Virus record (IMG/VR): IMGVR_UViG_3300023235_000015
Span: 1-64,000 of that record
Strand: one strand, 5' to 3'
Length of the DNA stretch: 64,000 nucleotides
Source: a virus
In this document: in pieces, positions 1 to 64,000 of the stretch
Layout: each line of letters opens with the position of its first letter
Numbering within the stretch: the stretch's first letter is position 1
Notes under the pieces: generated by a model
Database searches by the model: none
The model's input: only the letters and a program-made list of their open reading frames with translations
What the model was told of the DNA's origin: nothing
Program-made: the position numbers and the translations under genes

Positions 1-2
1 GT

Positions 3-644
3 TCCGCAGGAACCTACTTCGACGGCAGCGGTTACGTCAACGACACCGGCAACTGGATCAGCGACCCCGGAGGGCATGTTGGCTGGCTAGGGACGGCTCA
101 CGCTAGTGCTAGTGATAAGGGGTGCTTTGCGAACGGTACGACCCGTACCTTCATGGGTTGGGTGTACCAAGACACGGCAGGCACGACGCAGGTTGTGTGG
201 CGCAACAACGACCCGATCAGCTACAACGTCCCCTTCAGGATCAGCGCCACGGCGGGAACGCTGGAAGTGTTCATGAGCGCGACCATAGTTACATGGACCG
301 GGACCGGCTGGCTCGCGGGGCAATGGAATCACGTTGCGGTGGTCTGCGACGAACCGGGCAACCTTGCGACCATCTACCTGAACGGGGTCAGTCTGACAAC
401 GAAGGCTCACGCCGGTCAATGGGCCACGTCCTCGCTCGGCAACAGGTTCGAGGTGAACGGCTACGGAGGGCAATGGTTCGACGGCAAGCAGGCATGGGTA
501 TCAGTCCACGAGCGAGCGCTTACAGCAAATCAAATACTAACTGCTTTTCGAAGCGCACTTTATAATCCACCATCTTCAAAATTTGAAATAAACATAAATT
601 ATAATTCTACAGATATATCTATTGTTACGGGTCATGAGGCATAG
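3..644 (+). CDS. C-terminal part of a virion protein with a LamG/concanavalin-A-like domain (5' partial)
   Basis: The frame of ORF 153-644 is open back to nt 3 (SAGTYFDGSGY...). GQWNHVAVV...TIYLNGV and RALTANQI are LamG-like motifs. The segment is GC-rich. Confidence 0.7.
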   Translation, partial: SAGTYFDGSGYVNDTGNWISDPGGHVGWLGTAHASASDKGCFANGTTRTFMGWVYQDTAGTTQVVWRNNDPISYNVPFRISATAGTLEVFMSATIVTWTGTGWLAGQWNHVAVVCDEPGNLATIYLNGVSLTTKAHAGQWATSSLGNRFEVNGYGGQWFDGKQAWVSVHERALTANQILTAFRSALYNPPSSKFEININYNSTDISIVTGHEA

Positions 645-717
645 CTTTGATAATTTATAAAAATGCTCAATTATTGGTATCATATAGTATGACGGCAAAT
701 TTACTTAAGGACAAATA

Positions 718-1053
718 ATGAGTTTAACAATGAAACGCGGCGACACTTATCCGCCATTAGCTATAAACCTTACTTACATTGATGATAACAATGTAAGTCA
801 GCCTACCGATTTGCGCGACTCAACCGTAAAAATTATTATAAAGACTGCTTCTTTTGCCATTGTTTTAAGTGGAGTTACTTTATTTGATGGTCAAAATGGA
901 AAAATATCTTATAGCTGGCAAGCTGGTGATACAGACTTTAGTGGAACTTATGACGTTGAAGTTGAAGTAAATTGGCCGGGAGGATATCAAACATTTCCTA
1001 ATGATAGCTACGGAACTTTAATAATTATGCCTGATCTTGGTGGCGATGCTTAA
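718..1053 (+). CDS. BppU-N/Ig-like virion structural protein
   Basis: MKRGDTYPPL...GKISYSWQAGDTD..G.Y..E.EV.W..G..TFP pattern, SD AAGGA, structural context. Confidence 0.6.
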   Translation: MSLTMKRGDTYPPLAINLTYIDDNNVSQPTDLRDSTVKIIIKTASFAIVLSGVTLFDGQNGKISYSWQAGDTDFSGTYDVEVEVNWPGGYQTFPNDSYGTLIIMPDLGGDA

Positions 1054-1397
1054 TGATTATTAAACCAAAAAATGCTCCCTTTGATATAGACCTCAGTTTA
1101 GGAAATAATACTGAAAATGTTAATTATAAAGAAATTATTGTAAAAATAAAAAACAATAATAAAGTTATTAAAGAATTTACAGTTGATTCTCAATTTGCTA
1201 ACATTAAAGCACCAGAAGAATCAGGCAAATATAAAATTATTTGGTCACTAGAAAATAAAGAATATTCTACTGAATTATTAGTTACTAGCACTTTGTATCA
1301 TAAATTTAATGAATCTGAAATTCTTGAAAACGATACTAAATTAGAAGAAAAGAAAAAACAAGATAATGAATTTTATGGGCAGTTTAAAGGTAACTAA
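1053..1397 (+). CDS. hypothetical virion protein
   Basis: Translationally coupled ORF (TAATG overlaps) in the structural operon. Confidence 0.5.
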   Translation: MIIKPKNAPFDIDLSLGNNTENVNYKEIIVKIKNNNKVIKEFTVDSQFANIKAPEESGKYKIIWSLENKEYSTELLVTSTLYHKFNESEILENDTKLEEKKKQDNEFYGQFKGN

Positions 1398-2266
1398 TGA
1401 AAAATAGAATTATAGTTTATAATACAGAAATTGGTATTCCTTTAAACGACCAAATTACTAATAATAACAGAGCTTTTAATATTCCTATTAGTTCTACTGT
1501 AAGACTTAAGTTGCGCCAATGGGATTCTGATAGTATCTATATAGATTCTGCTGCTAGTATAATAAACGCTAGCTCGGGTCAAGTTAGATATATTTGGAAT
1601 GCTAATGACTTTATTATTCCGGGGCAATATATAGCTTGGTGGGAAATTAATTCATCTGGTATTATTTTTGAATCTGATGAATTTTCTATTATTATTGCAA
1701 CTCATGCGCCGGGTCTAGAAACTCGCACAGGTGCTATATATCACGCCGCAAAATCTTACCTGCCTATTACATGGGAACGTTTAGAAGAATCTGAACACTA
1801 TGGAGACAGACAGTTACAAAGCAAAGTAGAAATTGCGAAGCTTTCGCTGCTAGGTGTTGAAATTCTTGCAGAAGATGAAGCCGCTATGGATATTAGAGTA
1901 GCTAATTATATCGCTAAGATTGCTGTAATTTCTATAATACCTGCTGGTAAGGACTATTGGGCTTCTATGGTAAGCTCAAAGACTTCTGTTGGTACAGATG
2001 AGTCAGTTTCATATCCTGATAGAATTGAAATGCTGGATCAGCTACACGATCAACTAGTAGAAGAAATTGCTAAAGAACGTGACGATATTTCAGAACTTAT
2101 AGACTTACCAAACATTAGACGCGCTAACTCAGTACCTAGCGTATCTGATGGCACAGATGAAGGATACATTACGCCTAATCCACATACGCACTTTAGAGAT
2201 TATGGATTTCCAGTTAGAGGTAATACCTTACGCGGCAGAAACGCAGTTAGAGGGAGATTTTGGTAA
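1397..2266 (+). CDS. putative head-tail adaptor with N-terminal Ig-like domain
   Basis: N-terminus resembles ORF 718 (GQVRYIW...G.Y.AWW). C-terminal helical part has SVGTDESVSY. Lies upstream of the tail genes. Confidence 0.45.
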   Translation: MKNRIIVYNTEIGIPLNDQITNNNRAFNIPISSTVRLKLRQWDSDSIYIDSAASIINASSGQVRYIWNANDFIIPGQYIAWWEINSSGIIFESDEFSIIIATHAPGLETRTGAIYHAAKSYLPITWERLEESEHYGDRQLQSKVEIAKLSLLGVEILAEDEAAMDIRVANYIAKIAVISIIPAGKDYWASMVSSKTSVGTDESVSYPDRIEMLDQLHDQLVEEIAKERDDISELIDLPNIRRANSVPSVSDGTDEGYITPNPHTHFRDYGFPVRGNTLRGRNAVRGRFW

Positions 2267-2850
2267 TGGAACTTACTGAATCTGGATTTGGAACAGAACT
2301 TATTGAAACAGAAGCTATAAAAATTCTTTATAGTGAACTTAATACAGAACTTGTTAGTGTACAAGATAGGTGGGAATCAAGGGATCAAGAAGTTAATCAA
2401 CTAATTGGTGTAGAACCTATTACAGTTGAACAAGAATTAGTAATTGAAGGTAATTATTATTATGGACACACACCATCTTTGATTGAAGCGCCCATTGATA
2501 AATACCCAAATATTTGTGCTATATCAGATAATGCTGATCAATCAGAGAGCGGAATTGACCAAATGAATAATTACGCTGTTGGCTTAGCTATTGAAATTAT
2601 GTGTAAATCCCTATATAATGAGTCTGAGGTAAATAGACGAACAAATAGAACTTTAGAAGCAGTACATAACGTTATGATGCGTAATCAAACACTTAACGGA
2701 CTTATAGAAGGTTTTGATTCAGACCCTTCAGCTATCTTAACAGATGTTTTTACAAGAAGTGATCACCCGCAAGGTAATGATATAAAATGGTTTTGGAGAG
2801 CAGGACGCATTGATTATCAAATCACTAGAAACGCTTTAATACCGGAGTAA
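2260..2850 (+). CDS. putative tail terminator/completion protein
   Basis: Size and position before the major tail gene, YPNICA and RNQTLNG motifs. Confidence 0.45.
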   Translation: MVMELTESGFGTELIETEAIKILYSELNTELVSVQDRWESRDQEVNQLIGVEPITVEQELVIEGNYYYGHTPSLIEAPIDKYPNICAISDNADQSESGIDQMNNYAVGLAIEIMCKSLYNESEVNRRTNRTLEAVHNVMMRNQTLNGLIEGFDSDPSAILTDVFTRSDHPQGNDIKWFWRAGRIDYQITRNALIPE

Positions 2851-2854
2851 ATTT

Positions 2855-3151
2855 ATGAGCTATAAAAATAACGGACCTAAGAATACAAGTGCGGATTATC
2901 TTGTTGTAAATGGTTCAAGAGTTTATACAGGAGAAAAGTTTGAAGCATCTGACGAAGATGTAAGCAGTCTTTCAAAAAACTTTAACATTAAAAGCCTTAA
3001 GACTGAACATAAGGATGTAGTATCAACACCAAAAGATGAAGTTGTAAAGGTGGGTAGTATTCCTAAAGACAGTCAAGCACAATTTCAAACAGAAGAGGAT
3101 GCTTTAGCTAGTACCTCTAAAAATTCTAATCCAAATAAGGGGGTGAAATAA
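2855..3151 (+). CDS. hypothetical protein
   Basis: ORF in the structural operon. Confidence 0.5.
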   Translation: MSYKNNGPKNTSADYLVVNGSRVYTGEKFEASDEDVSSLSKNFNIKSLKTEHKDVVSTPKDEVVKVGSIPKDSQAQFQTEEDALASTSKNSNPNKGVK

Positions 3152-3154
3152 CAG

Positions 3155-3772
3155 ATGGCAGATTTCTATAAGACAGGATTAACAGACGATTGGGCTACAC
3201 TTAAAGGTGCCGCCCGTATTCTAGTTGCCGACATTGGACAGGCTTACCCTTCAGGTATTGACGATATTATCGTTGTAGCTTCAGGCGTAACTCAGTACAA
3301 CGCAAGAGCAGGTTGGGAGGATTTGGGAGCTACTAAAGGTGGCGTAACAGTCTCAACTAACCACACTGAAGAAACACTTTCAGTAGACCAGATATTTGGA
3401 GATATTTATTCTTCTCCTACATCATGGGAAGCGTCAGTACAGACAGCCCTAGCCGAAATGACTCTAGAACACCTTCAGCTAGTATGGGAAGGTTCAGCTA
3501 TTACGACTAACGGTGCTGGTGAACGTATTCTTGGATACGGACAGTCAGACGAGTATAAGCAGCGTCGTCTAGCAGTTCTATTCAAGAACGCTAGAACTGA
3601 TAAGATTCGCGCTACAGTAGTACGTATCGCGCAGCTACAGCCAGTAGAGTCAAGCATTGTTTTCAACCGTGAAGGCGATCAAATGACAATTCCGGTTCAG
3701 TTCAAAGCTCTAGCGGATACATCAATTGCTGATCCGAAGAGTCGTTTCTTCTTGACATTCGAGCAAGCGTAA
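3155..3772 (+). CDS. major tail (tube) protein
   Basis: DLGATKGGV, VDQ, LAEMTLEHL and IPVQFKA are tail-tube motifs. Strong SD, highly biased codons, followed by a terminator. Confidence 0.85.
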   Translation: MADFYKTGLTDDWATLKGAARILVADIGQAYPSGIDDIIVVASGVTQYNARAGWEDLGATKGGVTVSTNHTEETLSVDQIFGDIYSSPTSWEASVQTALAEMTLEHLQLVWEGSAITTNGAGERILGYGQSDEYKQRRLAVLFKNARTDKIRATVVRIAQLQPVESSIVFNREGDQMTIPVQFKALADTSIADPKSRFFLTFEQA

Positions 3773-3812
3773 CAGTTACATCTGTTATTTTGCTAGCTAA
3801 AGCAGCATTAAG

Positions 3813-3855
3813 AAAAGGGGTTGGTAATCGAAAGGTTGCCAGCCCCTTTATTTTT
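3813..3855 (+). terminator. intrinsic terminator
   Basis: AAAAGGGGTTGGTAATC-GAAA-GGTTGCCAGCCCCTTT followed by ATTTTT. Confidence 0.85.
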
Positions 3856-3866
3856 ACAGGATAATT

Positions 3867-4421
3867 ATGGGGAATATTTCTATAACAACTGACGCAAGTT
3901 ATCCAATTATGTTTAGCTCAGACAACCGTTCTGCTGCTCAACAAGAATGGATTGATATGTATGTTAGAAAATACGTAAATGATCAGAGAGACTTTTTTAA
4001 GAAAGTCTATAAAATCCATGCTCCAAGGGGTGAATTAGGTCTACTAAGGTCCAGAGGACTTAAATGGACTAGAAAGATACGTGAAATTGATCACGCTGGT
4101 AGCGGCAATACTTATTGGCATAATTTACAACTTGCCCCTATTAAAGATTCTAGAATTAGGTGGCAAGAAAGTGACTATCCTTTTTGGGTAAACTATGGCA
4201 CAACTGATCCTATTACCCCACGCGCTATGGGTAATGTAATGAGACTACGTAATAAAAAAACTGGAATACCATACGCTACAGCGAGTTCAGTAGCAGGCCA
4301 GCCGCCTCAACTATTTTGGGAGAAGTCTATTAGGCTTACTAAAACTAACTTTGGCGGCATTGAAAAATATAACCTTGGTAGAAAGATTGCTAAAATTATA
4401 GCAACTGGTGAAAGGCTATAG
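3867..4421 (+). CDS. HK97 gp10-like tail completion protein
   Basis: AP...G.LRS, Y..WVNYGT and GQPPQ.F motifs. Confidence 0.6.
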   Translation: MGNISITTDASYPIMFSSDNRSAAQQEWIDMYVRKYVNDQRDFFKKVYKIHAPRGELGLLRSRGLKWTRKIREIDHAGSGNTYWHNLQLAPIKDSRIRWQESDYPFWVNYGTTDPITPRAMGNVMRLRNKKTGIPYATASSVAGQPPQLFWEKSIRLTKTNFGGIEKYNLGRKIAKIIATGERL

Positions 4422-4500
4422 TAGCTTATTAGCTGACTTCTTGGTATAATCTATATAGAAACTTAAACAACAACTTGTCTGAAAATCAAAGGAGGACAAA

Positions 4501-5133
4501 TTGAGTACCGAAGTAGAAACAGAAGTAACAGAGGAAGAATCAGTAGTACAGGAAGCGCCTGTTGCAGTTAAAGATGAACTTTCAGATTTTGAAAAACAGG
4601 TAGCAATTCTAGATACAGTATCTAATGAAGTTACTGTAACACTAGTACACCCTGTTACTGAAGAAACAAAAGATTTTATTCAGAAGGAACTAGCTTTCAT
4701 TCCTAAGACTAGGCTTCTAAGTCTAGTAGCTACAACTCTACGTGCTGCTTCTGATAGCGACGGAAATATTGGAGAGGTAGTGTCAGATATGTTTGGTGGC
4801 GTAAATAACCTTATTGGTCAGGGCGTTGATCCTGAAGATGCTGAGTCATTTGCGACTAACCAGTTTCTAGATGTAATTCTGCGCCTAGTTGAAATCACTC
4901 CCGATTTCCTAGACCAGCTATATCTATTAGTTCTTGGCGCGAAACCAAAGGATCGTCAGTGGGTAGTAGACTCATTAGAAGTTATTGACGATGAACAGGG
5001 TGTAGCAATTCTAGACACAGCTATTGCTCAGAACGGGGAGGCTTTGAAGAGTTTTTTCGACCAACATCTACGAAAAATAGCGACCAGAGTACAGACTCTA
5101 GCGGCGAGCGAAAAGGCTACGGCGCAGGAGTAA
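4501..5133 (+). CDS. tail assembly chaperone (gpG-like)
   Basis: TTG start with SD GGAGG, acidic protein upstream of the tape measure, slippery site near its 3' end. Confidence 0.8.
   Translation: MSTEVETEVTEEESVVQEAPVAVKDELSDFEKQVAILDTVSNEVTVTLVHPVTEETKDFIQKELAFIPKTRLLSLVATTLRAASDSDGNIGEVVSDMFGGVNNLIGQGVDPEDAESFATNQFLDVILRLVEITPDFLDQLYLLVLGAKPKDRQWVVDSLEVIDDEQGVAILDTAIAQNGEALKSFFDQHLRKIATRVQTLAASEKATAQE
5052..5058 (+). other. -1 programmed frameshift site T TTT TTC (gpG/gpGT)
   Basis: In-frame X XXY YYZ heptamer. The -1 frame is open through to ORF 5145-5513. Confidence 0.8.
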
Positions 5134-5144
5134 GGAACTATAAC

Positions 5145-5513
5145 TTGATAGAGACAGTCGAAGCTTTTTCAGCGGATCATAACGAAAGTATTGATACTAT
5201 GCTATTTGACTGGCCTGCATCAAAGTTTGAAGGTCTTTACGAAGCATACTCTAGAAGAAAGATTGCGGATAGCCTTAGTGCTAGACGGGATTCTGAGATT
5301 GCTAATCTTTGGGGCAACCCAAACCTAGATCAAAGTGAGAAGCCTAGTCTAAGGCAGGATATGATGGAAGCTGTTGATAAACAGTTTTCAACTGCTATTG
5401 CTGCTCTTTATGGAGAAATTACTGAGGAAGAAGTTGATTGGGATGATCCATTCTTAGCACCTGCTAAGAAGTCAATTGAAAACATGAAACTACCAAAGCC
5501 TGATAGCGAGTAA
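5145..5513 (+). CDS. tail assembly chaperone frameshift extension (gpT-like)
   Basis: In the -1 frame relative to 4501, contiguous from the slippery site, immediately before the tape measure. Confidence 0.75.
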   Translation: MIETVEAFSADHNESIDTMLFDWPASKFEGLYEAYSRRKIADSLSARRDSEIANLWGNPNLDQSEKPSLRQDMMEAVDKQFSTAIAALYGEITEEEVDWDDPFLAPAKKSIENMKLPKPDSE

Positions 5514-5518
5514 TAGAT

Positions 5519-8500
5519 ATGGCTAAATCTGATACTACAACTTTAACATTAATTTTAAACGCTATAAATAATATCTCACCGGAGACTGAAGATGCGCGTA
5601 AAAGTCTTGCTCAACTAAGAAAAGACTTAGAGGACGCAAATAAGCGCCAAGAGGATATAGACAAGCAGCGTGGTAAAGATTCTGATGCTATTAATAAACA
5701 AGCTGATTCAACTAACAAGCTTACTGACTCTCAAAAAAAGTTAAATGATGAGCAAGAACGAAGTGCAATCTTAGATGAAAAAATTAAGAATACTACTTCT
5801 AGAATGGAAGATAACGCTGATCAACTAAAAAGTTTAAATGAAGCTCTAAAAAGAGCGTCAGTAAGCAGACAAGAGGCAGCTAAGTGGAAAAGAATCGCTG
5901 CTGGTTATTATAAAGATGAAAATTCTACTAGTACAATAACTAAATTTACGCCTGACAAGAATGATGGCTATGGCTCTGGACCAAGATGGATTATAGAAAA
6001 TGACGATGGAAACTATAGCGATCCATTTAATACTTATAAAGAAGCTAAAGAAGATTATGATAGTTGGGTAAGTTCTAATCGTGTTTCAGAAAGAGTAAGT
6101 TATAAAAAACTTATTGCTCGTATGGAAGATTCTCAAAATAACTATGTAAGTAGTTTACAAGAACACGTTAATGAAATAAAGAAAATACAAAATGATCAGA
6201 TAAAAAATGAACAAAATACAACAAAACAAATAAATTCAGAATTAGCTAAGAGAGCAGACCTAGTTGGCGGCGGGTCTGGTGGTAGCGGTGGTTCTGGTGG
6301 TAGTGGTGGCGGCGGGTCTGGTGGTAGTGGTGATTCTGATGAAGAAGATGAGAGAAATAGAAGAATTAGACAGCTTAAAGTTGCTAGCTTAAGAGGTAAG
6401 CTAGGTAGGCTTGCTAACCAAACACAGGAAATGCGTAATCAGTATAGGGGTGGCGGCTCTATAGAAAGTGAGCTTCTAATAGACGAATGGGCTGCTAAAG
6501 CTAAAGCTATTCATGATGAATTAGACGCAATGGGTGAATCTTATGATGATATCATGGATAAGGCTAGAAGAAATCAAATTCATACAGAGTCCTTTGGCAA
6601 GAAGCATACTGCCGCGCTTAAAATGGATAGAAAGATTGAAGAAGATAAGGGCGCAGCATTTCTTCATATTGCTGACACACAAGAAGATAGTTACAAAAAA
6701 TCAATTGAGTTTGGCAAAGAAAATCTTACACTTACACAGGCTGCTACTAAAGTTGAAAAAGAACTTAGTAAACAAAGGTTGCTTGAAGGCAAGCAGGTTC
6801 AAGGCGACCTTAAAGAACAAGGCAAACTAGATAACCAAAACTCTGAGGCTAGGGACAAAGCGCACCGCGAGAGGCAAAAAGCCGAACAACGTATGGGCAG
6901 CACTATTGAATCAATCAATACCCGTACTGAAAAGCACATTGACGATCAAGTTGCTGGAACCAATAAGATTGCCCAAGAGCGCAAAAAGCTTGCTAAGCTT
7001 CTTGTTGAAGAACATGATCTTATTAAGAAAGGCGGCGATCAACTTGATAAAGATGCTAACAAAACCGCACAGGAAGTTTCTAGAAGGGCTATTACTAAAA
7101 GGGGAGGAAAGTATGATGATCTTGGCGGCATAGCTGATAATGTAATTGCTGAAAGGGACCGCTCAATTGCCGCAGCTAAAGCTGAAGCTGAAGCAACTAA
7201 AATTGCTAATAGGGAAAGAGCTAAATCTATAGCTGTAGAGAAAGAAGTTGCTAAAGCTAAGAAAAAAACTAATAAGGAAACTGATAGACAAAGTAGTTTA
7301 TTTAATGATGTAATAAATAATTGGAGAATAACTGCTAGGGCTGGTGGCGATCTTTCACGTAGGCTAGGTCGTCTAGGACTAGCTGTTCGTGGTCTAGCTA
7401 TCGTTGGTATTTTAGTATTTGCTCGTTCTCTAGTTGCTGCCCTATCAGCACTTGCTGGTTCTGCTATATCTCTAGCAGGCTCATTAATTTATGCTGCTGG
7501 TGCGTTAGGTGGAGTTTTTACCGCTGCTGTAGCACAAGCTATACCAGTAGTCGGGCTGTTAGCAACGGCTATGAGCAGGCTATCAGCTATTCAAGAGGCT
7601 GTCAAACAAAGCGACTTATTGAAAAAGCAACAGTTTGGTGATACTGGTGCTGAAGAAGCCGCAATTGATAATACTGATCAGATTGCTGATGCTAACCGCG
7701 CATTACAAGAAGCACAAGAAGGAGTTACTGAGGCGCGTAAGGATGCTAAGAAAGAACTTCAAGAACTTATCTATAAAGAGCGCGAAGCTGAATTAGCTCT
7801 AAGAGGATCAGTTCTTTCACAGGCAGACGCACAAAGAGCTTTAAGAGAGTCTATACGTGGTGGCGATGTTGAAGGAATAGCACAAGCTCAGTTAGATATA
7901 GATACTACAAGATTTGATACTGGTCAGTCACGTAGAAACTTAAGAGATGTTCGTAAAGAACGTAAACTTGGTAAACGGAATGGAGTTAATGGTGACGATG
8001 GAGTAAAAGACGCTATAAAGGCTGTAGCTGATGCTCAGCGTAATTTAGCTGACGCTCACAAGACTGCTGCAACTGCTGCTGATACTCAAAGTGCCGCTAC
8101 AGATAATCTAGCTTATTTCTTGTCTAAACTTTCTCCTGCTGAAAAAGCTTTATTCAAACAACTACAATCTTTCAAGGCTAGATTTGCTAAAGCTACTAGA
8201 CCTATTACAGATATTATTATTAGGTCTTTTGGTGATGGATTACAAAATGTAGAAAAACTTTTATTCAATCCTAAAATTCTTAAAGCTTTTACTGCTCTTG
8301 CTACAGTTGTTGGCAACCAGATTGAAAGAATTTCTAAAGTCTTAACAAATTCAGGATTTACAAGATTCTTTGAAGAAACAATTGGTGAATCATCTAAAAA
8401 CTTTCCAACAATTGTCTCAATGTTCTTGGAGCTTGCTAAGGTATTTAGAAACATTGCGACAGCTTCAGCGCCAGTACTAACTGAATTTCTAAAATTCTTT

Positions 8501-11500
8501 TTAGAGGAACTAACTCAATTAACTGATGCTACGTCTGATACCAATAGCTTAAGCGATTTCTTTTCTACAGGGCTAGAACACTTCAAGGCTTGGTATCACC
8601 TAATTGGAGCAGTAATTGGCCTCTTTGGGGAGTTGATGGGCGCAAGCGGCGACAGCGCGTTAGGAACGCTTACAACGCTTACAGGGGTAATAAACGACGC
8701 TAAGGACGCGCTCTCATCAGACGACTCGGGCGCTAAGAACTTTTTTGAAGATGCTGCTAAATCAATGGAGTACATTGGTAGCGTAATAGTAGAAATTGGT
8801 AAAGCATTTATTGAACTATCTGGAAGTGTACATGTAAAAGCTTTGGCAGACATTTTAAATAAAGTTCTTATCCCCGGATTTGTACAAGGTATCGAATTAG
8901 TTGGAGTGTTCGCACTTGGTATTGACAAGCTAATTGAGATACCTCTAATTGGTCACTTCTTAAAGTGGGCAGTTGCTATTACTATTTTTGGTGCTGCTTG
9001 GTCCTCTATGTTTGCGCTTTTCAAGCCATTTTACTTATTGTTCAAAGGCTTTAGTACTATAATTGGTAGAGTTGCTGTTATGCTTGGCGGCACAATTCTA
9101 AAAGCCACTGAAGGCTTTAGAATGAGCTTACTTAAAATTTGGGGAGCATCAGGTAAGGCTAACAGCTTCTTTGGTTTATTTAGAGCTTTATTGGGCGAAT
9201 TTTTTAGAACCCTTACAAAGAGCGGAGGCTTTATACGTATCTTTACTAAAGGGTTGGCGGGTATTCCTATAGTTGGTTGGGCTATAGCTGCTGGAATAGA
9301 AATAGTTATTGGGGCTATAAATGCACTAAAGGAAAACTTCCTTGGAATTAGAGATATACTTATAGACAATCTTAAAGGTATTTGGAAAGAAGTTAAAGCT
9401 ATTTTTGGAGATATTGGAGATTCTGTAAAAAGTATAGGAGAAATTTTTGGAGCAGTAGCTAGTGGCGATTCAGGATTTGCTCAATTTCTTAAAGTAATAT
9501 TTAATATCATAGCATGGATTGGTAAACTAGCAGGAACTATCGCGCTGATGGCAATTATTAATACCATACTTGTTCCTCTAAAGGGCTTCCTTAGAGCAAT
9601 TAGAGCTATTACTAAAGCTATTGCTGCGTGGATTGATAATATAGCTCAGCTTGTAAACGGAGAAATTACCTTTGGCGAATTCTTAAAAAATATTGGCAAG
9701 ATACTTCTTACATTTGTATTTGATATTTTGAAAGCTGCTGGCGGTATTGTTTGGGATTCACTAAAAAATATTGGTAAGTTAGTTTGGAATGCGCTAGGTG
9801 ATGGATTGCGCAATGTATTTTCTGGTATTGCCCAAACAGTTCTTGATGGATTTATTAGCGGAATTAATTGGATTATTGACGCAATCAATGTTGCTATTGA
9901 TGCTTATAATAAACTACCTATTGGTGACGTTGATAGAGTTGGTAAAGTAGAAACTAGCGGTGAAAGAGCCGCTAGAAAAGCAAACGAAGCTAAACTTAAT
10001 GCGGCGGGTAATAGAGGCAGAGGTTCAGGGCTTGGCGACAGTTCAAAGAAAAACGATGAAGCTGATGCTAAAGCAAAAGACAAAAAAACTAAAGCTAATA
10101 AAAGAGCTACAACTGCTGAAAACTTCAACCATAAAGCAATGCTTAGGTCGGGTGGCGCTTCTAAGAAAAATATTGTAACTAATAACCAGCTTAGCAAAGC
10201 TCTTGATAAATCATCTAAAGCGTCTAGACGAGCGCAAAGACTACAGAAGGCAATGGCAGAGGCGGCGGATACAGCATCTAAGCGACAGAGAAATTATGCT
10301 AGATCAGTAGCGGCTACAGCTAATGCCGAAGCGCGTTTGGCTAAAGTTCTAAAGAATAGCAAAGGCTCACGTACTGATTCTAATGTAGCCGATAGTAACT
10401 CTGTAAAGATTAAGGGTAATCTTTCAGATGCTACTAAGTCAGCTATGAGTATTCAACAGAGATTTACTAGTGCTACTAGATCAGGGACAAAAGCTCGCGG
10501 CGTATATAACTCTAATCTTGTAAAAGGAATTAAGCATACAGACAATTACGAGGCAGCAGCCTTTAAAGCTACTAAAACAACTAACTTAGAAACTGCCGCT
10601 ATTAGAGGTCTATCTAAAAAAATGGGCGCTCTAAATACAGTATTGAAAGTAACTGGTGAAAATTCACGCGCTCTTGGAATGGTGTTTAAGCAAGTAACAA
10701 ACAAAATTCTTACACAGTTTAATGTTGATCCTATTAAGGTTGATTTACCAGAAGTTAGCGGAATGTTTAAACAAGCTACTTCTGATACTGGATTTGCTAA
10801 GGGTGGTTACTTTGGCCGTAAGGGTGAACGTAAGCCAGATGATCGTCATGTAAAAGTAGCTGGCGGCGAAGCTTTCTTAACAGGCGCACAACAAAGAGAA
10901 ACTGATAGAGCTTTTGCTGTAGCTAACTCTGTAGGTGGCTCACCTTATAACTCACTAGATAATCTTTTCCAGAAAGAAAATCGCGCTCATGCTGGTACTG
11001 GTCATTCTGGTAATAGTAATTTTAATAGGGGCGGTAGAAATTCACGCAGAGCTAATGCTGGTGGACAGTCAATTATAATTCCTAAAAGTGTTCCTGACGC
11101 TATGGGCGCTCTGCCGGGTCTAGACTTGATGGGCTACCTAGCCAATCAGTATTTTGGTGTTGGAGTAACAAGTGGTATTAGAGGCGCAGGAACGTTAACT
11201 AGTTCTGGTAATGTTTCAGATCATTCATGGGGCGGTGCTATTGATATTTCAAACGGTTCAAGCCCAACCCCTGAAATGGACGCAGCTTGGCAATGGTTCG
11301 CTAATGTTCTAGGTAATGGCGGCTCATGGGTAGAAAATTATTCTGGTGGCGCAATTAAACAAATGCTTTACCGTACTAATATTGGCGGAAACCACTTCGA
11401 CCATATCCATCTTGCCCTACAGGAACAGTACGCTAATAGTACTGCGGCTCTAACTGAAATTCTTACAGGACAAGCAATACCTGTTTCTTCTGGCGGCATA

Positions 11501-14500
11501 ATGGCAACGGAAGCACCTAAGCTTAAGAAGCCTAAAATTAAGGGAGACAACGGAGTACCTAAAAAGATGCTTCAGGGTCAAAGCGATAAACTAACTAAAG
11601 CTTCTAATAAGTATCTTGCTGAAAAAATTGTTGCTACTGAAGCTGGCGGTAGTGGCACTATTCGTATGTCTCTAAAAAACGCAGAAGATTTCAGCGCCAT
11701 AGATAGAATCTTTGCTCCTGTAACAGACTATGACGGGCCTGCACTACCATTCAACGTAGTAGCGGCTCTAGCTGAAGCAGCGGGTATGCCCGGTAAAACA
11801 TTTGCTCAAATTGCTATTGGAGAATCTATGCTAATGCCGGGAGCAATTGGTAGTGACGCTGCTGCCGGTTATGGAAATACTTTTGGTCTAGGGCTTTGGC
11901 AGATAACAACAGGAGTTGGCAATGAAGATGTTATTAGTCGTTTTGGTGGAGAAGCCAACATGCGTAATCCTGTTAAAAACGCTTTAGCAGCTAGAGCTAT
12001 TTATGACCGGCAAGGCACAGGCGCTTGGTATGGTACTGGCTCTGTAACAGATTGGAATGCTCACTATAATGGTAGAGTACCAAACATGGATCATGATAGA
12101 GGCGGTAAGGTTCCTACGTTCCATGACGGAGTTTATGGAATTGGAAAAGAACATCAAAATGACGAAGTAACTAAAAAGATGTTTGGTCTTAAGGGCAACG
12201 AAGTTATAGCTAAACTTGAATATGGCGAATCAGTAATTCCTGCGGCAAGCTTACGCAAAAATAATAAAAAGAAAAAGCCTAAGAGTGCGGCTGGATTACA
12301 GAATCAGATTGATAAGATGTGGAAGAAAATTGAAAATTCTGAACGTAGGTCAATCAAAGAACGCTTAAAAGAAAAAATCAAAGATTTCAAAGATGATATT
12401 CTTCTTATTAAGGCGCGTGACGAATTCACGGATGAAATTAAAGAGAAGAATAAAGAAATTCGCAATAAACAAAAAGAACTTGATGAGGCTAGTTCCGATA
12501 AGAAGAAAAAATCTGCTAGAAAAGAACTTAATACTTTAAATACAGAGCTTAAAGAAATTAAAAGAGATCGTAAAAGTTTGCGAGCTTTTGAAGGTGCAAC
12601 ATATAATACATCTAATATTGGTGATTACATTCTTTTAACTTCTGACAGAATTACTTCATTCATGAAAGATATTGAAGATACTGTAAGTAATCTTGCTAGA
12701 GCAACAGCTAAGTGGACTTACTCTTTCAAGAAAAATAGAAAAGGAATAAAGGTTGCGACTAGAAGTAATACTGAAATACAAGAAGCTAAGAGACAGGTTG
12801 GCGATCTTCGTAAGCAACTAAAGGTTGAACAAAAAGCAATCAATGAGGCTACTCGCGGTAGAATAAAGACTAAGAGAAAGCTTGGTAAAACTCAAGATTC
12901 TTACCAAAAAGATATAGATAAAATAAAGAGAAAGCTTAATAAGTCTGATGATAAAGACGAAAAAGAAGCTCTCAAAAAAGATTTAGATAAAACTCGCAAG
13001 AATAAAAAAGTTGATGTTCAAAAGCTACGTACTTCTTTAAACAACATTACTAATAACCGTAAAGAAGCTATTGATAAGAAACGAGAAACAATAGCTGCTC
13101 TATATGAAGCTCAACTTGCTGTTTACGAAGCTACTATTGGTAGATTTAGTCAGAGACAGAGTGCTAATGATACCAAAATTCAAATTGCTAGTCTAAAAAA
13201 TCAGGATAGGGACGGAAATCTAACTGAAAATGGAAAGACAGAAGTAGCAGCTTTATATGGTAATAAGAAAAATATTCTTGAAGAAGAACGCGCCGTAATT
13301 AAAAACGCTATTAAAAATGCTAATAAGACAGGCGATATTGAGCGCAGCAGAGAACTAAACCAAGCACTTCTAGAAAATCAGCTTGCCATGCTAGAAAACA
13401 CTCAGAGCATAAATGATCTAAATGATACTACACAAGCTTATGAAAAACTACTTGCAACTTTTGGTAACAGAACTCAACAGGCAGATACTAAAATTGAAAT
13501 TGCTAGACTTCAAAATACTGATGAGGAAGGAAACCTTACTAATGTTGGTATAGGAATAATTGAAAGTCTGTATGGAGAAAAAGCTAATATTTTACAGGGT
13601 GAACGTGATGCTATTCAGGAAGAACTAAACCGTTCAAAGGCAGAAGGAGATACTGATAGAGTTAAAGACCTTGAACAAGCTTTACTAGATAATGAGTTAG
13701 CTACTATTCAAAATTCAGATAGCGTTAAGGCTTTATCAGACACTTATATTCAAGCTTACGAAAAGCAAATGTCAGCATTTGGTGTTGGTATTCAATCAAT
13801 AGATTCTCAGATTGAAATTGCTAATTTGACAAATAAAGACCCTAACGATCAATTGACCCAAACAGGTAAAAATAAAATTGCTGATCTTCTAGCAGTTAGA
13901 AGCAGCATACTTGATTATCAGAGGGGCGCGATTGAAACTGAGCTAGCAAGAGCTATAGCAGAAGGGGGTTCTGAAGAAAGAATTAATGAACTAAAACAGT
14001 CTCTACTAGAGAATGAGCTTGCTACTCTTGGTAATACTCAAAGCATTAATGATTTGGATACAAGTATTGCTGATTATGAAAAAGAAATTAGTGGGTACGG
14101 CGGTGAAAAACAACAGCTAGACACTATGGCCGAAATTATAGCTCTACAGAATAAAGGCGCTGACGGCGAAACAACTAGAGCAGGTAAGGATTTAATAGCG
14201 GCACTATATGGACAGAAAGGTGGTGTCTTAGAGATTGAGCGCCAAGCAATTCAAGATGAGCTAGCAGAGTCAATCCTAGCTGGAACTACAGATAGAACTA
14301 AGGAACTTGAACAGGCGCTTCTAGATAACGAATTAGCAATACTTCAAAATACTGATGCCACTAATGAACTTAATTCAAGCGGCGTATTTAACTTTAAGTC
14401 TACTAATTGGGAAATGCTTAGACAGGCTATTACAAATGGTAATGGACAAATTCTTCCATCGCTAATGAACACTATTCCAATGCTAGCTTCTGGTGGACAT

Positions 14501-14680
14501 ATAAAAACAGATGGGCTTGCTTATCTACACGCAGCAGAGGTTGTTGTGCCAAAAGATAAAAATTATGGTAATGGCACAATGGTTGATACAATTAACTTTA
14601 CGCAGCCAATGGAAGTAGCCGATCCTGTGGCACTAAGCAATATAATCGGCTTTAAACTTTCAACTCTTAAATCAATATAA
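5519..14680 (+). CDS. tape measure protein with peptidase-like and lytic transglycosylase domains
   Basis: 3053 aa, coiled-coil and amphipathic. SDHSWGGAIDI...HFDHIH, AIGES...GLWQI...NPVKNA..A..IY...G.GAW, FAKGG/LASGG motifs. Confidence 0.95.
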   Translation: MAKSDTTTLTLILNAINNISPETEDARKSLAQLRKDLEDANKRQEDIDKQRGKDSDAINKQADSTNKLTDSQKKLNDEQERSAILDEKIKNTTSRMEDNADQLKSLNEALKRASVSRQEAAKWKRIAAGYYKDENSTSTITKFTPDKNDGYGSGPRWIIENDDGNYSDPFNTYKEAKEDYDSWVSSNRVSERVSYKKLIARMEDSQNNYVSSLQEHVNEIKKIQNDQIKNEQNTTKQINSELAKRADLVGGGSGGSGGSGGSGGGGSGGSGDSDEEDERNRRIRQLKVASLRGKLGRLANQTQEMRNQYRGGGSIESELLIDEWAAKAKAIHDELDAMGESYDDIMDKARRNQIHTESFGKKHTAALKMDRKIEEDKGAAFLHIADTQEDSYKKSIEFGKENLTLTQAATKVEKELSKQRLLEGKQVQGDLKEQGKLDNQNSEARDKAHRERQKAEQRMGSTIESINTRTEKHIDDQVAGTNKIAQERKKLAKLLVEEHDLIKKGGDQLDKDANKTAQEVSRRAITKRGGKYDDLGGIADNVIAERDRSIAAAKAEAEATKIANRERAKSIAVEKEVAKAKKKTNKETDRQSSLFNDVINNWRITARAGGDLSRRLGRLGLAVRGLAIVGILVFARSLVAALSALAGSAISLAGSLIYAAGALGGVFTAAVAQAIPVVGLLATAMSRLSAIQEAVKQSDLLKKQQFGDTGAEEAAIDNTDQIADANRALQEAQEGVTEARKDAKKELQELIYKEREAELALRGSVLSQADAQRALRESIRGGDVEGIAQAQLDIDTTRFDTGQSRRNLRDVRKERKLGKRNGVNGDDGVKDAIKAVADAQRNLADAHKTAATAADTQSAATDNLAYFLSKLSPAEKALFKQLQSFKARFAKATRPITDIIIRSFGDGLQNVEKLLFNPKILKAFTALATVVGNQIERISKVLTNSGFTRFFEETIGESSKNFPTIVSMFLELAKVFRNIATASAPVLTEFLKFFLEELTQLTDATSDTNSLSDFFSTGLEHFKAWYHLIGAVIGLFGELMGASGDSALGTLTTLTGVINDAKDALSSDDSGAKNFFEDAAKSMEYIGSVIVEIGKAFIELSGSVHVKALADILNKVLIPGFVQGIELVGVFALGIDKLIEIPLIGHFLKWAVAITIFGAAWSSMFALFKPFYLLFKGFSTIIGRVAVMLGGTILKATEGFRMSLLKIWGASGKANSFFGLFRALLGEFFRTLTKSGGFIRIFTKGLAGIPIVGWAIAAGIEIVIGAINALKENFLGIRDILIDNLKGIWKEVKAIFGDIGDSVKSIGEIFGAVASGDSGFAQFLKVIFNIIAWIGKLAGTIALMAIINTILVPLKGFLRAIRAITKAIAAWIDNIAQLVNGEITFGEFLKNIGKILLTFVFDILKAAGGIVWDSLKNIGKLVWNALGDGLRNVFSGIAQTVLDGFISGINWIIDAINVAIDAYNKLPIGDVDRVGKVETSGERAARKANEAKLNAAGNRGRGSGLGDSSKKNDEADAKAKDKKTKANKRATTAENFNHKAMLRSGGASKKNIVTNNQLSKALDKSSKASRRAQRLQKAMAEAADTASKRQRNYARSVAATANAEARLAKVLKNSKGSRTDSNVADSNSVKIKGNLSDATKSAMSIQQRFTSATRSGTKARGVYNSNLVKGIKHTDNYEAAAFKATKTTNLETAAIRGLSKKMGALNTVLKVTGENSRALGMVFKQVTNKILTQFNVDPIKVDLPEVSGMFKQATSDTGFAKGGYFGRKGERKPDDRHVKVAGGEAFLTGAQQRETDRAFAVANSVGGSPYNSLDNLFQKENRAHAGTGHSGNSNFNRGGRNSRRANAGGQSIIIPKSVPDAMGALPGLDLMGYLANQYFGVGVTSGIRGAGTLTSSGNVSDHSWGGAIDISNGSSPTPEMDAAWQWFANVLGNGGSWVENYSGGAIKQMLYRTNIGGNHFDHIHLALQEQYANSTAALTEILTGQAIPVSSGGIMATEAPKLKKPKIKGDNGVPKKMLQGQSDKLTKASNKYLAEKIVATEAGGSGTIRMSLKNAEDFSAIDRIFAPVTDYDGPALPFNVVAALAEAAGMPGKTFAQIAIGESMLMPGAIGSDAAAGYGNTFGLGLWQITTGVGNEDVISRFGGEANMRNPVKNALAARAIYDRQGTGAWYGTGSVTDWNAHYNGRVPNMDHDRGGKVPTFHDGVYGIGKEHQNDEVTKKMFGLKGNEVIAKLEYGESVIPAASLRKNNKKKKPKSAAGLQNQIDKMWKKIENSERRSIKERLKEKIKDFKDDILLIKARDEFTDEIKEKNKEIRNKQKELDEASSDKKKKSARKELNTLNTELKEIKRDRKSLRAFEGATYNTSNIGDYILLTSDRITSFMKDIEDTVSNLARATAKWTYSFKKNRKGIKVATRSNTEIQEAKRQVGDLRKQLKVEQKAINEATRGRIKTKRKLGKTQDSYQKDIDKIKRKLNKSDDKDEKEALKKDLDKTRKNKKVDVQKLRTSLNNITNNRKEAIDKKRETIAALYEAQLAVYEATIGRFSQRQSANDTKIQIASLKNQDRDGNLTENGKTEVAALYGNKKNILEEERAVIKNAIKNANKTGDIERSRELNQALLENQLAMLENTQSINDLNDTTQAYEKLLATFGNRTQQADTKIEIARLQNTDEEGNLTNVGIGIIESLYGEKANILQGERDAIQEELNRSKAEGDTDRVKDLEQALLDNELATIQNSDSVKALSDTYIQAYEKQMSAFGVGIQSIDSQIEIANLTNKDPNDQLTQTGKNKIADLLAVRSSILDYQRGAIETELARAIAEGGSEERINELKQSLLENELATLGNTQSINDLDTSIADYEKEISGYGGEKQQLDTMAEIIALQNKGADGETTRAGKDLIAALYGQKGGVLEIERQAIQDELAESILAGTTDRTKELEQALLDNELAILQNTDATNELNSSGVFNFKSTNWEMLRQAITNGNGQILPSLMNTIPMLASGGHIKTDGLAYLHAAEVVVPKDKNYGNGTMVDTINFTQPMEVADPVALSNIIGFKLSTLKSI

Positions 14681-14689
14681 GGAGATATT

Positions 14690-15958
14690 ATGGCAGCAAG
14701 ATCAGGTTTTGATGGAGTATTCAATAACGCAGCAGACGGAAAGCCTATGGCTAATCTTGAATGCTATGTATACGATTCTACTAACTCATTAGCAACAATT
14801 TATGCAGGTAAAACTGGTAGCACTCTAAAGTCACAGGGATTTCTAACTGTACCAAACGGTGTTATTGAGTTTTGGACAAACCCCGGATATTACGAACTTG
14901 AAGTAAGAGATACAGAAATTCCGGCAAGAGTAACAACAAGAAGAATTCCGTTCAATGCGGTTGCTGGCGACGATGCTGGAATAGACTTTGATCAGCTAGA
15001 AATTCCTGCTGGTAGTATTACTAATCCCAACATAGCTAACAACAACATTAACGCATCACAGAAGATACTCGATCTAAGCGTTTCTACTGGAAAGATCGCC
15101 AACGGCGCAATTGATGGGTCAAAGCTTGGCAATCTTGCTGTTACCCACAGCAAGATATGGGATGAGTCGGTAATAACTCGCACAATCAACGGCGGCGCGG
15201 TCACCAACGCCAAGCTCGGGCCTGACTGCGTTACGTTCGACAAGATCGCTGACGACGCGGTGAACAGTTCCCACATTGCCGATAACTCGGTCGGCACCAA
15301 CCATATCGCTAACGATGCAGTTACAGGATCAAAAATTGCTAGCAACTCGGTAGGTACTCCTGACCTTATTGACACGGCAGTCACTACCGCCAAGCTCGCT
15401 AACGATTCAGTCACCGCAGGCAAGATTGCAGCCGGGCAAGTCAGCGCAAGTGAACTGGCTTCTAGCGCGGTCACCAGCGCCAAAGTTGATGCCACGCTAA
15501 AAGACGGCTCGACCGGCAGCGCAACCATGCGCTCGCTCGGCACCGGGGCAGCACAGGCAGCGGCAGGCAATGATTCACGACTGTCGAACCAACGAACACC
15601 CTCCGATCTTTCCGTAACTTCGGGCAAGATTTGGACAAACGCGGTTGGAAATCGAGCGGTAAATGTTGTTCAGGAAATGGCGACCTATGCACACTCTTCA
15701 GGAAATACGCTAGTCGCCTTTGGCTACTTGCCAATAGGACAACACGTTGTGATTGTTCATACAAGTGGAAATATGTCAAAAATGACCTTTTCTTGGACAG
15801 ATGGCGGGGTCGGGACAATCCAGCAGGCGAGCCTACCGGCGATTGGCAAGTCAATATCCTGCAATGTTAATATCACAACTGCTGGCACACTCCGATTGGA
15901 CGGAAATATAGATGCAACTGGAACATCAGTAATGATTACATTCGGAATAGGAGCATAA
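14690..15958 (+). CDS. tail fibre protein with 10-aa (AVT.AKIAD.) repeats
   Basis: Tandem VT..KIA..SV repeats and the LGTGAAQAAAGND.RLS fibre motif. Confidence 0.75.
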   Translation: MAARSGFDGVFNNAADGKPMANLECYVYDSTNSLATIYAGKTGSTLKSQGFLTVPNGVIEFWTNPGYYELEVRDTEIPARVTTRRIPFNAVAGDDAGIDFDQLEIPAGSITNPNIANNNINASQKILDLSVSTGKIANGAIDGSKLGNLAVTHSKIWDESVITRTINGGAVTNAKLGPDCVTFDKIADDAVNSSHIADNSVGTNHIANDAVTGSKIASNSVGTPDLIDTAVTTAKLANDSVTAGKIAAGQVSASELASSAVTSAKVDATLKDGSTGSATMRSLGTGAAQAAAGNDSRLSNQRTPSDLSVTSGKIWTNAVGNRAVNVVQEMATYAHSSGNTLVAFGYLPIGQHVVIVHTSGNMSKMTFSWTDGGVGTIQQASLPAIGKSISCNVNITTAGTLRLDGNIDATGTSVMITFGIGA

Positions 15959-15959
15959 A

Positions 15960-16331
15960 ATGATTGAAAATACATTCCCTTATACAGACCCAACTAATGC
16001 CGACTTAACCGCCAATATAGTAAGTAATGAAGATGGCGACATCGTAATTGAGTGGCACAATCTAAAGGTGGAATTTGGGCCGCTGTGCGGTAGAATCCGC
16101 TGCACTCTATCGAACAAAACCCTTGACTTTACAGAGTTTTCACTTAGTTCATCTGTGAGTGGCGAAGGCGTACTTACACGATTTGTGGAATGGGCAAATG
16201 ACAACCTGCTAAGTGACGAAGTAACAAAACTGTCCGTAACCTCTCTCGCACCGGCAGTCGTTTCAACGCTTAAAAAAGCCAAATGGTCTAAACGTGGCAA
16301 CACTTACACCTTAAAGAAAACTAATGCCTAA
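15960..16331 (+). CDS. hypothetical protein
   Basis: SD GGAG, follows the tail fibre gene. Confidence 0.55.
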   Translation: MIENTFPYTDPTNADLTANIVSNEDGDIVIEWHNLKVEFGPLCGRIRCTLSNKTLDFTEFSLSSSVSGEGVLTRFVEWANDNLLSDEVTKLSVTSLAPAVVSTLKKAKWSKRGNTYTLKKTNA

Positions 16332-16365
16332 TAATAATCTAGTCAGATTTGGTTTATAGATATAA

Positions 16366-18450
16366 ATGCCAGTTAATCATTCATTATATAAAGCAATAAC
16401 TAATAGCAGATGGCAAGGCGATGGTGAGCTAGCAGTTAAAGGCTCTGGAATTGCTGTGCCTATTGGCCTAGAGGCAACATTTTCTTATAACGGGCTAGTT
16501 ATGAATGATTTAACTGTATACGATAAATATAGAGTAATGAGTATTGATGGTTTAGCTGATTCTTCTATTAGAGATTCTAGAGAAGATAAGCCGGGTGATG
16601 ATGGTCAAGATGCCTACACTAGTTATTATTCTGGCCGCACAATTGTTATGCAAGTTAGAGTAGAAGCTTATGGCTTAGATAAACTCCGTGATATGGAAGA
16701 ATCTTTAAGAACAGCTTTTATTGATATGAAAGAAAAGCCGCTATACTTTTTGACTAATCAAAACAATATGAATCATTACATAAATTGTAAAAAATCTGCC
16801 GAAATGTCCAAAGAAGAAGATGTATCAAGTTTAGATTACAGACATTTTCGTACATGGCAGATTACACTTACTGCTTCTGATCCTAGATTTTATAGAGTAA
16901 GTAAAAATTACATTAATACGCTAGTAACTGTTGATGAACCAGAATTTAATAATGATATTAGTTTCGAAAGTGCTAGCGGCATAAATAATAGATGGGTTTC
17001 TGATCCTAATAACAAAAGAACTAGTTGGCTTGGAACTGATCACAATAGCACAAGCGAAATTGATAATAATTATGCTAATACGCGGCGAAACTACGCGGCA
17101 AACCCGCGAGCCGCCGTAAACGCAACGGACGGCTGGTCTTTTGGCAGCACCGGCTACACGGGCGCGGCGATGATAAAGCAAAACACTTCGCTTACTCAAC
17201 ACGGAACGTCGTTCAGCATAGTCGGCACGAAGGTAGGCGCAACCCCTCAGGCTCTGTTTATGACGACCTCGCCGACGAACTCGGTTCCTGCGGCACCGGG
17301 CGAGATCTGGACCGCGAGCGCAGTCTTTCATAGCATCGACCCGTCTGTCTCGACTTCTGCCGCAAGAGGTTTTCGATGCCAGATCCAATGGTATGACGCG
17401 GGGAACTCGCTCATTAGCACCGATACTTCGGACTTTGTGCCAGACGAAGGCGTGGCCGGGACTCGGATTCACACCACCGCGACCGCGCCTGCTTTGACAG
17501 CGTTCGTCGCAATGCGGCCTACCTGCTTTTCGGAAACAGACGGCGACTTTGTAAGTTTCCGCGTATGGGACTGTCTGCTTGAGAAGTCAAGCGAGGTGGG
17601 CACCTACTTCGACGGCTCAGGTTACTATGACCCATATAATGTATTAGCTCCGGGTGGAAGTGTAGTTAGCTCTATTTCAACTGATTGGGCATCGCAGGGA
17701 ACTAAATCACTAAAGGTTGTAAGCTCATACACTAATCCTGATAAAGTAAAAATTACAAAGTCTTTTTATAACATACGCGACGGATTTGCTTACTCATTTT
17801 CTGGTAATGCTAACTTTGAAGTAAATGATATAATAGGAAGTGATCCAGCTAATGTAATAATAAAATTAAACTTTTTTAATCTAAATAATACAAGTTTAGG
17901 ATCAACAATTGTTTACAGCGCACAAATAGGGTTTGCTCTTTCTAATTCTATATTTAATTGGAATCATGGGTTTATAGCGCCAAGTGGTTGTGCTAAAATT
18001 ACAATGGAAACAAGTATTGAATACTTAGTTTCTAATACTGGCTGGACTTTATATCTAGATGAGCTTTCTCTAAGACATACTAATATCCTTTCAGAAACAG
18101 GCCATATAAATATTGAAAATTTAGGTAATTATAATACTAGTCCTATTATAATAATTGGTGGCGAAATGGAAAATATTACTGTTATAAATGAATCAGCGCC
18201 AGAACCATTTAATAATATTAAATTCAAGCCTTCAATAGTAATAAATGAAGGCGACGTTTACATTATTGATGTAGATAAAAGAACAATTGTAGATCAAAAT
18301 GGTGTTAATAAAATTAACGAACTAGATATGACTTCTGGTTGGCTAAAACTTTATAATGGCCCTAACACTATAACATTAAGCCCTAGTACAATTTTTGGCT
18401 CAAGCACAGAATCTCAAATATCTTTTGAGTGGAAGGATGCGTGGATATAA
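16366..18450 (+). CDS. distal tail protein (Dit) with inserted carbohydrate-binding-like domains
   Basis: IDGL...R...E..PG.DG...Y.GRTI, ITLTASDPRFY and a C-terminal W.DAW. Central CBM-like inserts. Confidence 0.8.
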   Translation: MPVNHSLYKAITNSRWQGDGELAVKGSGIAVPIGLEATFSYNGLVMNDLTVYDKYRVMSIDGLADSSIRDSREDKPGDDGQDAYTSYYSGRTIVMQVRVEAYGLDKLRDMEESLRTAFIDMKEKPLYFLTNQNNMNHYINCKKSAEMSKEEDVSSLDYRHFRTWQITLTASDPRFYRVSKNYINTLVTVDEPEFNNDISFESASGINNRWVSDPNNKRTSWLGTDHNSTSEIDNNYANTRRNYAANPRAAVNATDGWSFGSTGYTGAAMIKQNTSLTQHGTSFSIVGTKVGATPQALFMTTSPTNSVPAAPGEIWTASAVFHSIDPSVSTSAARGFRCQIQWYDAGNSLISTDTSDFVPDEGVAGTRIHTTATAPALTAFVAMRPTCFSETDGDFVSFRVWDCLLEKSSEVGTYFDGSGYYDPYNVLAPGGSVVSSISTDWASQGTKSLKVVSSYTNPDKVKITKSFYNIRDGFAYSFSGNANFEVNDIIGSDPANVIIKLNFFNLNNTSLGSTIVYSAQIGFALSNSIFNWNHGFIAPSGCAKITMETSIEYLVSNTGWTLYLDELSLRHTNILSETGHINIENLGNYNTSPIIIIGGEMENITVINESAPEPFNNIKFKPSIVINEGDVYIIDVDKRTIVDQNGVNKINELDMTSGWLKLYNGPNTITLSPSTIFGSSTESQISFEWKDAWI

Positions 18451-19503
18451 ATGGCAAATTGGAAATTTTTTCTTGCTAATTCTTCCAACATGGAAGTACA
18501 GCTTGATATAACTGGTAATGCTAGAGCCAAACAAATAACGCTTAGTCACAACAGATCGGGCAATTTTACATTTAATCTTCCTCTTACTATAGAGTATTTA
18601 GAATATACTAAAACAAATCAATACTGTATCATAGCAATGAAAAATAATACTATAGTTTGGAGTGGACCTTTATGGACGCGCTCTATTGACCTTTTAGAAG
18701 AAAAAATTACTCTTTCGGCGGTTGGTTGGTTTGAGATTCTTATGAATCGTTATCTTCGTGAAACCGTACCTGACTATAGTGACGTTCCTACTTTAGATAG
18801 CTCAATTGGTCACGCTCTATTAGGTATAGCTAATACAGACGTACCTACATATATTACTACTGGTTTAAGTACAGGATCAACTAATAGAACTATTAAATAT
18901 GAGATTTTTCAAAGTATTGGCGAGGAAATAATTAATCTTTCTGATACAGAAAATGGATTTGATATCTATGTTGATCCTGAAACTAGAGAGCTAAACTTGT
19001 ATGATAATACTGATTATGTTGATAGAACGTCTATACCTTTTGGTATGAATCATGGTGTTAATAATATTTCTAATATTGTAATTAACGAGAATGGCGGCGA
19101 AATGAGAAACCGTATTCAAGTTGTCGGCGCTAATAATGATGTGTATGAATATGATAGTTTAGCAAGTCAAGCTACTAATGGGCTTATGACTGAGGTTATA
19201 CAGCTTACAGAAAGTGATGATGCTACATTATTACAAGCTATTGCTAATGCTCAGGGAGCAATTAAAGAAAATGGAATGATTGATTATGAACTTACGTTAA
19301 AGCCTGAAGGCGAAAGCAATCCTTACGAAATTTTTGAAGATTACGATATTGGAGATAGAATTTACATTACTGCTCAAAAATATATTGATGGTGAAACAGT
19401 ATTATTTACACATGAGCCTAGAATCTTTGGCGCTACAATTGATATTGATGAGTACAATACTGAACGTGTAAGCTCTCTACAAACTACTTTTTCAGGTGCT
19501 TAA
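18451..19503 (+). CDS. minor tail protein (Tal/baseplate hub)
   Basis: IVWSGPLW, GFDIYVDP and DYDIGD motifs, follows Dit. Confidence 0.75.
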   Translation: MANWKFFLANSSNMEVQLDITGNARAKQITLSHNRSGNFTFNLPLTIEYLEYTKTNQYCIIAMKNNTIVWSGPLWTRSIDLLEEKITLSAVGWFEILMNRYLRETVPDYSDVPTLDSSIGHALLGIANTDVPTYITTGLSTGSTNRTIKYEIFQSIGEEIINLSDTENGFDIYVDPETRELNLYDNTDYVDRTSIPFGMNHGVNNISNIVINENGGEMRNRIQVVGANNDVYEYDSLASQATNGLMTEVIQLTESDDATLLQAIANAQGAIKENGMIDYELTLKPEGESNPYEIFEDYDIGDRIYITAQKYIDGETVLFTHEPRIFGATIDIDEYNTERVSSLQTTFSGA

Positions 19504-19922
19504 TGTCAAATTTAGGTAAACAAAAAACTTTAGTTGGCGCTATTCTTAAAAACGAAAAAGATATTGAAGAACTAAAGAGAAAATCAATAAATCTGGCAAA
19601 TAACGTTCCCGAAGCATGGATTGCCCCAACATTCACAAACAGCTTTACAAACTTTGGCAGCCCCCACGCCAACGCCGGGTACTACAAAGACCCATCCGGG
19701 CGAGTCCATCTACGCGGCGCGGTCAAGCGCAGCCCGACCACCGATCTCGGAATGTTCACCCTGCCTGCGGGCTACCGGCCTTCTGCCCAGCTTGTCTCAC
19801 CTATCTCGGTCTTTGGCGCAATCGGGGGACTTGGGATTACCAGCGCAGGCGTTGTCAATGCCAACAGCGGCGATACCTCAGTTTTCGTATCGCTCGACGG
19901 AATCTCATTCAGGGCAGCGTAA
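19503..19922 (+). CDS. minor tail protein with C-terminal beta-sandwich head
   Basis: GYYKDPSGRVHLRG, FTLPAGYRP and SLDGISF fibre-head motifs. GC-rich 3' part. Confidence 0.7.
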   Translation: MSNLGKQKTLVGAILKNEKDIEELKRKSINLANNVPEAWIAPTFTNSFTNFGSPHANAGYYKDPSGRVHLRGAVKRSPTTDLGMFTLPAGYRPSAQLVSPISVFGAIGGLGITSAGVVNANSGDTSVFVSLDGISFRAA

Positions 19923-20009
19923 GTAGACCTATGTGAAGGCAAGGGCTGGTACGACGAGCATTCTAGGAAGTTTGCGCCAATGCTAGCAGTATGATACCAT
20001 ACGTTTACA

Positions 20010-21410
20010 TTGATTGAGATAAAAGTCACAAACTTCATTGAGGTTAGGGGGCTACCTGATAAATGGGTAGCTTCTCTTGCTAAGCTGGTGTCAGTAGAAA
20101 ACGAGAAGAAGGCTACAGCGATAAGTGAACATACTTATGGCGCTGAATACCTACCTGATCGTTTGACCTACCTAGAAGATCAGGGTGATTACATTACGCT
20201 ACCTCTAGGCTTTGAGAAAGAGCTTACAACGCGCCTGACTGAGACTAAGACACCTTACAAAAGACTTAGATGTACTAATTTTGTATCGTCAAAATCTTAT
20301 ACAGATCATGATACTATTGCCCTTAGAGATAGACAGCCAGAAGCTAAACAAGCTATGCTAGACAATAAGCATGGACTTATTATGGCTTCTCCCGGCTTTG
20401 GCAAAACTACAGTTGGCCTTCACGCTATTTTAGAAATAGGTCAAAGAACAATAATCTTAGTTGACAAAACTGAGCTAGCTAAACAGTGGATAGTTCGCGC
20501 CAAAGAACAATTTGGTATTGATATAGGTCTTATTGGAGATAACCAATGGAACGAGCAAGACATTACAGTAGCTACGCTTCAAACTCTAAGGTCTAGAGAA
20601 GAACAGCTAAACAATGAAAACTTTTGGGATAGATGGGGAGTTGTTGTATATGATGAATCGCATCATGCTGGTAGCTCAGATAGCTACTTTAATATTGTCA
20701 GTAAGTTTAAAGCTGATCGTAGGTACGGCCTTTCAGCTACTAAAGGAAAGAGCCAACAGAAATCAAAGGTGGCCGAACTAGTATTTGGCCCTGTTTTATT
20801 TGAAGATAAAACAAATCAACTTATTCCTACTGTACACAGAGTAAAAACTAATTTTCAATTTGAATATCGTGGTACAGATATTATCAATGGAAAGCGCGTA
20901 CAGAATAATTACCAAGCTATGATAAAAGAACTTATCGCTGACATAGATAGAAATAAATTAATTGCGTCTAAGATAAATAACGAACCTAACTGCGCTCATC
21001 TAGTTATATCAAGGCGGCTACAGCACCTAGAGGACGTTCAAAGCGCCGTAATAGAGGCTGGCTTCGATCCTAAGCGGTGTTTTATGCTTACAGGCAAGGA
21101 ATCCTCAGACCGACGCTTAGAGGTCGGGAGAATGGCTGACAGCGGCTCTATCGCTATATTTTCAACCGTAGCTGACGAGGGATTGGATATCCCGCGCCTA
21201 GACAGAATACACTTACCATTTCCATCTAAGAATCATGAGACAACTAGACAACAAGTAGGTAGAGGTTTAAGAAACCATCCTGATAAAGATGAAACTATTA
21301 TCTATGATTATGTTGATTTAGAAGTATCTGTAATGCGCAATCAATGGAGAAACCGTTTGAATAGATATTACCGTCCAAACAAATTTCCCATTGAATCTTA
21401 CGAATTTTAG
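20010..21410 (+). CDS. superfamily 2 DNA helicase (UvsW/ResIII-like)
   Basis: SPGFGKT, DESHH, GLSAT, EGLDIP and QQVGRGLR motifs. Confidence 0.9.
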   Translation: MIEIKVTNFIEVRGLPDKWVASLAKLVSVENEKKATAISEHTYGAEYLPDRLTYLEDQGDYITLPLGFEKELTTRLTETKTPYKRLRCTNFVSSKSYTDHDTIALRDRQPEAKQAMLDNKHGLIMASPGFGKTTVGLHAILEIGQRTIILVDKTELAKQWIVRAKEQFGIDIGLIGDNQWNEQDITVATLQTLRSREEQLNNENFWDRWGVVVYDESHHAGSSDSYFNIVSKFKADRRYGLSATKGKSQQKSKVAELVFGPVLFEDKTNQLIPTVHRVKTNFQFEYRGTDIINGKRVQNNYQAMIKELIADIDRNKLIASKINNEPNCAHLVISRRLQHLEDVQSAVIEAGFDPKRCFMLTGKESSDRRLEVGRMADSGSIAIFSTVADEGLDIPRLDRIHLPFPSKNHETTRQQVGRGLRNHPDKDETIIYDYVDLEVSVMRNQWRNRLNRYYRPNKFPIESYEF

Positions 21411-21779
21411 TATATCATATAGGCAGGATTCTGTTTTTCAGTCAATCATCTGTCTCAGTGTTGCTCTCGCTTTTCAGCGCACTTAGCTCCCTCAATAGGA
21501 AGTGCATACTGGCCGCATCTTTACATGGTGGCTGCTCTCTACCTTCATTCCTCAAAGTTTTCGGCATCTTAGTTTTCACGCCACTATGATTAGTCCTTAC
21601 AGGAAATATTTTGAGATTGCATACCCTGCTTAACGTCTTTTCTACTTATTGGTAAATAGCGGGTTTCCCCTCCCAAAGCGGATAAGTCATTTTATATTAG
21701 GTTAGCCCTAACAGGGTTGTCCTGACCTTCCTCGACAATGAATTTGAGCCATATGCCGCGACTGACCAGATATACTAAA
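21406..21779 (-). ncRNA. rnpB: RNase P RNA (bacterial-type ribozyme)
   Basis: CR I GAGGAAGGUCAGGAC (21733-21719) and CR V ACAGAAUCCUGCCUA (21434-21420) form P4 with the bulged U. P1 is 11 bp (UUUAGUAUAUC/GAUAUACUAAA). P2 is GUCAGUC/GAUUGAC. CR IV AGACAGAUG. P15 UCUC/GAGA with L15 GGUA. Confidence 0.9.
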
Positions 21780-21829
21780 TAGGAGTGGTGGGAATCGAAC
21801 CCAACGTATTATCTGTAACCATTACCCCT
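21780..21829 (-). ncRNA. minimal tRNA-like element (acceptor stem + T-arm, no anticodon arm)
   Basis: AGGGGU...ACUCCU A acceptor stem, UGGG-UUCGAUU-CCCA T-arm, AAUGGUU D-loop-like stretch. Confidence 0.5.
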
Positions 21830-21833
21830 TAAG

Positions 21834-21858
21834 TACTGCCGTCTGGATTTGAACCAGA
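21834..21858 (-). pseudogene. tRNA 3'-half remnant
   Basis: UCUGG-UUCAAAU-CCAGA-CGGCAGU-A directly after the HNH stop codon, with no good 5' half. Confidence 0.55.
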
Positions 21859-22248
21859 TTAAAGCCTTCCGTCTAGGTATTTATTTTTATACCAGTCGTT
21901 TTCTTCTATGTGAAATATGTGGTGACAATTCCTGCATAAGACTTCGCATTTATTTATTTCATCTAAAATGCGTTGTTGAGCTATTTGTTTATGCGGCGCG
22001 TCAAATAAGCCGAATGATTTTTCGCCTCTTATATGGTGAAAGTCCAAACACCGAATATCTTTTTGACCACACTCACCACAAGGGTTGGTTGATAAATATT
22101 CGCACAGAAAAATTTGAATTTCTCTAGTTCGTTTAGCTTTTTGAATCTTAACTCTAGCTTTTTGTTTCTTTTTGTTCTTCTGATACCAGTCTCTTTGGTA
22201 CTGGCGATTTCGTTTTCGTTGCTCTAAATTATTAGGATCGTATGACAT
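21859..22248 (-). CDS. HNH endonuclease
   Basis: CGECG...LDFHH...KCEVLCRNCH..FH. Confidence 0.9.
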   Translation of the reverse strand: MSYDPNNLEQRKRNRQYQRDWYQKNKKKQKARVKIQKAKRTREIQIFLCEYLSTNPCGECGQKDIRCLDFHHIRGEKSFGLFDAPHKQIAQQRILDEINKCEVLCRNCHHIFHIEENDWYKNKYLDGRL

Positions 22249-22254
22249 AACTGT

Positions 22255-22263
22255 ATTATATCA
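22255..22263 (-). promoter_or_regulatory. extended -10 promoter (leaderless HNH mRNA)
   Basis: TGATATAAT ends 6 nt before the ATG at 22248. Confidence 0.6.
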
Positions 22264-22281
22264 AGTTATAAGATCAATTCA

Positions 22282-22357
22282 TAGGGAAGGCGGGGATTGA
22301 ACCCGCGTGAACCAATTACCCTTTCAACTGCATATAAGACAGAGGGGATACTTCCCA
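22282..22357 (-). tRNA. non-canonical tRNA-Ile(UAU)-like RNA lacking a D-arm
   Basis: Acceptor GGGAAG/CUUCCC, arm CUGU-CUUAUAU-GCAG extended by CCCU/AGGG, T-arm GCGGG-UUCAAUC-CCCGC. Confidence 0.6.
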
Positions 22358-22396
22358 ACGATTAAAGACTCTGTTATAGAGTCTTTGGTAATACAA

Positions 22397-22468
22397 TAGG
22401 ATATAAAGGTTATGCTCCTTTTTCTCTGCCTTATCAGAGCAGCGTCTTAACTAGTGGACAAATATCCA
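22397..22468 (-). tRNA. tRNA-Ile(GAU)
   Basis: Cloverleaf, anticodon loop CUGAUAA, atypical T-loop AGCAUAA, U1.U72. Confidence 0.8.
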
Positions 22469-22481
22469 ATGTGTAAATAAG

Positions 22482-22554
22482 TGGAGCTAATAGGATTCGA
22501 ACCTACATAAAATACGTTGCAAACGTATCGCCTTGCCAATCGAGCCATAACCCC
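22482..22554 (-). tRNA. tRNA-Ala(UGC)
   Basis: Cloverleaf, G3.U70, loop UUUGCAA. Confidence 0.92.
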
Positions 22555-22570
22555 TTGATAAATTTTTAAG

Positions 22571-22643
22571 TGGTCAATCAGGGATTCGAACCCCGGACCT
22601 TCCGCATGTAAAACGGCTGCGCTACCAACTGCGCCAATCGACC
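22571..22643 (-). tRNA. tRNA-Val(UAC)
   Basis: Cloverleaf, loop UUUACAU. Confidence 0.92.
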
Positions 22644-22679
22644 TTAAATTTTACTTCTTGACTTTCTTTTTCTTAACGT

Positions 22680-22740
22680 ATTCGAACCTATGCTTTCTTG
22701 GTATGTAACACCAAAGCTCTACCTACTGAGCTAATCGGGT
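22680..22740 (-). pseudogene. truncated tRNA-Val(UAC)
   Basis: Intact D- and anticodon arms and GGUUCGAAU, but the 3' T-stem strand and 3' acceptor strand are absent. Confidence 0.7.
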
Positions 22741-22753
22741 ATGTAATTTTTAA

Positions 22754-22826
22754 AGCGCCTATTTGGATTCGAACCAAAATCTTCGACCTTCGTAGAGTCG
22801 TGTGTTATCCATTACACTATAGACGC
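22754..22826 (-). tRNA. tRNA-Arg(ACG)
   Basis: Cloverleaf, loop CUACGAA. Confidence 0.92.
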
Positions 22827-22871
22827 ATATGTAGGTTACTTTGAAGTAGAGCGTATACCTACAATACTCTA

Positions 22872-22944
22872 CACCCCTACTAGGATTCGAACCTAGACCT
22901 AACGACTTAGAAGATCGTTGCATTATCCATTGTGCTATAGAGGT
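22872..22944 (-). tRNA. tRNA-Arg(UCU)
   Basis: Cloverleaf, loop CUUCUAA. Confidence 0.92.
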
Positions 22945-23016
22945 ATATTGCTAGTCACAAAAAGTAGCTATTTTTTTACTAGCTCTTACATGAGAGGATA
23001 AGTCAATGTAAGTAAG

Positions 23017-23087
23017 CAGGAAATAAAGGGATCGAACCTTTGTTTGCAGGTTTGGAATCTGCCGTGATGCCATTACACTAATCTCCT
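23017..23087 (-). tRNA. tRNA-Trp(CCA)
   Basis: Cloverleaf, loop UUCCAAA. Confidence 0.9.
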
Positions 23088-23102
23088 ATATTTAATTTTT
23101 AG

Positions 23103-23174
23103 CTGATCCAGAAGGATTCGAACCTTCATTTTTCTGCTTAACAGGCATACGCATTTCCATTATGCTACAGATCA
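23103..23174 (-). tRNA. tRNA-Asn(GUU)
   Basis: Cloverleaf, loop CUGUUAA. Confidence 0.88.
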
Positions 23175-23187
23175 ATGTTTACTACAG

Positions 23188-23269
23188 TATCGCATATAGG
23201 ATTCGAACCTATTCACCCGAAGGAACAGTTTTACAGACTGCCATGACTCTCCAACTTCATCGCTACGAT
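23188..23269 (-). tRNA. tRNA-Tyr(GUA)
   Basis: Cloverleaf with variable arm CC-UUCG-GG, loop CUGUAAA. Confidence 0.9.
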
Positions 23270-23282
23270 ATGTTTTACTTCA

Positions 23283-23354
23283 TGATTCCTGATGGATTCG
23301 CACCACCGACGCGCAACGCTTCAAGATGCCGCTCTACTCCTGAGCTAAGGAACC
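23283..23354 (-). tRNA. tRNA-Phe(GAA)
   Basis: Cloverleaf, loop UUGAAGC, T-loop UGCGAAU. Confidence 0.85.
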
Positions 23355-23367
23355 GTATTTAATTAAG

Positions 23368-23440
23368 GGCGAACAGAGGAATTCGAATCCTCATTTTCTT
23401 GGATCACAACCAAGGGCATTAACCGTTATGCTATGTTCGC
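23368..23440 (-). tRNA. tRNA-His(GUG)
   Basis: Cloverleaf, loop UUGUGAU, C73, genomic -1 base is U rather than G. Confidence 0.9.
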
Positions 23441-23442
23441 AG

Positions 23443-23518
23443 TACGCTCGGAAGGAATCGAACCTTCAAAATCTCTTGTGTCTAAGACAAGCGGCTTTGC
23501 CAGTTTGCCCACAAGCGC
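23443..23518 (-). tRNA. tRNA-Leu(UAG), short variable arm
   Basis: Cloverleaf, loop CUUAGAC. Confidence 0.9.
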
Positions 23519-23535
23519 ATGTTATTTTTACTTCA

Positions 23536-23606
23536 ATCACCGGCTAGGATTCGAACCCAGATAAGATGCCCCAAAAACATCTGTCTTACCGTTAGACGAC
23601 CAGTGA
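23536..23606 (-). tRNA. tRNA-Gln(UUG)
   Basis: Cloverleaf, loop UUUUGGG. Confidence 0.88.
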
Positions 23607-23609
23607 ACA

Positions 23610-23681
23610 TTGCTTAGAATGGATTCGAACCACTATCCCTAGATTCAGAGTCTAGTCACTTACCAATTAGTGTACCAAGCA
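23610..23681 (-). tRNA. tRNA-Gln(CUG)
   Basis: Cloverleaf, loop CUCUGAA. Confidence 0.9.
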
Positions 23682-23695
23682 TTATTTTTACTACA

Positions 23696-23767
23696 AGCCT
23701 AAATACGGAATCGAACCGTAATTATCTGATTACAAAACAGAGGTAATAGCCGTTATACTATTCAGGC
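23696..23767 (-). tRNA. tRNA-Thr(UGU)
   Basis: Cloverleaf, loop UUUGUAA. Confidence 0.9.
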
Positions 23768-23798
23768 GTATGTTGTTCATACATTATACCATACTTCA

Positions 23799-23882
23799 AG
23801 GAAGGGCAGAGATTCGAACTCTGAGGGCTGTTACGCCTAGCTGTTTTCAAAACAGTGTCCTTAACCAATTCGGATACCTTCC
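23799..23882 (-). tRNA. tRNA-Ser(UGA)
   Basis: Cloverleaf with long variable arm, loop UUUGAAA. Confidence 0.9.
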
Positions 23883-23897
23883 ATATTTAATTTTAAG

Positions 23898-23981
23898 CGG
23901 AATACTCAGGGTTCGAACCTGAAGGGCTTTTATGCCTTGTCTCTTTAGCAAAGAGAGTCCTGTCCAATTCGGTTGTATTCC
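23898..23981 (-). tRNA. tRNA-Ser(GCU)
   Basis: Cloverleaf with long variable arm, loop UUGCUAA. Confidence 0.9.
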
Positions 23982-24038
23982 AGATGCCATACCAGTGTAG
24001 CAGATTGTATGCTAGACGGTATGGAGTTTAGTACTTCA

Positions 24039-24111
24039 TGGCGGGTATCGGTGCCGCCCCGATTCCTAGAGCTTATGAGACTCCCGACTTATCTACCTTG
24101 TCCTACCCGCT
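24039..24111 (-). tRNA. tRNA-Met(CAU), possibly initiator-like
   Basis: Loop CUCAUAA, A1.C72 mismatch, atypical T-loop GGCGGCA. Confidence 0.8.
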
Positions 24112-24122
24112 TTGTATGTTAC

Positions 24123-24152
24123 ATTATATCAAATGATAAGGAGTAGCGTCAA
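24123..24152 (-). promoter_or_regulatory. sigma70-type promoter inside the tRNA array
   Basis: TTGACG-N18-TATAAT with TG extension. Confidence 0.7.
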
Positions 24153-24346
24153 CCTTTAATCTAAGTTCTTAATATTAGAGTAGCTTACACCAGACTTCTA
24201 CTGGTTCCTACATAAGTTATAAAAGTTATAAAGAAATATAAAAGGTATCGGGCGGGAGGTACATATTGCGCCATATGCTTCCTCACATTATTCTCAGTAG
24301 AGATTTTTATATTAACCTGCTAGCGGTAGGTCGTCCGATGTTATAG

Positions 24347-24429
24347 TACCCTTACTAGGATTCGAACCTAGACGCATATTTCAGCAGTTGGGCTTAAACC
24401 AACCGTGTCTACCATTTCACCATAAGGGC
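24347..24429 (-). tRNA. tRNA-Leu(UAA)
   Basis: Cloverleaf with variable arm, loop UUUAAGC. Confidence 0.9.
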
Positions 24430-24439
24430 TTATGTAAAA

Positions 24440-24513
24440 TGCTGCTACTAGGATTCGAACCTAGACTTTACCGCGTTTGAAACGGCTTCCTCTACCAATT
24501 GGGATATAACAGC
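24440..24513 (-). tRNA. tRNA-Leu(CAA), short variable arm
   Basis: Cloverleaf, loop UUCAAAC. Confidence 0.88.
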
Positions 24514-24522
24514 TTATGTAAA

Positions 24523-24555
24523 TCAGACTAACAGGATTTGAACCTATATAATCTT
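24523..24555 (-). pseudogene. tRNA(Pro-like) 3' fragment/minihelix
   Basis: AGAUUA-U-AUAGG-UUCAAAU-CCUGU-UAGUCUG-A. Confidence 0.55.
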
Positions 24556-24557
24556 AA

Positions 24558-24628
24558 TCGGAATACGTGGAGTCGAACCACGGCTTCTAAGTTCCAAACC
24601 TAGGGTGCTACCGTAACACCTTATTCCG
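24558..24628 (-). tRNA. tRNA-Pro(UGG)
   Basis: Cloverleaf, C1-G72, loop UUUGGAA. Confidence 0.9.
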
Positions 24629-25010
24629 TTATGAAACGTGAGCTTGTTCTAATTGCGTGACAATTGGCACAAACTAATTCACATTTACTAATTTCTTTTG
24701 ATATCTTTTCTATACCGAAACCTCTTGCGACCATGTTACCAACATTGAATTCTTTATCATTTTCAATATGATCCCAATGCATTACTATAGGTGGGTATGT
24801 ATTGTCGCAATCTGTACAAGGGCCGGACTTTATTTTGTTCGACCATTCTCTTAAGTCTTTACGCCTTGATTTATTTTGTGAAGCCCTTTTGCCTTTATCA
24901 GACTCGTAGCGTTCCTTATCATAAACTTTAACGCAAATCCTACACCAAGATTGTCCCTTATTAAATTCTGATTCTGTTTTAGTCTTAGTACATCTAGAGC
25001 AGTTCTTCAT
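24621..25010 (-). CDS. HNH endonuclease with N-terminal zinc finger
   Basis: CSRC..CRIC and CTDC...MHWDH...KCELVCANCH. The stop codon lies inside tRNA-Pro. Confidence 0.9.
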   Translation of the reverse strand: MKNCSRCTKTKTESEFNKGQSWCRICVKVYDKERYESDKGKRASQNKSRRKDLREWSNKIKSGPCTDCDNTYPPIVMHWDHIENDKEFNVGNMVARGFGIEKISKEISKCELVCANCHAIRTSSRFITE

Positions 25011-25016
25011 AAATGA

Positions 25017-25044
25017 AATATACCATATTTGGAAACTTTGTCAA
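25017..25044 (-). promoter_or_regulatory. sigma70-type promoter (leaderless HNH mRNA)
   Basis: TTGACA-N16-TATATT with TG extension, 6 nt before the ATG at 25010. Confidence 0.6.
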
Positions 25045-25058
25045 ATGTTCCAAATAAA

Positions 25059-25130
25059 TTGCCGGTATGGGTAACGATCCCATTTCTGAAAGTTAAGAGC
25101 TTCCTGCATCACCATTAATGCTTACCAGCT
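25059..25130 (-). tRNA. tRNA-Lys(CUU)
   Basis: Cloverleaf, loop CUCUUAA, T-loop AUCGUUA, A1.A72. Confidence 0.82.
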
Positions 25131-25138
25131 ATGTAAAG

Positions 25139-25210
25139 CGGTTCATGAGGGTTACGATCCCTCTTATTCTGATCGACAATCAGATGTAATAACCAGTATA
25201 CGAATGAACC
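25139..25210 (-). tRNA. tRNA-Asp(GUC)
   Basis: Cloverleaf, loop UUGUCGA, T-loop AUCGUAA. Confidence 0.88.
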
Positions 25211-25213
25211 AAA

Positions 25214-25288
25214 TGGTACGGAATAAGAGAATTGAACTCTTGTTTCAAGGATGAAAACCTCGCGTATTCTCCACTATACTAATCCCGC
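25214..25288 (-). tRNA. tRNA-Glu(UUC)
   Basis: Cloverleaf, loop UUUUCAU, encoded CCA. Confidence 0.9.
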
Positions 25289-25301
25289 GTAAATTTTAAA
25301 A

Positions 25302-25374
25302 AGCATCATTAGAGATTCGAACTCTATTCTCTTGGGTGGAAGCCAAGTATGTCAACCATTTCTACTTATGATGC
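25302..25374 (-). tRNA. tRNA-Gly(UCC)
   Basis: Cloverleaf, loop CUUCCAC, U73. Confidence 0.88.
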
Positions 25375-25377
25375 ATA

Positions 25378-25449
25378 TTGCCCCTGAGTGACTTGCACAC
25401 TCGCCCCAAGGCTTAAAAGGCCCGGATCTACTTGTTGAATTAAGGAGCT
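25378..25449 (-). tRNA. tRNA-Lys(UUU)
   Basis: Loop CUUUUAA, T-arm GAGUG-UGCAAGU-CACUC, weak D-stem, A1.A72. Confidence 0.75.
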
Positions 25450-25461
25450 TCGTTTACTAAG

Positions 25462-25539
25462 TGGAGAAGAAGGGTATCGAACCCTTGTCTTAGAGAGCGC
25501 ACTTCGGCAGTAACTCTAATCGAATCCTATCGCTTCCCC
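25462..25539 (-). ncRNA. ssrA: mini-tmRNA: tRNA-like domain only, no mRNA-like domain
   Basis: GGGGAAG/CUUCUCC-A acceptor with G3.U70, stemless D-loop CGAUAGGAUUCGA, P2 UUAGAG/CUCUAA closed by 18 nt, GAC linker, T-arm AAGGG-UUCGAUA-CCCUU. Confidence 0.75.
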
Positions 25540-25570
25540 GTGTTTTCCTACAGTTGATACCTGTTCGTAC

Positions 25571-25579
25571 ATTATAGCA
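25571..25579 (-). promoter_or_regulatory. extended -10 promoter upstream of the mini-tmRNA
   Basis: TGCTATAAT. Confidence 0.55.
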
Positions 25580-25602
25580 CAGATGCCCCGCGCCGTGTAG
25601 AG

Positions 25603-25674
25603 AGATTGAGAAAGGATTCGAACCTTCATAAGACAGGGTTGCAGCCTGCCGCGTCACCATTCCGCCACTCAATC
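25603..25674 (-). tRNA. tRNA-Cys(GCA)
   Basis: Cloverleaf, loop CUGCAAC, U73. Confidence 0.92.
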
Positions 25675-25685
25675 GTGTTCTAGGT

Positions 25686-25714
25686 ACTATACAGGGTCGC
25701 GCGGAGAATGTCAA
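25686..25714 (-). promoter_or_regulatory. sigma70-type promoter heading the tRNA array
   Basis: TTGACA-N17-TATAGT. Confidence 0.75.
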
Positions 25715-26019
25715 GCTCTGCGATTAAAGACCCAAGGGCGCTCTCCTTCAATAATTTCATCAGCATGAAAATCGTCGTGACAATATTTACACATTAAAAC
25801 GCATTTATTAACTTCGGACCAAAATCTTTTATGGCTACATTTAGCTAAGTAAGTAACTGTATTTAGTTTAGTTTCAGGGTTTATATGATGAAACTCTAAA
25901 CTTACGTGTGGAGTAATACACTCTGGAATGTAACATTTATTTCCAAGATGTTCTTTAGCATCATTTACTCGCTTATTATATCTACGTTTTTGTGATGCTT
26001 TTTTTGCTTCGCTTTGCAT
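25711..26019 (-). CDS. HNH endonuclease
   Basis: LGNKC...C...LEFHHINP...KCVLMCKYCH..FH. Confidence 0.88.
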   Translation of the reverse strand: MQSEAKKASQKRRYNKRVNDAKEHLGNKCYIPECITPHVSLEFHHINPETKLNTVTYLAKCSHKRFWSEVNKCVLMCKYCHDDFHADEIIEGERPWVFNRRA

Positions 26020-26200
26020 AGAACCTTTTGTATTTATATAAACTCATGTGATAGGCCGGGAGGGAAGGTTTGATATCTCAGCCGTTTCCCTTTATTCCCG
26101 CGCTCCTATCACCTGACCAGTATAGCACAGTCGGTCCTGACGCGCTAGAGGGGCAGCCGGGGTACGATGTGGCGCATAAAGTATGTAACGCCTAAGTCAA

Positions 26201-28840
26201 TTAAGCGCCGCATACTCCCCCGGCGCACGTTTCTAGGTCTGACTCAAATACCACGCCTTCCTTGCCAATTGCTTCTTCATAAGTAACAGAAGTTAAAGGT
26301 TGACCGCCACGCGCTCCATCAGGATAGCAAGTAACGCCTCTTAGTTTAGGCAGATAACGGTAAAGCATTTCTTTAAAGTCCTCTACTTCTTCTTCTTCTG
26401 TAATTGGGTAAGGCAGATTAATTGTTGAACTAATAGCATGATCAACATATTGCTGAACAAATGCTTGAAATTCAATTCTTTTTTCTACGTTATAAGCTAG
26501 TTCGTGGGCGCTTTCAATGCTAGATGGATGTACTCCATCTTCATCAATAAGACGTTTAGCTGTAGGGTCTACAATATATTCATGTACCCAATTCTTTCCG
26601 TCTTTAAGATAACGGCGCTTCATAGCTACGCAGTAAATTGGCTCAATTCCTGTAGTTGTTTCAGCAATAATTCCGATTGTCCCTGTGGGCGCAATAGCTC
26701 TAACTTTTACAGGCTTTGACAGGCCAAGTTTTTTAGAATATTTTTCTGATGCTGCATTTGAAGCTGACTCATAAATCTCTAGCCACTCTCTTAGCTCGTC
26801 ATTTGGAGCATATTTATATTGACGCTTTAGAAGCCACTCATGGATTCCCATTAGGCCAAGTCCTAAACGACGATTTTTAGTTCTTATATTTTTTACTTTT
26901 TCATAAGGCACATGTGAGTAAACGGTTCCTGATAATAGAAACAGAACTGCTTTATCTATAACCTCTGCAAACTCTTCTTTTGTGTCAATGTTTGCTAAGT
27001 TAATTGAACCTAGATTACAAATGTCTGAATCGTCAGCACTTGTAACTTCGCAACAGTTAGAAATAATTACACCTTCCGCCATAAAGGAATGTTCTTCTAC
27101 CTTTACATCAGCGCAATAAACATCTTCAATCCCGTCCTCTACAACTTCTAGAACTTTAATTGTTGATGCTCGATAAGGTTTGTAGCTATCTAGGTTAATA
27201 TTTAGTCTGTGGGTAGGAACCTCATCAGCAAATTTAGCTCTGAAATCTGCCGCGATAACTAGCTGCCAACATTTTGTCTTGCCAAATGTGGAAGTTCCGG
27301 CAGAACTTATATTAGACTGTATACCAATCTGTTCTAAAGCTTTTTGTACGCCATTAAGAAAACTTTTATGTTTTGATGCTAAACGAATAGCTTTATTGAT
27401 TGGTTCCCAATTGCCATCAGCATCAAATAGTCCACCAACAAATGACTTAATTTGTTCAGGTGAGGCCGCATAGATATCTTTGGGAAATTCAGCCTTTCCT
27501 CGACCTGAAAATTTCTCATTAACTGAGAAATATAGTCTAGTGTAACCACGACTATCATTTTCATTTACTGAATTGTATCCGTCTAGCCATTCCAAACAAT
27601 CTTTAGATTCATCTGTACATAAGGTTAGGTCGGCACCACCAGTATTAGTGAAGGAACCATCGCCATAGATGTATCCCATAGTATAATAGTCCTTGCACAA
27701 AGCGTTGCCGCTAGTTGTAGGATATGAAACGTGAAGGATATCTCCACTTTCTAGGTCTTTAGCGGGAATTTTTAAAATCCTTTCAAATTTGCGCCTTGAA
27801 CCGGCACCAGAATATTCTTCAACAAGAAACTCATGATTTGGTTCACAACGAATCTCACGACCGCCAGAAATTAACACGCAAACAACGCTAGCTTCTTTTT
27901 CAGTTAGTGAAAATACAACGTCATTAGCCCATTGTTTACCTGTCCACACAGTTGTAGGATTATCCACGATATCTGATACTGGTTGATATCCTTGCCGTGT
28001 TAAAACATTAGTTCCGGCTGTTACCGGAGCATTGCGTAAAGTCTCGCCAGCATTTTCTCCAACGTCAATTGAAAAACCCGGCTCTGCTGTTTTTAGCATC
28101 CTCTTAGTAGTCTGGTGGTAAACTTCTCTGGCATGATTATGTAGTTCGTGATCCTCGTTATCGTGAGCCTCAAAAAACTCATCGTCTAAAAGAACACTAA
28201 TATTTGTCATATCTAATCTTGCCGGAAAGTTAAAGTCTTTCTCTTTTTCTGCGCGTACTATATCGCTCCAATTCTTAGCATCAATAAACTGAAAGATATC
28301 ACCGTGTTTCCAGTTTAGACCAGCCCAAATAGCTGACCGTCTAGAGCCGCCTTGCATAATATGACGGCCACACTCATTAACCATTTCCATAATAGAAATA
28401 GGTCCAGAGGCAACACCGCCAGTTTTAGTAATAACTGAGCCAGATTGTCTAACATCTGAGTAGTCAATTCCAATTCCTGCTCCTGTCATTAGAGCCATTG
28501 AAGCGTTAGCTAGTAGCTCACTCCAACCCTCTCTAGAATCTTCACAGCGCATCAGGAGGCAGTTTTGTGTCTGGTGAAAGTCGCGCCCCGAAGCGTATAG
28601 ATAACGACCGCCTGCTAAAAATTGTTGTGCTGCTAAGTATTGTTCTAGTATATCAGCAGATTCAGTTTCTTCCATGCTGATAGCCTCTAGATTAGCTTGA
28701 ATTACTCGCTTGGCAGTATCAGGCCAATCTTCTACAATATTTCCATCTTTATCTTTAAATGCGTATTTTTGTTCGTAAATTCCTCTTGCGAAAGGGGAAA
28801 AGTCTTGGCCCTGTTTAGCGGGTCGTACTGCTGTCGGCAT
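26201..28840 (-). CDS. nrdJ: ribonucleotide reductase, class II (NrdJ-like), intein-containing
   Basis: GGRYL, NCLL, GSRRSA, LRNA|CCE (NxCxE), CNLGSINL, APTGT, ISSTINLP and C-terminal CAGGVC. No small-subunit gene in the window. Confidence 0.85.
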   Translation of the reverse strand: MPTAVRPAKQGQDFSPFARGIYEQKYAFKDKDGNIVEDWPDTAKRVIQANLEAISMEETESADILEQYLAAQQFLAGGRYLYASGRDFHQTQNCLLMRCEDSREGWSELLANASMALMTGAGIGIDYSDVRQSGSVITKTGGVASGPISIMEMVNECGRHIMQGGSRRSAIWAGLNWKHGDIFQFIDAKNWSDIVRAEKEKDFNFPARLDMTNISVLLDDEFFEAHDNEDHELHNHAREVYHQTTKRMLKTAEPGFSIDVGENAGETLRNAPVTAGTNVLTRQGYQPVSDIVDNPTTVWTGKQWANDVVFSLTEKEASVVCVLISGGREIRCEPNHEFLVEEYSGAGSRRKFERILKIPAKDLESGDILHVSYPTTSGNALCKDYYTMGYIYGDGSFTNTGGADLTLCTDESKDCLEWLDGYNSVNENDSRGYTRLYFSVNEKFSGRGKAEFPKDIYAASPEQIKSFVGGLFDADGNWEPINKAIRLASKHKSFLNGVQKALEQIGIQSNISSAGTSTFGKTKCWQLVIAADFRAKFADEVPTHRLNINLDSYKPYRASTIKVLEVVEDGIEDVYCADVKVEEHSFMAEGVIISNCCEVTSADDSDICNLGSINLANIDTKEEFAEVIDKAVLFLLSGTVYSHVPYEKVKNIRTKNRRLGLGLMGIHEWLLKRQYKYAPNDELREWLEIYESASNAASEKYSKKLGLSKPVKVRAIAPTGTIGIIAETTTGIEPIYCVAMKRRYLKDGKNWVHEYIVDPTAKRLIDEDGVHPSSIESAHELAYNVEKRIEFQAFVQQYVDHAISSTINLPYPITEEEEVEDFKEMLYRYLPKLRGVTCYPDGARGGQPLTSVTYEEAIGKEGVVFESDLETCAGGVCGA
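27056..28027 (-). mobile_element. intein (324 aa, LAGLIDADG) in RNR, Pro1/class-3-like
   Basis: Starts PVTAGTNVLTRQG and ends GVIISN|C. Block F VYCADV. MGYIYGDG and GGLFDADG motifs. Confidence 0.88.
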
Positions 28841-28939
28841 AAAATCTCCTACTAGTTTGTCTAAGTTTTTTAGGTGGTCTTTGAATAATACCGCTTTAGA
28901 CCAAAGCGTACAATAGACCTATTGGACTGATTTTGTAAT

Positions 28940-29953
28940 TTAGCTAAGAAATTTTTCCCATTGAATTGCGCCCTGTCTAATATCTCGGTTTTCTTGAACA
29001 AAAACTTTCGCATTTTGCGCTATTTCATTTCTTAAGCTAGCGTCCGTAACAAGTGTACCTAGTTTATCTTCAAACTCTGCTGCTGTTGCTGCTACCATTC
29101 CTGTTACCCCATCTACTACTTCTGGATAGGTAATAGGATTTACTATCATAGGTATTCCTGCTGCTGACCCTTCAACCCACCTAAGATCAGATTTGCTCCT
29201 AAAATATTTTGAATCGTGGGATGGCGCTAAACCAATATCCATAGCTTTTAGTGCGTATGGGTAATTTTCAATGTTAGTCCAAGGCATAGACAAAGTTCTA
29301 CTAGGAAACCCTTTATCTACTTCAATAGCATAATCTGTACCTATACTTACAAAGTTAGTATTACTATAGTCTCTCATTATATTTAAAAGTTGTGGATACC
29401 AACTCTTGAAAGATTGTAGATGGCCTGTGCCTCCTGACCATCCAATTATTAATTTATCGTTTTCTTTTTCATGAGGCAAAACATCGTATAATTTAGTATT
29501 AATAGAGTTTAAACAAACATGTACATTGTCATTATACTTTTTGTATTGTTCAGCTAAAAATTCTGTTGAACAAATAATTCCATCGCATTCTTTCATTACA
29601 GATGTGTATTTTTTTACTTCGTTTTTAGAAAAATTACTTTTAAACCTGTGGTCTTTAATTCTGTTTACTCCTTGTAAAAAATCGTCACACTCATAGTAAA
29701 CAGTTTTGCCTAATTTTTTCCAACGCTTTACAGCTTTAACCCAAGCATCACCCTTACCTAGCTGTACTATAATAACTTCGTAATTATCTACATCTGGCAT
29801 ACCAGCGTGATTGCCAGAAATCATTACGCCGCCATCATCGGGCGGTCCTACTAGCAACCCTATCCAATCCTGTCCTAACTGAGTCGCAGGAATAGCACAC
29901 CTATACCAAGCTATTGATGAGCCGCCAAGCCCAATCCATAATGTCTTTTTCAT
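28940..29953 (-). CDS. glycosyltransferase (GT-B, GT4-like)
   Basis: YECDD, IGWSGG..H, DIGLAP...KSDLRWVEGSAAGIP. Confidence 0.85.
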   Translation of the reverse strand: MKKTLWIGLGGSSIAWYRCAIPATQLGQDWIGLLVGPPDDGGVMISGNHAGMPDVDNYEVIIVQLGKGDAWVKAVKRWKKLGKTVYYECDDFLQGVNRIKDHRFKSNFSKNEVKKYTSVMKECDGIICSTEFLAEQYKKYNDNVHVCLNSINTKLYDVLPHEKENDKLIIGWSGGTGHLQSFKSWYPQLLNIMRDYSNTNFVSIGTDYAIEVDKGFPSRTLSMPWTNIENYPYALKAMDIGLAPSHDSKYFRSKSDLRWVEGSAAGIPMIVNPITYPEVVDGVTGMVAATAAEFEDKLGTLVTDASLRNEIAQNAKVFVQENRDIRQGAIQWEKFLS

Positions 29954-30729
29954 TACTGTCCTTTCTCTAACATAGAAGGCACAAAACCAGCAAAATTAGT
30001 GTGTTCATATTTTTTCATAATATACGTAAGTGACTCCATTTGTCTATGGTTATTAATGCCTTTACGGATTAATGATTCATGATGTAATGCTATTACTTTA
30101 GGATCGTACCTACACTCGCCGCCATTAAATAATACTCTAAGGTTATAATCTACATCTTCGTATCCTAAGTAAAACTTTTCATCATAAATACCTACTTCTT
30201 CTAGCGTTTCATATTTTATATATTGTAGTGCGCCTGTTACCGGACACTTAGCAGGTACTAATGCTTCTGGCGTACTTGGAAGGCAATATAAAAACCTGTG
30301 ATTAAACGATCTACTCAAATGGCTAAAGTAGATGCCGCCATGTTGTATAAGCTTATTAGGATATAGCAACAATGCGCCAGTTACATCTGAATCATTAGAT
30401 GCTAGTTGTTCAAGCCAACCCTGTTCAAAAAATTCTAAGTCTATATTTAACAATACAGCATCGCGTTTTTCTTCTAAACACTTACGTAACCCAACGTTTA
30501 CTGTAGAAGCAAAGCCTGAATTTTCTGGTTTGATAACCCAACTAGTATTAACAAAGTCAGTTGTATAATCGCAAGCTTCATTTAGTAAGTTTTTGTCAGG
30601 CGAATAATCATCTACTAAAAAGATTTCAGCGTCGGTGGTTCTGCGAATAGAATCTACACAATCTTTAAATACATCTAGTACCTCTTGTTTAGCAAAAAAT
30701 GATGGCATAATCAATAAAGGATTATTCAT
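29953..30729 (-). CDS. glycosyltransferase family 2
   Basis: LVDDYSPD, NSGFASTVNVG, LLNID, YEDVDY and HHES motifs. Confidence 0.88.
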   Translation of the reverse strand: MNNPLLIMPSFFAKQEVLDVFKDCVDSIRRTTDAEIFLVDDYSPDKNLLNEACDYTTDFVNTSWVIKPENSGFASTVNVGLRKCLEEKRDAVLLNIDLEFFEQGWLEQLASNDSDVTGALLLYPNKLIQHGGIYFSHLSRSFNHRFLYCLPSTPEALVPAKCPVTGALQYIKYETLEEVGIYDEKFYLGYEDVDYNLRVLFNGGECRYDPKVIALHHESLIRKGINNHRQMESLTYIMKKYEHTNFAGFVPSMLEKGQ

Positions 30730-31618
30730 TTGATTTCCACATTTCTAGCGTATTTTTATGTTCTCCTGTTTCTGGATCAACCCACTCAAAGCGTTTTCCG
30801 TCATTATCGGAAACGTAGATACCATGATTATGAACCCAAGGGTGTCTCTCATCTAGCATTGGAACTTCTACTGTGTTTGTATCTAGCTTCCATTGATGGT
30901 TAACGGGGTGATCTAAATGGTATCCTCGCGCTCTACCTACAGTTGTCATAGGAACTCCTGCGGCGCAGAATCTCAATCCAATTTCTCCATCTTCAACTCT
31001 ACCTGCTGATAGCTCATCCCAAAATCCACCAAGATCACGAAACGCTTTAGCAGGGTAAACAATATTTCCACCAAAGTTTGCCATAGCATAACTAATGTTA
31101 CCTTCGGCAGTTGTTCTATGCCCATTTGAGTTAAACATATCCCATCTAGGATCATTTTTAATTTCTGGCGATAGTTCTCTTTTTCCTTTTGGTAGCCACT
31201 CATAAGGACCAATCATAATTCTTGGCTCACCATAATCATATTGCGTTGCGTAAGCATACATTTGATTAGCTTCAGGGTCCATAATTATGTCTGAATCTAC
31301 AAACCAATAATGAGAAAAGCTGTCAATAGGTAAATTATCATCAGCCCAAATAGCACCAGCGTTTTTAGGCTGAATTGTTCCTGAGCCGCCAACATGCTTA
31401 GCGTTATAAGTAGCGATAGAAACAACCCCATCTAATAGTAGTTTGCCGCGTATTTCGCCACATACTTCATTTACTTTATGTGGCATAAATCCGTCGCATA
31501 CTATAACTATATATATAACCTTTAGAGTTTGATTATACAGTGATTCAAGTACTAGATTTAAATTCTCTAACCTATTTTCTCCACAAGGTATTATAACTAC
31601 TGGACTATATGTATTCAT
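30722..31618 (-). CDS. glycosyltransferase family 2
   Basis: VCDG, KNAGA, FVDSD, GGFWDE...EDGEIG and HLDH motifs. Confidence 0.85.
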   Translation of the reverse strand: MNTYSPVVIIPCGENRLENLNLVLESLYNQTLKVIYIVIVCDGFMPHKVNEVCGEIRGKLLLDGVVSIATYNAKHVGGSGTIQPKNAGAIWADDNLPIDSFSHYWFVDSDIIMDPEANQMYAYATQYDYGEPRIMIGPYEWLPKGKRELSPEIKNDPRWDMFNSNGHRTTAEGNISYAMANFGGNIVYPAKAFRDLGGFWDELSAGRVEDGEIGLRFCAAGVPMTTVGRARGYHLDHPVNHQWKLDTNTVEVPMLDERHPWVHNHGIYVSDNDGKRFEWVDPETGEHKNTLEMWKSNE

Positions 31619-31917
31619 ACAAGATTCTTTCTAATGTTGTCTAGAAAAGTGAGCTTTTCTGCTTCGCTAACATTATAGTAAGTATCTTCATACTGATCAA
31701 TAAAAGGTCTAGCTTCTGCTACACTTGTTATTTGTACAAGGTCAGCTAAAGATTTAACATATTCCCAAGGGTCAAAGCATGAGCAACCACTATCGTCACC
31801 TAAATATAACTTGCCTGTATTATTATCGCGCCAAACGGCAGTAATTGACCACTCATAATCTTCCCAACCAATTTGAGCAATCTGTTCTAAGTTATCTTGT
31901 TCGTATATCCAGTCCAT
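31615..31917 (-). CDS. conserved phage hypothetical protein
   Basis: YEW...VW...DSGCSCFDPW motif. Confidence 0.6.
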   Translation of the reverse strand: MDWIYEQDNLEQIAQIGWEDYEWSITAVWRDNNTGKLYLGDDSGCSCFDPWEYVKSLADLVQITSVAEARPFIDQYEDTYYNVSEAEKLTFLDNIRKNLV

Positions 31918-32612
31918 TAGTTTTCTCCGTTTATTCTATAAGGTCTTTTATGTATTTTAGCAGTTTCTATTTTTCCATCAGCGCCTTCTAATGCTACGGT
32001 GCTTCTGCCTAAGCCCATACCATAGTTCTCCGCTAGCTCTTGTAGGGGTAAACCATTGTACCATTTTGCTGACACTTCTATTTTCTTCATAAGTTCCCAA
32101 TCTTCACTAAAAGATTCTGAGTATGAGGCGATTCCAAATTCTTCGTAAACTTCACGCCTGACAGCAAATCCTGAACCTAGAATATGAGTGTGTGAAGTAT
32201 GATCATCATAGTCACAAATAAGTGTTTTATTCATATCTACAGGTTCGTGATGATAGTGACACAAGCCTAGTAAACCTAGTCGTGGGTTTTCTTCAAACAA
32301 ATGTACAACTGACTCTAACCAATTGTGTGCGAAGTTTAGATCGCTGTCAATCTTTATTAAAATATCTCCTGTAGCGATCTTGAAGCACTTGTTAATTGAT
32401 CTCCCAACTCCTTCATTATATCCACAAGGGTTAATAATTCTAGTAGCGCCATCGAGAGCAAGTTTGTCTACATTATGAAATAGCTCTAAGTCGCTACCAT
32501 CATCATTAATTATTAATTCATAAGGTGTTTTTGTATTATCTTTTAAAGATAATAAAGTATCTTGTAACCATTGGTGTCTATTATATGATAGTACACAAAC
32601 GCTAGGAATCAT
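31917..32612 (-). CDS. glycosyltransferase family 2
   Basis: SYNR, INDDGSD, KIDSD and SEDW motifs. Confidence 0.88.
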   Translation of the reverse strand: MIPSVCVLSYNRHQWLQDTLLSLKDNTKTPYELIINDDGSDLELFHNVDKLALDGATRIINPCGYNEGVGRSINKCFKIATGDILIKIDSDLNFAHNWLESVVHLFEENPRLGLLGLCHYHHEPVDMNKTLICDYDDHTSHTHILGSGFAVRREVYEEFGIASYSESFSEDWELMKKIEVSAKWYNGLPLQELAENYGMGLGRSTVALEGADGKIETAKIHKRPYRINGEN

Positions 32613-32877
32613 TTTTTATCTTTCTCATTAAGCTTTCTAGCTTATAACGTAACGTAGGCTTTTTGTATTTATTTTTTATAAAATAAATTATTTCTACTAA
32701 AGCAAATACTGGCATAGTTGTAAACCACAATATTGAAATTAATAATATTTCTAAGGTATTGCAAGTATCACTTGTTTGATACTGTCTAGTAGGCTCCCAC
32801 CAAAATTTAGTAGTAAAAATAAAAGTTGCTATAAATCCTATTATATAAATTGTTATTATCAATGCTTCTATCAACAT
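32602..32877 (-). CDS. membrane protein
   Basis: Two hydrophobic segments. Confidence 0.6.
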   Translation of the reverse strand: MLIEALIITIYIIGFIATFIFTTKFWWEPTRQYQTSDTCNTLEILLISILWFTTMPVFALVEIIYFIKNKYKKPTLRYKLESLMRKIKNDS

Positions 32878-32884
32878 TATTTCC

Positions 32885-33619
32885 TTACTTAGTTAATGTA
32901 ACTCTTATCTCTCTTGGCTTTTCAAATATTAAATCTGTATCTAAATAGGGCAAAGGGCTTGAGCCATCAACCGAAAATATAACAACATCATTTACTAGTT
33001 TTCCTGTAATCATAGGAGCAGGAGTATATTCAATAGCAGTTTGTGTAAATCTTGCTTTAGTATAAGGAGTAGCAAATACTTCGTGCCAATGTTCAGCGCC
33101 GTCAGTTCCAGTAAAATCAATAAAAGTTTCTTTCCCAATCCACATTTTATGATCTGATGATTCCCAAGAACTTCTTGAAGGAAAAATAGGAACAATGATT
33201 CTAAGTATTCCGCTTTTAACAAGAACCCTATAACAATCGTCAATTAAGTTAATGAACCCATCTGAAGTTAGATGTTCAAAGAAATGGTGACTAATTATTG
33301 ACTCGATTGAGTTATCTGGAAAAGGAAGTACTCCCCACTTTCCAAAAGTTTTATCGTATTGTGTAGTTTGATCTGCTAAAGGTTGTCCTTCGCGCCAACT
33401 AAAAATTTGTCCTGTGTTCAAGTCCATTTGAATATCACCCTGATTACGGTCAATACCTATACGAGCTTTTGGAATTTTGCCGCACCCAAGATCAATATGA
33501 AAGTCAGTAAAATCATCAGGGTGAGATTGCGTTGTACCTAAATCCCAACCTTTATCATGTTTACACGCTTCAAGATTTTCGTATCTCCACCATTCATTCA
33601 TCCTCTTACCAAAACCCAA
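32885..33619 (-). CDS. class I SAM-dependent methyltransferase
   Basis: IDLGCG, LPFPDNS, HFFEHL and YRVL...G.L.I.VP motifs. Confidence 0.85.
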   Translation of the reverse strand: MGFGKRMNEWWRYENLEACKHDKGWDLGTTQSHPDDFTDFHIDLGCGKIPKARIGIDRNQGDIQMDLNTGQIFSWREGQPLADQTTQYDKTFGKWGVLPFPDNSIESIISHHFFEHLTSDGFINLIDDCYRVLVKSGILRIIVPIFPSRSSWESSDHKMWIGKETFIDFTGTDGAEHWHEVFATPYTKARFTQTAIEYTPAPMITGKLVNDVVIFSVDGSSPLPYLDTDLIFEKPREIRVTLTK

Positions 33620-33789
33620 TCCCCAACAACTTTATAATTGTCGGGATTATTTAATCTTTTTAGTTCTTCACAACATCTATCATAAGTCAAAAATTTTCCA
33701 CCACGTTCTGCGGTTTCAATATGTTCTAGAAAGTAGTGAAAAGATTTATTTCCAGCACCTAGTCTAGTTCCGTTTTTTAATATAACCAT
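33598..33789 (-). CDS. hypothetical protein
   Basis: Short ORF with SD AGGA at the head of the leftward operon. Confidence 0.5.
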   Translation of the reverse strand: MVILKNGTRLGAGNKSFHYFLEHIETAERGGKFLTYDRCCEELKRLNNPDNYKVVGDWVLVRG

Positions 33790-33832
33790 TTTTTCCTGTT
33801 TTTGTTTGTCACCGCTTAGTACGGGAGCAGGT

Positions 33833-33841
33833 ATCTTATCA
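33833..33841 (-). promoter_or_regulatory. extended -10 promoter for the glycosyltransferase operon
   Basis: TGATAAGAT with GC-rich upstream spacer. Confidence 0.5.
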
Positions 33842-33924
33842 CAGGTCGGGCCTGTCGCCTAATCTGGCGAGGCGTGAAGGGCGGGCGAAGCGCGAAAGGA
33901 AATCGCCACATTAAAAGGATAAAG

Positions 33925-34227
33925 AAAAAGCTCAATTAAATCTATTAGTAGATTCCAAAAGGACACGCATTTTGGACGTACCTCTCCCGTCAAGGAGAGA
34001 TAAGAATAGGTTCCATGAAGGTATCCGCTTCTGTTACGATAAGGTTTCAATGCGCCCGGTCCTCCTGCTGATCCCGCGCATATGTCTTTCGACAATCTGC
34101 CTTACCCCCCATACAGGTTTATTAAACTAGGCCGAGTAGCGTAGTTCCGGTAAGTGCCTCTACAAGTTAGCTCTTTCCCAAGGCTCTGTAAGTATGTAGG
34201 AAAAGGACAAGACGATCCTCAACCGAT
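33925..34227 (-). ncRNA. candidate ~300-nt structured RNA
   Basis: Follows a consensus promoter and contains a series of hairpins (UGUC-GAAA-GACA, AUGCGC/GCGCAU, AUCUCUCC/GGGAGAGGU, UCCAAAA/UUUUGGA, AAUCUA/UAGAUU). No credible ORF. Confidence 0.45.
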
Positions 34228-34233
34228 AAAACC

Positions 34234-34262
34234 ATTCTAGAGATTAGCTGCCGCAATGTCAA
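34234..34262 (-). promoter_or_regulatory. sigma70-type promoter
   Basis: TTGACA-N17-TAGAAT. Confidence 0.7.
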
Positions 34263-34284
34263 ATTTTTTGTTTGCGCCGCCCTC

Positions 34285-34314
34285 TCGACACGCCCCGGTC
34301 AGGTGTGGTACAAT
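34285..34314 (+). promoter_or_regulatory. sigma70-type promoter of the replication operon
   Basis: TCGACA-N18-TACAAT with TG extension. Confidence 0.65.
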
Positions 34315-34328
34315 GCCGGGAGGCAACA

Positions 34329-34595
34329 ATGAAGGAGACACAGATGCCAGATTCAAATTACTACCCTCTAGATGAGAACGAGCAGCCAAAGGCGCTTATT
34401 CAGGTGTCAGAGGAAGATAAGATTGGTCTTGATAATTACGGCAACGTAACTATCCGCGCTTCAATCAGTCGCTTTGTCAAGGACGAAAATATCGCCGCTC
34501 AGATTATTTCAGCGCACGATGAGATTGTAGATGTACTAGATCAGACGTATATTGATAAGCGCCGTGACGCAATGCGAGAAGAACTAAAGGGATGA
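34329..34595 (+). CDS. hypothetical protein
   Basis: SD GGAGG before ATG 34329 (alternative start 34344), coupled to dut. Confidence 0.6.
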   Translation: MKETQMPDSNYYPLDENEQPKALIQVSEEDKIGLDNYGNVTIRASISRFVKDENIAAQIISAHDEIVDVLDQTYIDKRRDAMREELKG

Positions 34596-35026
34596 ATGTG
34601 GCGAAGGTTCACGCCGACGCTGTTATTCCATCCCTCGCGCATGATGGTGACGCGGGTTATGATCTATACTCAGTAGAGTCATTAGACATTTCACCCGGCG
34701 AAACTAGATTGGTTGATACAGGTCTTATATTAGAGATTCCGTATCCTTATGCTGGTTTTATTCTGCCGCGCTCAGGACTCGCAGTTAAAAAAGGCATTAC
34801 GATTCCTAACTCTCCCGGCCTGATTGATTCAGGATATCGTGGAGAGGTAAAAGTAGGGCTTCATAATAATCGTTACCACCAAAGATACAAAGTTAAAAAA
34901 GGTGACAGAATAGCTCAGATTGTATTTATGCCTGTTCATGCTTATTTTAAGTTCAAAGAAAAAACAAAAAAAGAACTAGAAAATACAGAAAGAAATATAG
35001 GAGGATTTGGCTCAAGTGGATATTGA
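34592..35026 (+). CDS. dut: dUTPase
   Basis: AGYDL, PRSGLA, GLIDSGYRGE, RIAQ and GGFGSSG motifs. Confidence 0.97.
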   Translation: MNVAKVHADAVIPSLAHDGDAGYDLYSVESLDISPGETRLVDTGLILEIPYPYAGFILPRSGLAVKKGITIPNSPGLIDSGYRGEVKVGLHNNRYHQRYKVKKGDRIAQIVFMPVHAYFKFKEKTKKELENTERNIGGFGSSGY

Positions 35027-35279
35027 CAATGAAGAATGTGGAAATTATGAACGTGACCCAACATATGAATATGATTTTATTTTATCTGGTCTTGATATAA
35101 AATTTATGCTTGAAGCTATAGATTTTACAGTACAAAATTCTGAGCCACATTATACTTTTCTTAAGTATGCTATAAACCTTACATCAGATATTTACACTCA
35201 GCTTGGTATTGATTTTCAGGATGAACGTGAAAGTTTACTTAATGAACTTGAAGAAATCGAAAAATCAGGAGAACTCTAA
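35007..35279 (+). CDS. hypothetical protein
   Basis: ORF in operon. Confidence 0.5.
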   Translation: MAQVDIDNEECGNYERDPTYEYDFILSGLDIKFMLEAIDFTVQNSEPHYTFLKYAINLTSDIYTQLGIDFQDERESLLNELEEIEKSGEL

Positions 35280-35281
35280 AA

Positions 35282-36529
35282 TTGGATTATGAATCTAGAT
35301 TACTAAGCAAAACAGTACAAAGTGGTGGTCTAGAGAATCTAATTGCTAGTGGCATTTCGCTAAGGCACTTTGAGAACCCACAGAATGAGGAACTTTGGAA
35401 TTATCTACTTAATCATGTAGATAAATATAAAACAGAACCCTCATACGAAGAAGTCAAAGATAGCTTCAAAGAGTATGAATTTGAAGTTGTAACAGATTCT
35501 TTTGACTATATAAAAGATAAGTTTATTGCTCAGTTAAAACGCCGTGAAGCAACAGCGGCACTATTTGATCTTGGCAACATTATAGATACAAATAATCATG
35601 AGCAGTTGATGCAAATTGATGAGCTATTTTTAGATCGCTCTAGGGACTTGGCGAATATTTTGCCAACAACTAAGGCTGCTAAATTTTCATCAATGAAAGA
35701 CCGCATCGCTCAATATAAGCGTGATCAAGAATTAGGAATTCAAAAAGGTATGCCGTTTGGTATACCTACGTTAGATTCTTATACGCTTGGATTGATGGAA
35801 TATGAATATGTGACAATTGCTGGACCAACAGGCTTTGGTAAAACTACTCTTGGATTGTGGTTTATGCTGAATCATTTCTTTGCTGGTCATACACCAATGA
35901 TTATTTCACTCGAAATGAGTGATGAAGAAATCTACAAGAAGCTTGATGGAATGGCCGCTGATCTCAAACAACATGCTATTCAGGCAATGACTCTTGGATT
36001 AGATGAAATGGGCCGATGGGAAGCTATGGCTGAAAAGATTGAAAATCTAGAGAATGACATTATTGTAATTGATGTTGATAATGCTACTCCTGAGAAAATC
36101 TATGCTGAAGCTTCAAGATGGAATCCTGACGTAATCATGGTTGACTACATTCAGTTGTTAGACGCGCCAAGGCATATTAAAGAAAGCTACAAACAGGTCG
36201 GACATATTTCTAAGCAGATGAAGCGTATTGCTCGTCAACTTAGAATTCCGGTCTATGGACTTTCACAGACTAACTCAGAATCATTTGCTGAAGGTGCAAA
36301 GTTAACTAACGTTTCAGAATCTAGAGCTATTGTACATAACTCAGATATTGTTTTAGGTTTACATCAAGATGAAGAAATGCAAGCCGTACAAAAACTAGAA
36401 CTTCGATTACTTAAAAATCGACGCGGTGTTGCTAAAAAAAATATATATATGCTTTGGGATCATGAAAACTCTGACTACAGAGAATGGAATCCAGAGATAG
36501 ATCAATTTAGGGAGTTGAATGACGAATAA
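35282..36529 (+). CDS. dnaB: DnaB-like replicative helicase
   Basis: GPTGFGKT, SLEMS, VDYIQL, LSQ and KNRRG motifs. Confidence 0.93.
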   Translation: MDYESRLLSKTVQSGGLENLIASGISLRHFENPQNEELWNYLLNHVDKYKTEPSYEEVKDSFKEYEFEVVTDSFDYIKDKFIAQLKRREATAALFDLGNIIDTNNHEQLMQIDELFLDRSRDLANILPTTKAAKFSSMKDRIAQYKRDQELGIQKGMPFGIPTLDSYTLGLMEYEYVTIAGPTGFGKTTLGLWFMLNHFFAGHTPMIISLEMSDEEIYKKLDGMAADLKQHAIQAMTLGLDEMGRWEAMAEKIENLENDIIVIDVDNATPEKIYAEASRWNPDVIMVDYIQLLDAPRHIKESYKQVGHISKQMKRIARQLRIPVYGLSQTNSESFAEGAKLTNVSESRAIVHNSDIVLGLHQDEEMQAVQKLELRLLKNRRGVAKKNIYMLWDHENSDYREWNPEIDQFRELNDE

Positions 36530-36782
36530 ACAATCGCCATTGGCGAAAGAATTATTAGCAACAGATGAACTATACAAATTTGCTAATGAATTTGGGCTTT
36601 CAATTGAGTTAGATAAATTATCTGAAACTGGCGGAGAACTTGTATACCGCGTAGCTGATAATAATAATCAAACAATTAAGCAAATAGTTATTAAAGAAAG
36701 CGACATTCAATATTTCCAAAATAATATTGAAGAATACGCTGGAACACTACTAAACAAAGTAAGTCAAATATATCCTAAATGA
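36519..36782 (+). CDS. hypothetical protein
   Basis: ORF between helicase and primase. Confidence 0.5.
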   Translation: MTNKQSPLAKELLATDELYKFANEFGLSIELDKLSETGGELVYRVADNNNQTIKQIVIKESDIQYFQNNIEEYAGTLLNKVSQIYPK

Positions 36783-37837
36783 ATGAAACTAAGTATGATA
36801 TCGTAGAGGCTCTTGAAGCCCTAGGCATTAAGCGAATTACTGTAAGAGGCGAGGAAGTAAATTTCTCTTGCCCGCAGGACTTCCATGCCAGAGGCGACCG
36901 GAATCCATCTGCATCCGTAAATAGTAAGAACTATACCTACCACTGTTTTAGTTGTGGCGCATCAGGAACGATCTACACGCTGATTGGCGACGTATTAGGG
37001 GTTTCCCCTGCCATTGCTATCAGATGGCTTAGAGAGCGTTTCTGGCTAGGTGAATCAGAGGACTACAAAACTGTATCGGTGGAGCAGCGCCTACGAAACA
37101 TGCTGAATAATAATGCTGAAGATGTAACAGAAAAACCAAAATGGCTTCTGGATAAATCTTTAGACGATTTTAAAGTTGACTGGTTTAGAGCTTATACAGC
37201 TTACATAGATGGGGAACTACCTGAAAAGCTAGCCCGTCCATTTGAATCGTATAATTTAACTCCGAAAACTTGCACTAGTTTTGAGTTAGGTTATGATAGG
37301 TCAACAAACCGTATCACAATCCCTAGAAGAAATTTCAAGGGACAATTAATTGAAGTCAAAGGTAGAAGCTCAGATAACGATGAGTTTCCAAAGTATCTTG
37401 GATTAGGTAATAAAGAGGGGGTAAGCGGCTACAAGTTCCCGCGACTGAAAGACACTTCTTTGGTCTACGGCCTTGACACAGCCTCCACCGATTTGATACT
37501 CTGTGAGGGTGAGTTCGTTTGCCAATATATGAGGCAATTAGGATTCACTGGATCAGTAGCAATAGGTACAAGCAAAATTTCAGAAAAACAACTTAAGAGT
37601 ATTCTTAAAAAGGCTGAACGAGCTACTATCCTATTTGATCCAGACGATGCTGGTTACGAAGGCGCATCACAAGCAATAGATTTGCTTTACGGGAATATAC
37701 CTGTTACTATTGCTTTACTACCTTCTCCTGACCCTGACCAATTTTCTAAGTCAGAAATGGAAGGTATAATAAAGAACGCAAAGAACCCCTTAGAGTTCAA
37801 AAAGTTTTATAAAGAATACAAAGAAAACAGGAGTTGA
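36779..37837 (+). CDS. dnaG: DNA primase (CHC2 zinc finger + TOPRIM)
   Basis: CP..FH...D.NPS...HCFSCG, KGR, PKY, CEG and FDPDDAG motifs. Confidence 0.9.
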   Translation: MNETKYDIVEALEALGIKRITVRGEEVNFSCPQDFHARGDRNPSASVNSKNYTYHCFSCGASGTIYTLIGDVLGVSPAIAIRWLRERFWLGESEDYKTVSVEQRLRNMLNNNAEDVTEKPKWLLDKSLDDFKVDWFRAYTAYIDGELPEKLARPFESYNLTPKTCTSFELGYDRSTNRITIPRRNFKGQLIEVKGRSSDNDEFPKYLGLGNKEGVSGYKFPRLKDTSLVYGLDTASTDLILCEGEFVCQYMRQLGFTGSVAIGTSKISEKQLKSILKKAERATILFDPDDAGYEGASQAIDLLYGNIPVTIALLPSPDPDQFSKSEMEGIIKNAKNPLEFKKFYKEYKENRS

Positions 37838-37842
37838 ATTAA

Positions 37843-38559
37843 ATGCCGCGAGGATTAAGTGTAGTTGAAAAGTTTGGAAAGAGAAGTGCTGGTGGAGCAG
37901 GCCCGCTTCGATTGAGATTGAAAGAAGGAGAAACTGCCACAGTTCGTTTCTTAGAACAAGGTGATGAACTATTCTATTATTACTACCACGACTTCTCTCA
38001 CCTAGATAAGCAGAATGGATTTAAGTTCAGCTTTCCTTGTCTAGATCAAGATGATGAAGGTAAGCCTAGCCCCGGTGCTGAACAGGAGTTTCCACGTAAG
38101 TTCCGTACATCTGTAAATGTAATTTGGCGCGATGCACCAAAATACGAGCGCGATTCAGATAACAAGATCGTAACAGGATCAGACGGCAAGTGGAAGCAGA
38201 TTGACACCGAGGATCAGGTTGCAGTTTGGGAAGGTGGACAGAACGTATTCAAAATGCTAGCAGAGAAGGATCGCAAGTATAAGGGCATTGGAAGCCTAGA
38301 GCTTGAAATCGGACGCTCAGGGACCGGGTTTGATACTCGTTACACAATTGAGCCTGCTGACTTTGATGCTGGTAAGACACCGCTTAGCAAGGAAGATAAG
38401 AAGCTATCTGAAGGTAAGTACAACCTAGATAAGATTGCGCGTCTAGATATGACTTATGAAGAAGTTACTGATCTAATTGACAAGCAGCTAGGAGCTAATG
38501 AGACTGAAGATGATTCAGACGTTAACGATTTCCTAGACGATGATCCGTTCAAAGAGTAG
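37843..38559 (+). CDS. single-stranded DNA-binding protein (gp32-like)
   Basis: GETATVRFL, R.GTGFDT.Y and an acidic tail DFLDDDPF. Lies between primase and polymerase. Confidence 0.75.
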   Translation: MPRGLSVVEKFGKRSAGGAGPLRLRLKEGETATVRFLEQGDELFYYYYHDFSHLDKQNGFKFSFPCLDQDDEGKPSPGAEQEFPRKFRTSVNVIWRDAPKYERDSDNKIVTGSDGKWKQIDTEDQVAVWEGGQNVFKMLAEKDRKYKGIGSLELEIGRSGTGFDTRYTIEPADFDAGKTPLSKEDKKLSEGKYNLDKIARLDMTYEEVTDLIDKQLGANETEDDSDVNDFLDDDPFKE

Positions 38560-38654
38560 TAGAAATTAATTAGAGTGTAGGTAGTCTCTATAATGGTAGA
38601 GAACTAAGTCACGCAACCAAAGCGTAGCCTACATTATATAGAAAGGTATTACAG

Positions 38655-40019
38655 ATGTGCGACTATTGTAATCTACACGCTCACAGCGATAACAGTTTGC
38701 TGGATGGGGCAGTCACAACTATGGAAAGAGCTAGGCTTACACAAGAGCTAGGTCAGACCTCATTAAGTATTTCCGATCATGGAACCCTTATGGGCGTACC
38801 AGATCATATTGAATCTTGTAAAGAATATGGGCTTAAGCCTCATGTTGGAATTGAAGCTTACTTTAAACCTGATCGTCTTAAGCAAGACAAGCATAATAAA
38901 AAGTCATTCCATCTGTTGCTAACCGCACAGAATGAAGATGGCTGGAAAAATCTAATTAAGCTCTCTAGCGAAGCTTATCAATCTGGTTTCTACTACAAGC
39001 CTAACATGGATTACTCTCTGTTAAAAAAACACTCAGAGGGAGTCATTGCTTCTTCTGGCTGTATTTCAGGATACCTGCCGCGCCTAATTTTGAATGGTGC
39101 GCCGCAACATGAAATTGATGAATGTATTCAAAAGCACCTAGAAATTTTTGGCGACAATTACTACTTTGAAATTATGCCACATGATTTAAATGAGCAGCGA
39201 GTAGTCAATCAACATCTAGTAAAGTATTCATTAGACTACAATATACCTTTAGTTGCTACTAATGATTCTCACTATGGCAATAACGATGATGCGTCTACTC
39301 AAGACGTTCTGCTAATGATTGCTACTGGTCAATCTAGAAATCAGCGTGAAACTAAAAAGGAAGCTGGCGAAGAAGTGTACGAAATGGGTGAGGCTGACAC
39401 GCTTCATATGATGAGTATGGATCAAATGAAGGATAAGTTTGCCACATACCATTATGATATTCCAGAAAACGTTATACATAAATCTTTACTAGAGTCAGGT
39501 AAAATTTCTGAGAAGATTGAAGAATTTGAACTAAGTAAAAAGATCAAGATACCTAAGCTTTACAACACTAAAGATAAAGCTAAGAAGCAGCTTGAAAAAT
39601 GGTGCCGTGAAGGTATGGACAGAATTGGTAAGACAGGCGTACAGGAGTATGAAGATCGCCTATCATACGAGCTACAAGTTATTTACGATATGGAGATTGA
39701 AGATTACTTTATCCTAGCCGCTAACACGGTGCGTTGGGCTAGAGATAGCGGCATTAGAATATCTAGTGGTCGTGGTTCTGCCGCAGCGTCTATTGTATGT
39801 TACTTAAGTAAAATTACGATGATTGATCCCATTACACATAAGTTCAAGTTTGCTAGATTCCTAAATAAGAACAGAAGTGGGAAGCCAGAATTACAATTTC
39901 CTACTATTGAGTCTGATAATTATAGCGGCTTGACGGAAACCGAGCTTTTTGATATTATTGAATACAATGGAAAAAGCAATGCCGGAATCCAAAATAACCA
40001 AAGTATGCCCAGTATGTAA
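38655..40019 (+). CDS. dnaE: DNA polymerase III alpha, N-terminal (PHP) fragment
   Basis: LHAHSDNSLLDG, SDHG, TNDSHY, GRGSAAAS and FARFLNKNR, then a divergent tail and stop. Confidence 0.92.
   Translation: MCDYCNLHAHSDNSLLDGAVTTMERARLTQELGQTSLSISDHGTLMGVPDHIESCKEYGLKPHVGIEAYFKPDRLKQDKHNKKSFHLLLTAQNEDGWKNLIKLSSEAYQSGFYYKPNMDYSLLKKHSEGVIASSGCISGYLPRLILNGAPQHEIDECIQKHLEIFGDNYYFEIMPHDLNEQRVVNQHLVKYSLDYNIPLVATNDSHYGNNDDASTQDVLLMIATGQSRNQRETKKEAGEEVYEMGEADTLHMMSMDQMKDKFATYHYDIPENVIHKSLLESGKISEKIEEFELSKKIKIPKLYNTKDKAKKQLEKWCREGMDRIGKTGVQEYEDRLSYELQVIYDMEIEDYFILAANTVRWARDSGIRISSGRGSAAASIVCYLSKITMIDPITHKFKFARFLNKNRSGKPELQFPTIESDNYSGLTETELFDIIEYNGKSNAGIQNNQSMPSM
39930..39958 (+). promoter_or_regulatory. 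promoter inside the dnaE-N 3' end, driving HNH/dnaE-C
   Basis: TTGACG-N17-TATTAT with TG extension, ATG 8 nt downstream. Confidence 0.6.
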
Positions 40020-40620
40020 TAAAGCATTTATTTCATATAAGTGTAAGAATCAGCATGTATGTTCTAAAAATTGTCGGCATAAAGCACATTCTACTAAAAT
40101 GAAGCAATATGAAAATAAAAGTTGCGCCTTTTGTAAAAAAAAATTTTATGCGAAGAATGGTAATCAAAGTCAAAGATTTTGTTCGTTAGAATGTTTTCAT
40201 AATTCTACTAAAGTAAAATGTTTAGTGTGTAAAAAGCCAATATTAAAGAAACTAAAAACTTGTTCTCGTAAATGTATGGCAATTCGCTACAAAGAATTGC
40301 TAAAGGGTGAGAACAATCCTAATTGGAAAGGCGGATTTTTTAGCAGAGAAAACTCATTAGTATCAGCTAAACTTAGAAAAGAAGTTTTAACCAGAGATAA
40401 CAATAAATGTCAGGAATGCGGAGTAACAGATTGGAACGAAAAACCCAGCCTATTACATACGCATCATATAATAGAATTTACAGATGGCGGCGCAACAGAA
40501 TTATCTAATCTCATAATTCTTTGTTTTGTGTGTCATTGGGAAAGGAAGCATGGATATACGTTGGGTAAAAATATGCAAGAAATCGCATCCAGAACGGGTT
40601 GCGGAGATTACAGAAGATAA
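39967..40620 (+). CDS. HNH homing endonuclease with zinc-finger repeats
   Basis: CxxC...CSxxC repeats, ENNPNWKGG, RDNNKCQECG...HHII...GG....NLIILCFVCH. Confidence 0.92.
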   Translation: MEKAMPESKITKVCPVCNKAFISYKCKNQHVCSKNCRHKAHSTKMKQYENKSCAFCKKKFYAKNGNQSQRFCSLECFHNSTKVKCLVCKKPILKKLKTCSRKCMAIRYKELLKGENNPNWKGGFFSRENSLVSAKLRKEVLTRDNNKCQECGVTDWNEKPSLLHTHHIIEFTDGGATELSNLIILCFVCHWERKHGYTLGKNMQEIASRTGCGDYRR

Positions 40621-42703
40621 GCTAACCGAAGAAATAGTTAGTATACCTGATAAGTATACTAAAAAGCTACAGCTTTGTTTGCTAAATAAAGAAAAGATAG
40701 ATAACTTAACAAATAGCAGCTTACTGTATTGTTTAGGAATAACTAATGACAAGCCAACTGGCGATATTAAACGTGTTGGTGGGTCTATGCCCGACATTGA
40801 CCTTGACTTTGATCCTGAACGTATTCCAGAAGTTATTGCGTATTTAGAAAAGCTTCTAGGTAAAGATCACGTATGTCACATTTCAGCGGTTGGTACTTAC
40901 AAACCTAAGTCTGCTATTAAAGACGTAGCGCGAGTTCTAAATGTACCTTTTGCTGAAGTCAACGCCGTAACTAAAATGATTCCTGATCCTCCCGATCAGC
41001 CGCCGCTAGATATTCTTTACAGAGACTATCAAGAGGTAGCAGATTTCTTAGATGCTTGGCCCGAAGTAAAGAAACACGCATTCAAAATTGAGGGAATGAA
41101 AAAGCAATTATCTAGACACGCCGCTGGTATTCTAGTGTCGCCGTTCCCAATTACAGATGAAATGCCAATTATTAGAGGCAAGGAATCTATGGTAACAGGC
41201 TTTACTGATACCGCTGGTGCTGAGTGGGTAACTGGTCTAGGATGGATGAAGCTTGATATTCTTTCTATTGACGGGCTAACTAAACAAGGCAAAGTAATTG
41301 AATCTGTTTACAGGCGCACAGGCAAAAAAATTAATCTTGATGAGCTTTCTGTAGCTACTGATCCAGATTCCGCCGATCCTAAAGTGCTAGAGATTTTATC
41401 ATCTGGTAGGAATGAAGGCATTTGGCAGTTTCGGTCTAAGGGTGCGTCCAATTTCATTAAAGATATTGGGCCAACGTCATTCTACGATATCGCCGTAGCT
41501 AATGCTCTATACAGACCGGGTGCGCTAGATGGTGGTGACGCTTTTAAGTATGCTGCTTGTAAGCATGGCAAAGATGTTCCTACTTATTGGCATCCATCAG
41601 TAAAACCGTTCCTAGAATCAACTTATGGAATTGTAGCATTTCAGGAACAGCTAATGGAAATCGCTGAAGAACTTGGCGGATACACACCAGAAGATGCTGA
41701 TGATTTACGTAAGATTGTATCTAAGTTATATAGGATTGGCAAGGCACAGGCATCTAAGATCATGAACGAGAACAAGCCTAAGTTCGTTAACGGCTGCAAG
41801 AGCAATGGGCTAACTGAGAGCGAAGCTGAGCTAGTTTGGGAACGCTTTCTAGCATTTAGTGGTTACGGATTCAATTACATTCACGCGGCCTCATATGGAT
41901 TTACCGCCTATCAAGATGCCTACTTAAAAGCTTACTACCCTATGGATTTCTACGCTGCTGAATTAAGCGGCTCTGACGAGGTAGCCAGTATTGTAAGAGA
42001 GGCAAGATTCTCAGATATTATTGTTAGTCCTCCCGATATTAACAGGTCAGAAAAAGAATTTACTATTGATGAAGAAGAACAAAAAATTCTCTATGGTTTG
42101 CGAGCAGTAAAGTATATTGGTAGCGAGGCAGTAAAAACAATTGTTAACACTCGTAAAAATGATCCTTACATTGACATACATAATTTTCGTAATAGAGTAG
42201 CCCCAAAGAAGGTAAACAAAAGAGGTCTAGACTATTTGGTAAAAGCTGGTGCATTTGATAGCGTTGGTGAAAGAGCGCAGCTTGATAAGCTACAGAAAAG
42301 AGCATTAGAAGCTGAGGCAATTGGAGTCGAGCTTACTGGATCACAAGACGCTCTAAAATATTCCGGCATTCTAGAATCAAGAATAAAGACAGAAAAGCAA
42401 GTAGAGAGCGCCGCAGATGGTAGCGGTCTAACGGTTGGCGGTGAAATTACAGCAGTAAAGCAAATTGAAATTAAGCGAGGAAAGTTTAAGGGAAAGCCTA
42501 TGGCATTCGTTGATATTTCTCACAAGGCAGATAGCTACTCATGTACTGTATTTACTGACAAATTTTACAAGTATCAGGACTTGCTTTCTGAGGGCAATAT
42601 TGTTATTGTTAGAGGTAGAAAGAGTGATCGAGGCGGATTACTACTAGACACTATGGCTAGGCTTGAAGATTTAGCAAAAGCATTGGAGAAAAATAATGAA
42701 TGA
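40550..42703 (+). CDS. dnaE: DNA polymerase III alpha, C-terminal catalytic fragment
   Basis: SMPDIDLDF, HAAG, MKLDILS, YRPG, FQEQ, YGFN..HA, PDINRS and an OB fold. Start inferred from SD AGGA. Confidence 0.9.
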   Translation: MDIRWVKICKKSHPERVAEITEDKLTEEIVSIPDKYTKKLQLCLLNKEKIDNLTNSSLLYCLGITNDKPTGDIKRVGGSMPDIDLDFDPERIPEVIAYLEKLLGKDHVCHISAVGTYKPKSAIKDVARVLNVPFAEVNAVTKMIPDPPDQPPLDILYRDYQEVADFLDAWPEVKKHAFKIEGMKKQLSRHAAGILVSPFPITDEMPIIRGKESMVTGFTDTAGAEWVTGLGWMKLDILSIDGLTKQGKVIESVYRRTGKKINLDELSVATDPDSADPKVLEILSSGRNEGIWQFRSKGASNFIKDIGPTSFYDIAVANALYRPGALDGGDAFKYAACKHGKDVPTYWHPSVKPFLESTYGIVAFQEQLMEIAEELGGYTPEDADDLRKIVSKLYRIGKAQASKIMNENKPKFVNGCKSNGLTESEAELVWERFLAFSGYGFNYIHAASYGFTAYQDAYLKAYYPMDFYAAELSGSDEVASIVREARFSDIIVSPPDINRSEKEFTIDEEEQKILYGLRAVKYIGSEAVKTIVNTRKNDPYIDIHNFRNRVAPKKVNKRGLDYLVKAGAFDSVGERAQLDKLQKRALEAEAIGVELTGSQDALKYSGILESRIKTEKQVESAADGSGLTVGGEITAVKQIEIKRGKFKGKPMAFVDISHKADSYSCTVFTDKFYKYQDLLSEGNIVIVRGRKSDRGGLLLDTMARLEDLAKALEKNNE

Positions 42704-42844
42704 AAAAGATAGTTTTAAACAAGACATTGAAGTAGTAGTACAAGAAGGTTTTGAACTAGGATTATCTCCAACTGAAATAGACAAAATGGTTCAAGAAGTT
42801 ATTGCTTGGGCAACAATTCAATTTACAAAAGAAGATAGTTTTGA

Positions 42845-43303
42845 ATGAAAGCATTTGATATACATAACACACCAGATACATTTGACGCTTTTATTATAAG
42901 TGTAAAAAAGCTAATAGAAGAAACTGAAGTAGAAGTAGACGACTGGTATCCAGATGCTTTATTTACCGTAGATGAATATGATTTAGGAAGAATAATTGAT
43001 ATTGACGAAGAAGTAGCAGAACTAGAAATTCCTCATCAAGCAATACTAGAAACTAAATGTGTACAGCACATTATGAAAGACAAAGTAAAATGGTACGCGC
43101 ACGTATCAGTTGTAGGTGACGATGATGGAAAAAAATATTTAGTTTTAGTTATTGGCAGTTTTACCCAAACGGGAATGTGGATATCAGAAATTATTCAGCA
43201 CGAAGGTTATGAATATGTAAAACAATGGGATGGGTTAGCACCATCAGAACATTTTCCAAAAATAGTAATACCACTTAGACGAGCAATAGTTAATAGAGGA
43301 TAA
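42845..43303 (+). CDS. hypothetical protein
   Basis: ORF in operon. Confidence 0.55.
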   Translation: MKAFDIHNTPDTFDAFIISVKKLIEETEVEVDDWYPDALFTVDEYDLGRIIDIDEEVAELEIPHQAILETKCVQHIMKDKVKWYAHVSVVGDDDGKKYLVLVIGSFTQTGMWISEIIQHEGYEYVKQWDGLAPSEHFPKIVIPLRRAIVNRG

Positions 43304-43309
43304 AAAATA

Positions 43310-44419
43310 ATGGCAGTTGATACAAGCAAGATAGCAGAGATTGTAAAGGCAGTAGAAAAAGAATATGGTAAGAACGTAATTCACAAGAGTACAGATTTTG
43401 AGCGCATTATGCGTATCCCATTTGACTCTATTGAAATGAACGTGATTACTGGTGGCGGCGTACCTATTGGTCGCTGGTCTAGATTTTGGGGCGGCGAGAG
43501 TTCGGGCAAAACTACTCATGCTCTAAAGACTATTGCTAACGCTCAGAAGATTCATATTATTGGCGAACAGATGATGGACTGTAACTTTGAGCCTGTGCAA
43601 CGTGAAGGTGAAAGACTAGTCAAGGCTTTCCCTAATGGAATGGAATGTGCCTACTACAACATCGAGCAATCATTTGATAGGATTCACGCCGAAGCATTAG
43701 GCGTAGATACTGAGAGACTATGGCTAGTTGACGGTAACGAGCTAGAGGCAGTAGGAGAAATTCTACACGCTGGTCTAGAAGGTTTTCATCTTCATGTAAT
43801 TGACTCAGTAAACGAAGCTGTGCCAATGGATGCAGCAGCATCAGATATTTCTGATTGGCAGAGAGCTTTGAATTCAAGAGTATGGAGCAAGGTACTTGAT
43901 AAGGCAGAAAGCGCAGTTGGAGAAGGTGAAAACGCCGTAATTTTGATTGACCAAGTTCGTCAAGATATGTTTACAGGCGGTGAGAAAATGTCAGGCGGAA
44001 GGCGCTTAGGACACGTATCATCAATGACTATTCATTTCAAACATGGCAGGGAACAATATTTTAATAATTCTGGTGCGCTAAAACCTGAAAAACCAAAAGT
44101 AGGAGATAACTTCTCAGGAGAGGCTGACGCTGACGCTTATCTACTTCACGCGCACGTTCGTAAGAGCCGTGTAGGCACAGCGCAGCGCAAAGCTAACATC
44201 TTCTATGAGTATGAGAAACGTGGCGTAGACAGGCTACAGGAGCTAGCAAAGGCATCCTACTGGCTAGGGTTCACACAGAAGTCAGGCTCATGGTTTACGT
44301 TACCCGACGAATCAAGTGTACAAGGCATTGGTAAGCTAATGGAGTACATTGATTCAGATGTAAATATTCAAAAACAAATTCAAGATAAAATTTACCAATA
44401 CTACTATGAGCATCCTTAG
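43310..44419 (+). CDS. recA: RecA/UvsX-like recombinase
   Basis: GGGVPIGR, GGESSGKTT, VIDSV, IDQVR, SGGRRL and KSGSWF motifs. Confidence 0.93.
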   Translation: MAVDTSKIAEIVKAVEKEYGKNVIHKSTDFERIMRIPFDSIEMNVITGGGVPIGRWSRFWGGESSGKTTHALKTIANAQKIHIIGEQMMDCNFEPVQREGERLVKAFPNGMECAYYNIEQSFDRIHAEALGVDTERLWLVDGNELEAVGEILHAGLEGFHLHVIDSVNEAVPMDAAASDISDWQRALNSRVWSKVLDKAESAVGEGENAVILIDQVRQDMFTGGEKMSGGRRLGHVSSMTIHFKHGREQYFNNSGALKPEKPKVGDNFSGEADADAYLLHAHVRKSRVGTAQRKANIFYEYEKRGVDRLQELAKASYWLGFTQKSGSWFTLPDESSVQGIGKLMEYIDSDVNIQKQIQDKIYQYYYEHP

Positions 44420-44581
44420 AAAGAACTATGACTGTAGAAATAGAACTAAAAAACGATACAAAAAGTAGATATATTTATGATGTAAAACATGAGCAAAAGC
44501 ACGACGGTTTTTACATAATTCAAAGTAAAAAAGATAAATATTTTTTTGCTATTGATCAAATAAAATCAGTTAGGATTATCA

Positions 44582-46450
44582 ATGGCTGATAGACAACAAA
44601 CAATGGCGGCATTAGGATTAGATGTAGATATCGTATCGCCATTAATTGAAAAAGCGTATAAGAATGAAGCTAAGGCTATCTTCGAGAAAGACTTATTTAG
44701 TTCCCCTCATGGAGAACATTGGGCTACTTGCTTAGCTGGCGAAACTGAAATAGTAACAAGAGGCGGGATAAAACAAATTAAAGATTGTTTGGGTATTGAA
44801 GAAATTCTTATACCTAAAAGAGGTAAGGGTAAATTTAAGAAGTGTGAAATAAGGAATTTTGGACCCAACTATCTTTATAGAATTGAATTAGTTAAGGGTA
44901 AGAGTAAAAAAACTGTTTATGCTACACACGATCACAGGTGGTATCTTAAGGATGATTCAGTTAGCTATACAGGGGTATTAAATATTGGAGATAAACTAAA
45001 ATCTATAAAATCTCAGAGCGTTGTAAATAATCATAAACTAATTAGATTTGCAGCGGCGCAAGGATTTGTTTTTGGCGACGGTACAACCGGGCTAAATTCT
45101 AGCCATCTTGACTTACATCATAATGGCAAAGATGAATGTATGCTTGACTATTTCATAGGTCACGATACTAGCTTATTAAGTAATCTTAGTGGAATGATTA
45201 TAACAAGAATTTTGGATTTGCCTGCTAATTGGAAAAACTTACCAGATATTTATGAATCTAGAAAATTTTTAATATCTTGGTTGGCTGGTTATTTTGCTGC
45301 TGATGGACACGTTTCTAAAACAGGTTCTATGAGATTAGTTTCTAGCGAATATGGAAATCTTGATTTCGTTAGAGCAGTCTTATCTATTTGTGGTATTTCA
45401 TATGGAAAAATTACGCAAAGGGAATCTGGAAAATATAAATGGCATGAATTGTCAATTGAAAATAAAAATATTCCAGATTGGTTTTTTATATTAGATAAAC
45501 ATAAAGATAGATCAGATAATTCAAAACGGGACACAAGAAAATTAGATTGGAAAGTATTAGATATACAACTAACAACTAGGTGTGAAGATGTTTATTGTGC
45601 TATTGTCCCTGAAGAAAATAGTTTTGCTTTATCTGGCGATCTATTGACTGGAAATTCTTTTCACGCTTCACAATTTCCCGGCGACGAGGAAACAGCTTGT
45701 GCTAGAAAAGCTATGTATGGGTTTATGAATATACCTGATACTAGTCCTGCCTCTCGCAAGCTAGTTACATCAGCCGAATCTGGTTTAGATTTAGAGGATC
45801 GTATTGTGTGGAGATTACACCGCGCCGGTATTTTACTATCTAATCCACCAGACGCAGATCATCAGACTAACTTTACTGATGAAAAGCATTGGCTTAGTGG
45901 TAACTCAGATGCAATCATAAAGATACCAAGATCAAACCGGCCCTATGCTTTGGAAATTAAGTCTAAGTATGGTAGGGTTATTGAAGAAATGCAAAGAGGG
46001 GATCGTGAACCTGATCCACAGCATGTAAATCAGCTAATGACGTATATTAGTCTAATTCATATGTATGGAAAAGAACACTGGCCCGATATGGATAAGTGTA
46101 TGGGTGGTTCATTACTATATGTAAGCCGTGACGATCCTTCTCAGACGTTTGAATTTAAATTGAAGTACAACCAAAAATGGCTAGATGAAGGTCTAGCTCG
46201 CTTAGAAAAGTGGCAGGGATATTTCTTAGATGAAACTATACCAGAACGACAAGAACACTTCATGTGGAGTAAAGGCGCTTGTCAGTATTGCCCGATGAAA
46301 CGCGAAGCCTGTAAAAAAGATTTCAAAGATGGTATTACAGATATGAATAAATCACATGGTATTGCTTATGCTAAAACAATACGTAAAAATTACGATTATA
46401 AGGAAACAAGAGAAGCCGTATTAGAACGGTGGATCAAGGACAGTAAATAA
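44582..46450 (+). CDS. Cas4/AddB-like PD-(D/E)XK exonuclease, intein-containing
   Basis: HASQ...CARK, SDAII..LEIKS, QLMTY and CQYCPMKREAC (Fe-S cysteines). Confidence 0.8.
   Translation: MADRQQTMAALGLDVDIVSPLIEKAYKNEAKAIFEKDLFSSPHGEHWATCLAGETEIVTRGGIKQIKDCLGIEEILIPKRGKGKFKKCEIRNFGPNYLYRIELVKGKSKKTVYATHDHRWYLKDDSVSYTGVLNIGDKLKSIKSQSVVNNHKLIRFAAAQGFVFGDGTTGLNSSHLDLHHNGKDECMLDYFIGHDTSLLSNLSGMIITRILDLPANWKNLPDIYESRKFLISWLAGYFAADGHVSKTGSMRLVSSEYGNLDFVRAVLSICGISYGKITQRESGKYKWHELSIENKNIPDWFFILDKHKDRSDNSKRDTRKLDWKVLDIQLTTRCEDVYCAIVPEENSFALSGDLLTGNSFHASQFPGDEETACARKAMYGFMNIPDTSPASRKLVTSAESGLDLEDRIVWRLHRAGILLSNPPDADHQTNFTDEKHWLSGNSDAIIKIPRSNRPYALEIKSKYGRVIEEMQRGDREPDPQHVNQLMTYISLIHMYGKEHWPDMDKCMGGSLLYVSRDDPSQTFEFKLKYNQKWLDEGLARLEKWQGYFLDETIPERQEHFMWSKGACQYCPMKREACKKDFKDGITDMNKSHGIAYAKTIRKNYDYKETREAVLERWIKDSK
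44729..45655 (+). mobile_element. intein (309 aa, LAGLIDADG)
   Basis: CLAGETEIVT...THDHRW...FVFGDG...LAGYFAADG...VYCAIV...LLTGN|S. Confidence 0.92.
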
Positions 46451-46609
46451 ATGAAGCAATACGAGATAGAAATAACCGCCGTAATCGCGGCAGAGGACAT
46501 TGACGAGGCCGCAGGACACGCCGACGAGCTTTGTGATATAATGGTCGCTCAGGGGCAAGCCGTGTCCGACGCATACTGGAACGAGCTACTAGCCGCAGTG
46601 GGCGACTAA
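46451..46609 (+). CDS. small hypothetical protein
   Basis: 52-aa ORF MKQYEIEITAVIAAEDIDEA..., below the track cutoff. Confidence 0.45.
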   Translation: MKQYEIEITAVIAAEDIDEAAGHADELCDIMVAQGQAVSDAYWNELLAAVGD

Positions 46610-46805
46610 TAGAGAGGAAAAATGGTGTATACTGAAGAACATTTAAGAGACACTTTTTGGAACGGAGTAAATACAAATATTCCGCAAGATGTAAAAGACA
46701 AAGGGCCAATAGCAGTTATCCGTTTCACAGATAACGAGTACAGAATTTGGTTTGAAGGAAAATTTCAAACTGAAAGCGAACTTAATGCCTTTAACTAACG
46801 AGCAA

Positions 46806-47135
46806 ATGAATGAAATAAGAGAAAACTGTATTGACCCAATGTGTACAAGAACGGGATTTGTTGGTAAAGACAGCATATGTATAAATATGCATTGTACTTA
46901 TTGTGGCGAACGCTGTAGCCCACAAGGACATTTTGAATGTCCTGTTAGGGAAAAAGAACAGGAGACTAAAATAATGACAACAGAGTTTGAAGAAGTAATA
47001 ATTACAGTTGATAAAAAAGAACTAGATTATCTTCGTAAACGTGATGCTGACCTTACTGAGTTAGAAAAAGAAAAAAAGAACGTAGACATTTTTTTAATTG
47101 AAAATTCAGAAAGGACAGTAGAACTAAGTGAGTAA
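46806..47135 (+). CDS. Cys-rich hypothetical protein (possible second start at 46974)
   Basis: C..P.C and HC.YCG..C motifs, internal SD GGAG. Confidence 0.45.
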   Translation: MNEIRENCIDPMCTRTGFVGKDSICINMHCTYCGERCSPQGHFECPVREKEQETKIMTTEFEEVIITVDKKELDYLRKRDADLTELEKEKKNVDIFLIENSERTVELSE

Positions 47136-47829
47136 AAATAAAGTAAAAGCAGCCGCAGCAATTATCAATGAGTGTAAGTCTAGAGGCTACTACGATAAGC
47201 CTATGCCATCTAAGGATGGAGATATTATTACACTCGCTGAACAGTTATTAGGGAGAGCAGAGTTAGCTTTAGAAAATGGCAGCACAAAGCCTGATGTTAA
47301 AGACATTGTATCAGTTGGCGCAGTATACAAACTATCAGATACATCTAGTGATGCTGATGAGTCACGATACGTAAGCCTTATTATGGAAGATGTAGATGGA
47401 CTACCAAATCCATTTCAGCCAACAGAAGAAGAAATACTTCCTTACGATCTTAGTACGCTAACTGTAAAAGAAATTATGCGATATACTGGTATTTATAACT
47501 CTTGCTTTGGGTACGCTAATCATAAGTATTCACTAGAGGAAGCTGGTTCAGCGGCAGCCAAAATTATTGCTGATGAGGCATATGACGAGTGGCTTGTAGG
47601 AGCGCCTAAGAAAGACGAAGAAACTAAGAAACCTAAGACCGCTAGACAACTAGAGGCAGAGGCTAACGTACAGGACGCTAGAGTAAAGAAGTGGCGTACC
47701 AAACAGAAGGAACATCTGACTAGGGCTAAGAGGTACAAGCGCCTAAAGGATATTTATTTCGAAAACTGTGAACGCCTATCAAGAGCTTTCACAGCTATAC
47801 AAGACGAACGCAAATACACAAGCGGATAA
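47128..47829 (+). CDS. coiled-coil protein, possibly UvsY-like recombination mediator
   Basis: Helical C-terminus (LEAEA..D.RV...RLSR..T) near recA. Confidence 0.4.
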   Translation: MSKNKVKAAAAIINECKSRGYYDKPMPSKDGDIITLAEQLLGRAELALENGSTKPDVKDIVSVGAVYKLSDTSSDADESRYVSLIMEDVDGLPNPFQPTEEEILPYDLSTLTVKEIMRYTGIYNSCFGYANHKYSLEEAGSAAAKIIADEAYDEWLVGAPKKDEETKKPKTARQLEAEANVQDARVKKWRTKQKEHLTRAKRYKRLKDIYFENCERLSRAFTAIQDERKYTSG

Positions 47830-48007
47830 AGGAAATATACAATGGCAAGTTACGGAGAAGGCAGTACAAACAAGGTTAAAGAAAATAAAGAAAAAAGTTT
47901 ACTATACAGTTTTATGGGGTTATTTTTAACAATTCCTATTTTGACAGGTATGCTAGGCAGTATTGTATGGTTTAATATTTTTATCTGGTCACAGATTTTC
48001 TAATTAG

Positions 48008-48322
48008 ATGAGTGTAAAACTAACACCCGAAAATTACAAAAGATACTATGAGTGGGATACACTACCTTACGAAATAAGAACAGTTACTATAGAAAAATTA
48101 AGCGACAGATTAAAATTAGATGAGCTTTTAGTTACAGAGTTAGAAAAAGTTATTAAAGCTGATCAGAACTGGTGGTGCCACGTAAGCGAAGAATTTGAAA
48201 AAGAAACTAAACAGTTTCTAACACACAGAGTAGCTGCTAGATCATGGGATGATTATTGGGCAGCAGCAATTGAAAAATCTATTGAAAAAATAGTAGAAAG
48301 CGCAGAATATGACAAGACTTGA
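48008..48322 (+). CDS. hypothetical protein
   Basis: ORF in operon. Confidence 0.5.
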   Translation: MSVKLTPENYKRYYEWDTLPYEIRTVTIEKLSDRLKLDELLVTELEKVIKADQNWWCHVSEEFEKETKQFLTHRVAARSWDDYWAAAIEKSIEKIVESAEYDKT

Positions 48323-48524
48323 ACTTAAAGTAGAAAATGTAGGAAGTATTATAGCAGACAAAGATGGCGAGCTTTGGACTGTACAGGTGTACAAAGATGG
48401 CATAGGAAATATGGGCGGCTGGACTGGCAGCGACTTACATATAGCTTGGAATGAAGCTCTAGCTAATCTAGATATAGACTTATATTATGAACTTACTACT
48501 AAAAAAGAACAGGATTACAGATGA
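48309..48524 (+). CDS. hypothetical protein
   Basis: ORF in operon. Confidence 0.45.
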   Translation: MTRLELKVENVGSIIADKDGELWTVQVYKDGIGNMGGWTGSDLHIAWNEALANLDIDLYYELTTKKEQDYR

Positions 48525-48636
48525 AATTAATTGGACTAGTATTTATTGTATTTGGAATTTTAGCATTTTTTATTACAACACCAATTGCCGCAGTATTAAC
48601 AGGAGCAGCATTGTTACTTTACGCTGAATTTGGATA

Positions 48637-49353
48637 ATGAAAATTGATTATTTGAATGACGGAATTTCAGGTGTAGAGCTAGTAAACGTAACAGGTACAG
48701 AGCTTGATATTGTTAACGCCGCCAGAGTGTCATTACATAAAGAGTCAAATTGGGAGCATTCCGATTCTAGTAAAGCTGGTGGAATTCTTGACGATAAAGA
48801 TAAAGGGCTAATCAATTTTCTTATGAAAAATAAGCATGGTACTCCATTTGAAATGGGATTCCAAGCCACGTTTAGATTACGTATGCCTATCTTTGTTGCG
48901 CGTGAACACGTTAGACACAGGATTGGACATAGTATTAATGAAGAAAGCGGAAGGTATGTAGAAATGCGCCCTGATTTTTATACTCCCGAAACTGTAAGAA
49001 CTCAACACGGTAAGCCGGGTGCTTATACATTTGTAGACACAAACGATCTAGTACTACAAGAAGAATTTAAAGCAGAGCTAGAATATCGAAGTAAAGAAAC
49101 TTACAAACTATACAAGTATTTTCTAGATGCTGGCGTAGCAAAAGAACAAGCAAGAATGTTTCTACCTCTGAATTTATATACAGAAATGTTGTGGACTTGT
49201 AACGCACGTTCACTAATGAATTACTTAGAGCTACGCGCTCACAAAGACGCTCAATTAGAAATTAGGTATCTAGCTGAAACGCTAGAAGCAATTTTTTCTA
49301 TATACATGCCTAACACTTGGGAAGCGTTTAACAAAGAAAGGATATCACCTTAA
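48637..49353 (+). CDS. thyX: FAD-dependent thymidylate synthase ThyX
   Basis: AARVS, HGTPFE, RHRIGHSINEESGRY and NARSLMNYLELR..DAQLEIR. Confidence 0.96.
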   Translation: MKIDYLNDGISGVELVNVTGTELDIVNAARVSLHKESNWEHSDSSKAGGILDDKDKGLINFLMKNKHGTPFEMGFQATFRLRMPIFVAREHVRHRIGHSINEESGRYVEMRPDFYTPETVRTQHGKPGAYTFVDTNDLVLQEEFKAELEYRSKETYKLYKYFLDAGVAKEQARMFLPLNLYTEMLWTCNARSLMNYLELRAHKDAQLEIRYLAETLEAIFSIYMPNTWEAFNKERISP

Positions 49354-50741
49354 TGAGTAGTCATATCAAGCTAGGAGATTGCGTAGAAAAAATGCGCCTT
49401 CTAGATGAAAATTCAGTTGACTCTGTAGTTTGTGATCCACCATATGGCCTTAAATTTATGGGCAAAGAGTTTGATAATATAGGCGAGGCCGCTGCTCAGA
49501 GAGAGTGGCATAAGACTTGGGCTATTGAAGCCCTTAGAGTACTAAAGCCGGGTGGTCATATGTTAGCCTTTGGCGGTTCAAGAACTTACCATCATCTAGC
49601 ATCTGCTATTGAGGAAGCAGGCTTTGAAATTCGTGACCAAATCATGTGGATTTACGGATCAGGATTTCCTAAGTCTACTAACATTACTAAGACCCTAGAT
49701 AAAAATGGTATTGATGGTAGCGAGTACGAGGGTTATGGTACTGCATTAAAGCCTGCCCATGAACCTATCGTGCTAGCCCGTAAGCCTTTCAAGGGTGCTA
49801 CATATAAGAATGTATTAGAACACGGGACCGGGGCGCTGAACATTGACGGGTGCCGGGTTGCAGGCACAAAGCCCGTAATGGTACGAACGGAAACGGTTGT
49901 GGCGGCAAACGCAATGGCGGGAGAATCAACCGGGGCGACCTCAACCGGCGAGACTACTACCGAGGGAAGATGGCCCGCCAATCTTATTTTAGGACATAAT
50001 GAAGATTGTGAACTTGTAGGTACAACAGAAGGTGAAGGGTACTCTATCAATACATTTGATAATGGCGCAAAACCATTTGGTGATGCTGTAGGTGAAGATT
50101 ATTCTACTAGCAAAAAAACAGAAGTAATTGAAGAATGGGAATGTACAGAAGGTTGCGCTATAAAGATTCTAGATGATCAGACTGGCGTAAGTAAATCACC
50201 ATCTACTTATGTTAGAAAAGAAGGGTCAAAACAAAATATTGGTCACACACCGGGTTCAGAAGGTGGTAATCAAACTGTCTCATTAAATTACGGAGATTCG
50301 GGCGGTGCCTCACGCTTCTTTTATTCAACTAAAGCCAATAAAAAAGAAAAAAATGCTGGCCTAACAAAAGAAGTAGAAAACGATAGGTTTCAGACTAGGG
50401 AATGTACCCAATGCGGCAAGAACGTTCCTTACGTTGGCTCCTGTGGCTGTCCTGACGCTGAGATTATAATGGTTGCCTCTAAGCCTACTAAGAACGTTCA
50501 TCCTACGGTAAAGCCAATAGACCTCATGCGGTATCTAGTACGCTTAGTTACCCCTAGAGGCGGGACAACTCTTGACCCATTCTTAGGTAGCGGCTCAACA
50601 GGGATCGCAGCACACCTAGAAGGATTTAATTTTATAGGTATTGAAAAAGATGAAGAATATTTAGAGCTAGCTAAAGAACGTATTGATTGGTGGGCGCAGT
50701 TTGAAGGCGAAACAAAACAAATTCTAAAGGACAATAAATAG
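49353..50741 (+). CDS. DNA adenine/N4-cytosine methyltransferase (beta class)
   Basis: DPPY, LKPAHEPI, GRWPAN, HPTVKP and DPFLGSGSTG motifs. Confidence 0.93.
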   Translation: MSSHIKLGDCVEKMRLLDENSVDSVVCDPPYGLKFMGKEFDNIGEAAAQREWHKTWAIEALRVLKPGGHMLAFGGSRTYHHLASAIEEAGFEIRDQIMWIYGSGFPKSTNITKTLDKNGIDGSEYEGYGTALKPAHEPIVLARKPFKGATYKNVLEHGTGALNIDGCRVAGTKPVMVRTETVVAANAMAGESTGATSTGETTTEGRWPANLILGHNEDCELVGTTEGEGYSINTFDNGAKPFGDAVGEDYSTSKKTEVIEEWECTEGCAIKILDDQTGVSKSPSTYVRKEGSKQNIGHTPGSEGGNQTVSLNYGDSGGASRFFYSTKANKKEKNAGLTKEVENDRFQTRECTQCGKNVPYVGSCGCPDAEIIMVASKPTKNVHPTVKPIDLMRYLVRLVTPRGGTTLDPFLGSGSTGIAAHLEGFNFIGIEKDEEYLELAKERIDWWAQFEGETKQILKDNK

Positions 50742-51683
50742 ATGTATATGTTAGATTTATTTTCTGGAGTTGGTGGATGGGATGTTGCCGCTAATCAGAT
50801 ATCAGAGATTGACGATTTATTAGGTATAGAGCTAGAAAAGTATATGTGCGATACGCGCCAAAAGAATAACCTGCCAACAGTACAAGCAGAGGTTTCTTTA
50901 TTAGACCCTACTGATTACCCGTCAGATATTCTAGTGGCTAGTCCACCTTGTCAGGGCTTTTCTAAACAAGGGCATGGCAAGGGCAGACTAGATAAAAAAA
51001 TAGTGTATCAGTACGCAGATGATATTAATTCTGGTCTTGACACTAAGAATGAATTGTTCCCACAACTACAGGATAAGCGATCACTATTAGTTGTAGAGCC
51101 GCTAAGGTTTGTTTTAGAAGCTAAGCCTAAGTATGTAGCCTTTGAGCAAGTGCCATACGTTAAAGAGCTATGGGAGTACTTTGCTAAGATTATGAAGCAA
51201 CATGGGTACTCAACATGGGTAGGTAATTTAGAAGCAGAAGAATATGGATCGCCACAAACTCGTAAAAGAGCTATCTTAATGGCTAGCACAGAAAAAGATG
51301 TTGCGCCACCAACTAAGACTCATCAGCGTTTTCTAAAGTCAGAAATTAAGCGTGGCGACTTAGGTGTACTGCCTTGGGTATCATTAGAAGATAGATTCCC
51401 TGAGCGCAAAGGTTGGAGTTATCAAGCAGGCGCTAGGAAACGTTCAGCACTTAGAAAAAGTACGGAACCCGCACCCACTATAGCTTTTGGTTATGATTAT
51501 AATAATCACGGTTGGAGAATAGACGAACAGTTTGAAAAACTAACTGAAGCTGAAGGCTTAAAGTTTCAAGGCTTTCCAGATAATTTTCAGTTATGTGGAT
51601 CAAAGCATTCTAGGTATACACAAATAGGTAACGCTATTCCTGTAGAATTAGCTAAGTCTATATTAGAAGAATTGATTTTATGA
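50742..51683 (+). CDS. DNA cytosine-C5 methyltransferase
   Basis: DLFSGVGG, SPPCQGFS, EQV, PQTRKR, QGFP and QIGNA motifs. Confidence 0.93.
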   Translation: MYMLDLFSGVGGWDVAANQISEIDDLLGIELEKYMCDTRQKNNLPTVQAEVSLLDPTDYPSDILVASPPCQGFSKQGHGKGRLDKKIVYQYADDINSGLDTKNELFPQLQDKRSLLVVEPLRFVLEAKPKYVAFEQVPYVKELWEYFAKIMKQHGYSTWVGNLEAEEYGSPQTRKRAILMASTEKDVAPPTKTHQRFLKSEIKRGDLGVLPWVSLEDRFPERKGWSYQAGARKRSALRKSTEPAPTIAFGYDYNNHGWRIDEQFEKLTEAEGLKFQGFPDNFQLCGSKHSRYTQIGNAIPVELAKSILEELIL

Positions 51684-51707
51684 GCATATATGTCTATACT
51701 GTATATT

Positions 51708-52181
51708 ATGACATTAGTGCTAGGGTTAGACACTTCATCATCAAAAGCAGGAATTGCTTTACTTGATGATAAGTACAAACTAAAAAAACTTGACCTTTGG
51801 AAAAAGGACAAAAAAAAAGACCACTACGCAAATCTACTTGACTTCCACAATTACGTAGGGAAGTTTTTACCAGTAGATTTAGTAGTGGTTGAAAAAGTTT
51901 CAAAGAGCCGCAATCTTAATACTGTTAGACTATTAGCGTATTTTGAAGCGGCTTGTTTGCTTGCAGCACAAAAACATGGAATAGAAATTTTACACATTTC
52001 TCCTAAGACGGCCCGCAAAAATGGTTTTGGTAGTGGAAGTTTAAGTAAAGATGCTATTTATATGATGGCTAATAAAAAATACGGTCCATTATTAGAATAT
52101 GAAAAAGGTGGAAACGATCAATCAGATTCTCTATGTTTAGCAAGGGCAGGCGTACATTACTTGAAGGACAAAAATGGCTGA
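51708..52181 (+). CDS. ruvC: RuvC-like Holliday junction resolvase
   Basis: VLGLDTS, VVVEK, G.GS.SK and NDQSDS motifs. Confidence 0.85.
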   Translation: MTLVLGLDTSSSKAGIALLDDKYKLKKLDLWKKDKKKDHYANLLDFHNYVGKFLPVDLVVVEKVSKSRNLNTVRLLAYFEAACLLAAQKHGIEILHISPKTARKNGFGSGSLSKDAIYMMANKKYGPLLEYEKGGNDQSDSLCLARAGVHYLKDKNG

Positions 52182-52626
52182 AGATAAAAAAAGTTTAGTT
52201 CTTTCTGATGAAGAAAGAAAACGAAGATCAGATAGGGCTAAGGCTTTAGTTAAATCTGGAAAAATTGGTGGGCCTAATCATGGTCAGGGCAGAAAAAAGA
52301 AAGTAAAAGCTAATGAAAAAGTAGCACAAGAAGCCGCTCGCCATTCACAAAAAATTATTGATCGCTTACTAGATGTTATTGAAAATGGTAAAAATCTTGA
52401 AGCTCTAAACGCTATTTCTATGTGGCTAAAGATTGAAGCTGATGAAACTCACCGTCAATCTCATCAAGAAGTTTCCGAACTTGAAGGTAAGTCTAAGGAT
52501 GAGCTAATGAAATTTGTTATTGAAAAACTTATTGAGCAGCAATCTAGCGGCGATATAAAGATTCCTTTTGTTGATGGTACTGCTGTAGAAGTTACAGATG
52601 CTAAGGTAATAGAAAGTGTCAATTAA
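52174..52626 (+). CDS. putative terminase small subunit
   Basis: Basic, helical protein directly upstream of terL. Confidence 0.6.
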   Translation: MAEDKKSLVLSDEERKRRSDRAKALVKSGKIGGPNHGQGRKKKVKANEKVAQEAARHSQKIIDRLLDVIENGKNLEALNAISMWLKIEADETHRQSHQEVSELEGKSKDELMKFVIEKLIEQQSSGDIKIPFVDGTAVEVTDAKVIESVN

Positions 52627-54406
52627 CGAAAAGCAATTATTAAAGAAGCTTTCTGAAATGGACGAGGACGAGCTTATGGAAATGGCGCTCAACCTAGAGA
52701 AGCTTTCAAGTGGCCCTGTAGCCTCTCAGGAACGGCCACAGACGGACGATGAGCTACATGATTGGGTGCTTGCCGCTACTGGTGTTGACATTCCTAGAGT
52801 TGCTGCTACGCCAGACACAAACGCTCCTTTTGAATGGTTTAGCGATTTATTTTTTGAAAGAGAAAGGGCTGTATTAGTAGTAGCGTCTAGAGGTTCTGGT
52901 AAAAGTTTTCTTTCTGCTTTGTTTAACTTTACGATGTGTTACTGGTTTAAAGAAGCACAATGCATGAGTGTAGGTGCTATTGAAGAACAGGCTAAAAATG
53001 TATATAATCATGTTCGTACTTTTCAAGACATAGCCGCTGACAGATTGAAAGTAGTATTAGTAAAACAAGGACAGTCTCAGCAGTCTTTCACAAAGTATTC
53101 AAACAACTCTAGATATAAGATTGTAACTGGTTCTAAGAAAGCCGTAAACGGACCACACGATCCTGTAGTACATCGTGACGAAATTGAACTTATGGATAAA
53201 GAAGTTTACTTAGAATCTCTAAACATTGAAAAAGCTAAAGTAAATTCTGAGGGAGAACTTATTAATACTAGGACTCTGCTTACTTCTACTCGTAAGACTT
53301 CTCAGGGGTTGATGCAAGAGATTATTGATAATTGCTTACTAGCTGAGAAAGAAGGTAGACAAGCTCCATTCAAAATTTATTGGACAAACGTTTATGATGT
53401 TTCTGAGAATAGACCAGATTGTAGAGTAGCTTTTCCTGACCTACCAGAGAGCGAAAAATGTAACTGTAATGAAGTTACATCTGGTGAGTGGGAAAAGGGA
53501 AACCCTAGAACTTTTGAAGATGCTTGCGGAGGTAAGTTAGGTAAGGCGCAGGGCTTTTCACCTTTAGCTGACGCTCAAAGTATTTTTGAACGCTCTCCTA
53601 GATTCTTGTGGGAGGCGCAGCAGGAGAATAAACGACCTTACGTAGAGGATGTTTCTATACCAGAATTTTCTAAAGAAAGACACGGTATTAGAGATTACGC
53701 GCCACTACCTGAAAATGGTAGAATCTATAACGCAATTGACTTTGGTGGCCGACACCCATTTGGTATATCATACTTTCAAGTTTTAGATCATGATGTTTAC
53801 GCTACAAATCATGCTGGCGTAGAAATTTTATTACTTGAAGGAACTAAAGTAATGTTTAAAGAAATTTACAAAGGCGACATTGGTAATCAAGCCGCGTCAG
53901 AGCTAATAAAATCTTTTGAATCAGAAATGAAAGCAAAGTATGGAAACGATTGGAAAGTATGGCAAAGGTTTGGAGACAAGGCTGCTACAGCCGCTCGTAA
54001 AGACTTTGCTGAATGGGGATTGCCTACTCAATGGCCTGCTATTACAAGAGAGCGTGAGGCACATTTAGAGAGACTTAGAACTGTTATTCAAAATGATGAG
54101 TTTATGTATGATATAAAAACTTGTAAGATTTTTGAAGAACAATTATCTATATGGCATATTGATGGTAAAAAAACATTTGACGATATGGTTGATTCGGCTC
54201 TGTATAACAATACAAATATATATGCTATAGAAAAACAAGGGAAAGGTAAGAAAGGCCGTCCTGCTGTTAAGAAACGTGCTTATAACACTAGAAATGGCAA
54301 TGCATTTCATGATACAATGCATGGAGTAGGAATAAGAACACAAAGGAATGAGATAGGCGGAATGACCGCTAAGGGATTTTTAGATCAGGTTAGGCGTAGT
54401 AGATGA
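52616..54406 (+). CDS. terL: terminase large subunit
   Basis: ASRGSGKS Walker A, VHRDE Walker B, TST, nuclease AIDFG..HP and DDMVDS. Confidence 0.9.
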   Translation: MSINEKQLLKKLSEMDEDELMEMALNLEKLSSGPVASQERPQTDDELHDWVLAATGVDIPRVAATPDTNAPFEWFSDLFFERERAVLVVASRGSGKSFLSALFNFTMCYWFKEAQCMSVGAIEEQAKNVYNHVRTFQDIAADRLKVVLVKQGQSQQSFTKYSNNSRYKIVTGSKKAVNGPHDPVVHRDEIELMDKEVYLESLNIEKAKVNSEGELINTRTLLTSTRKTSQGLMQEIIDNCLLAEKEGRQAPFKIYWTNVYDVSENRPDCRVAFPDLPESEKCNCNEVTSGEWEKGNPRTFEDACGGKLGKAQGFSPLADAQSIFERSPRFLWEAQQENKRPYVEDVSIPEFSKERHGIRDYAPLPENGRIYNAIDFGGRHPFGISYFQVLDHDVYATNHAGVEILLLEGTKVMFKEIYKGDIGNQAASELIKSFESEMKAKYGNDWKVWQRFGDKAATAARKDFAEWGLPTQWPAITREREAHLERLRTVIQNDEFMYDIKTCKIFEEQLSIWHIDGKKTFDDMVDSALYNNTNIYAIEKQGKGKKGRPAVKKRAYNTRNGNAFHDTMHGVGIRTQRNEIGGMTAKGFLDQVRRSR

Positions 54407-54489
54407 ACTTAGAAGCTAAATTAGCAGAAATATTTGGAGTTAAGCAAAACACTATATCGTATATAATCAATGGGATTAATTGGAAATAA
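54403..54489 (+). pseudogene. 28-aa HTH remnant of an HNH endonuclease C-terminus
   Basis: MNLEAKLAEIFGVKQNTISYIINGINWK, coupled to terL (ATGA) and portal (TAATG). Confidence 0.5.
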
Positions 54490-57400
54490 TGGGTTTATTT
54501 GATAGAAAGAAGAAAGACAATTTAGCAGAAGATGGAACCTTAGACGAATCAGAAAATAAAAAACTAGGGGATAAGATTCGTAAGTCTAGAGATTACGCGC
54601 CTTCTAGTAGAATTCAGACTGACAATTATAAGTATTTTCAAGAAGCTCAATCAGCAATGCTTGGCGCTCCTTATGATGTAAGTAAGATTCCGATTGATGT
54701 TCTTACTCAGATGAAGTTTGATCCTATGATTATGTTTGCTGAACACTTTATTACGATGCCTTTACTTAGAGCGCGTTGGCATATTGAGTGTGTGGCGGAA
54801 GGTCAGCGCGTAATGATGCGTGATGGTACTCTTAAAAATATTGAATTTATCGAACCCGGTGACGAAGTTCTTTCTTCAAATGGTGAAATTGTTGATTATG
54901 ACACTGTAATTGATAAATGGAATTCTGGCAAGAAAGATATTCTTAAAATTACTTTAGAAAATGGAAGAACTATGCGTGTCTCTGGCGACCATAAAATTTG
55001 GGTATGGGATGAATGGATAGAAGCTAGAGATCTTACAGTTGGCGACCCAATTGCCACACCAAGAACTGCTTTATATGATGAAACTTCTAGCGCAAATCTA
55101 GATGATGCTTTCTTGCTTGCTCTTTGGCTTGCTGAGGGTTCTAAGCATAAACCTACTTATGAAGTTTCAAATCTATTAGAAGAAAATCGCGCCCGAGCCA
55201 GAGAGATTGCTGAAAAACGAGGATGGGATTTTACATTTAGAGATAGATACAAGTTTGCGATAACTAATGAGAGTAAGCGAAATGATAATACTCCCGTTAA
55301 TTTCTTACGCAAACACGAAGTATTTGATTTAAAGACAAAAGATATTTTTGTTCCAAATTTTATTAAGTCAGCTAGCAAAGAAGTTATTGCTGAATTCTTG
55401 GGCGAATATATCTCTTGTGATGGATGTGTTACACAGGATTCAGTTAGAGTAATCAGCACAAGCATTACAATGGCTAAAGATATTCAATTTCTGTTTAATA
55501 AACTAGGGATTAATTCTAGTATTCAAACTAAAGAAATCTTAAACGAAAATCATAATACTCAATATGTGGTTAATTCTGGTGGTAAAGAAAATATATCTAA
55601 GATTAAATCTCAAATTTATATTTATGGAAAGCAGAATAAGTTACTAGCTATTTCTGATGTTTCTAAAGAAACTGATAAATCTATTCCGGCTCAATATTAT
55701 GACGAAAAAGAGTTTGCGCTACCAGCTTATAGAGCAGAAGGATTTAACCCTAGAAAAAATAATTGGGGGTCTAGAAGAACTGCATTAGGCGTAGCCATTG
55801 TTGATAAAAACACAACACTAAGAAATAAAGTTGAAAGTTTAAATTATTCAGCGATTAAGTCAATTGAATCTGATGGAGCAGATGAGTGCTATGATATCAC
55901 TACTCTAAAACATCATGCCTTTTTCTTAGAAGGCGGTCTTACTCATAACTGTGAAGATGCTCAAGTAGCAGCTTTTGTTGATGCTGCATTACGTAAAGTT
56001 TATGCGTCATACTTATTAGAACGTTCTCAATCTCATATCTATGGTTTCAAGCCAATTGTAAAAAGATTCCAGTTAGAAAATCCAGATTGGAAATATCTTA
56101 ACCCCTCTGTATCAGACACTACTATTCCTGTATGGGATTCTAAGAATGTTGAAGCTAAAATCTTTAAGCATTTTGTAGGGCTACCATCTGATCCAGAAAT
56201 TTGTCAGCCTAGATTTAATGCTAAAGGTGAATTCAACGGCATTGAGTATACTCCACAAGTAGCAGGAGTGTCTAGCTTTCCATTTCAAAAAAGCAATTCT
56301 AGTAATGAGGAAGGCTATAGAAAAATTCCGGCCCACCTTTCACTTTGGGCTACTAACCAGCGCCACACAGTTGACGGGAGCCTTTGGGGATTTCCAAGAA
56401 TCGGGTATGCGTATAGATATTGGTTCTCATACTGGCTTAGATGGGCTATGTACGACAGATACTTTGAGCGTAAGAGTGATCCGCCCTACGTAGTTTATTA
56501 TCCAACTGATCCCGGCGAAGGGACAGAGGATGAAGATGGCGCTTCAATGAAAGCACACGCCTTACGCATTGGCGATGCTGCTAAATCTGGTGGCACAATT
56601 GCTCTACCCGGCGACTTTGTAACAGACTATGAAGGTAGAGTAACTGGTAACAGAGAGTGGGAAGTAAAAGAACTTGAAATTGCTGGCGACCTAACGCACT
56701 TTGTTGAATCATTTGAATACTTAGACAAAATGAAAGTAACATCACTACTAGTACCTGATAAGGCTATTCGTGGTGGCGACGATTCATCTGACGCTGAACA
56801 TACATTCAATATCTTCAAACAGTCAGAAGCCTCAGAAATGGAGCAGATTGATGATGAAATTAATCGCTTTATTATTCCTGACCTTATTGCTGCTAACTTC
56901 CCCGATAGGAATGTTACGGCACGAAAAGTAACTACCGGATTCGATGATGCCGACTTAGACACGATGATGGAAATTATCCGCGTTGTAGGTCAGACAGATC
57001 AGAACGCCTTAAAAGCAGTAGACTTTGATAGCATGTTAGATACAATTGGCATTCCTTCCATCAGTCACGATGAAATTGTAAGACGAGAGCAGGCTGTAAA
57101 AGATGAAATTGAAAGCTTTAAGCCTGACCCTATCGTTCCTATTCCCGGCGAACAAGCAGGAGTAGATGAAGAAGGGTTTTATATTCAGCCTAGAGAAAAG
57201 ATTATACTGTCAGAAGATAGTTCGTTTATTTCTAAGCTGCCGCCCACAAGACATTATAACGACGAGGAAGTACTTCAAAGTGCTAGAGAAATTCGCGCCA
57301 AGTGGAATGTAGCTTACAAGGATATTTATGATGATGTTGCTACGTTCTTATCTAGCGTAGAGTTATCAGAAGAACTTAAAGGAATTGATTTAGCAGACGA

Positions 57401-58148
57401 TGATCAGGCTAGCAAGTTAGCTTTCAAAATAATTTCTAAGTGGAACTTTAGTAAGAATAAAACTAAGAAGCTTATTGAAGATACTAAAACTTCTGTAAGA
57501 AATATTATTGCGCGGGCAGGTTCAAGAGAGCTAAGGCGGATTCGTACCGAAGATGATTGGAAAGTTGATTCTGAATCAGTCGCTACTTACTTAGAAGATC
57601 GCGGCCTTGAATATGTAAAGGCTATAGAAGATACTATAAGGGACGAAGTAGCTTCTTACTTAGCTCAACAGATTAGGGACGGCAAGAGCAATACTGAAAT
57701 TGCTGACGGAGTAAGGGAACACTTCTCAGATAGTTTTCCTGATTGGAAGGCTACGCGCCTTGTAAGATCAGAAGTAAGAAATGCTTACAACTTTGCTACA
57801 TTAGAAGCAGGACAGCAAGCAGGAATAAAAGTAGTACAAGCAAAAGACGCTCAGTTACCACAAGAAACGGATCAAGACTGTATAGATCGAAATGGCAATT
57901 TTTACTCAATACCACAAGCTTTAACAGAAAACCTAAAAGAACATCCTAACGGAACTTTAGAGTGGAAACTAATTCCAGACGTAAGTTCTGTATCAGAGGT
58001 TACTGTAGAAGCATCTGAAATTGAAGATGGCGGCATTGGCTACTTTGATAATATAACAAACACTATCTATCTAAATGAGGATGCAACTAAAGAGGAAGCT
58101 GAACAATTCAGAATTCTTCTAGGAGAAATCCTTAGCAATGATTCATAA
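54489..58148 (+). CDS. portal protein (DUF935-like) fused to a MuF/gp7 head morphogenesis domain, intein-containing
   Basis: Follows terL. YGF, YFER..DP, INRFIIPDLI.ANF, and C-terminal RLVRSE...C..RNG...EHPNG. Confidence 0.85.
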   Translation: MGLFDRKKKDNLAEDGTLDESENKKLGDKIRKSRDYAPSSRIQTDNYKYFQEAQSAMLGAPYDVSKIPIDVLTQMKFDPMIMFAEHFITMPLLRARWHIECVAEGQRVMMRDGTLKNIEFIEPGDEVLSSNGEIVDYDTVIDKWNSGKKDILKITLENGRTMRVSGDHKIWVWDEWIEARDLTVGDPIATPRTALYDETSSANLDDAFLLALWLAEGSKHKPTYEVSNLLEENRARAREIAEKRGWDFTFRDRYKFAITNESKRNDNTPVNFLRKHEVFDLKTKDIFVPNFIKSASKEVIAEFLGEYISCDGCVTQDSVRVISTSITMAKDIQFLFNKLGINSSIQTKEILNENHNTQYVVNSGGKENISKIKSQIYIYGKQNKLLAISDVSKETDKSIPAQYYDEKEFALPAYRAEGFNPRKNNWGSRRTALGVAIVDKNTTLRNKVESLNYSAIKSIESDGADECYDITTLKHHAFFLEGGLTHNCEDAQVAAFVDAALRKVYASYLLERSQSHIYGFKPIVKRFQLENPDWKYLNPSVSDTTIPVWDSKNVEAKIFKHFVGLPSDPEICQPRFNAKGEFNGIEYTPQVAGVSSFPFQKSNSSNEEGYRKIPAHLSLWATNQRHTVDGSLWGFPRIGYAYRYWFSYWLRWAMYDRYFERKSDPPYVVYYPTDPGEGTEDEDGASMKAHALRIGDAAKSGGTIALPGDFVTDYEGRVTGNREWEVKELEIAGDLTHFVESFEYLDKMKVTSLLVPDKAIRGGDDSSDAEHTFNIFKQSEASEMEQIDDEINRFIIPDLIAANFPDRNVTARKVTTGFDDADLDTMMEIIRVVGQTDQNALKAVDFDSMLDTIGIPSISHDEIVRREQAVKDEIESFKPDPIVPIPGEQAGVDEEGFYIQPREKIILSEDSSFISKLPPTRHYNDEEVLQSAREIRAKWNVAYKDIYDDVATFLSSVELSEELKGIDLADDDQASKLAFKIISKWNFSKNKTKKLIEDTKTSVRNIIARAGSRELRRIRTEDDWKVDSESVATYLEDRGLEYVKAIEDTIRDEVASYLAQQIRDGKSNTEIADGVREHFSDSFPDWKATRLVRSEVRNAYNFATLEAGQQAGIKVVQAKDAQLPQETDQDCIDRNGNFYSIPQALTENLKEHPNGTLEWKLIPDVSSVSEVTVEASEIEDGGIGYFDNITNTIYLNEDATKEEAEQFRILLGEILSNDS
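54789..55949 (+). mobile_element. intein (387 aa, LAGLIDADG) in portal
   Basis: CVAEGQRVMMRDG...SGDHK...LWLAEGS...EYISCDG...CYDIT...LTHN|C. Confidence 0.93.
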
Positions 58149-58166
58149 TGGAAACAAAACCTAAAC

Positions 58167-58328
58167 ATGCAGTTCAAACCCACAAGGGACGGAGCCTTAT
58201 TTATAATAGGGCTATTAGGGATAATAAACGAAGCAGTATTACAGCAAGTACCCGATCCACAACTTCTAGTCCTGTTCGCAGCGATGGTTGGACTACCAGC
58301 GTTTCTGGCAAAGGATCGTCAAGATTAA
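58167..58328 (+). CDS. small two-TM membrane protein (holin-like)
   Basis: MQFKPTRDGALFIIGLLGIINEAVLQQVPDPQLLVLFAAMVGLPAFLAKDRQD, in a different frame from the track ORF at 58148. Confidence 0.65.
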   Translation: MQFKPTRDGALFIIGLLGIINEAVLQQVPDPQLLVLFAAMVGLPAFLAKDRQD

Positions 58329-58433
58329 TTACTGCTATGATAATCAAAAATTATTTAGAACAAAACTACAAATGGACTACACCTTATATAACGCTTGTTG
58401 CGACGATAATAATTACAATAGGAATTTTTTAAA

Positions 58434-58751
58434 ATGAATAAACTTATACACAAAAATAATTTTTGGCCCATAGTTTCTTATGTATTTTTAGTCGCTGTAC
58501 TTTTGTTTGCTTTGAATGTTGCTAGAAATGACACAACAAACCTTTTATTAGAAAATCAATTAAGCTCATGCGAAAGAGGAAATGTAATTAGAGAAGTATT
58601 ATTTGCTACCATTGTACAGGCCGCAGAGTCTAACCCTACAGAAGCATACGCTGAACAAGTAAGGATTATGCAATCAACTTTGCACACTAATCAAGAAACA
58701 GGAGTGGTAGATTGTCGTAAAACAATAAAGGGGTTTGATTCAAGTGAATAA
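58434..58751 (+). CDS. membrane-anchored protein, CxRxN family paralog 1
   Basis: N-terminal TM, SCERGN and VDCRK. Confidence 0.6.
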   Translation: MNKLIHKNNFWPIVSYVFLVAVLLFALNVARNDTTNLLLENQLSSCERGNVIREVLFATIVQAAESNPTEAYAEQVRIMQSTLHTNQETGVVDCRKTIKGFDSSE

Positions 58752-59066
58752 AACTATAAAAGATATTTATAATAAAGCTATTAAAAATCATTATTTATTA
58801 GTTTATATTTTTTCATAGTAATAGTTTTGCTTTCTTTGAACTATGTACAAACTCAAAACATTACTCAGATTCAGGCACAAACAGATGAAAATGTAGCTGC
58901 TCTTTATCAAAGTCAAATAGCTGAATGTCAAAGAGGCAACGATGTTTTGAGAGCGACTTTAACGCAACTAGATTTAAATATAAAAGACAGTAATTTTATA
59001 GTTCATTGTAGAAAAACTGTAATAAAACCTAAGAGCTTACAAGATTTAATAAATGATGCCAAATAA
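58744..59066 (+). pseudogene. membrane-anchored paralog 2, frameshifted at a T6 tract
   Basis: GTG 58744 frame stops at 58816-58818. The -1 frame continues FFIVIVLL...ECQRGN...VHCRK. Confidence 0.55.
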
Positions 59067-59394
59067 AATAAGTAGTTATTTAAAAGCTTCATCAACACGA
59101 CTACATACTATTGTTTATATATTTTTTGTTATTGTAGTTCTCTTTACTTTGCATACAGTTCAGAGCAATACTATTAAAAAAATAGAAAGAGCCGACTCTC
59201 AGGTTGCTAGCGCAATTTATAAAGGTCAAATAAATGAATGTAATAGGGCAAATGCTATTCTTATAAGTAGCATAAAACAACAAAAAGAATTTGGCATTAC
59301 ATTAAATTACGATAGTTTTATTGTAAATTGTAATAAAGTTATTGATAAACCCACAACAGTAGAAGATATTAACAAAGGAAGATATATACCATGA
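59053..59394 (+). CDS. membrane-anchored paralog 3
   Basis: TM VYIFFVIVVLF, ECNRAN and VNCNK. Confidence 0.6.
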   Translation: MMPNKISSYLKASSTRLHTIVYIFFVIVVLFTLHTVQSNTIKKIERADSQVASAIYKGQINECNRANAILISSIKQQKEFGITLNYDSFIVNCNKVIDKPTTVEDINKGRYIP

Positions 59395-60209
59395 ATAAAG
59401 TTTTTTCTCTAAACAGAAAAGACCTCAATACTTTAAATTTAGCTAACGTCAAAATTGATGTAGAATCTGGTAACCCTTACCGTAATGCTGGTACAGGTAA
59501 GTTTGGGTTTGAGTTACCCGGCGTTTCTATTCTTATGGGAAAAAGTTTTTTAAAGGGAATGAACACAGAAGCTAAGAATGCTTTAGCTAATAGAGTAAAG
59601 ATAACTAACGCTAGACAAATGGGTATTAGGCAGGACGAATCAACTGGAGAGCTTATAGTCGTCCTAGCCAACGATGGGCGAATCATAGACTCCTTCACCT
59701 TGCCCCCTCCCGACCCCGTAGAGGGCAATTCACCAGATACAGGACCAGAGACACAGGGAGAGCGTGGAAAGCCTTACGAGGCCGCATTTGACCAGTCCGA
59801 TGAGATACTTAGGGACGCAATTTTAGATGCGGCACGAAACTTAAATCTTGGGGAAGAACAAGTAATAGCCGCAGTAGAAGCTCGTATTGGCCGTGAGCTA
59901 ACTGACGCTGAGAAATTTCAGCTAGGAGAAGAAATTACGCGCCAACGTATTGAAGATTTGGTTCAATACCTGTACTCTAACAGTACGGACGAAAATACTG
60001 ATGGCATAGTACGCATTAGAACGCCTAGAGGTTACCTTAGACGAACGTTCGCAGGACTTGACAAGGTACAGGCTGAAAAGGTTCTAAACCGCCTAAAGGC
60101 TATGGGCCTAGACGATGAGACTATTGACAATAAAATAATTTCAGGTATGTCTAAGAAGCTAAAAAAAGAATTAGGCTATGTAAAGGAAGAACAAAAAAAT
60201 GAAGGATGA
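59391..60209 (+). CDS. hypothetical protein
   Basis: Long ORF with GNPYR.AGTGKF motif. Confidence 0.6.
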   Translation: MNKVFSLNRKDLNTLNLANVKIDVESGNPYRNAGTGKFGFELPGVSILMGKSFLKGMNTEAKNALANRVKITNARQMGIRQDESTGELIVVLANDGRIIDSFTLPPPDPVEGNSPDTGPETQGERGKPYEAAFDQSDEILRDAILDAARNLNLGEEQVIAAVEARIGRELTDAEKFQLGEEITRQRIEDLVQYLYSNSTDENTDGIVRIRTPRGYLRRTFAGLDKVQAEKVLNRLKAMGLDDETIDNKIISGMSKKLKKELGYVKEEQKNEG

Positions 60210-60628
60210 TATTAGTGGAAGCTAAGTTAACTCCACAACAAGAGGGAGTAGAGTTTGAAAAAAGATTTGCTGCTAAATTTAAAGGCGCATTAGTCCCTAG
60301 AAGTGGCGCGGGAATTTATCACAAACTTGATGTTAGGGACAGCAAATTTCTTTGGAGCTTAAAGTATACATCTAAGAAATCGTTTAGCATTACACAAAAA
60401 ATTTGGGATGAAGTACACGATGAGGTTTATGGGCCGGGAGGATTAGGGCTTGACTTCATGCCGGGATTAGCCATTGAGCTAGAGGGGGAGACATACGCCT
60501 TTCTAAAGATGGATGATCTTGTAGACCTACTAGAGAGTGACGTAAAGGTATTCAAAGCAGATAAGAAAACTGAGAAACGCGCTCTAGCGGCAGTTCCTAG
60601 ATTACTTAGAACTCAACAAGAAGATTAG
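60206..60628 (+). CDS. PD-(D/E)XK-fold Holliday-resolvase-like protein
   Basis: G..FEKR.A......VP.SGAG...K.DV.....SLK.T..KSFSI. The usual ExK reads SLK. Confidence 0.6.
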   Translation: MILVEAKLTPQQEGVEFEKRFAAKFKGALVPRSGAGIYHKLDVRDSKFLWSLKYTSKKSFSITQKIWDEVHDEVYGPGGLGLDFMPGLAIELEGETYAFLKMDDLVDLLESDVKVFKADKKTEKRALAAVPRLLRTQQED

Positions 60629-60761
60629 AAACACAAACTTGAGCGACCTAATCTATTCCGCCCGACAAGGGATTAGATAACGCTCTTGCATCAACTGCTT
60701 ATAACATAATAATAGACTAGGATTCCTTCTCCTGACTATTAGCAAAGCAGACAGATGCAAT

Positions 60762-60804
60762 AAAAAAGCCCCGGTTCACTATGCCTAAAGTGACCGGGGC
60801 TTTT
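60762..60804. terminator. bidirectional intrinsic terminator
   Basis: AAAAAAGCCCCGGTTCACT...AGTGACCGGGGCTTTT between convergent operons. Confidence 0.88.
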
Positions 60805-60821
60805 CCTTTCTATGTCAAATA

Positions 60822-61292
60822 TTACTTTACTTTCTGCTGCTTTTTTAGGTAAGCGATACCTTCATCAAATGCTCTGAGAGTTTCCTTGTGAGCTTTGTTA
60901 CGTGATCCTTGATCATTGATTTCCTGAATATTATCTAATTCAAAAGGCCATTCAAATTGTTCCTCGCCCCAATAATCATCATCATCTGGCGGCGCGTTTT
61001 CATATGCGTCGTCATTGATATGCCCTAGAGAACGATTTAGGGAGTTAATAGCAATTGATCCATCAATGATGGTATCCGCCGCCAGATAAATAGCTCCTTC
61101 CGCACACACTCTACATACCTTATCTTCTAGTGAACACGCAAACCGTTCTTCAATCACTTTTAGCTCATTATAATCACTTGGATTATCAGAGTAGTCTAGT
61201 CCTTCTGTAATGCTCTTTTCCTTTACTGTACCACCATCAAACCAACTACCCTGTACCCAATACTGCTTGTCAGAGATAATGTCACGCGCCAC
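60822..61292 (-). CDS. hypothetical protein
   Basis: W.QG...C..GAI...ND...H...L..FD..I pattern typical of small phage proteins. The start may lie further upstream. Confidence 0.55.
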   Translation of the reverse strand: MARDIISDKQYWVQGSWFDGGTVKEKSITEGLDYSDNPSDYNELKVIEERFACSLEDKVCRVCAEGAIYLAADTIIDGSIAINSLNRSLGHINDDAYENAPPDDDDYWGEEQFEWPFELDNIQEINDQGSRNKAHKETLRAFDEGIAYLKKQQKVK

Positions 61293-61543
61293 TTCAAGTG
61301 TAGCTAGAACCCGAGTCTGTTCTTTACGCTTACCCTTAATAAATGAACGTCCCTTAGAGACTAGACCAGCTAGCTTCTTGCTGCTTGTGCTTTTGTCTGC
61401 TTAATCATAATACCTTTCTTAGTTATCGTATCTGTCTATTAGTTCTAACAATTTTTATGACGGCCAAAACAATCCTGAAATAAATCCTGAAATAAACACA
61501 ATCAGGAACAGCGTAAAATAATAAGTATCTACTTTATTAAGCA

Positions 61544-61807
61544 TTAATTACCTCCATTTTTTTGTGTTGGATAAATAATAAAATCGTGGCCCATATTATC
61601 CCAACCAATAGTCATATCAGTCGCTCTAATACCAACTTGAATATCCTCTACCACAATAGACGGCCCGCTGTAAAACCATCTACCATTGTAATGAATAGGC
61701 TCGTATCCATTAGACTTTACATCACTAATAAATCGCTTGTAGTTTTCATCTTCATAGTCGTCAACATTTACAATTTTATCGCCATCTTCATTTAACTCAT
61801 CAGTCAT
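61544..61807 (-). CDS. hypothetical protein
   Basis: HYNGRWFYSGP...DNMG...IIYP. Confidence 0.6.
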   Translation of the reverse strand: MTDELNEDGDKIVNVDDYEDENYKRFISDVKSNGYEPIHYNGRWFYSGPSIVVEDIQVGIRATDMTIGWDNMGHDFIIYPTQKNGGN

Positions 61808-62189
61808 TATATTCCTTTAGAAAGTTGCCCTCAATCATATCAGCAATATCATTAAAGCTTGCTTGCTGTCCATCATTCCAATTAGAAGCAGAATGAGCTT
61901 CCTCGCCATTTTCGCTTACTAGCATGGGATCATGTTGATTAGCTTTTAGCCCTAGCCAATCAACAACTACACTAGGCAAAGCTGTAGAATAAAAATCCTC
62001 CTCTGTACCAAATCTGTCAGATGTTTCCCATCTATAATCGTCTGTTAGGTCGCCTGACTTTAGAGCAATATCACAAGCAACTCCTAGACAACAGTATTTT
62101 TCATTAATTCTAAGAGCGCCGTCAATCTGCTCATAGTCACCAGACCTTAGAGCTTTTACCCATTCTTGAATGTTGTTTTTGTTAACCAT
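61800..62189 (-). CDS. hypothetical protein
   Basis: SD AGGAG before MVNKNN, WVKALRSG.Y.Q...YCCLGVAC...ND....F..IAD.IE. Confidence 0.65.
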   Translation of the reverse strand: MVNKNNIQEWVKALRSGDYEQIDGALRINEKYCCLGVACDIALKSGDLTDDYRWETSDRFGTEEDFYSTALPSVVVDWLGLKANQHDPMLVSENGEEAHSASNWNDGQQASFNDIADMIEGNFLKEYND

Positions 62190-62526
62190 TATTCTCCTTA
62201 TCCAACCAGCTAGCGTTTGTAATATTTTCATTATCACTAATAAAGAATTGTAGGGTTCCCTTAACTGAAGCGGCGGGCGCAATACCTAGAGTAATTTCAG
62301 GCCCATAGTTTATTCTAATTTCTCTAAGAGAAGTAAGTATAATACTTGTTGGCCTACAGTTATCAATCAGTTCTCTAGCAATATCAGCAGTTAATCTTTT
62401 TTCATCAGTATCTAATTCGTAAGTTACTTCTGAATGTTGTTTTGGTTTAGACTTTACGTACGTTGTTTCAAAAGGCATTATTTTTTCTTTCATTTTTTTT
62501 ATAAATTTAGTTTGAATTAGAATCAC
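62182..62526 (-). CDS. hypothetical protein
   Basis: ORF in the leftward operon. True start probably near 62478. Confidence 0.45.
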   Translation of the reverse strand: MILIQTKFIKKMKEKIMPFETTYVKSKPKQHSEVTYELDTDEKRLTADIARELIDNCRPTSIILTSLREIRINYGPEITLGIAPAASVKGTLQFFISDNENITNASWLDKENNG

Positions 62527-62710
62527 GTTGCTTCATACCCAAGCCACCAGCAGTACCTAATTCAACTTTAGAATATATTTTCATACCCGAGTAGTAACGA
62601 ACAGACTTCTTGTTACACTTAGGGCAAGTTACCTCACTAGGTATCTTATCATGACTGCAAGCAATTTCCGTTATGTGATTATTGATACATAAAAAATCAT
62701 AACGCGGCAT
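62507..62710 (-). CDS. FmdB-like zinc ribbon protein
   Basis: MPRYDFLC...H......CPKC......R.YS. Confidence 0.75.
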   Translation of the reverse strand: MPRYDFLCINNHITEIACSHDKIPSEVTCPKCNKKSVRYYSGMKIYSKVELGTAGGLGMKQRDSNSN

Positions 62711-63077
62711 ACAGATTCACAAATTCCTCATAGGTATGTTCCGCGCCATCTGGTGTTTCTACTCTCTGCTTATCGCCAGAGTAACCAGCGTACAGTTCAA
62801 TGTCAGTAGCGGTACTGCTATCCTGATAGTTCCTAGAAATACCAATACCAGTCTCACCCTCAATATCGCCCTTTACGAACTCGCTGATGATGATTCTGAT
62901 TAGATAAGACGGATCACTCCATCTACTCTTACCGCGCTTTAGAGCGTTGGCTAGAGTATTTTCAATATTGTATCCACCCCAATGAGTGTATAGGTGGATT
63001 GGCTTATCAAAATAACTAAGCTCTCCATTTTCATAATACTCTTCAAAAATAAGTACCTGTGCTCTGTCTCCCATCAC
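62697..63077 (-). CDS. hypothetical protein
   Basis: MGDRA...LYTHWGG...RWSDPSYL.RII...ETG.GI. Confidence 0.65.
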   Translation of the reverse strand: MMGDRAQVLIFEEYYENGELSYFDKPIHLYTHWGGYNIENTLANALKRGKSRWSDPSYLIRIIISEFVKGDIEGETGIGISRNYQDSSTATDIELYAGYSGDKQRVETPDGAEHTYEEFVNLYAAL

Positions 63078-63349
63078 TGCTCCTTATCTACGTATACTGT
63101 TTCTATTTGAATATGGGTATCTACATCTTCATCTAGCACCCTGTACGGGCCGAAGATTTTAATTACTTCTTCTGCTTTTGTATTCCAATTAGTATCAATG
63201 TAGCCAACCATTAAAGTACGAGGTTTATCGCCACTATACGTTTTTACAGCTTCCTGTGGTGAGTCAGCTTCAATATGTTCACCATCCCAATGATTAAAAA
63301 GTTTTTCTCCAAAATCTTCCTGAAGGGAAAATAGCATATACTTACTCAT
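63074..63349 (-). CDS. hypothetical protein
   Basis: SD AAGGA, coupled ORF. Confidence 0.55.
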   Translation of the reverse strand: MSKYMLFSLQEDFGEKLFNHWDGEHIEADSPQEAVKTYSGDKPRTLMVGYIDTNWNTKAEEVIKIFGPYRVLDEDVDTHIQIETVYVDKEQ

Positions 63350-63360
63350 AAACTTCCTTT

Positions 63361-63762
63361 CTAACTATAACTTGATGATATAAGCCAAGTGGGATTTTCC
63401 CACTTAACAATTTCTTTTTCTTTAGCCCATCTATTACAAATTTGTATTTCTTGTGGTGTAGGGCCAAGAATACTATTTGTAAAACTAGAAGTACCTTTTT
63501 CTAGTTTTTCTGCTACCTGATAATTACTCCAATAATAACCTTTTACAGCTAGTCCATAGTAAAACCATCCATCCCCACCCTGAGAAACTAGCTGAAACGG
63601 ACAATCTTGTTCTAATTCTAAATTATAAGCATAATCGCTAAAGCTGCCATATTTTTCTTCCATAGCTTCAAATTCTTCATATGGTTTTTCTCCAAACCAA
63701 CTATCCCACCAGTCATCGCCAGCTATTCCATAAAATAAAATACCACTAGCACTACTACCCAT
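63361..63762 (-). CDS. hypothetical protein
   Basis: SD GGAG before MGSSASGILFYG. Confidence 0.55.
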   Translation of the reverse strand: MGSSASGILFYGIAGDDWWDSWFGEKPYEEFEAMEEKYGSFSDYAYNLELEQDCPFQLVSQGGDGWFYYGLAVKGYYWSNYQVAEKLEKGTSSFTNSILGPTPQEIQICNRWAKEKEIVKWENPTWLISSSYS

Positions 63763-64000
63763 TATATTCAACTCCAAACCATTCTGAAATATCGTTTTGA
63801 AAATTCTCGCTAATGTATCGCACATCGTCTAAGATAATCTTTGTCATTACTCTATTGCCACGATGATCATATAGAGGGTAGGCTGTACGTAGAACGTAGC
63901 CCTCAATCTCTTTATTGCCAACGTGGTCATGTAGTATAGCAGGTTCTCCCTCGTCTGCTAGGTCAATGGCAAGTAGCATATCTGAGATTACGTTAGGGAT
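63755..64000 (-). CDS. hypothetical protein (5' partial)
   Basis: ORF runs to the window edge. Confidence 0.45.
   Translation of the reverse strand: MPNVISDMLLAIDLADEGEPAILHDHVGNKEIEGYVLRTAYPLYDHRGNRVMTKIILDDVRYISENFQNDISEWFGVEYNG

What the first reader, a model, noticed from the sequence alone, without database searches (positions are those of the whole stretch)
25462..25539. Tagless mini-tmRNA: tRNA-like domain with no mRNA-like domain
Seen: a 78-nt RNA, GGGGAAG CGAUAGGAUUCGA UUAGAG UUACUGCCGAAGUGCGCU CUCUAA GAC AAGGG UUCGAUA CCCUU CUUCUCC A. It has the tmRNA hallmarks: alanine identity G3.U70 and A73, a stemless D-loop ending GGAUUCGA, and a GAC linker before the T-arm. P2 is capped after only 18 nt, leaving no pseudoknots, resume codon or tag ORF. 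It has its own extended -10 (25571-25579). Known: SmpB binds this domain, and tmRNAs lacking the MLD are known from some protist mitochondria. Inference: a phage TLD-only RNA could be an SmpB decoy that blocks host trans-translation and tagging of phage proteins. Alternatively it could rescue stalled ribosomes by adding Ala without a degradation tag.
Basis: partly seen in the sequence, partly recalled or inferred. Interest (0 to 1): 0.85.

Follow-up and report, generated by a model that had tools for sequence, protein, structure and literature searches.

The report
Phage tag-less mini-tmRNA gene
A 78-base gene in this salt-lake phage's tRNA array copies only the alanine-accepting, tRNA-like end of the bacterial ribosome-rescue RNA (tmRNA). 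It is a new member of a class first seen in mycobacteriophage DS6A, and it probably competes with the host's rescue-and-tag system.

Summary
Window 25462-25539 (-) encodes a complete tmRNA tRNA-like domain (TLD) with no mRNA-like domain. It has a 7-bp acceptor stem with G3:U70 and A73, a GGAUUCGA D-loop, tandem G.A pairs, a 6-bp P2a helix closed by 18 nt, and a T-arm. Rfam tmRNA aligns end to end with 308 of 374 model positions deleted, scoring 36-45 bits (cut-off 47). A covariance model built from 23 other mini-TLDs, without this one, hits it at 72.6 bits. The kind is already published: mycobacteriophage DS6A carries a "TLD only" tmRNA, reported to inhibit E. coli tmRNA. My scans found 138 loci (87 unique sequences, 59-87 nt). 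G3:U70 is invariant and the helices covary. Twenty-four IMG/VR contigs carry one, and phage BRock has an unannotated one. Only four true hits lie in 185,579 prokaryotic species genomes; an AT-rich subset is plastid. No carrier phage record encodes SmpB. The most likely function is to use host AlaRS, SmpB and EF-Tu and compete with host tmRNA. Tag-free or poly-Ala rescue is the main rival. Expression and function are untested. This scan has reported the same class before on other DNA. It is a new member of a known kind.

The parts
25462..25539 (-). Mini-tmRNA gene (TLD only), 78 nt to the discriminator; no encoded CCA
   Evidence: Sequence read. Rfam tmRNA end-to-end hit. Leave-one-out model R2 scores 72.6 bits.
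25533..25539 (-). Acceptor stem, 5' strand (GGGGAAG), G3 of the G3:U70 pair
   Evidence: pair 3 is G.U in 87 of 87 unique class members.
25520..25532 (-). Stemless D-loop CGAUA-GGAUUCGA, ending in G19 A20 of the tandem G.A junction
   Evidence: Aligned to the conserved GGaUUCGA of RF00023.
25490..25519 (-). P2a helix (UUAGAG/CUCUAA, 6 bp) closed by an 18-nt cap; stands in for the roughly 300-nt mRNA-like domain
   Evidence: All six P2a pairs covary across the class.
25463..25489 (-). GAC linker, T-arm (AAGGG-UUCGAUA-CCCUU) and acceptor 3' strand (CUUCUCC)
25571..25579 (-). Extended -10 element TGCTATAAT, 31 nt upstream of the mature 5' end
   Evidence: Read directly; not listed by the hexamer-pair scanner.
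25686..25714 (-). Sigma-70-like promoter TTGACA-17-TATAGT upstream of tRNA-Cys; possible co-transcription
   Evidence: 11 of 12 matches.
25602..25674 (-). tRNA-Cys(GCA), upstream neighbour
25378..25449 (-). Weak tRNA-Lys(UUU)-like gene, downstream neighbour after a 12-nt spacer
   Evidence: Rfam tRNA 27.5 bits, cut-off 29; not called by ARAGORN.
22396..25674 (-). Co-oriented tRNA array that holds the mini-tmRNA (22 ARAGORN tRNAs plus tRNA-Gly 25302-25374)
   Evidence: Only tRNA-Glu encodes CCA. The mini-tmRNA shares the ...AGTAA trailer seen after tRNA-Tyr, Phe, Gln and Thr.

Best explanation
This is a phage gene for a TLD-only (CDS-less) tmRNA, of the same kind as the one in mycobacteriophage DS6A. 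It is transcribed within the tRNA array and matured like a tRNA: RNase P cuts the 5' end, the 3' end is trimmed, and CCA is added, possibly by the phage's own CCA-adding enzyme. The RNA is then charged with alanine by host AlaRS through G3:U70 and A73, bound by host SmpB at the D-loop/P2a elbow, and delivered by EF-Tu to ribosomes stalled on broken mRNAs. It has no resume codon or tag frame, so it cannot add the ssrA degradation tag. It therefore competes with host tmRNA for SmpB and for stalled ribosomes, and lowers tagging and proteolysis of nascent (phage) proteins.

Shown here: the anatomy, membership of a covarying class that is largely phage-borne, and the absence of phage SmpB.

Taken from the literature on other RNAs: TLD fragments bind SmpB and enter the ribosome, and the DS6A form inhibits E. 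coli tmRNA.

Inferred: expression, processing, charging, SmpB binding and the net effect for this RNA.
For: - Anatomy: every conserved TLD element is present and the middle is deleted.
- Membership: model R2, built without this sequence, scores 72.6 bits end to end. Sister model R1 recovers the published DS6A RNA at 28478-28557 (56.7 bits) and an unannotated copy in the tRNA array of Streptomyces phage BRock (58.3 bits).
- Selection on structure: in 24 aligned members 98.6% of cells pair. There are 106 double-change cells against 30.4 in shuffles (0 of 500 shuffles reach it), and all six P2a pairs covary.
- Independent validation of the scans: acceptor 3' strand, U70 and A73 were not in the search pattern. 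They are present in 116 of 122 loci, all metagenome except L004, L005 and the window's own copy, and 24 of 24 IMG/VR contigs.
- Phage context: carrier contigs hold terminase, portal, tail fibre and replication genes. Only 4 true hits lie in 185,579 prokaryotic species genomes, all on MAG contigs, and one of those contigs has a phage portal gene.
- Dependence on the host: no SmpB in this phage or in 16 other carrier records.
- Not a remnant of a full gene: 2 carrier phages hold both a full 376-nt tmRNA and a mini form.
- Maturation: the phage encodes a CCA-adding-type enzyme, and its tRNA genes and this gene lack CCA.
- Literature: DS6A 'TLD only' and the inhibition of tmRNA (PMC4131195, PMC11915505). 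TLD fragments bind SmpB, enter the A site with EF-Tu, and support template-free polyalanine synthesis (PMC3929946).
Against: - There is no RNA evidence for this gene.
- No close relatives were found, so conservation at this locus could not be shown.
- The Rfam score is below the gathering cut-off, and the thermodynamic fold is not distinctive.
- The 18-nt cap lacks the GAAA...CCGC-loop-GCGG-AAC hairpin shared by DS6A, BRock and several metagenome members.
- According to PMC4131195, inhibition in E. coli did not need a chargeable RNA. Yet G3:U70 is invariant in nature, which points to something beyond passive titration of SmpB.
- Why a phage gains from blocking trans-translation is not established.
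Confidence: 0.55

Rival explanations
1. Productive, tag-free rescue. The charged mini-TLD with host SmpB accepts the stalled peptide. It adds one alanine, or several in repeated rounds. The ribosome is then freed by drop-off with Pth, or by ArfA/ArfB. Stalled ribosomes are recycled for the phage without marking proteins with the full ssrA degron. On this reading the RNA is a minimal rescue device, not an inhibitor.
For: G3:U70 is invariant in 87 of 87 unique members and A73 in 85 of 87, while acceptor pairs 5-7 change freely. This indicates selection for charging, which a pure SmpB sponge would not need (PMC4131195). A TLD fragment with SmpB supports template-free polyalanine synthesis in vitro (Shimizu and Ueda 2006, as cited in PMC3929946). 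The gene sits in a complete translation-support array with tRNAs, an RNase P-like RNA and a CCA enzyme. CDS-less tmRNAs persist in mitochondria and plastids together with SmpB (PMC11915505).
Against: No carrier phage record encodes a hydrolase partner: there is no RF-1/ArfB domain in 17 records and no Pth in this one. The only in vivo result on record for such an RNA is inhibition of tmRNA (PMC11915505). Two phages carry a full tmRNA as well, so plain rescue would be redundant in them.
Confidence: 0.28
2. Decoy or trigger for something other than trans-translation. Examples are host defence proteins that carry SmpB-like RNA-binding domains (CoCoNuT types II and III-A), or nucleases that attack tRNA or tmRNA.
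For: SmpB-like domains predicted to bind tmRNA occur in defence systems (PMC11090510). Phage tRNA arrays are often read as counters to tRNA-directed defences (PMC5764925).
Against: This is purely speculative. No such defence gene or partner was examined here. The full set of AlaRS, EF-Tu and SmpB determinants is conserved, which fits the ribosome pathway better.
Confidence: 0.07
3. A decaying remnant: a full-length phage tmRNA that recently lost its middle and is no longer functional, or an assembly collapse.
For: Phages with full-length tmRNA exist (PMC9004378). This copy scores lower than most members on RF00023 (44.8 bits against 59-76).
Against: All 18 modelled pairs are intact. The same architecture recurs in 87 distinct sequences with compensatory changes. 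Two public assemblies, possibly this DNA's own source runs, give the identical sequence across 24900-26100. The gene has tRNA-like spacing and the same trailer as its neighbours.
Confidence: 0.05
4. An aberrant tRNA-Ala, or an attP fragment of the host ssrA gene.
For: It has the alanine identity elements. Many islands and prophages integrate into the 3' end of ssrA (PMC11915505).
Against: There is no anticodon arm, and ARAGORN calls no tRNA here. A normal tRNA-Ala(UGC) lies at 22481-22554. attP fragments carry only the 3' part of ssrA, whereas the 5' acceptor strand and D-loop are present here.
Confidence: 0.02

Closest known systems
TLD-only ('standard, no CDS') tmRNA of Mycobacterium phage DS6A (JN698994, 28478-28557; Mao et al. 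2009; PMC4131195; PMC11915505)
   Same: Both are phage-borne, contiguous (not permuted) TLDs of about 80 nt, with P2 closed by a short hairpin and no tag frame. One covariance model (R1) finds both end to end. Neither phage encodes SmpB.
   Different: DS6A's D-loop is diverged (GGUGGUCGAC) and its cap is the GAAAACCGCACGCGGUAC hairpin. It stands alone between protein genes. The window's copy keeps the canonical GGAUUCGA, has a different 18-nt cap, and sits inside a tRNA array with a promoter of its own. Only the DS6A form has been tested in cells.
Standard one-piece bacterial tmRNA (SsrA, Rfam RF00023)
   Same: Acceptor stem with G3:U70 and A73, stemless D-loop GGAUUCGA, tandem G.A junction, P2a, GAC linker and T-arm.
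   Different: 308 of 374 model positions are missing. There are no pseudoknots, no resume codon and no tag reading frame. The score is below Rfam's cut-off.
CDS-less organellar tmRNAs (jakobid and oomycete mitochondria, Rfam RF02544; ~65-nt Mallomonadaceae plastid forms; PMC11915505, PMC3590771)
   Same: They also lack the mRNA-like domain and keep a chargeable TLD that works with SmpB.
   Different: They sit in organelle genomes and the mitochondrial forms are usually permuted. In my scan the AT-rich 59-63-nt forms lie beside atpB and rpoB/rpoC1 on contigs of 26-30% G+C, i.e. plastid DNA. They form a separate sequence group from the window's RNA.
Engineered TLD fragments used in structural and in vitro work (for example T. 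thermophilus 5' 25 nt + UUCG + 3' 34 nt, PDB 2CZJ; PMC3929946)
   Same: Nearly the same design: acceptor, D-loop, short P2a closed by a loop, and T-arm. These fragments bind SmpB, enter the A site with EF-Tu and support polyalanine synthesis.
   Different: They are man-made. The natural RNA has a longer cap with an internal loop.

Membership tests
tmRNA (Rfam RF00023, standard form) | tRNA-like domain: 7-bp acceptor stem with G3:U70, A73, stemless D-loop GGAUUCGA, T-arm GGUUCGAnnCC | tested here: met
tmRNA (Rfam RF00023, standard form) | Score at or above the curated gathering cut-off (47 bits) | tested here: not met
   36.3 bits and 44.8 bits.
tmRNA (Rfam RF00023, standard form) | mRNA-like domain: resume codon, tag reading frame and stop codon | tested here: not met
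   Only 18 nt lie between the P2a strands. An Ala-Leu-stop triplet run (nt 42-50) overlaps the P2a helix. Only 24 of 87 class members have any in-frame GCN...stop, so no frame is conserved.
tmRNA (Rfam RF00023, standard form) | Pseudoknots PK1-PK4 | tested here: not met
   308 model positions are deleted.
tmRNA (Rfam RF00023, standard form) | Alanylation by AlaRS; binding of SmpB and EF-Tu | not testable with these tools
   Only the sequence determinants can be read: G3:U70, A73, the G.A junction and the T-arm.
TLD-only / CDS-less tmRNA (DS6A type) | Contiguous complete TLD with P2 closed by a short hairpin and no tag frame | tested here: met
TLD-only / CDS-less tmRNA (DS6A type) | Matches a structure-plus-sequence model of other members that was built without it | tested here: met
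   R2 scores 72.6 bits, E 9e-14, model positions 1-80 of 80. R1 finds DS6A at 56.7 bits and BRock at 58.3 bits.
TLD-only / CDS-less tmRNA (DS6A type) | Carried by a phage that lacks its own SmpB | tested here: met
   The source is an IMG/VR virus record of 102,342 bp with tail, helicase, RNR and HNH genes. It has no PF01668 match.
TLD-only / CDS-less tmRNA (DS6A type) | Inhibits host tmRNA when expressed | not testable with these tools
   Reported only for the DS6A form (PMC11915505, citing Mao 2009). The primary paper is not held.
Mitochondrial tmRNA (Rfam RF02544) | Organelle genome context, usually a permuted gene | tested here: not met
   The context is a phage and the gene is not permuted. 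The RF02544 score itself was hidden by clan competition.
Canonical tRNA-Ala | D-stem and an anticodon arm with a 7-nt loop | tested here: not met
   ARAGORN makes no call here. Nt 19-52 form the G.A junction, P2a and the cap.

The most novel reading that the evidence does not exclude
The phage mini-TLD is not a passive decoy. It is a charged, working minimal trans-translation RNA. With host SmpB it adds alanine, or a template-free poly-alanine tail, to stalled nascent chains and so frees ribosomes. This makes it a two-component, mRNA-free rescue or tailing system that phages have streamlined and spread widely. The invariant G3:U70 in 87 of 87 divergent members, and its coexistence with a full tmRNA in some phages, are what one would expect if charging and a separate role are under selection.
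Probability: 0.28. Interest if true: 0.7.

Novelty: new member of a known kind. Interest (0 to 1): 0.4.

Why it matters
Trans-translation is the main ribosome-rescue and quality-control pathway of bacteria and is a drug target. A natural, tiny RNA that phages use to engage or block it would be a ready-made inhibitor or probe. It would also show how small a functional tmRNA can be. The 2025 tmRNA database lists only 9 "standard, no CDS" sequences among 97,179 (PMC11915505). A simple motif scan here returned 87 distinct ones, mostly on phage-like contigs, and ARAGORN misses nearly all of them: it marked 2 of 117 validated loci scanned, not the window's. Phage genome annotation therefore under-reports this class. 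An unannotated copy in the cultured Streptomyces phage BRock makes it testable by genetics. For this window the result is confirmatory rather than new.

Tried and rejected
- Megablast of 25000-26000 against INPHARED phages found no match.
- An exact-pattern scan for this RNA's own P2 sequence in IMG/VR found none.
- Relatives sought through the flanking RNR share only about 50% amino-acid identity and have no tRNA array beside the gene. The flanking helicase gave no relatives. Conservation at this locus could therefore not be tested.
- Tunturiibacter phage Tunturi_3, the best RNR hit, has no mini-TLD.
- Sequencing runs: no RNA holder is listed. The DNA holders are salt-lake metagenomes that may be the source of this DNA.
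- Laying contigs showed only identical sequence in two runs, and unrelated tRNA-like fragments in others.
- Mao et al. 2009 is not held, so it is cited through PMC4131195 and PMC11915505.
- SmpB, RF-1/ArfB and Pth are absent from the phage. SmpB and RF-1 are also absent from 16 other carrier records.
- A recurring "cytidyltransferase" PHROG neighbour of marine mini-TLDs was not borne out by Pfam.
- A possible 2-codon tag (GCU CUC UAA, nt 42-50) was rejected: it lies in the P2a helix and the class has no conserved frame.
- Six metagenome pattern hits (L020, L055, L079, L091, L100, L112) and two haloarchaeal genome hits (L133, L137) lack the acceptor stem and were discarded.
- The first MAFFT alignment (A1) misaligned the 5' ends because D-loop lengths differ. 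It was replaced by a same-length subset, A2.

Full report
**1. The observation**

The window is the first 64 kb of a 102,342-bp IMG/VR virus record that CheckV rates as complete. Public runs that hold this DNA are salt-lake metagenomes.

The finding lies on the minus strand inside a co-oriented tRNA array. ARAGORN tRNAs between 22396 and 25674. Rfam adds tRNA-Gly(UCC) at 25302-25374 and a weak tRNA-Lys(UUU) at about 25378-25449.

- acceptor GGGGAAG/CUUCUCC with G3:U70, and discriminator A;
- D region CGAUA-GGAUUCGA with no stem;
- G.A/A.G junction;
- P2a UUAGAG/CUCUAA, closed by an 18-nt cap;
- GAC linker;
- T-arm AAGGG-UUCGAUA-CCCUU.

There is no encoded CCA.

Rfam's tmRNA model aligns from its first to its last position and deletes 308 of 374 positions. 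It scores 36.3 bits or 44.8 bits, just under the cut-off of 47. ARAGORN misses the gene. The free-energy fold alone is unremarkable (z = -1.77).

TGCTATAAT, an extended -10, lies at 25579-25571. A strong TTGACA-17-TATAGT promoter lies at 25714-25686, before tRNA-Cys.

**2. It belongs to a real, selected RNA class**

I scanned public collections for the conserved TLD words joined by a short gap: GGGG, 6-10 nt, GGATTCGA, 12-42 nt, GAC NNN GGTTCRA NN CC.
- IMG/VR gave 24 contigs.
- One genome for each of 185,579 prokaryotic species gave only 6 hits. Four are real, and all four lie on MAG contigs.

The pattern says nothing about the 3' acceptor strand. Even so, in 116 of 122 loci (all from the metagenome scan except L004, L005 and the window's own copy) and in 24 of 24 viral contigs the next bases complete a 7-bp acceptor stem with U opposite G3.

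Pooled, there are 138 loci and 87 unique sequences of 59-87 nt:
- Pair 3:70 is G.U in 87 of 87.
- The discriminator is A in 85 of 87.
- Acceptor pairs 5-7 change with compensation.

In a 24-sequence alignment:
- 98.6% of cells pair.
- Double-change cells number 106 against 30.4 in shuffles (0 of 500 shuffles reach it).
- Sliding the partners drops pairing to 41-58%.
- All six P2a pairs covary.

A model built from the other 23 sequences finds the window's RNA end to end at 72.6 bits with no non-standard pair. Its nearest class member is only 73% identical, so it is a lineage of its own.

**3. Who carries it**

Contigs with the RNA encode terminase (L101, L093), a tail fibre (L064), a portal (L136, filed under a Myxococcales MAG), PhoH, replication initiator and helicase.

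Some copies sit in dense tRNA arrays like this one (L005, L169, L161, L057), but most do not: 15 of 53 longer metagenome loci and 4 of 24 viral contigs have a tRNA within 1.5 kb.

An AT-rich subset of 59-63 nt (14 loci, 26-32% G+C) lies beside atpB and rpoB/rpoC1. This is plastid DNA, matching the plastid CDS-less tmRNAs reported in 2025 (PMC11915505).

Model R1 recovers the published DS6A RNA at JN698994 28478-28557. It also finds an unannotated 78-nt copy in Streptomyces phage BRock (KX925554 97143-97220), in the gap between tRNA-Cys and tRNA-Val of its tRNA array. BRock's RNR is among the best matches to this phage's RNR. DS6A and BRock have diverged D-loops that my pattern would miss, so the counts above are lower bounds.

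**4. What is already known**

- Hudson, Lau and Williams 2014 list "Mycobacterium phage DS6A (TLD only)". They note that a similar molecule, chargeable or not, strongly inhibits tmRNA, perhaps by titrating SmpB (PMC4131195).
- The 2025 tmRNA database paper counts 9 "standard, no CDS" sequences among 97,179. It states that the DS6A form inhibits endogenous tmRNA in E. coli (PMC11915505).
- TLD fragments of the same design bind SmpB in crystals. They enter the A site with EF-Tu, and with SmpB they support template-free polyalanine synthesis (PMC3929946).

The kind is therefore known, and so is the decoy hypothesis. Its breadth in phages is not described in the papers I could search. Earlier reports of this same scan had already reached that conclusion on other genomes.

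**5. How it most likely works**

No SmpB, RF-1/ArfB or Pth gene is in this phage. No SmpB or RF-1 domain is in 16 other carrier records, six of which, counting this phage, are complete genomes. The RNA must therefore work with host factors.

The phage does encode a CCA-adding-type enzyme with PolyA_pol head, RNA-binding, HD and tRNA_NucTran2_2 domains. Its tRNA genes, like this gene, lack CCA and share an ...AGTAA trailer. An RNase P class A-like RNA closes the array. Maturation as a tRNA-like RNA is therefore plausible.

My preferred reading (0.55) is that the RNA is charged, bound by host SmpB and taken to stalled ribosomes. There it competes with host tmRNA and lowers ssrA tagging.

The main rival (0.28) is productive tag-free or poly-Ala rescue. 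The invariant G3:U70 favours a role for charging, which passive SmpB titration would not require.

Two carrier phages (IMG/VR contigs of 98.8 and 211 kb) hold both a full 376-nt tmRNA and a mini form. The mini form is therefore not just a broken tmRNA and probably does something different.

**6. Limits**

There is no RNA evidence and no close relatives, and function was not tested. The window's 18-nt cap differs from the hairpin motif shared by DS6A, BRock and several others. It does keep the two nearly invariant cap positions, A29 and C33.

**7. Verdict**

This is a new member of a known, under-annotated class, of moderate interest.

Noticed in passing
window 21404-21777 (-): Rfam bacterial RNase P class A aligns end to end (model 1-367) at 37.3 bits, far below the cut-off of 100, E 7e-10 in a 1.1-kb scan. 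This could be a divergent phage RNase P RNA at the end of the tRNA array. It would process the 5' leader of the mini-tmRNA.
   Followed up: partly
window 26201-28840 (-): The ribonucleotide reductase large subunit is 879 aa. Phage homologues align in two pieces that cover about 63% of it, and the PHROG hits are split. This suggests an inserted element such as an intein in the middle.
   Followed up: no
window 22282-22357 (-): A weak tRNA-like element: Rfam tRNA 24.6 bits (cut-off 29), and 14.4 bits with the mini-TLD model. ARAGORN does not call it.
   Followed up: no
window 21859-22248, 24621-25010, 25711-26019 (all -): Three HNH endonuclease ORFs are interspersed in or flank the tRNA array.
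   Followed up: partly
G000:C1:88536-89960 (-), outside the window (L147:532-1956): The phage encodes a CCA-adding-type nucleotidyltransferase (PolyA_pol, PolyA_pol_RNAbd, HD, tRNA_NucTran2_2). Only tRNA-Glu of the array encodes CCA.
   Followed up: yes
KX925554 (Streptomyces phage BRock) 97143-97220 (-), L140:1501-1578: An unannotated 78-nt TLD-only tmRNA lies in the tRNA array of a cultured phage. It shares the GAAAGCCGCACGCGGAAC cap hairpin with DS6A.
   Followed up: partly
IMG/VR contigs behind L148 (98.8 kb) and L167 (211 kb): Each carries both a full-length 376-nt tmRNA (128 bits) and a 73-nt match spanning the 70-nt mini-TLD (56.5 bits), at separate places.
   Followed up: partly
L018, L061, L115 and 11 other AT-rich metagenome loci: TLD-only tmRNAs of 59-74 nt (most 59-63 nt) lie next to atpB and rpoB/rpoC1 on DNA of 26-32% G+C. 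These are plastid CDS-less tmRNAs, apparently more widespread than the two Mallomonadaceae cases in PMC11915505.
   Followed up: partly
window 23187-25539 (-), 3' trailers: tRNA-Tyr, Phe, Gln and Thr and the mini-tmRNA are all followed by a (t)gt/ga/tt-AGTAA trailer. This may be a shared 3'-processing signal.
   Followed up: no
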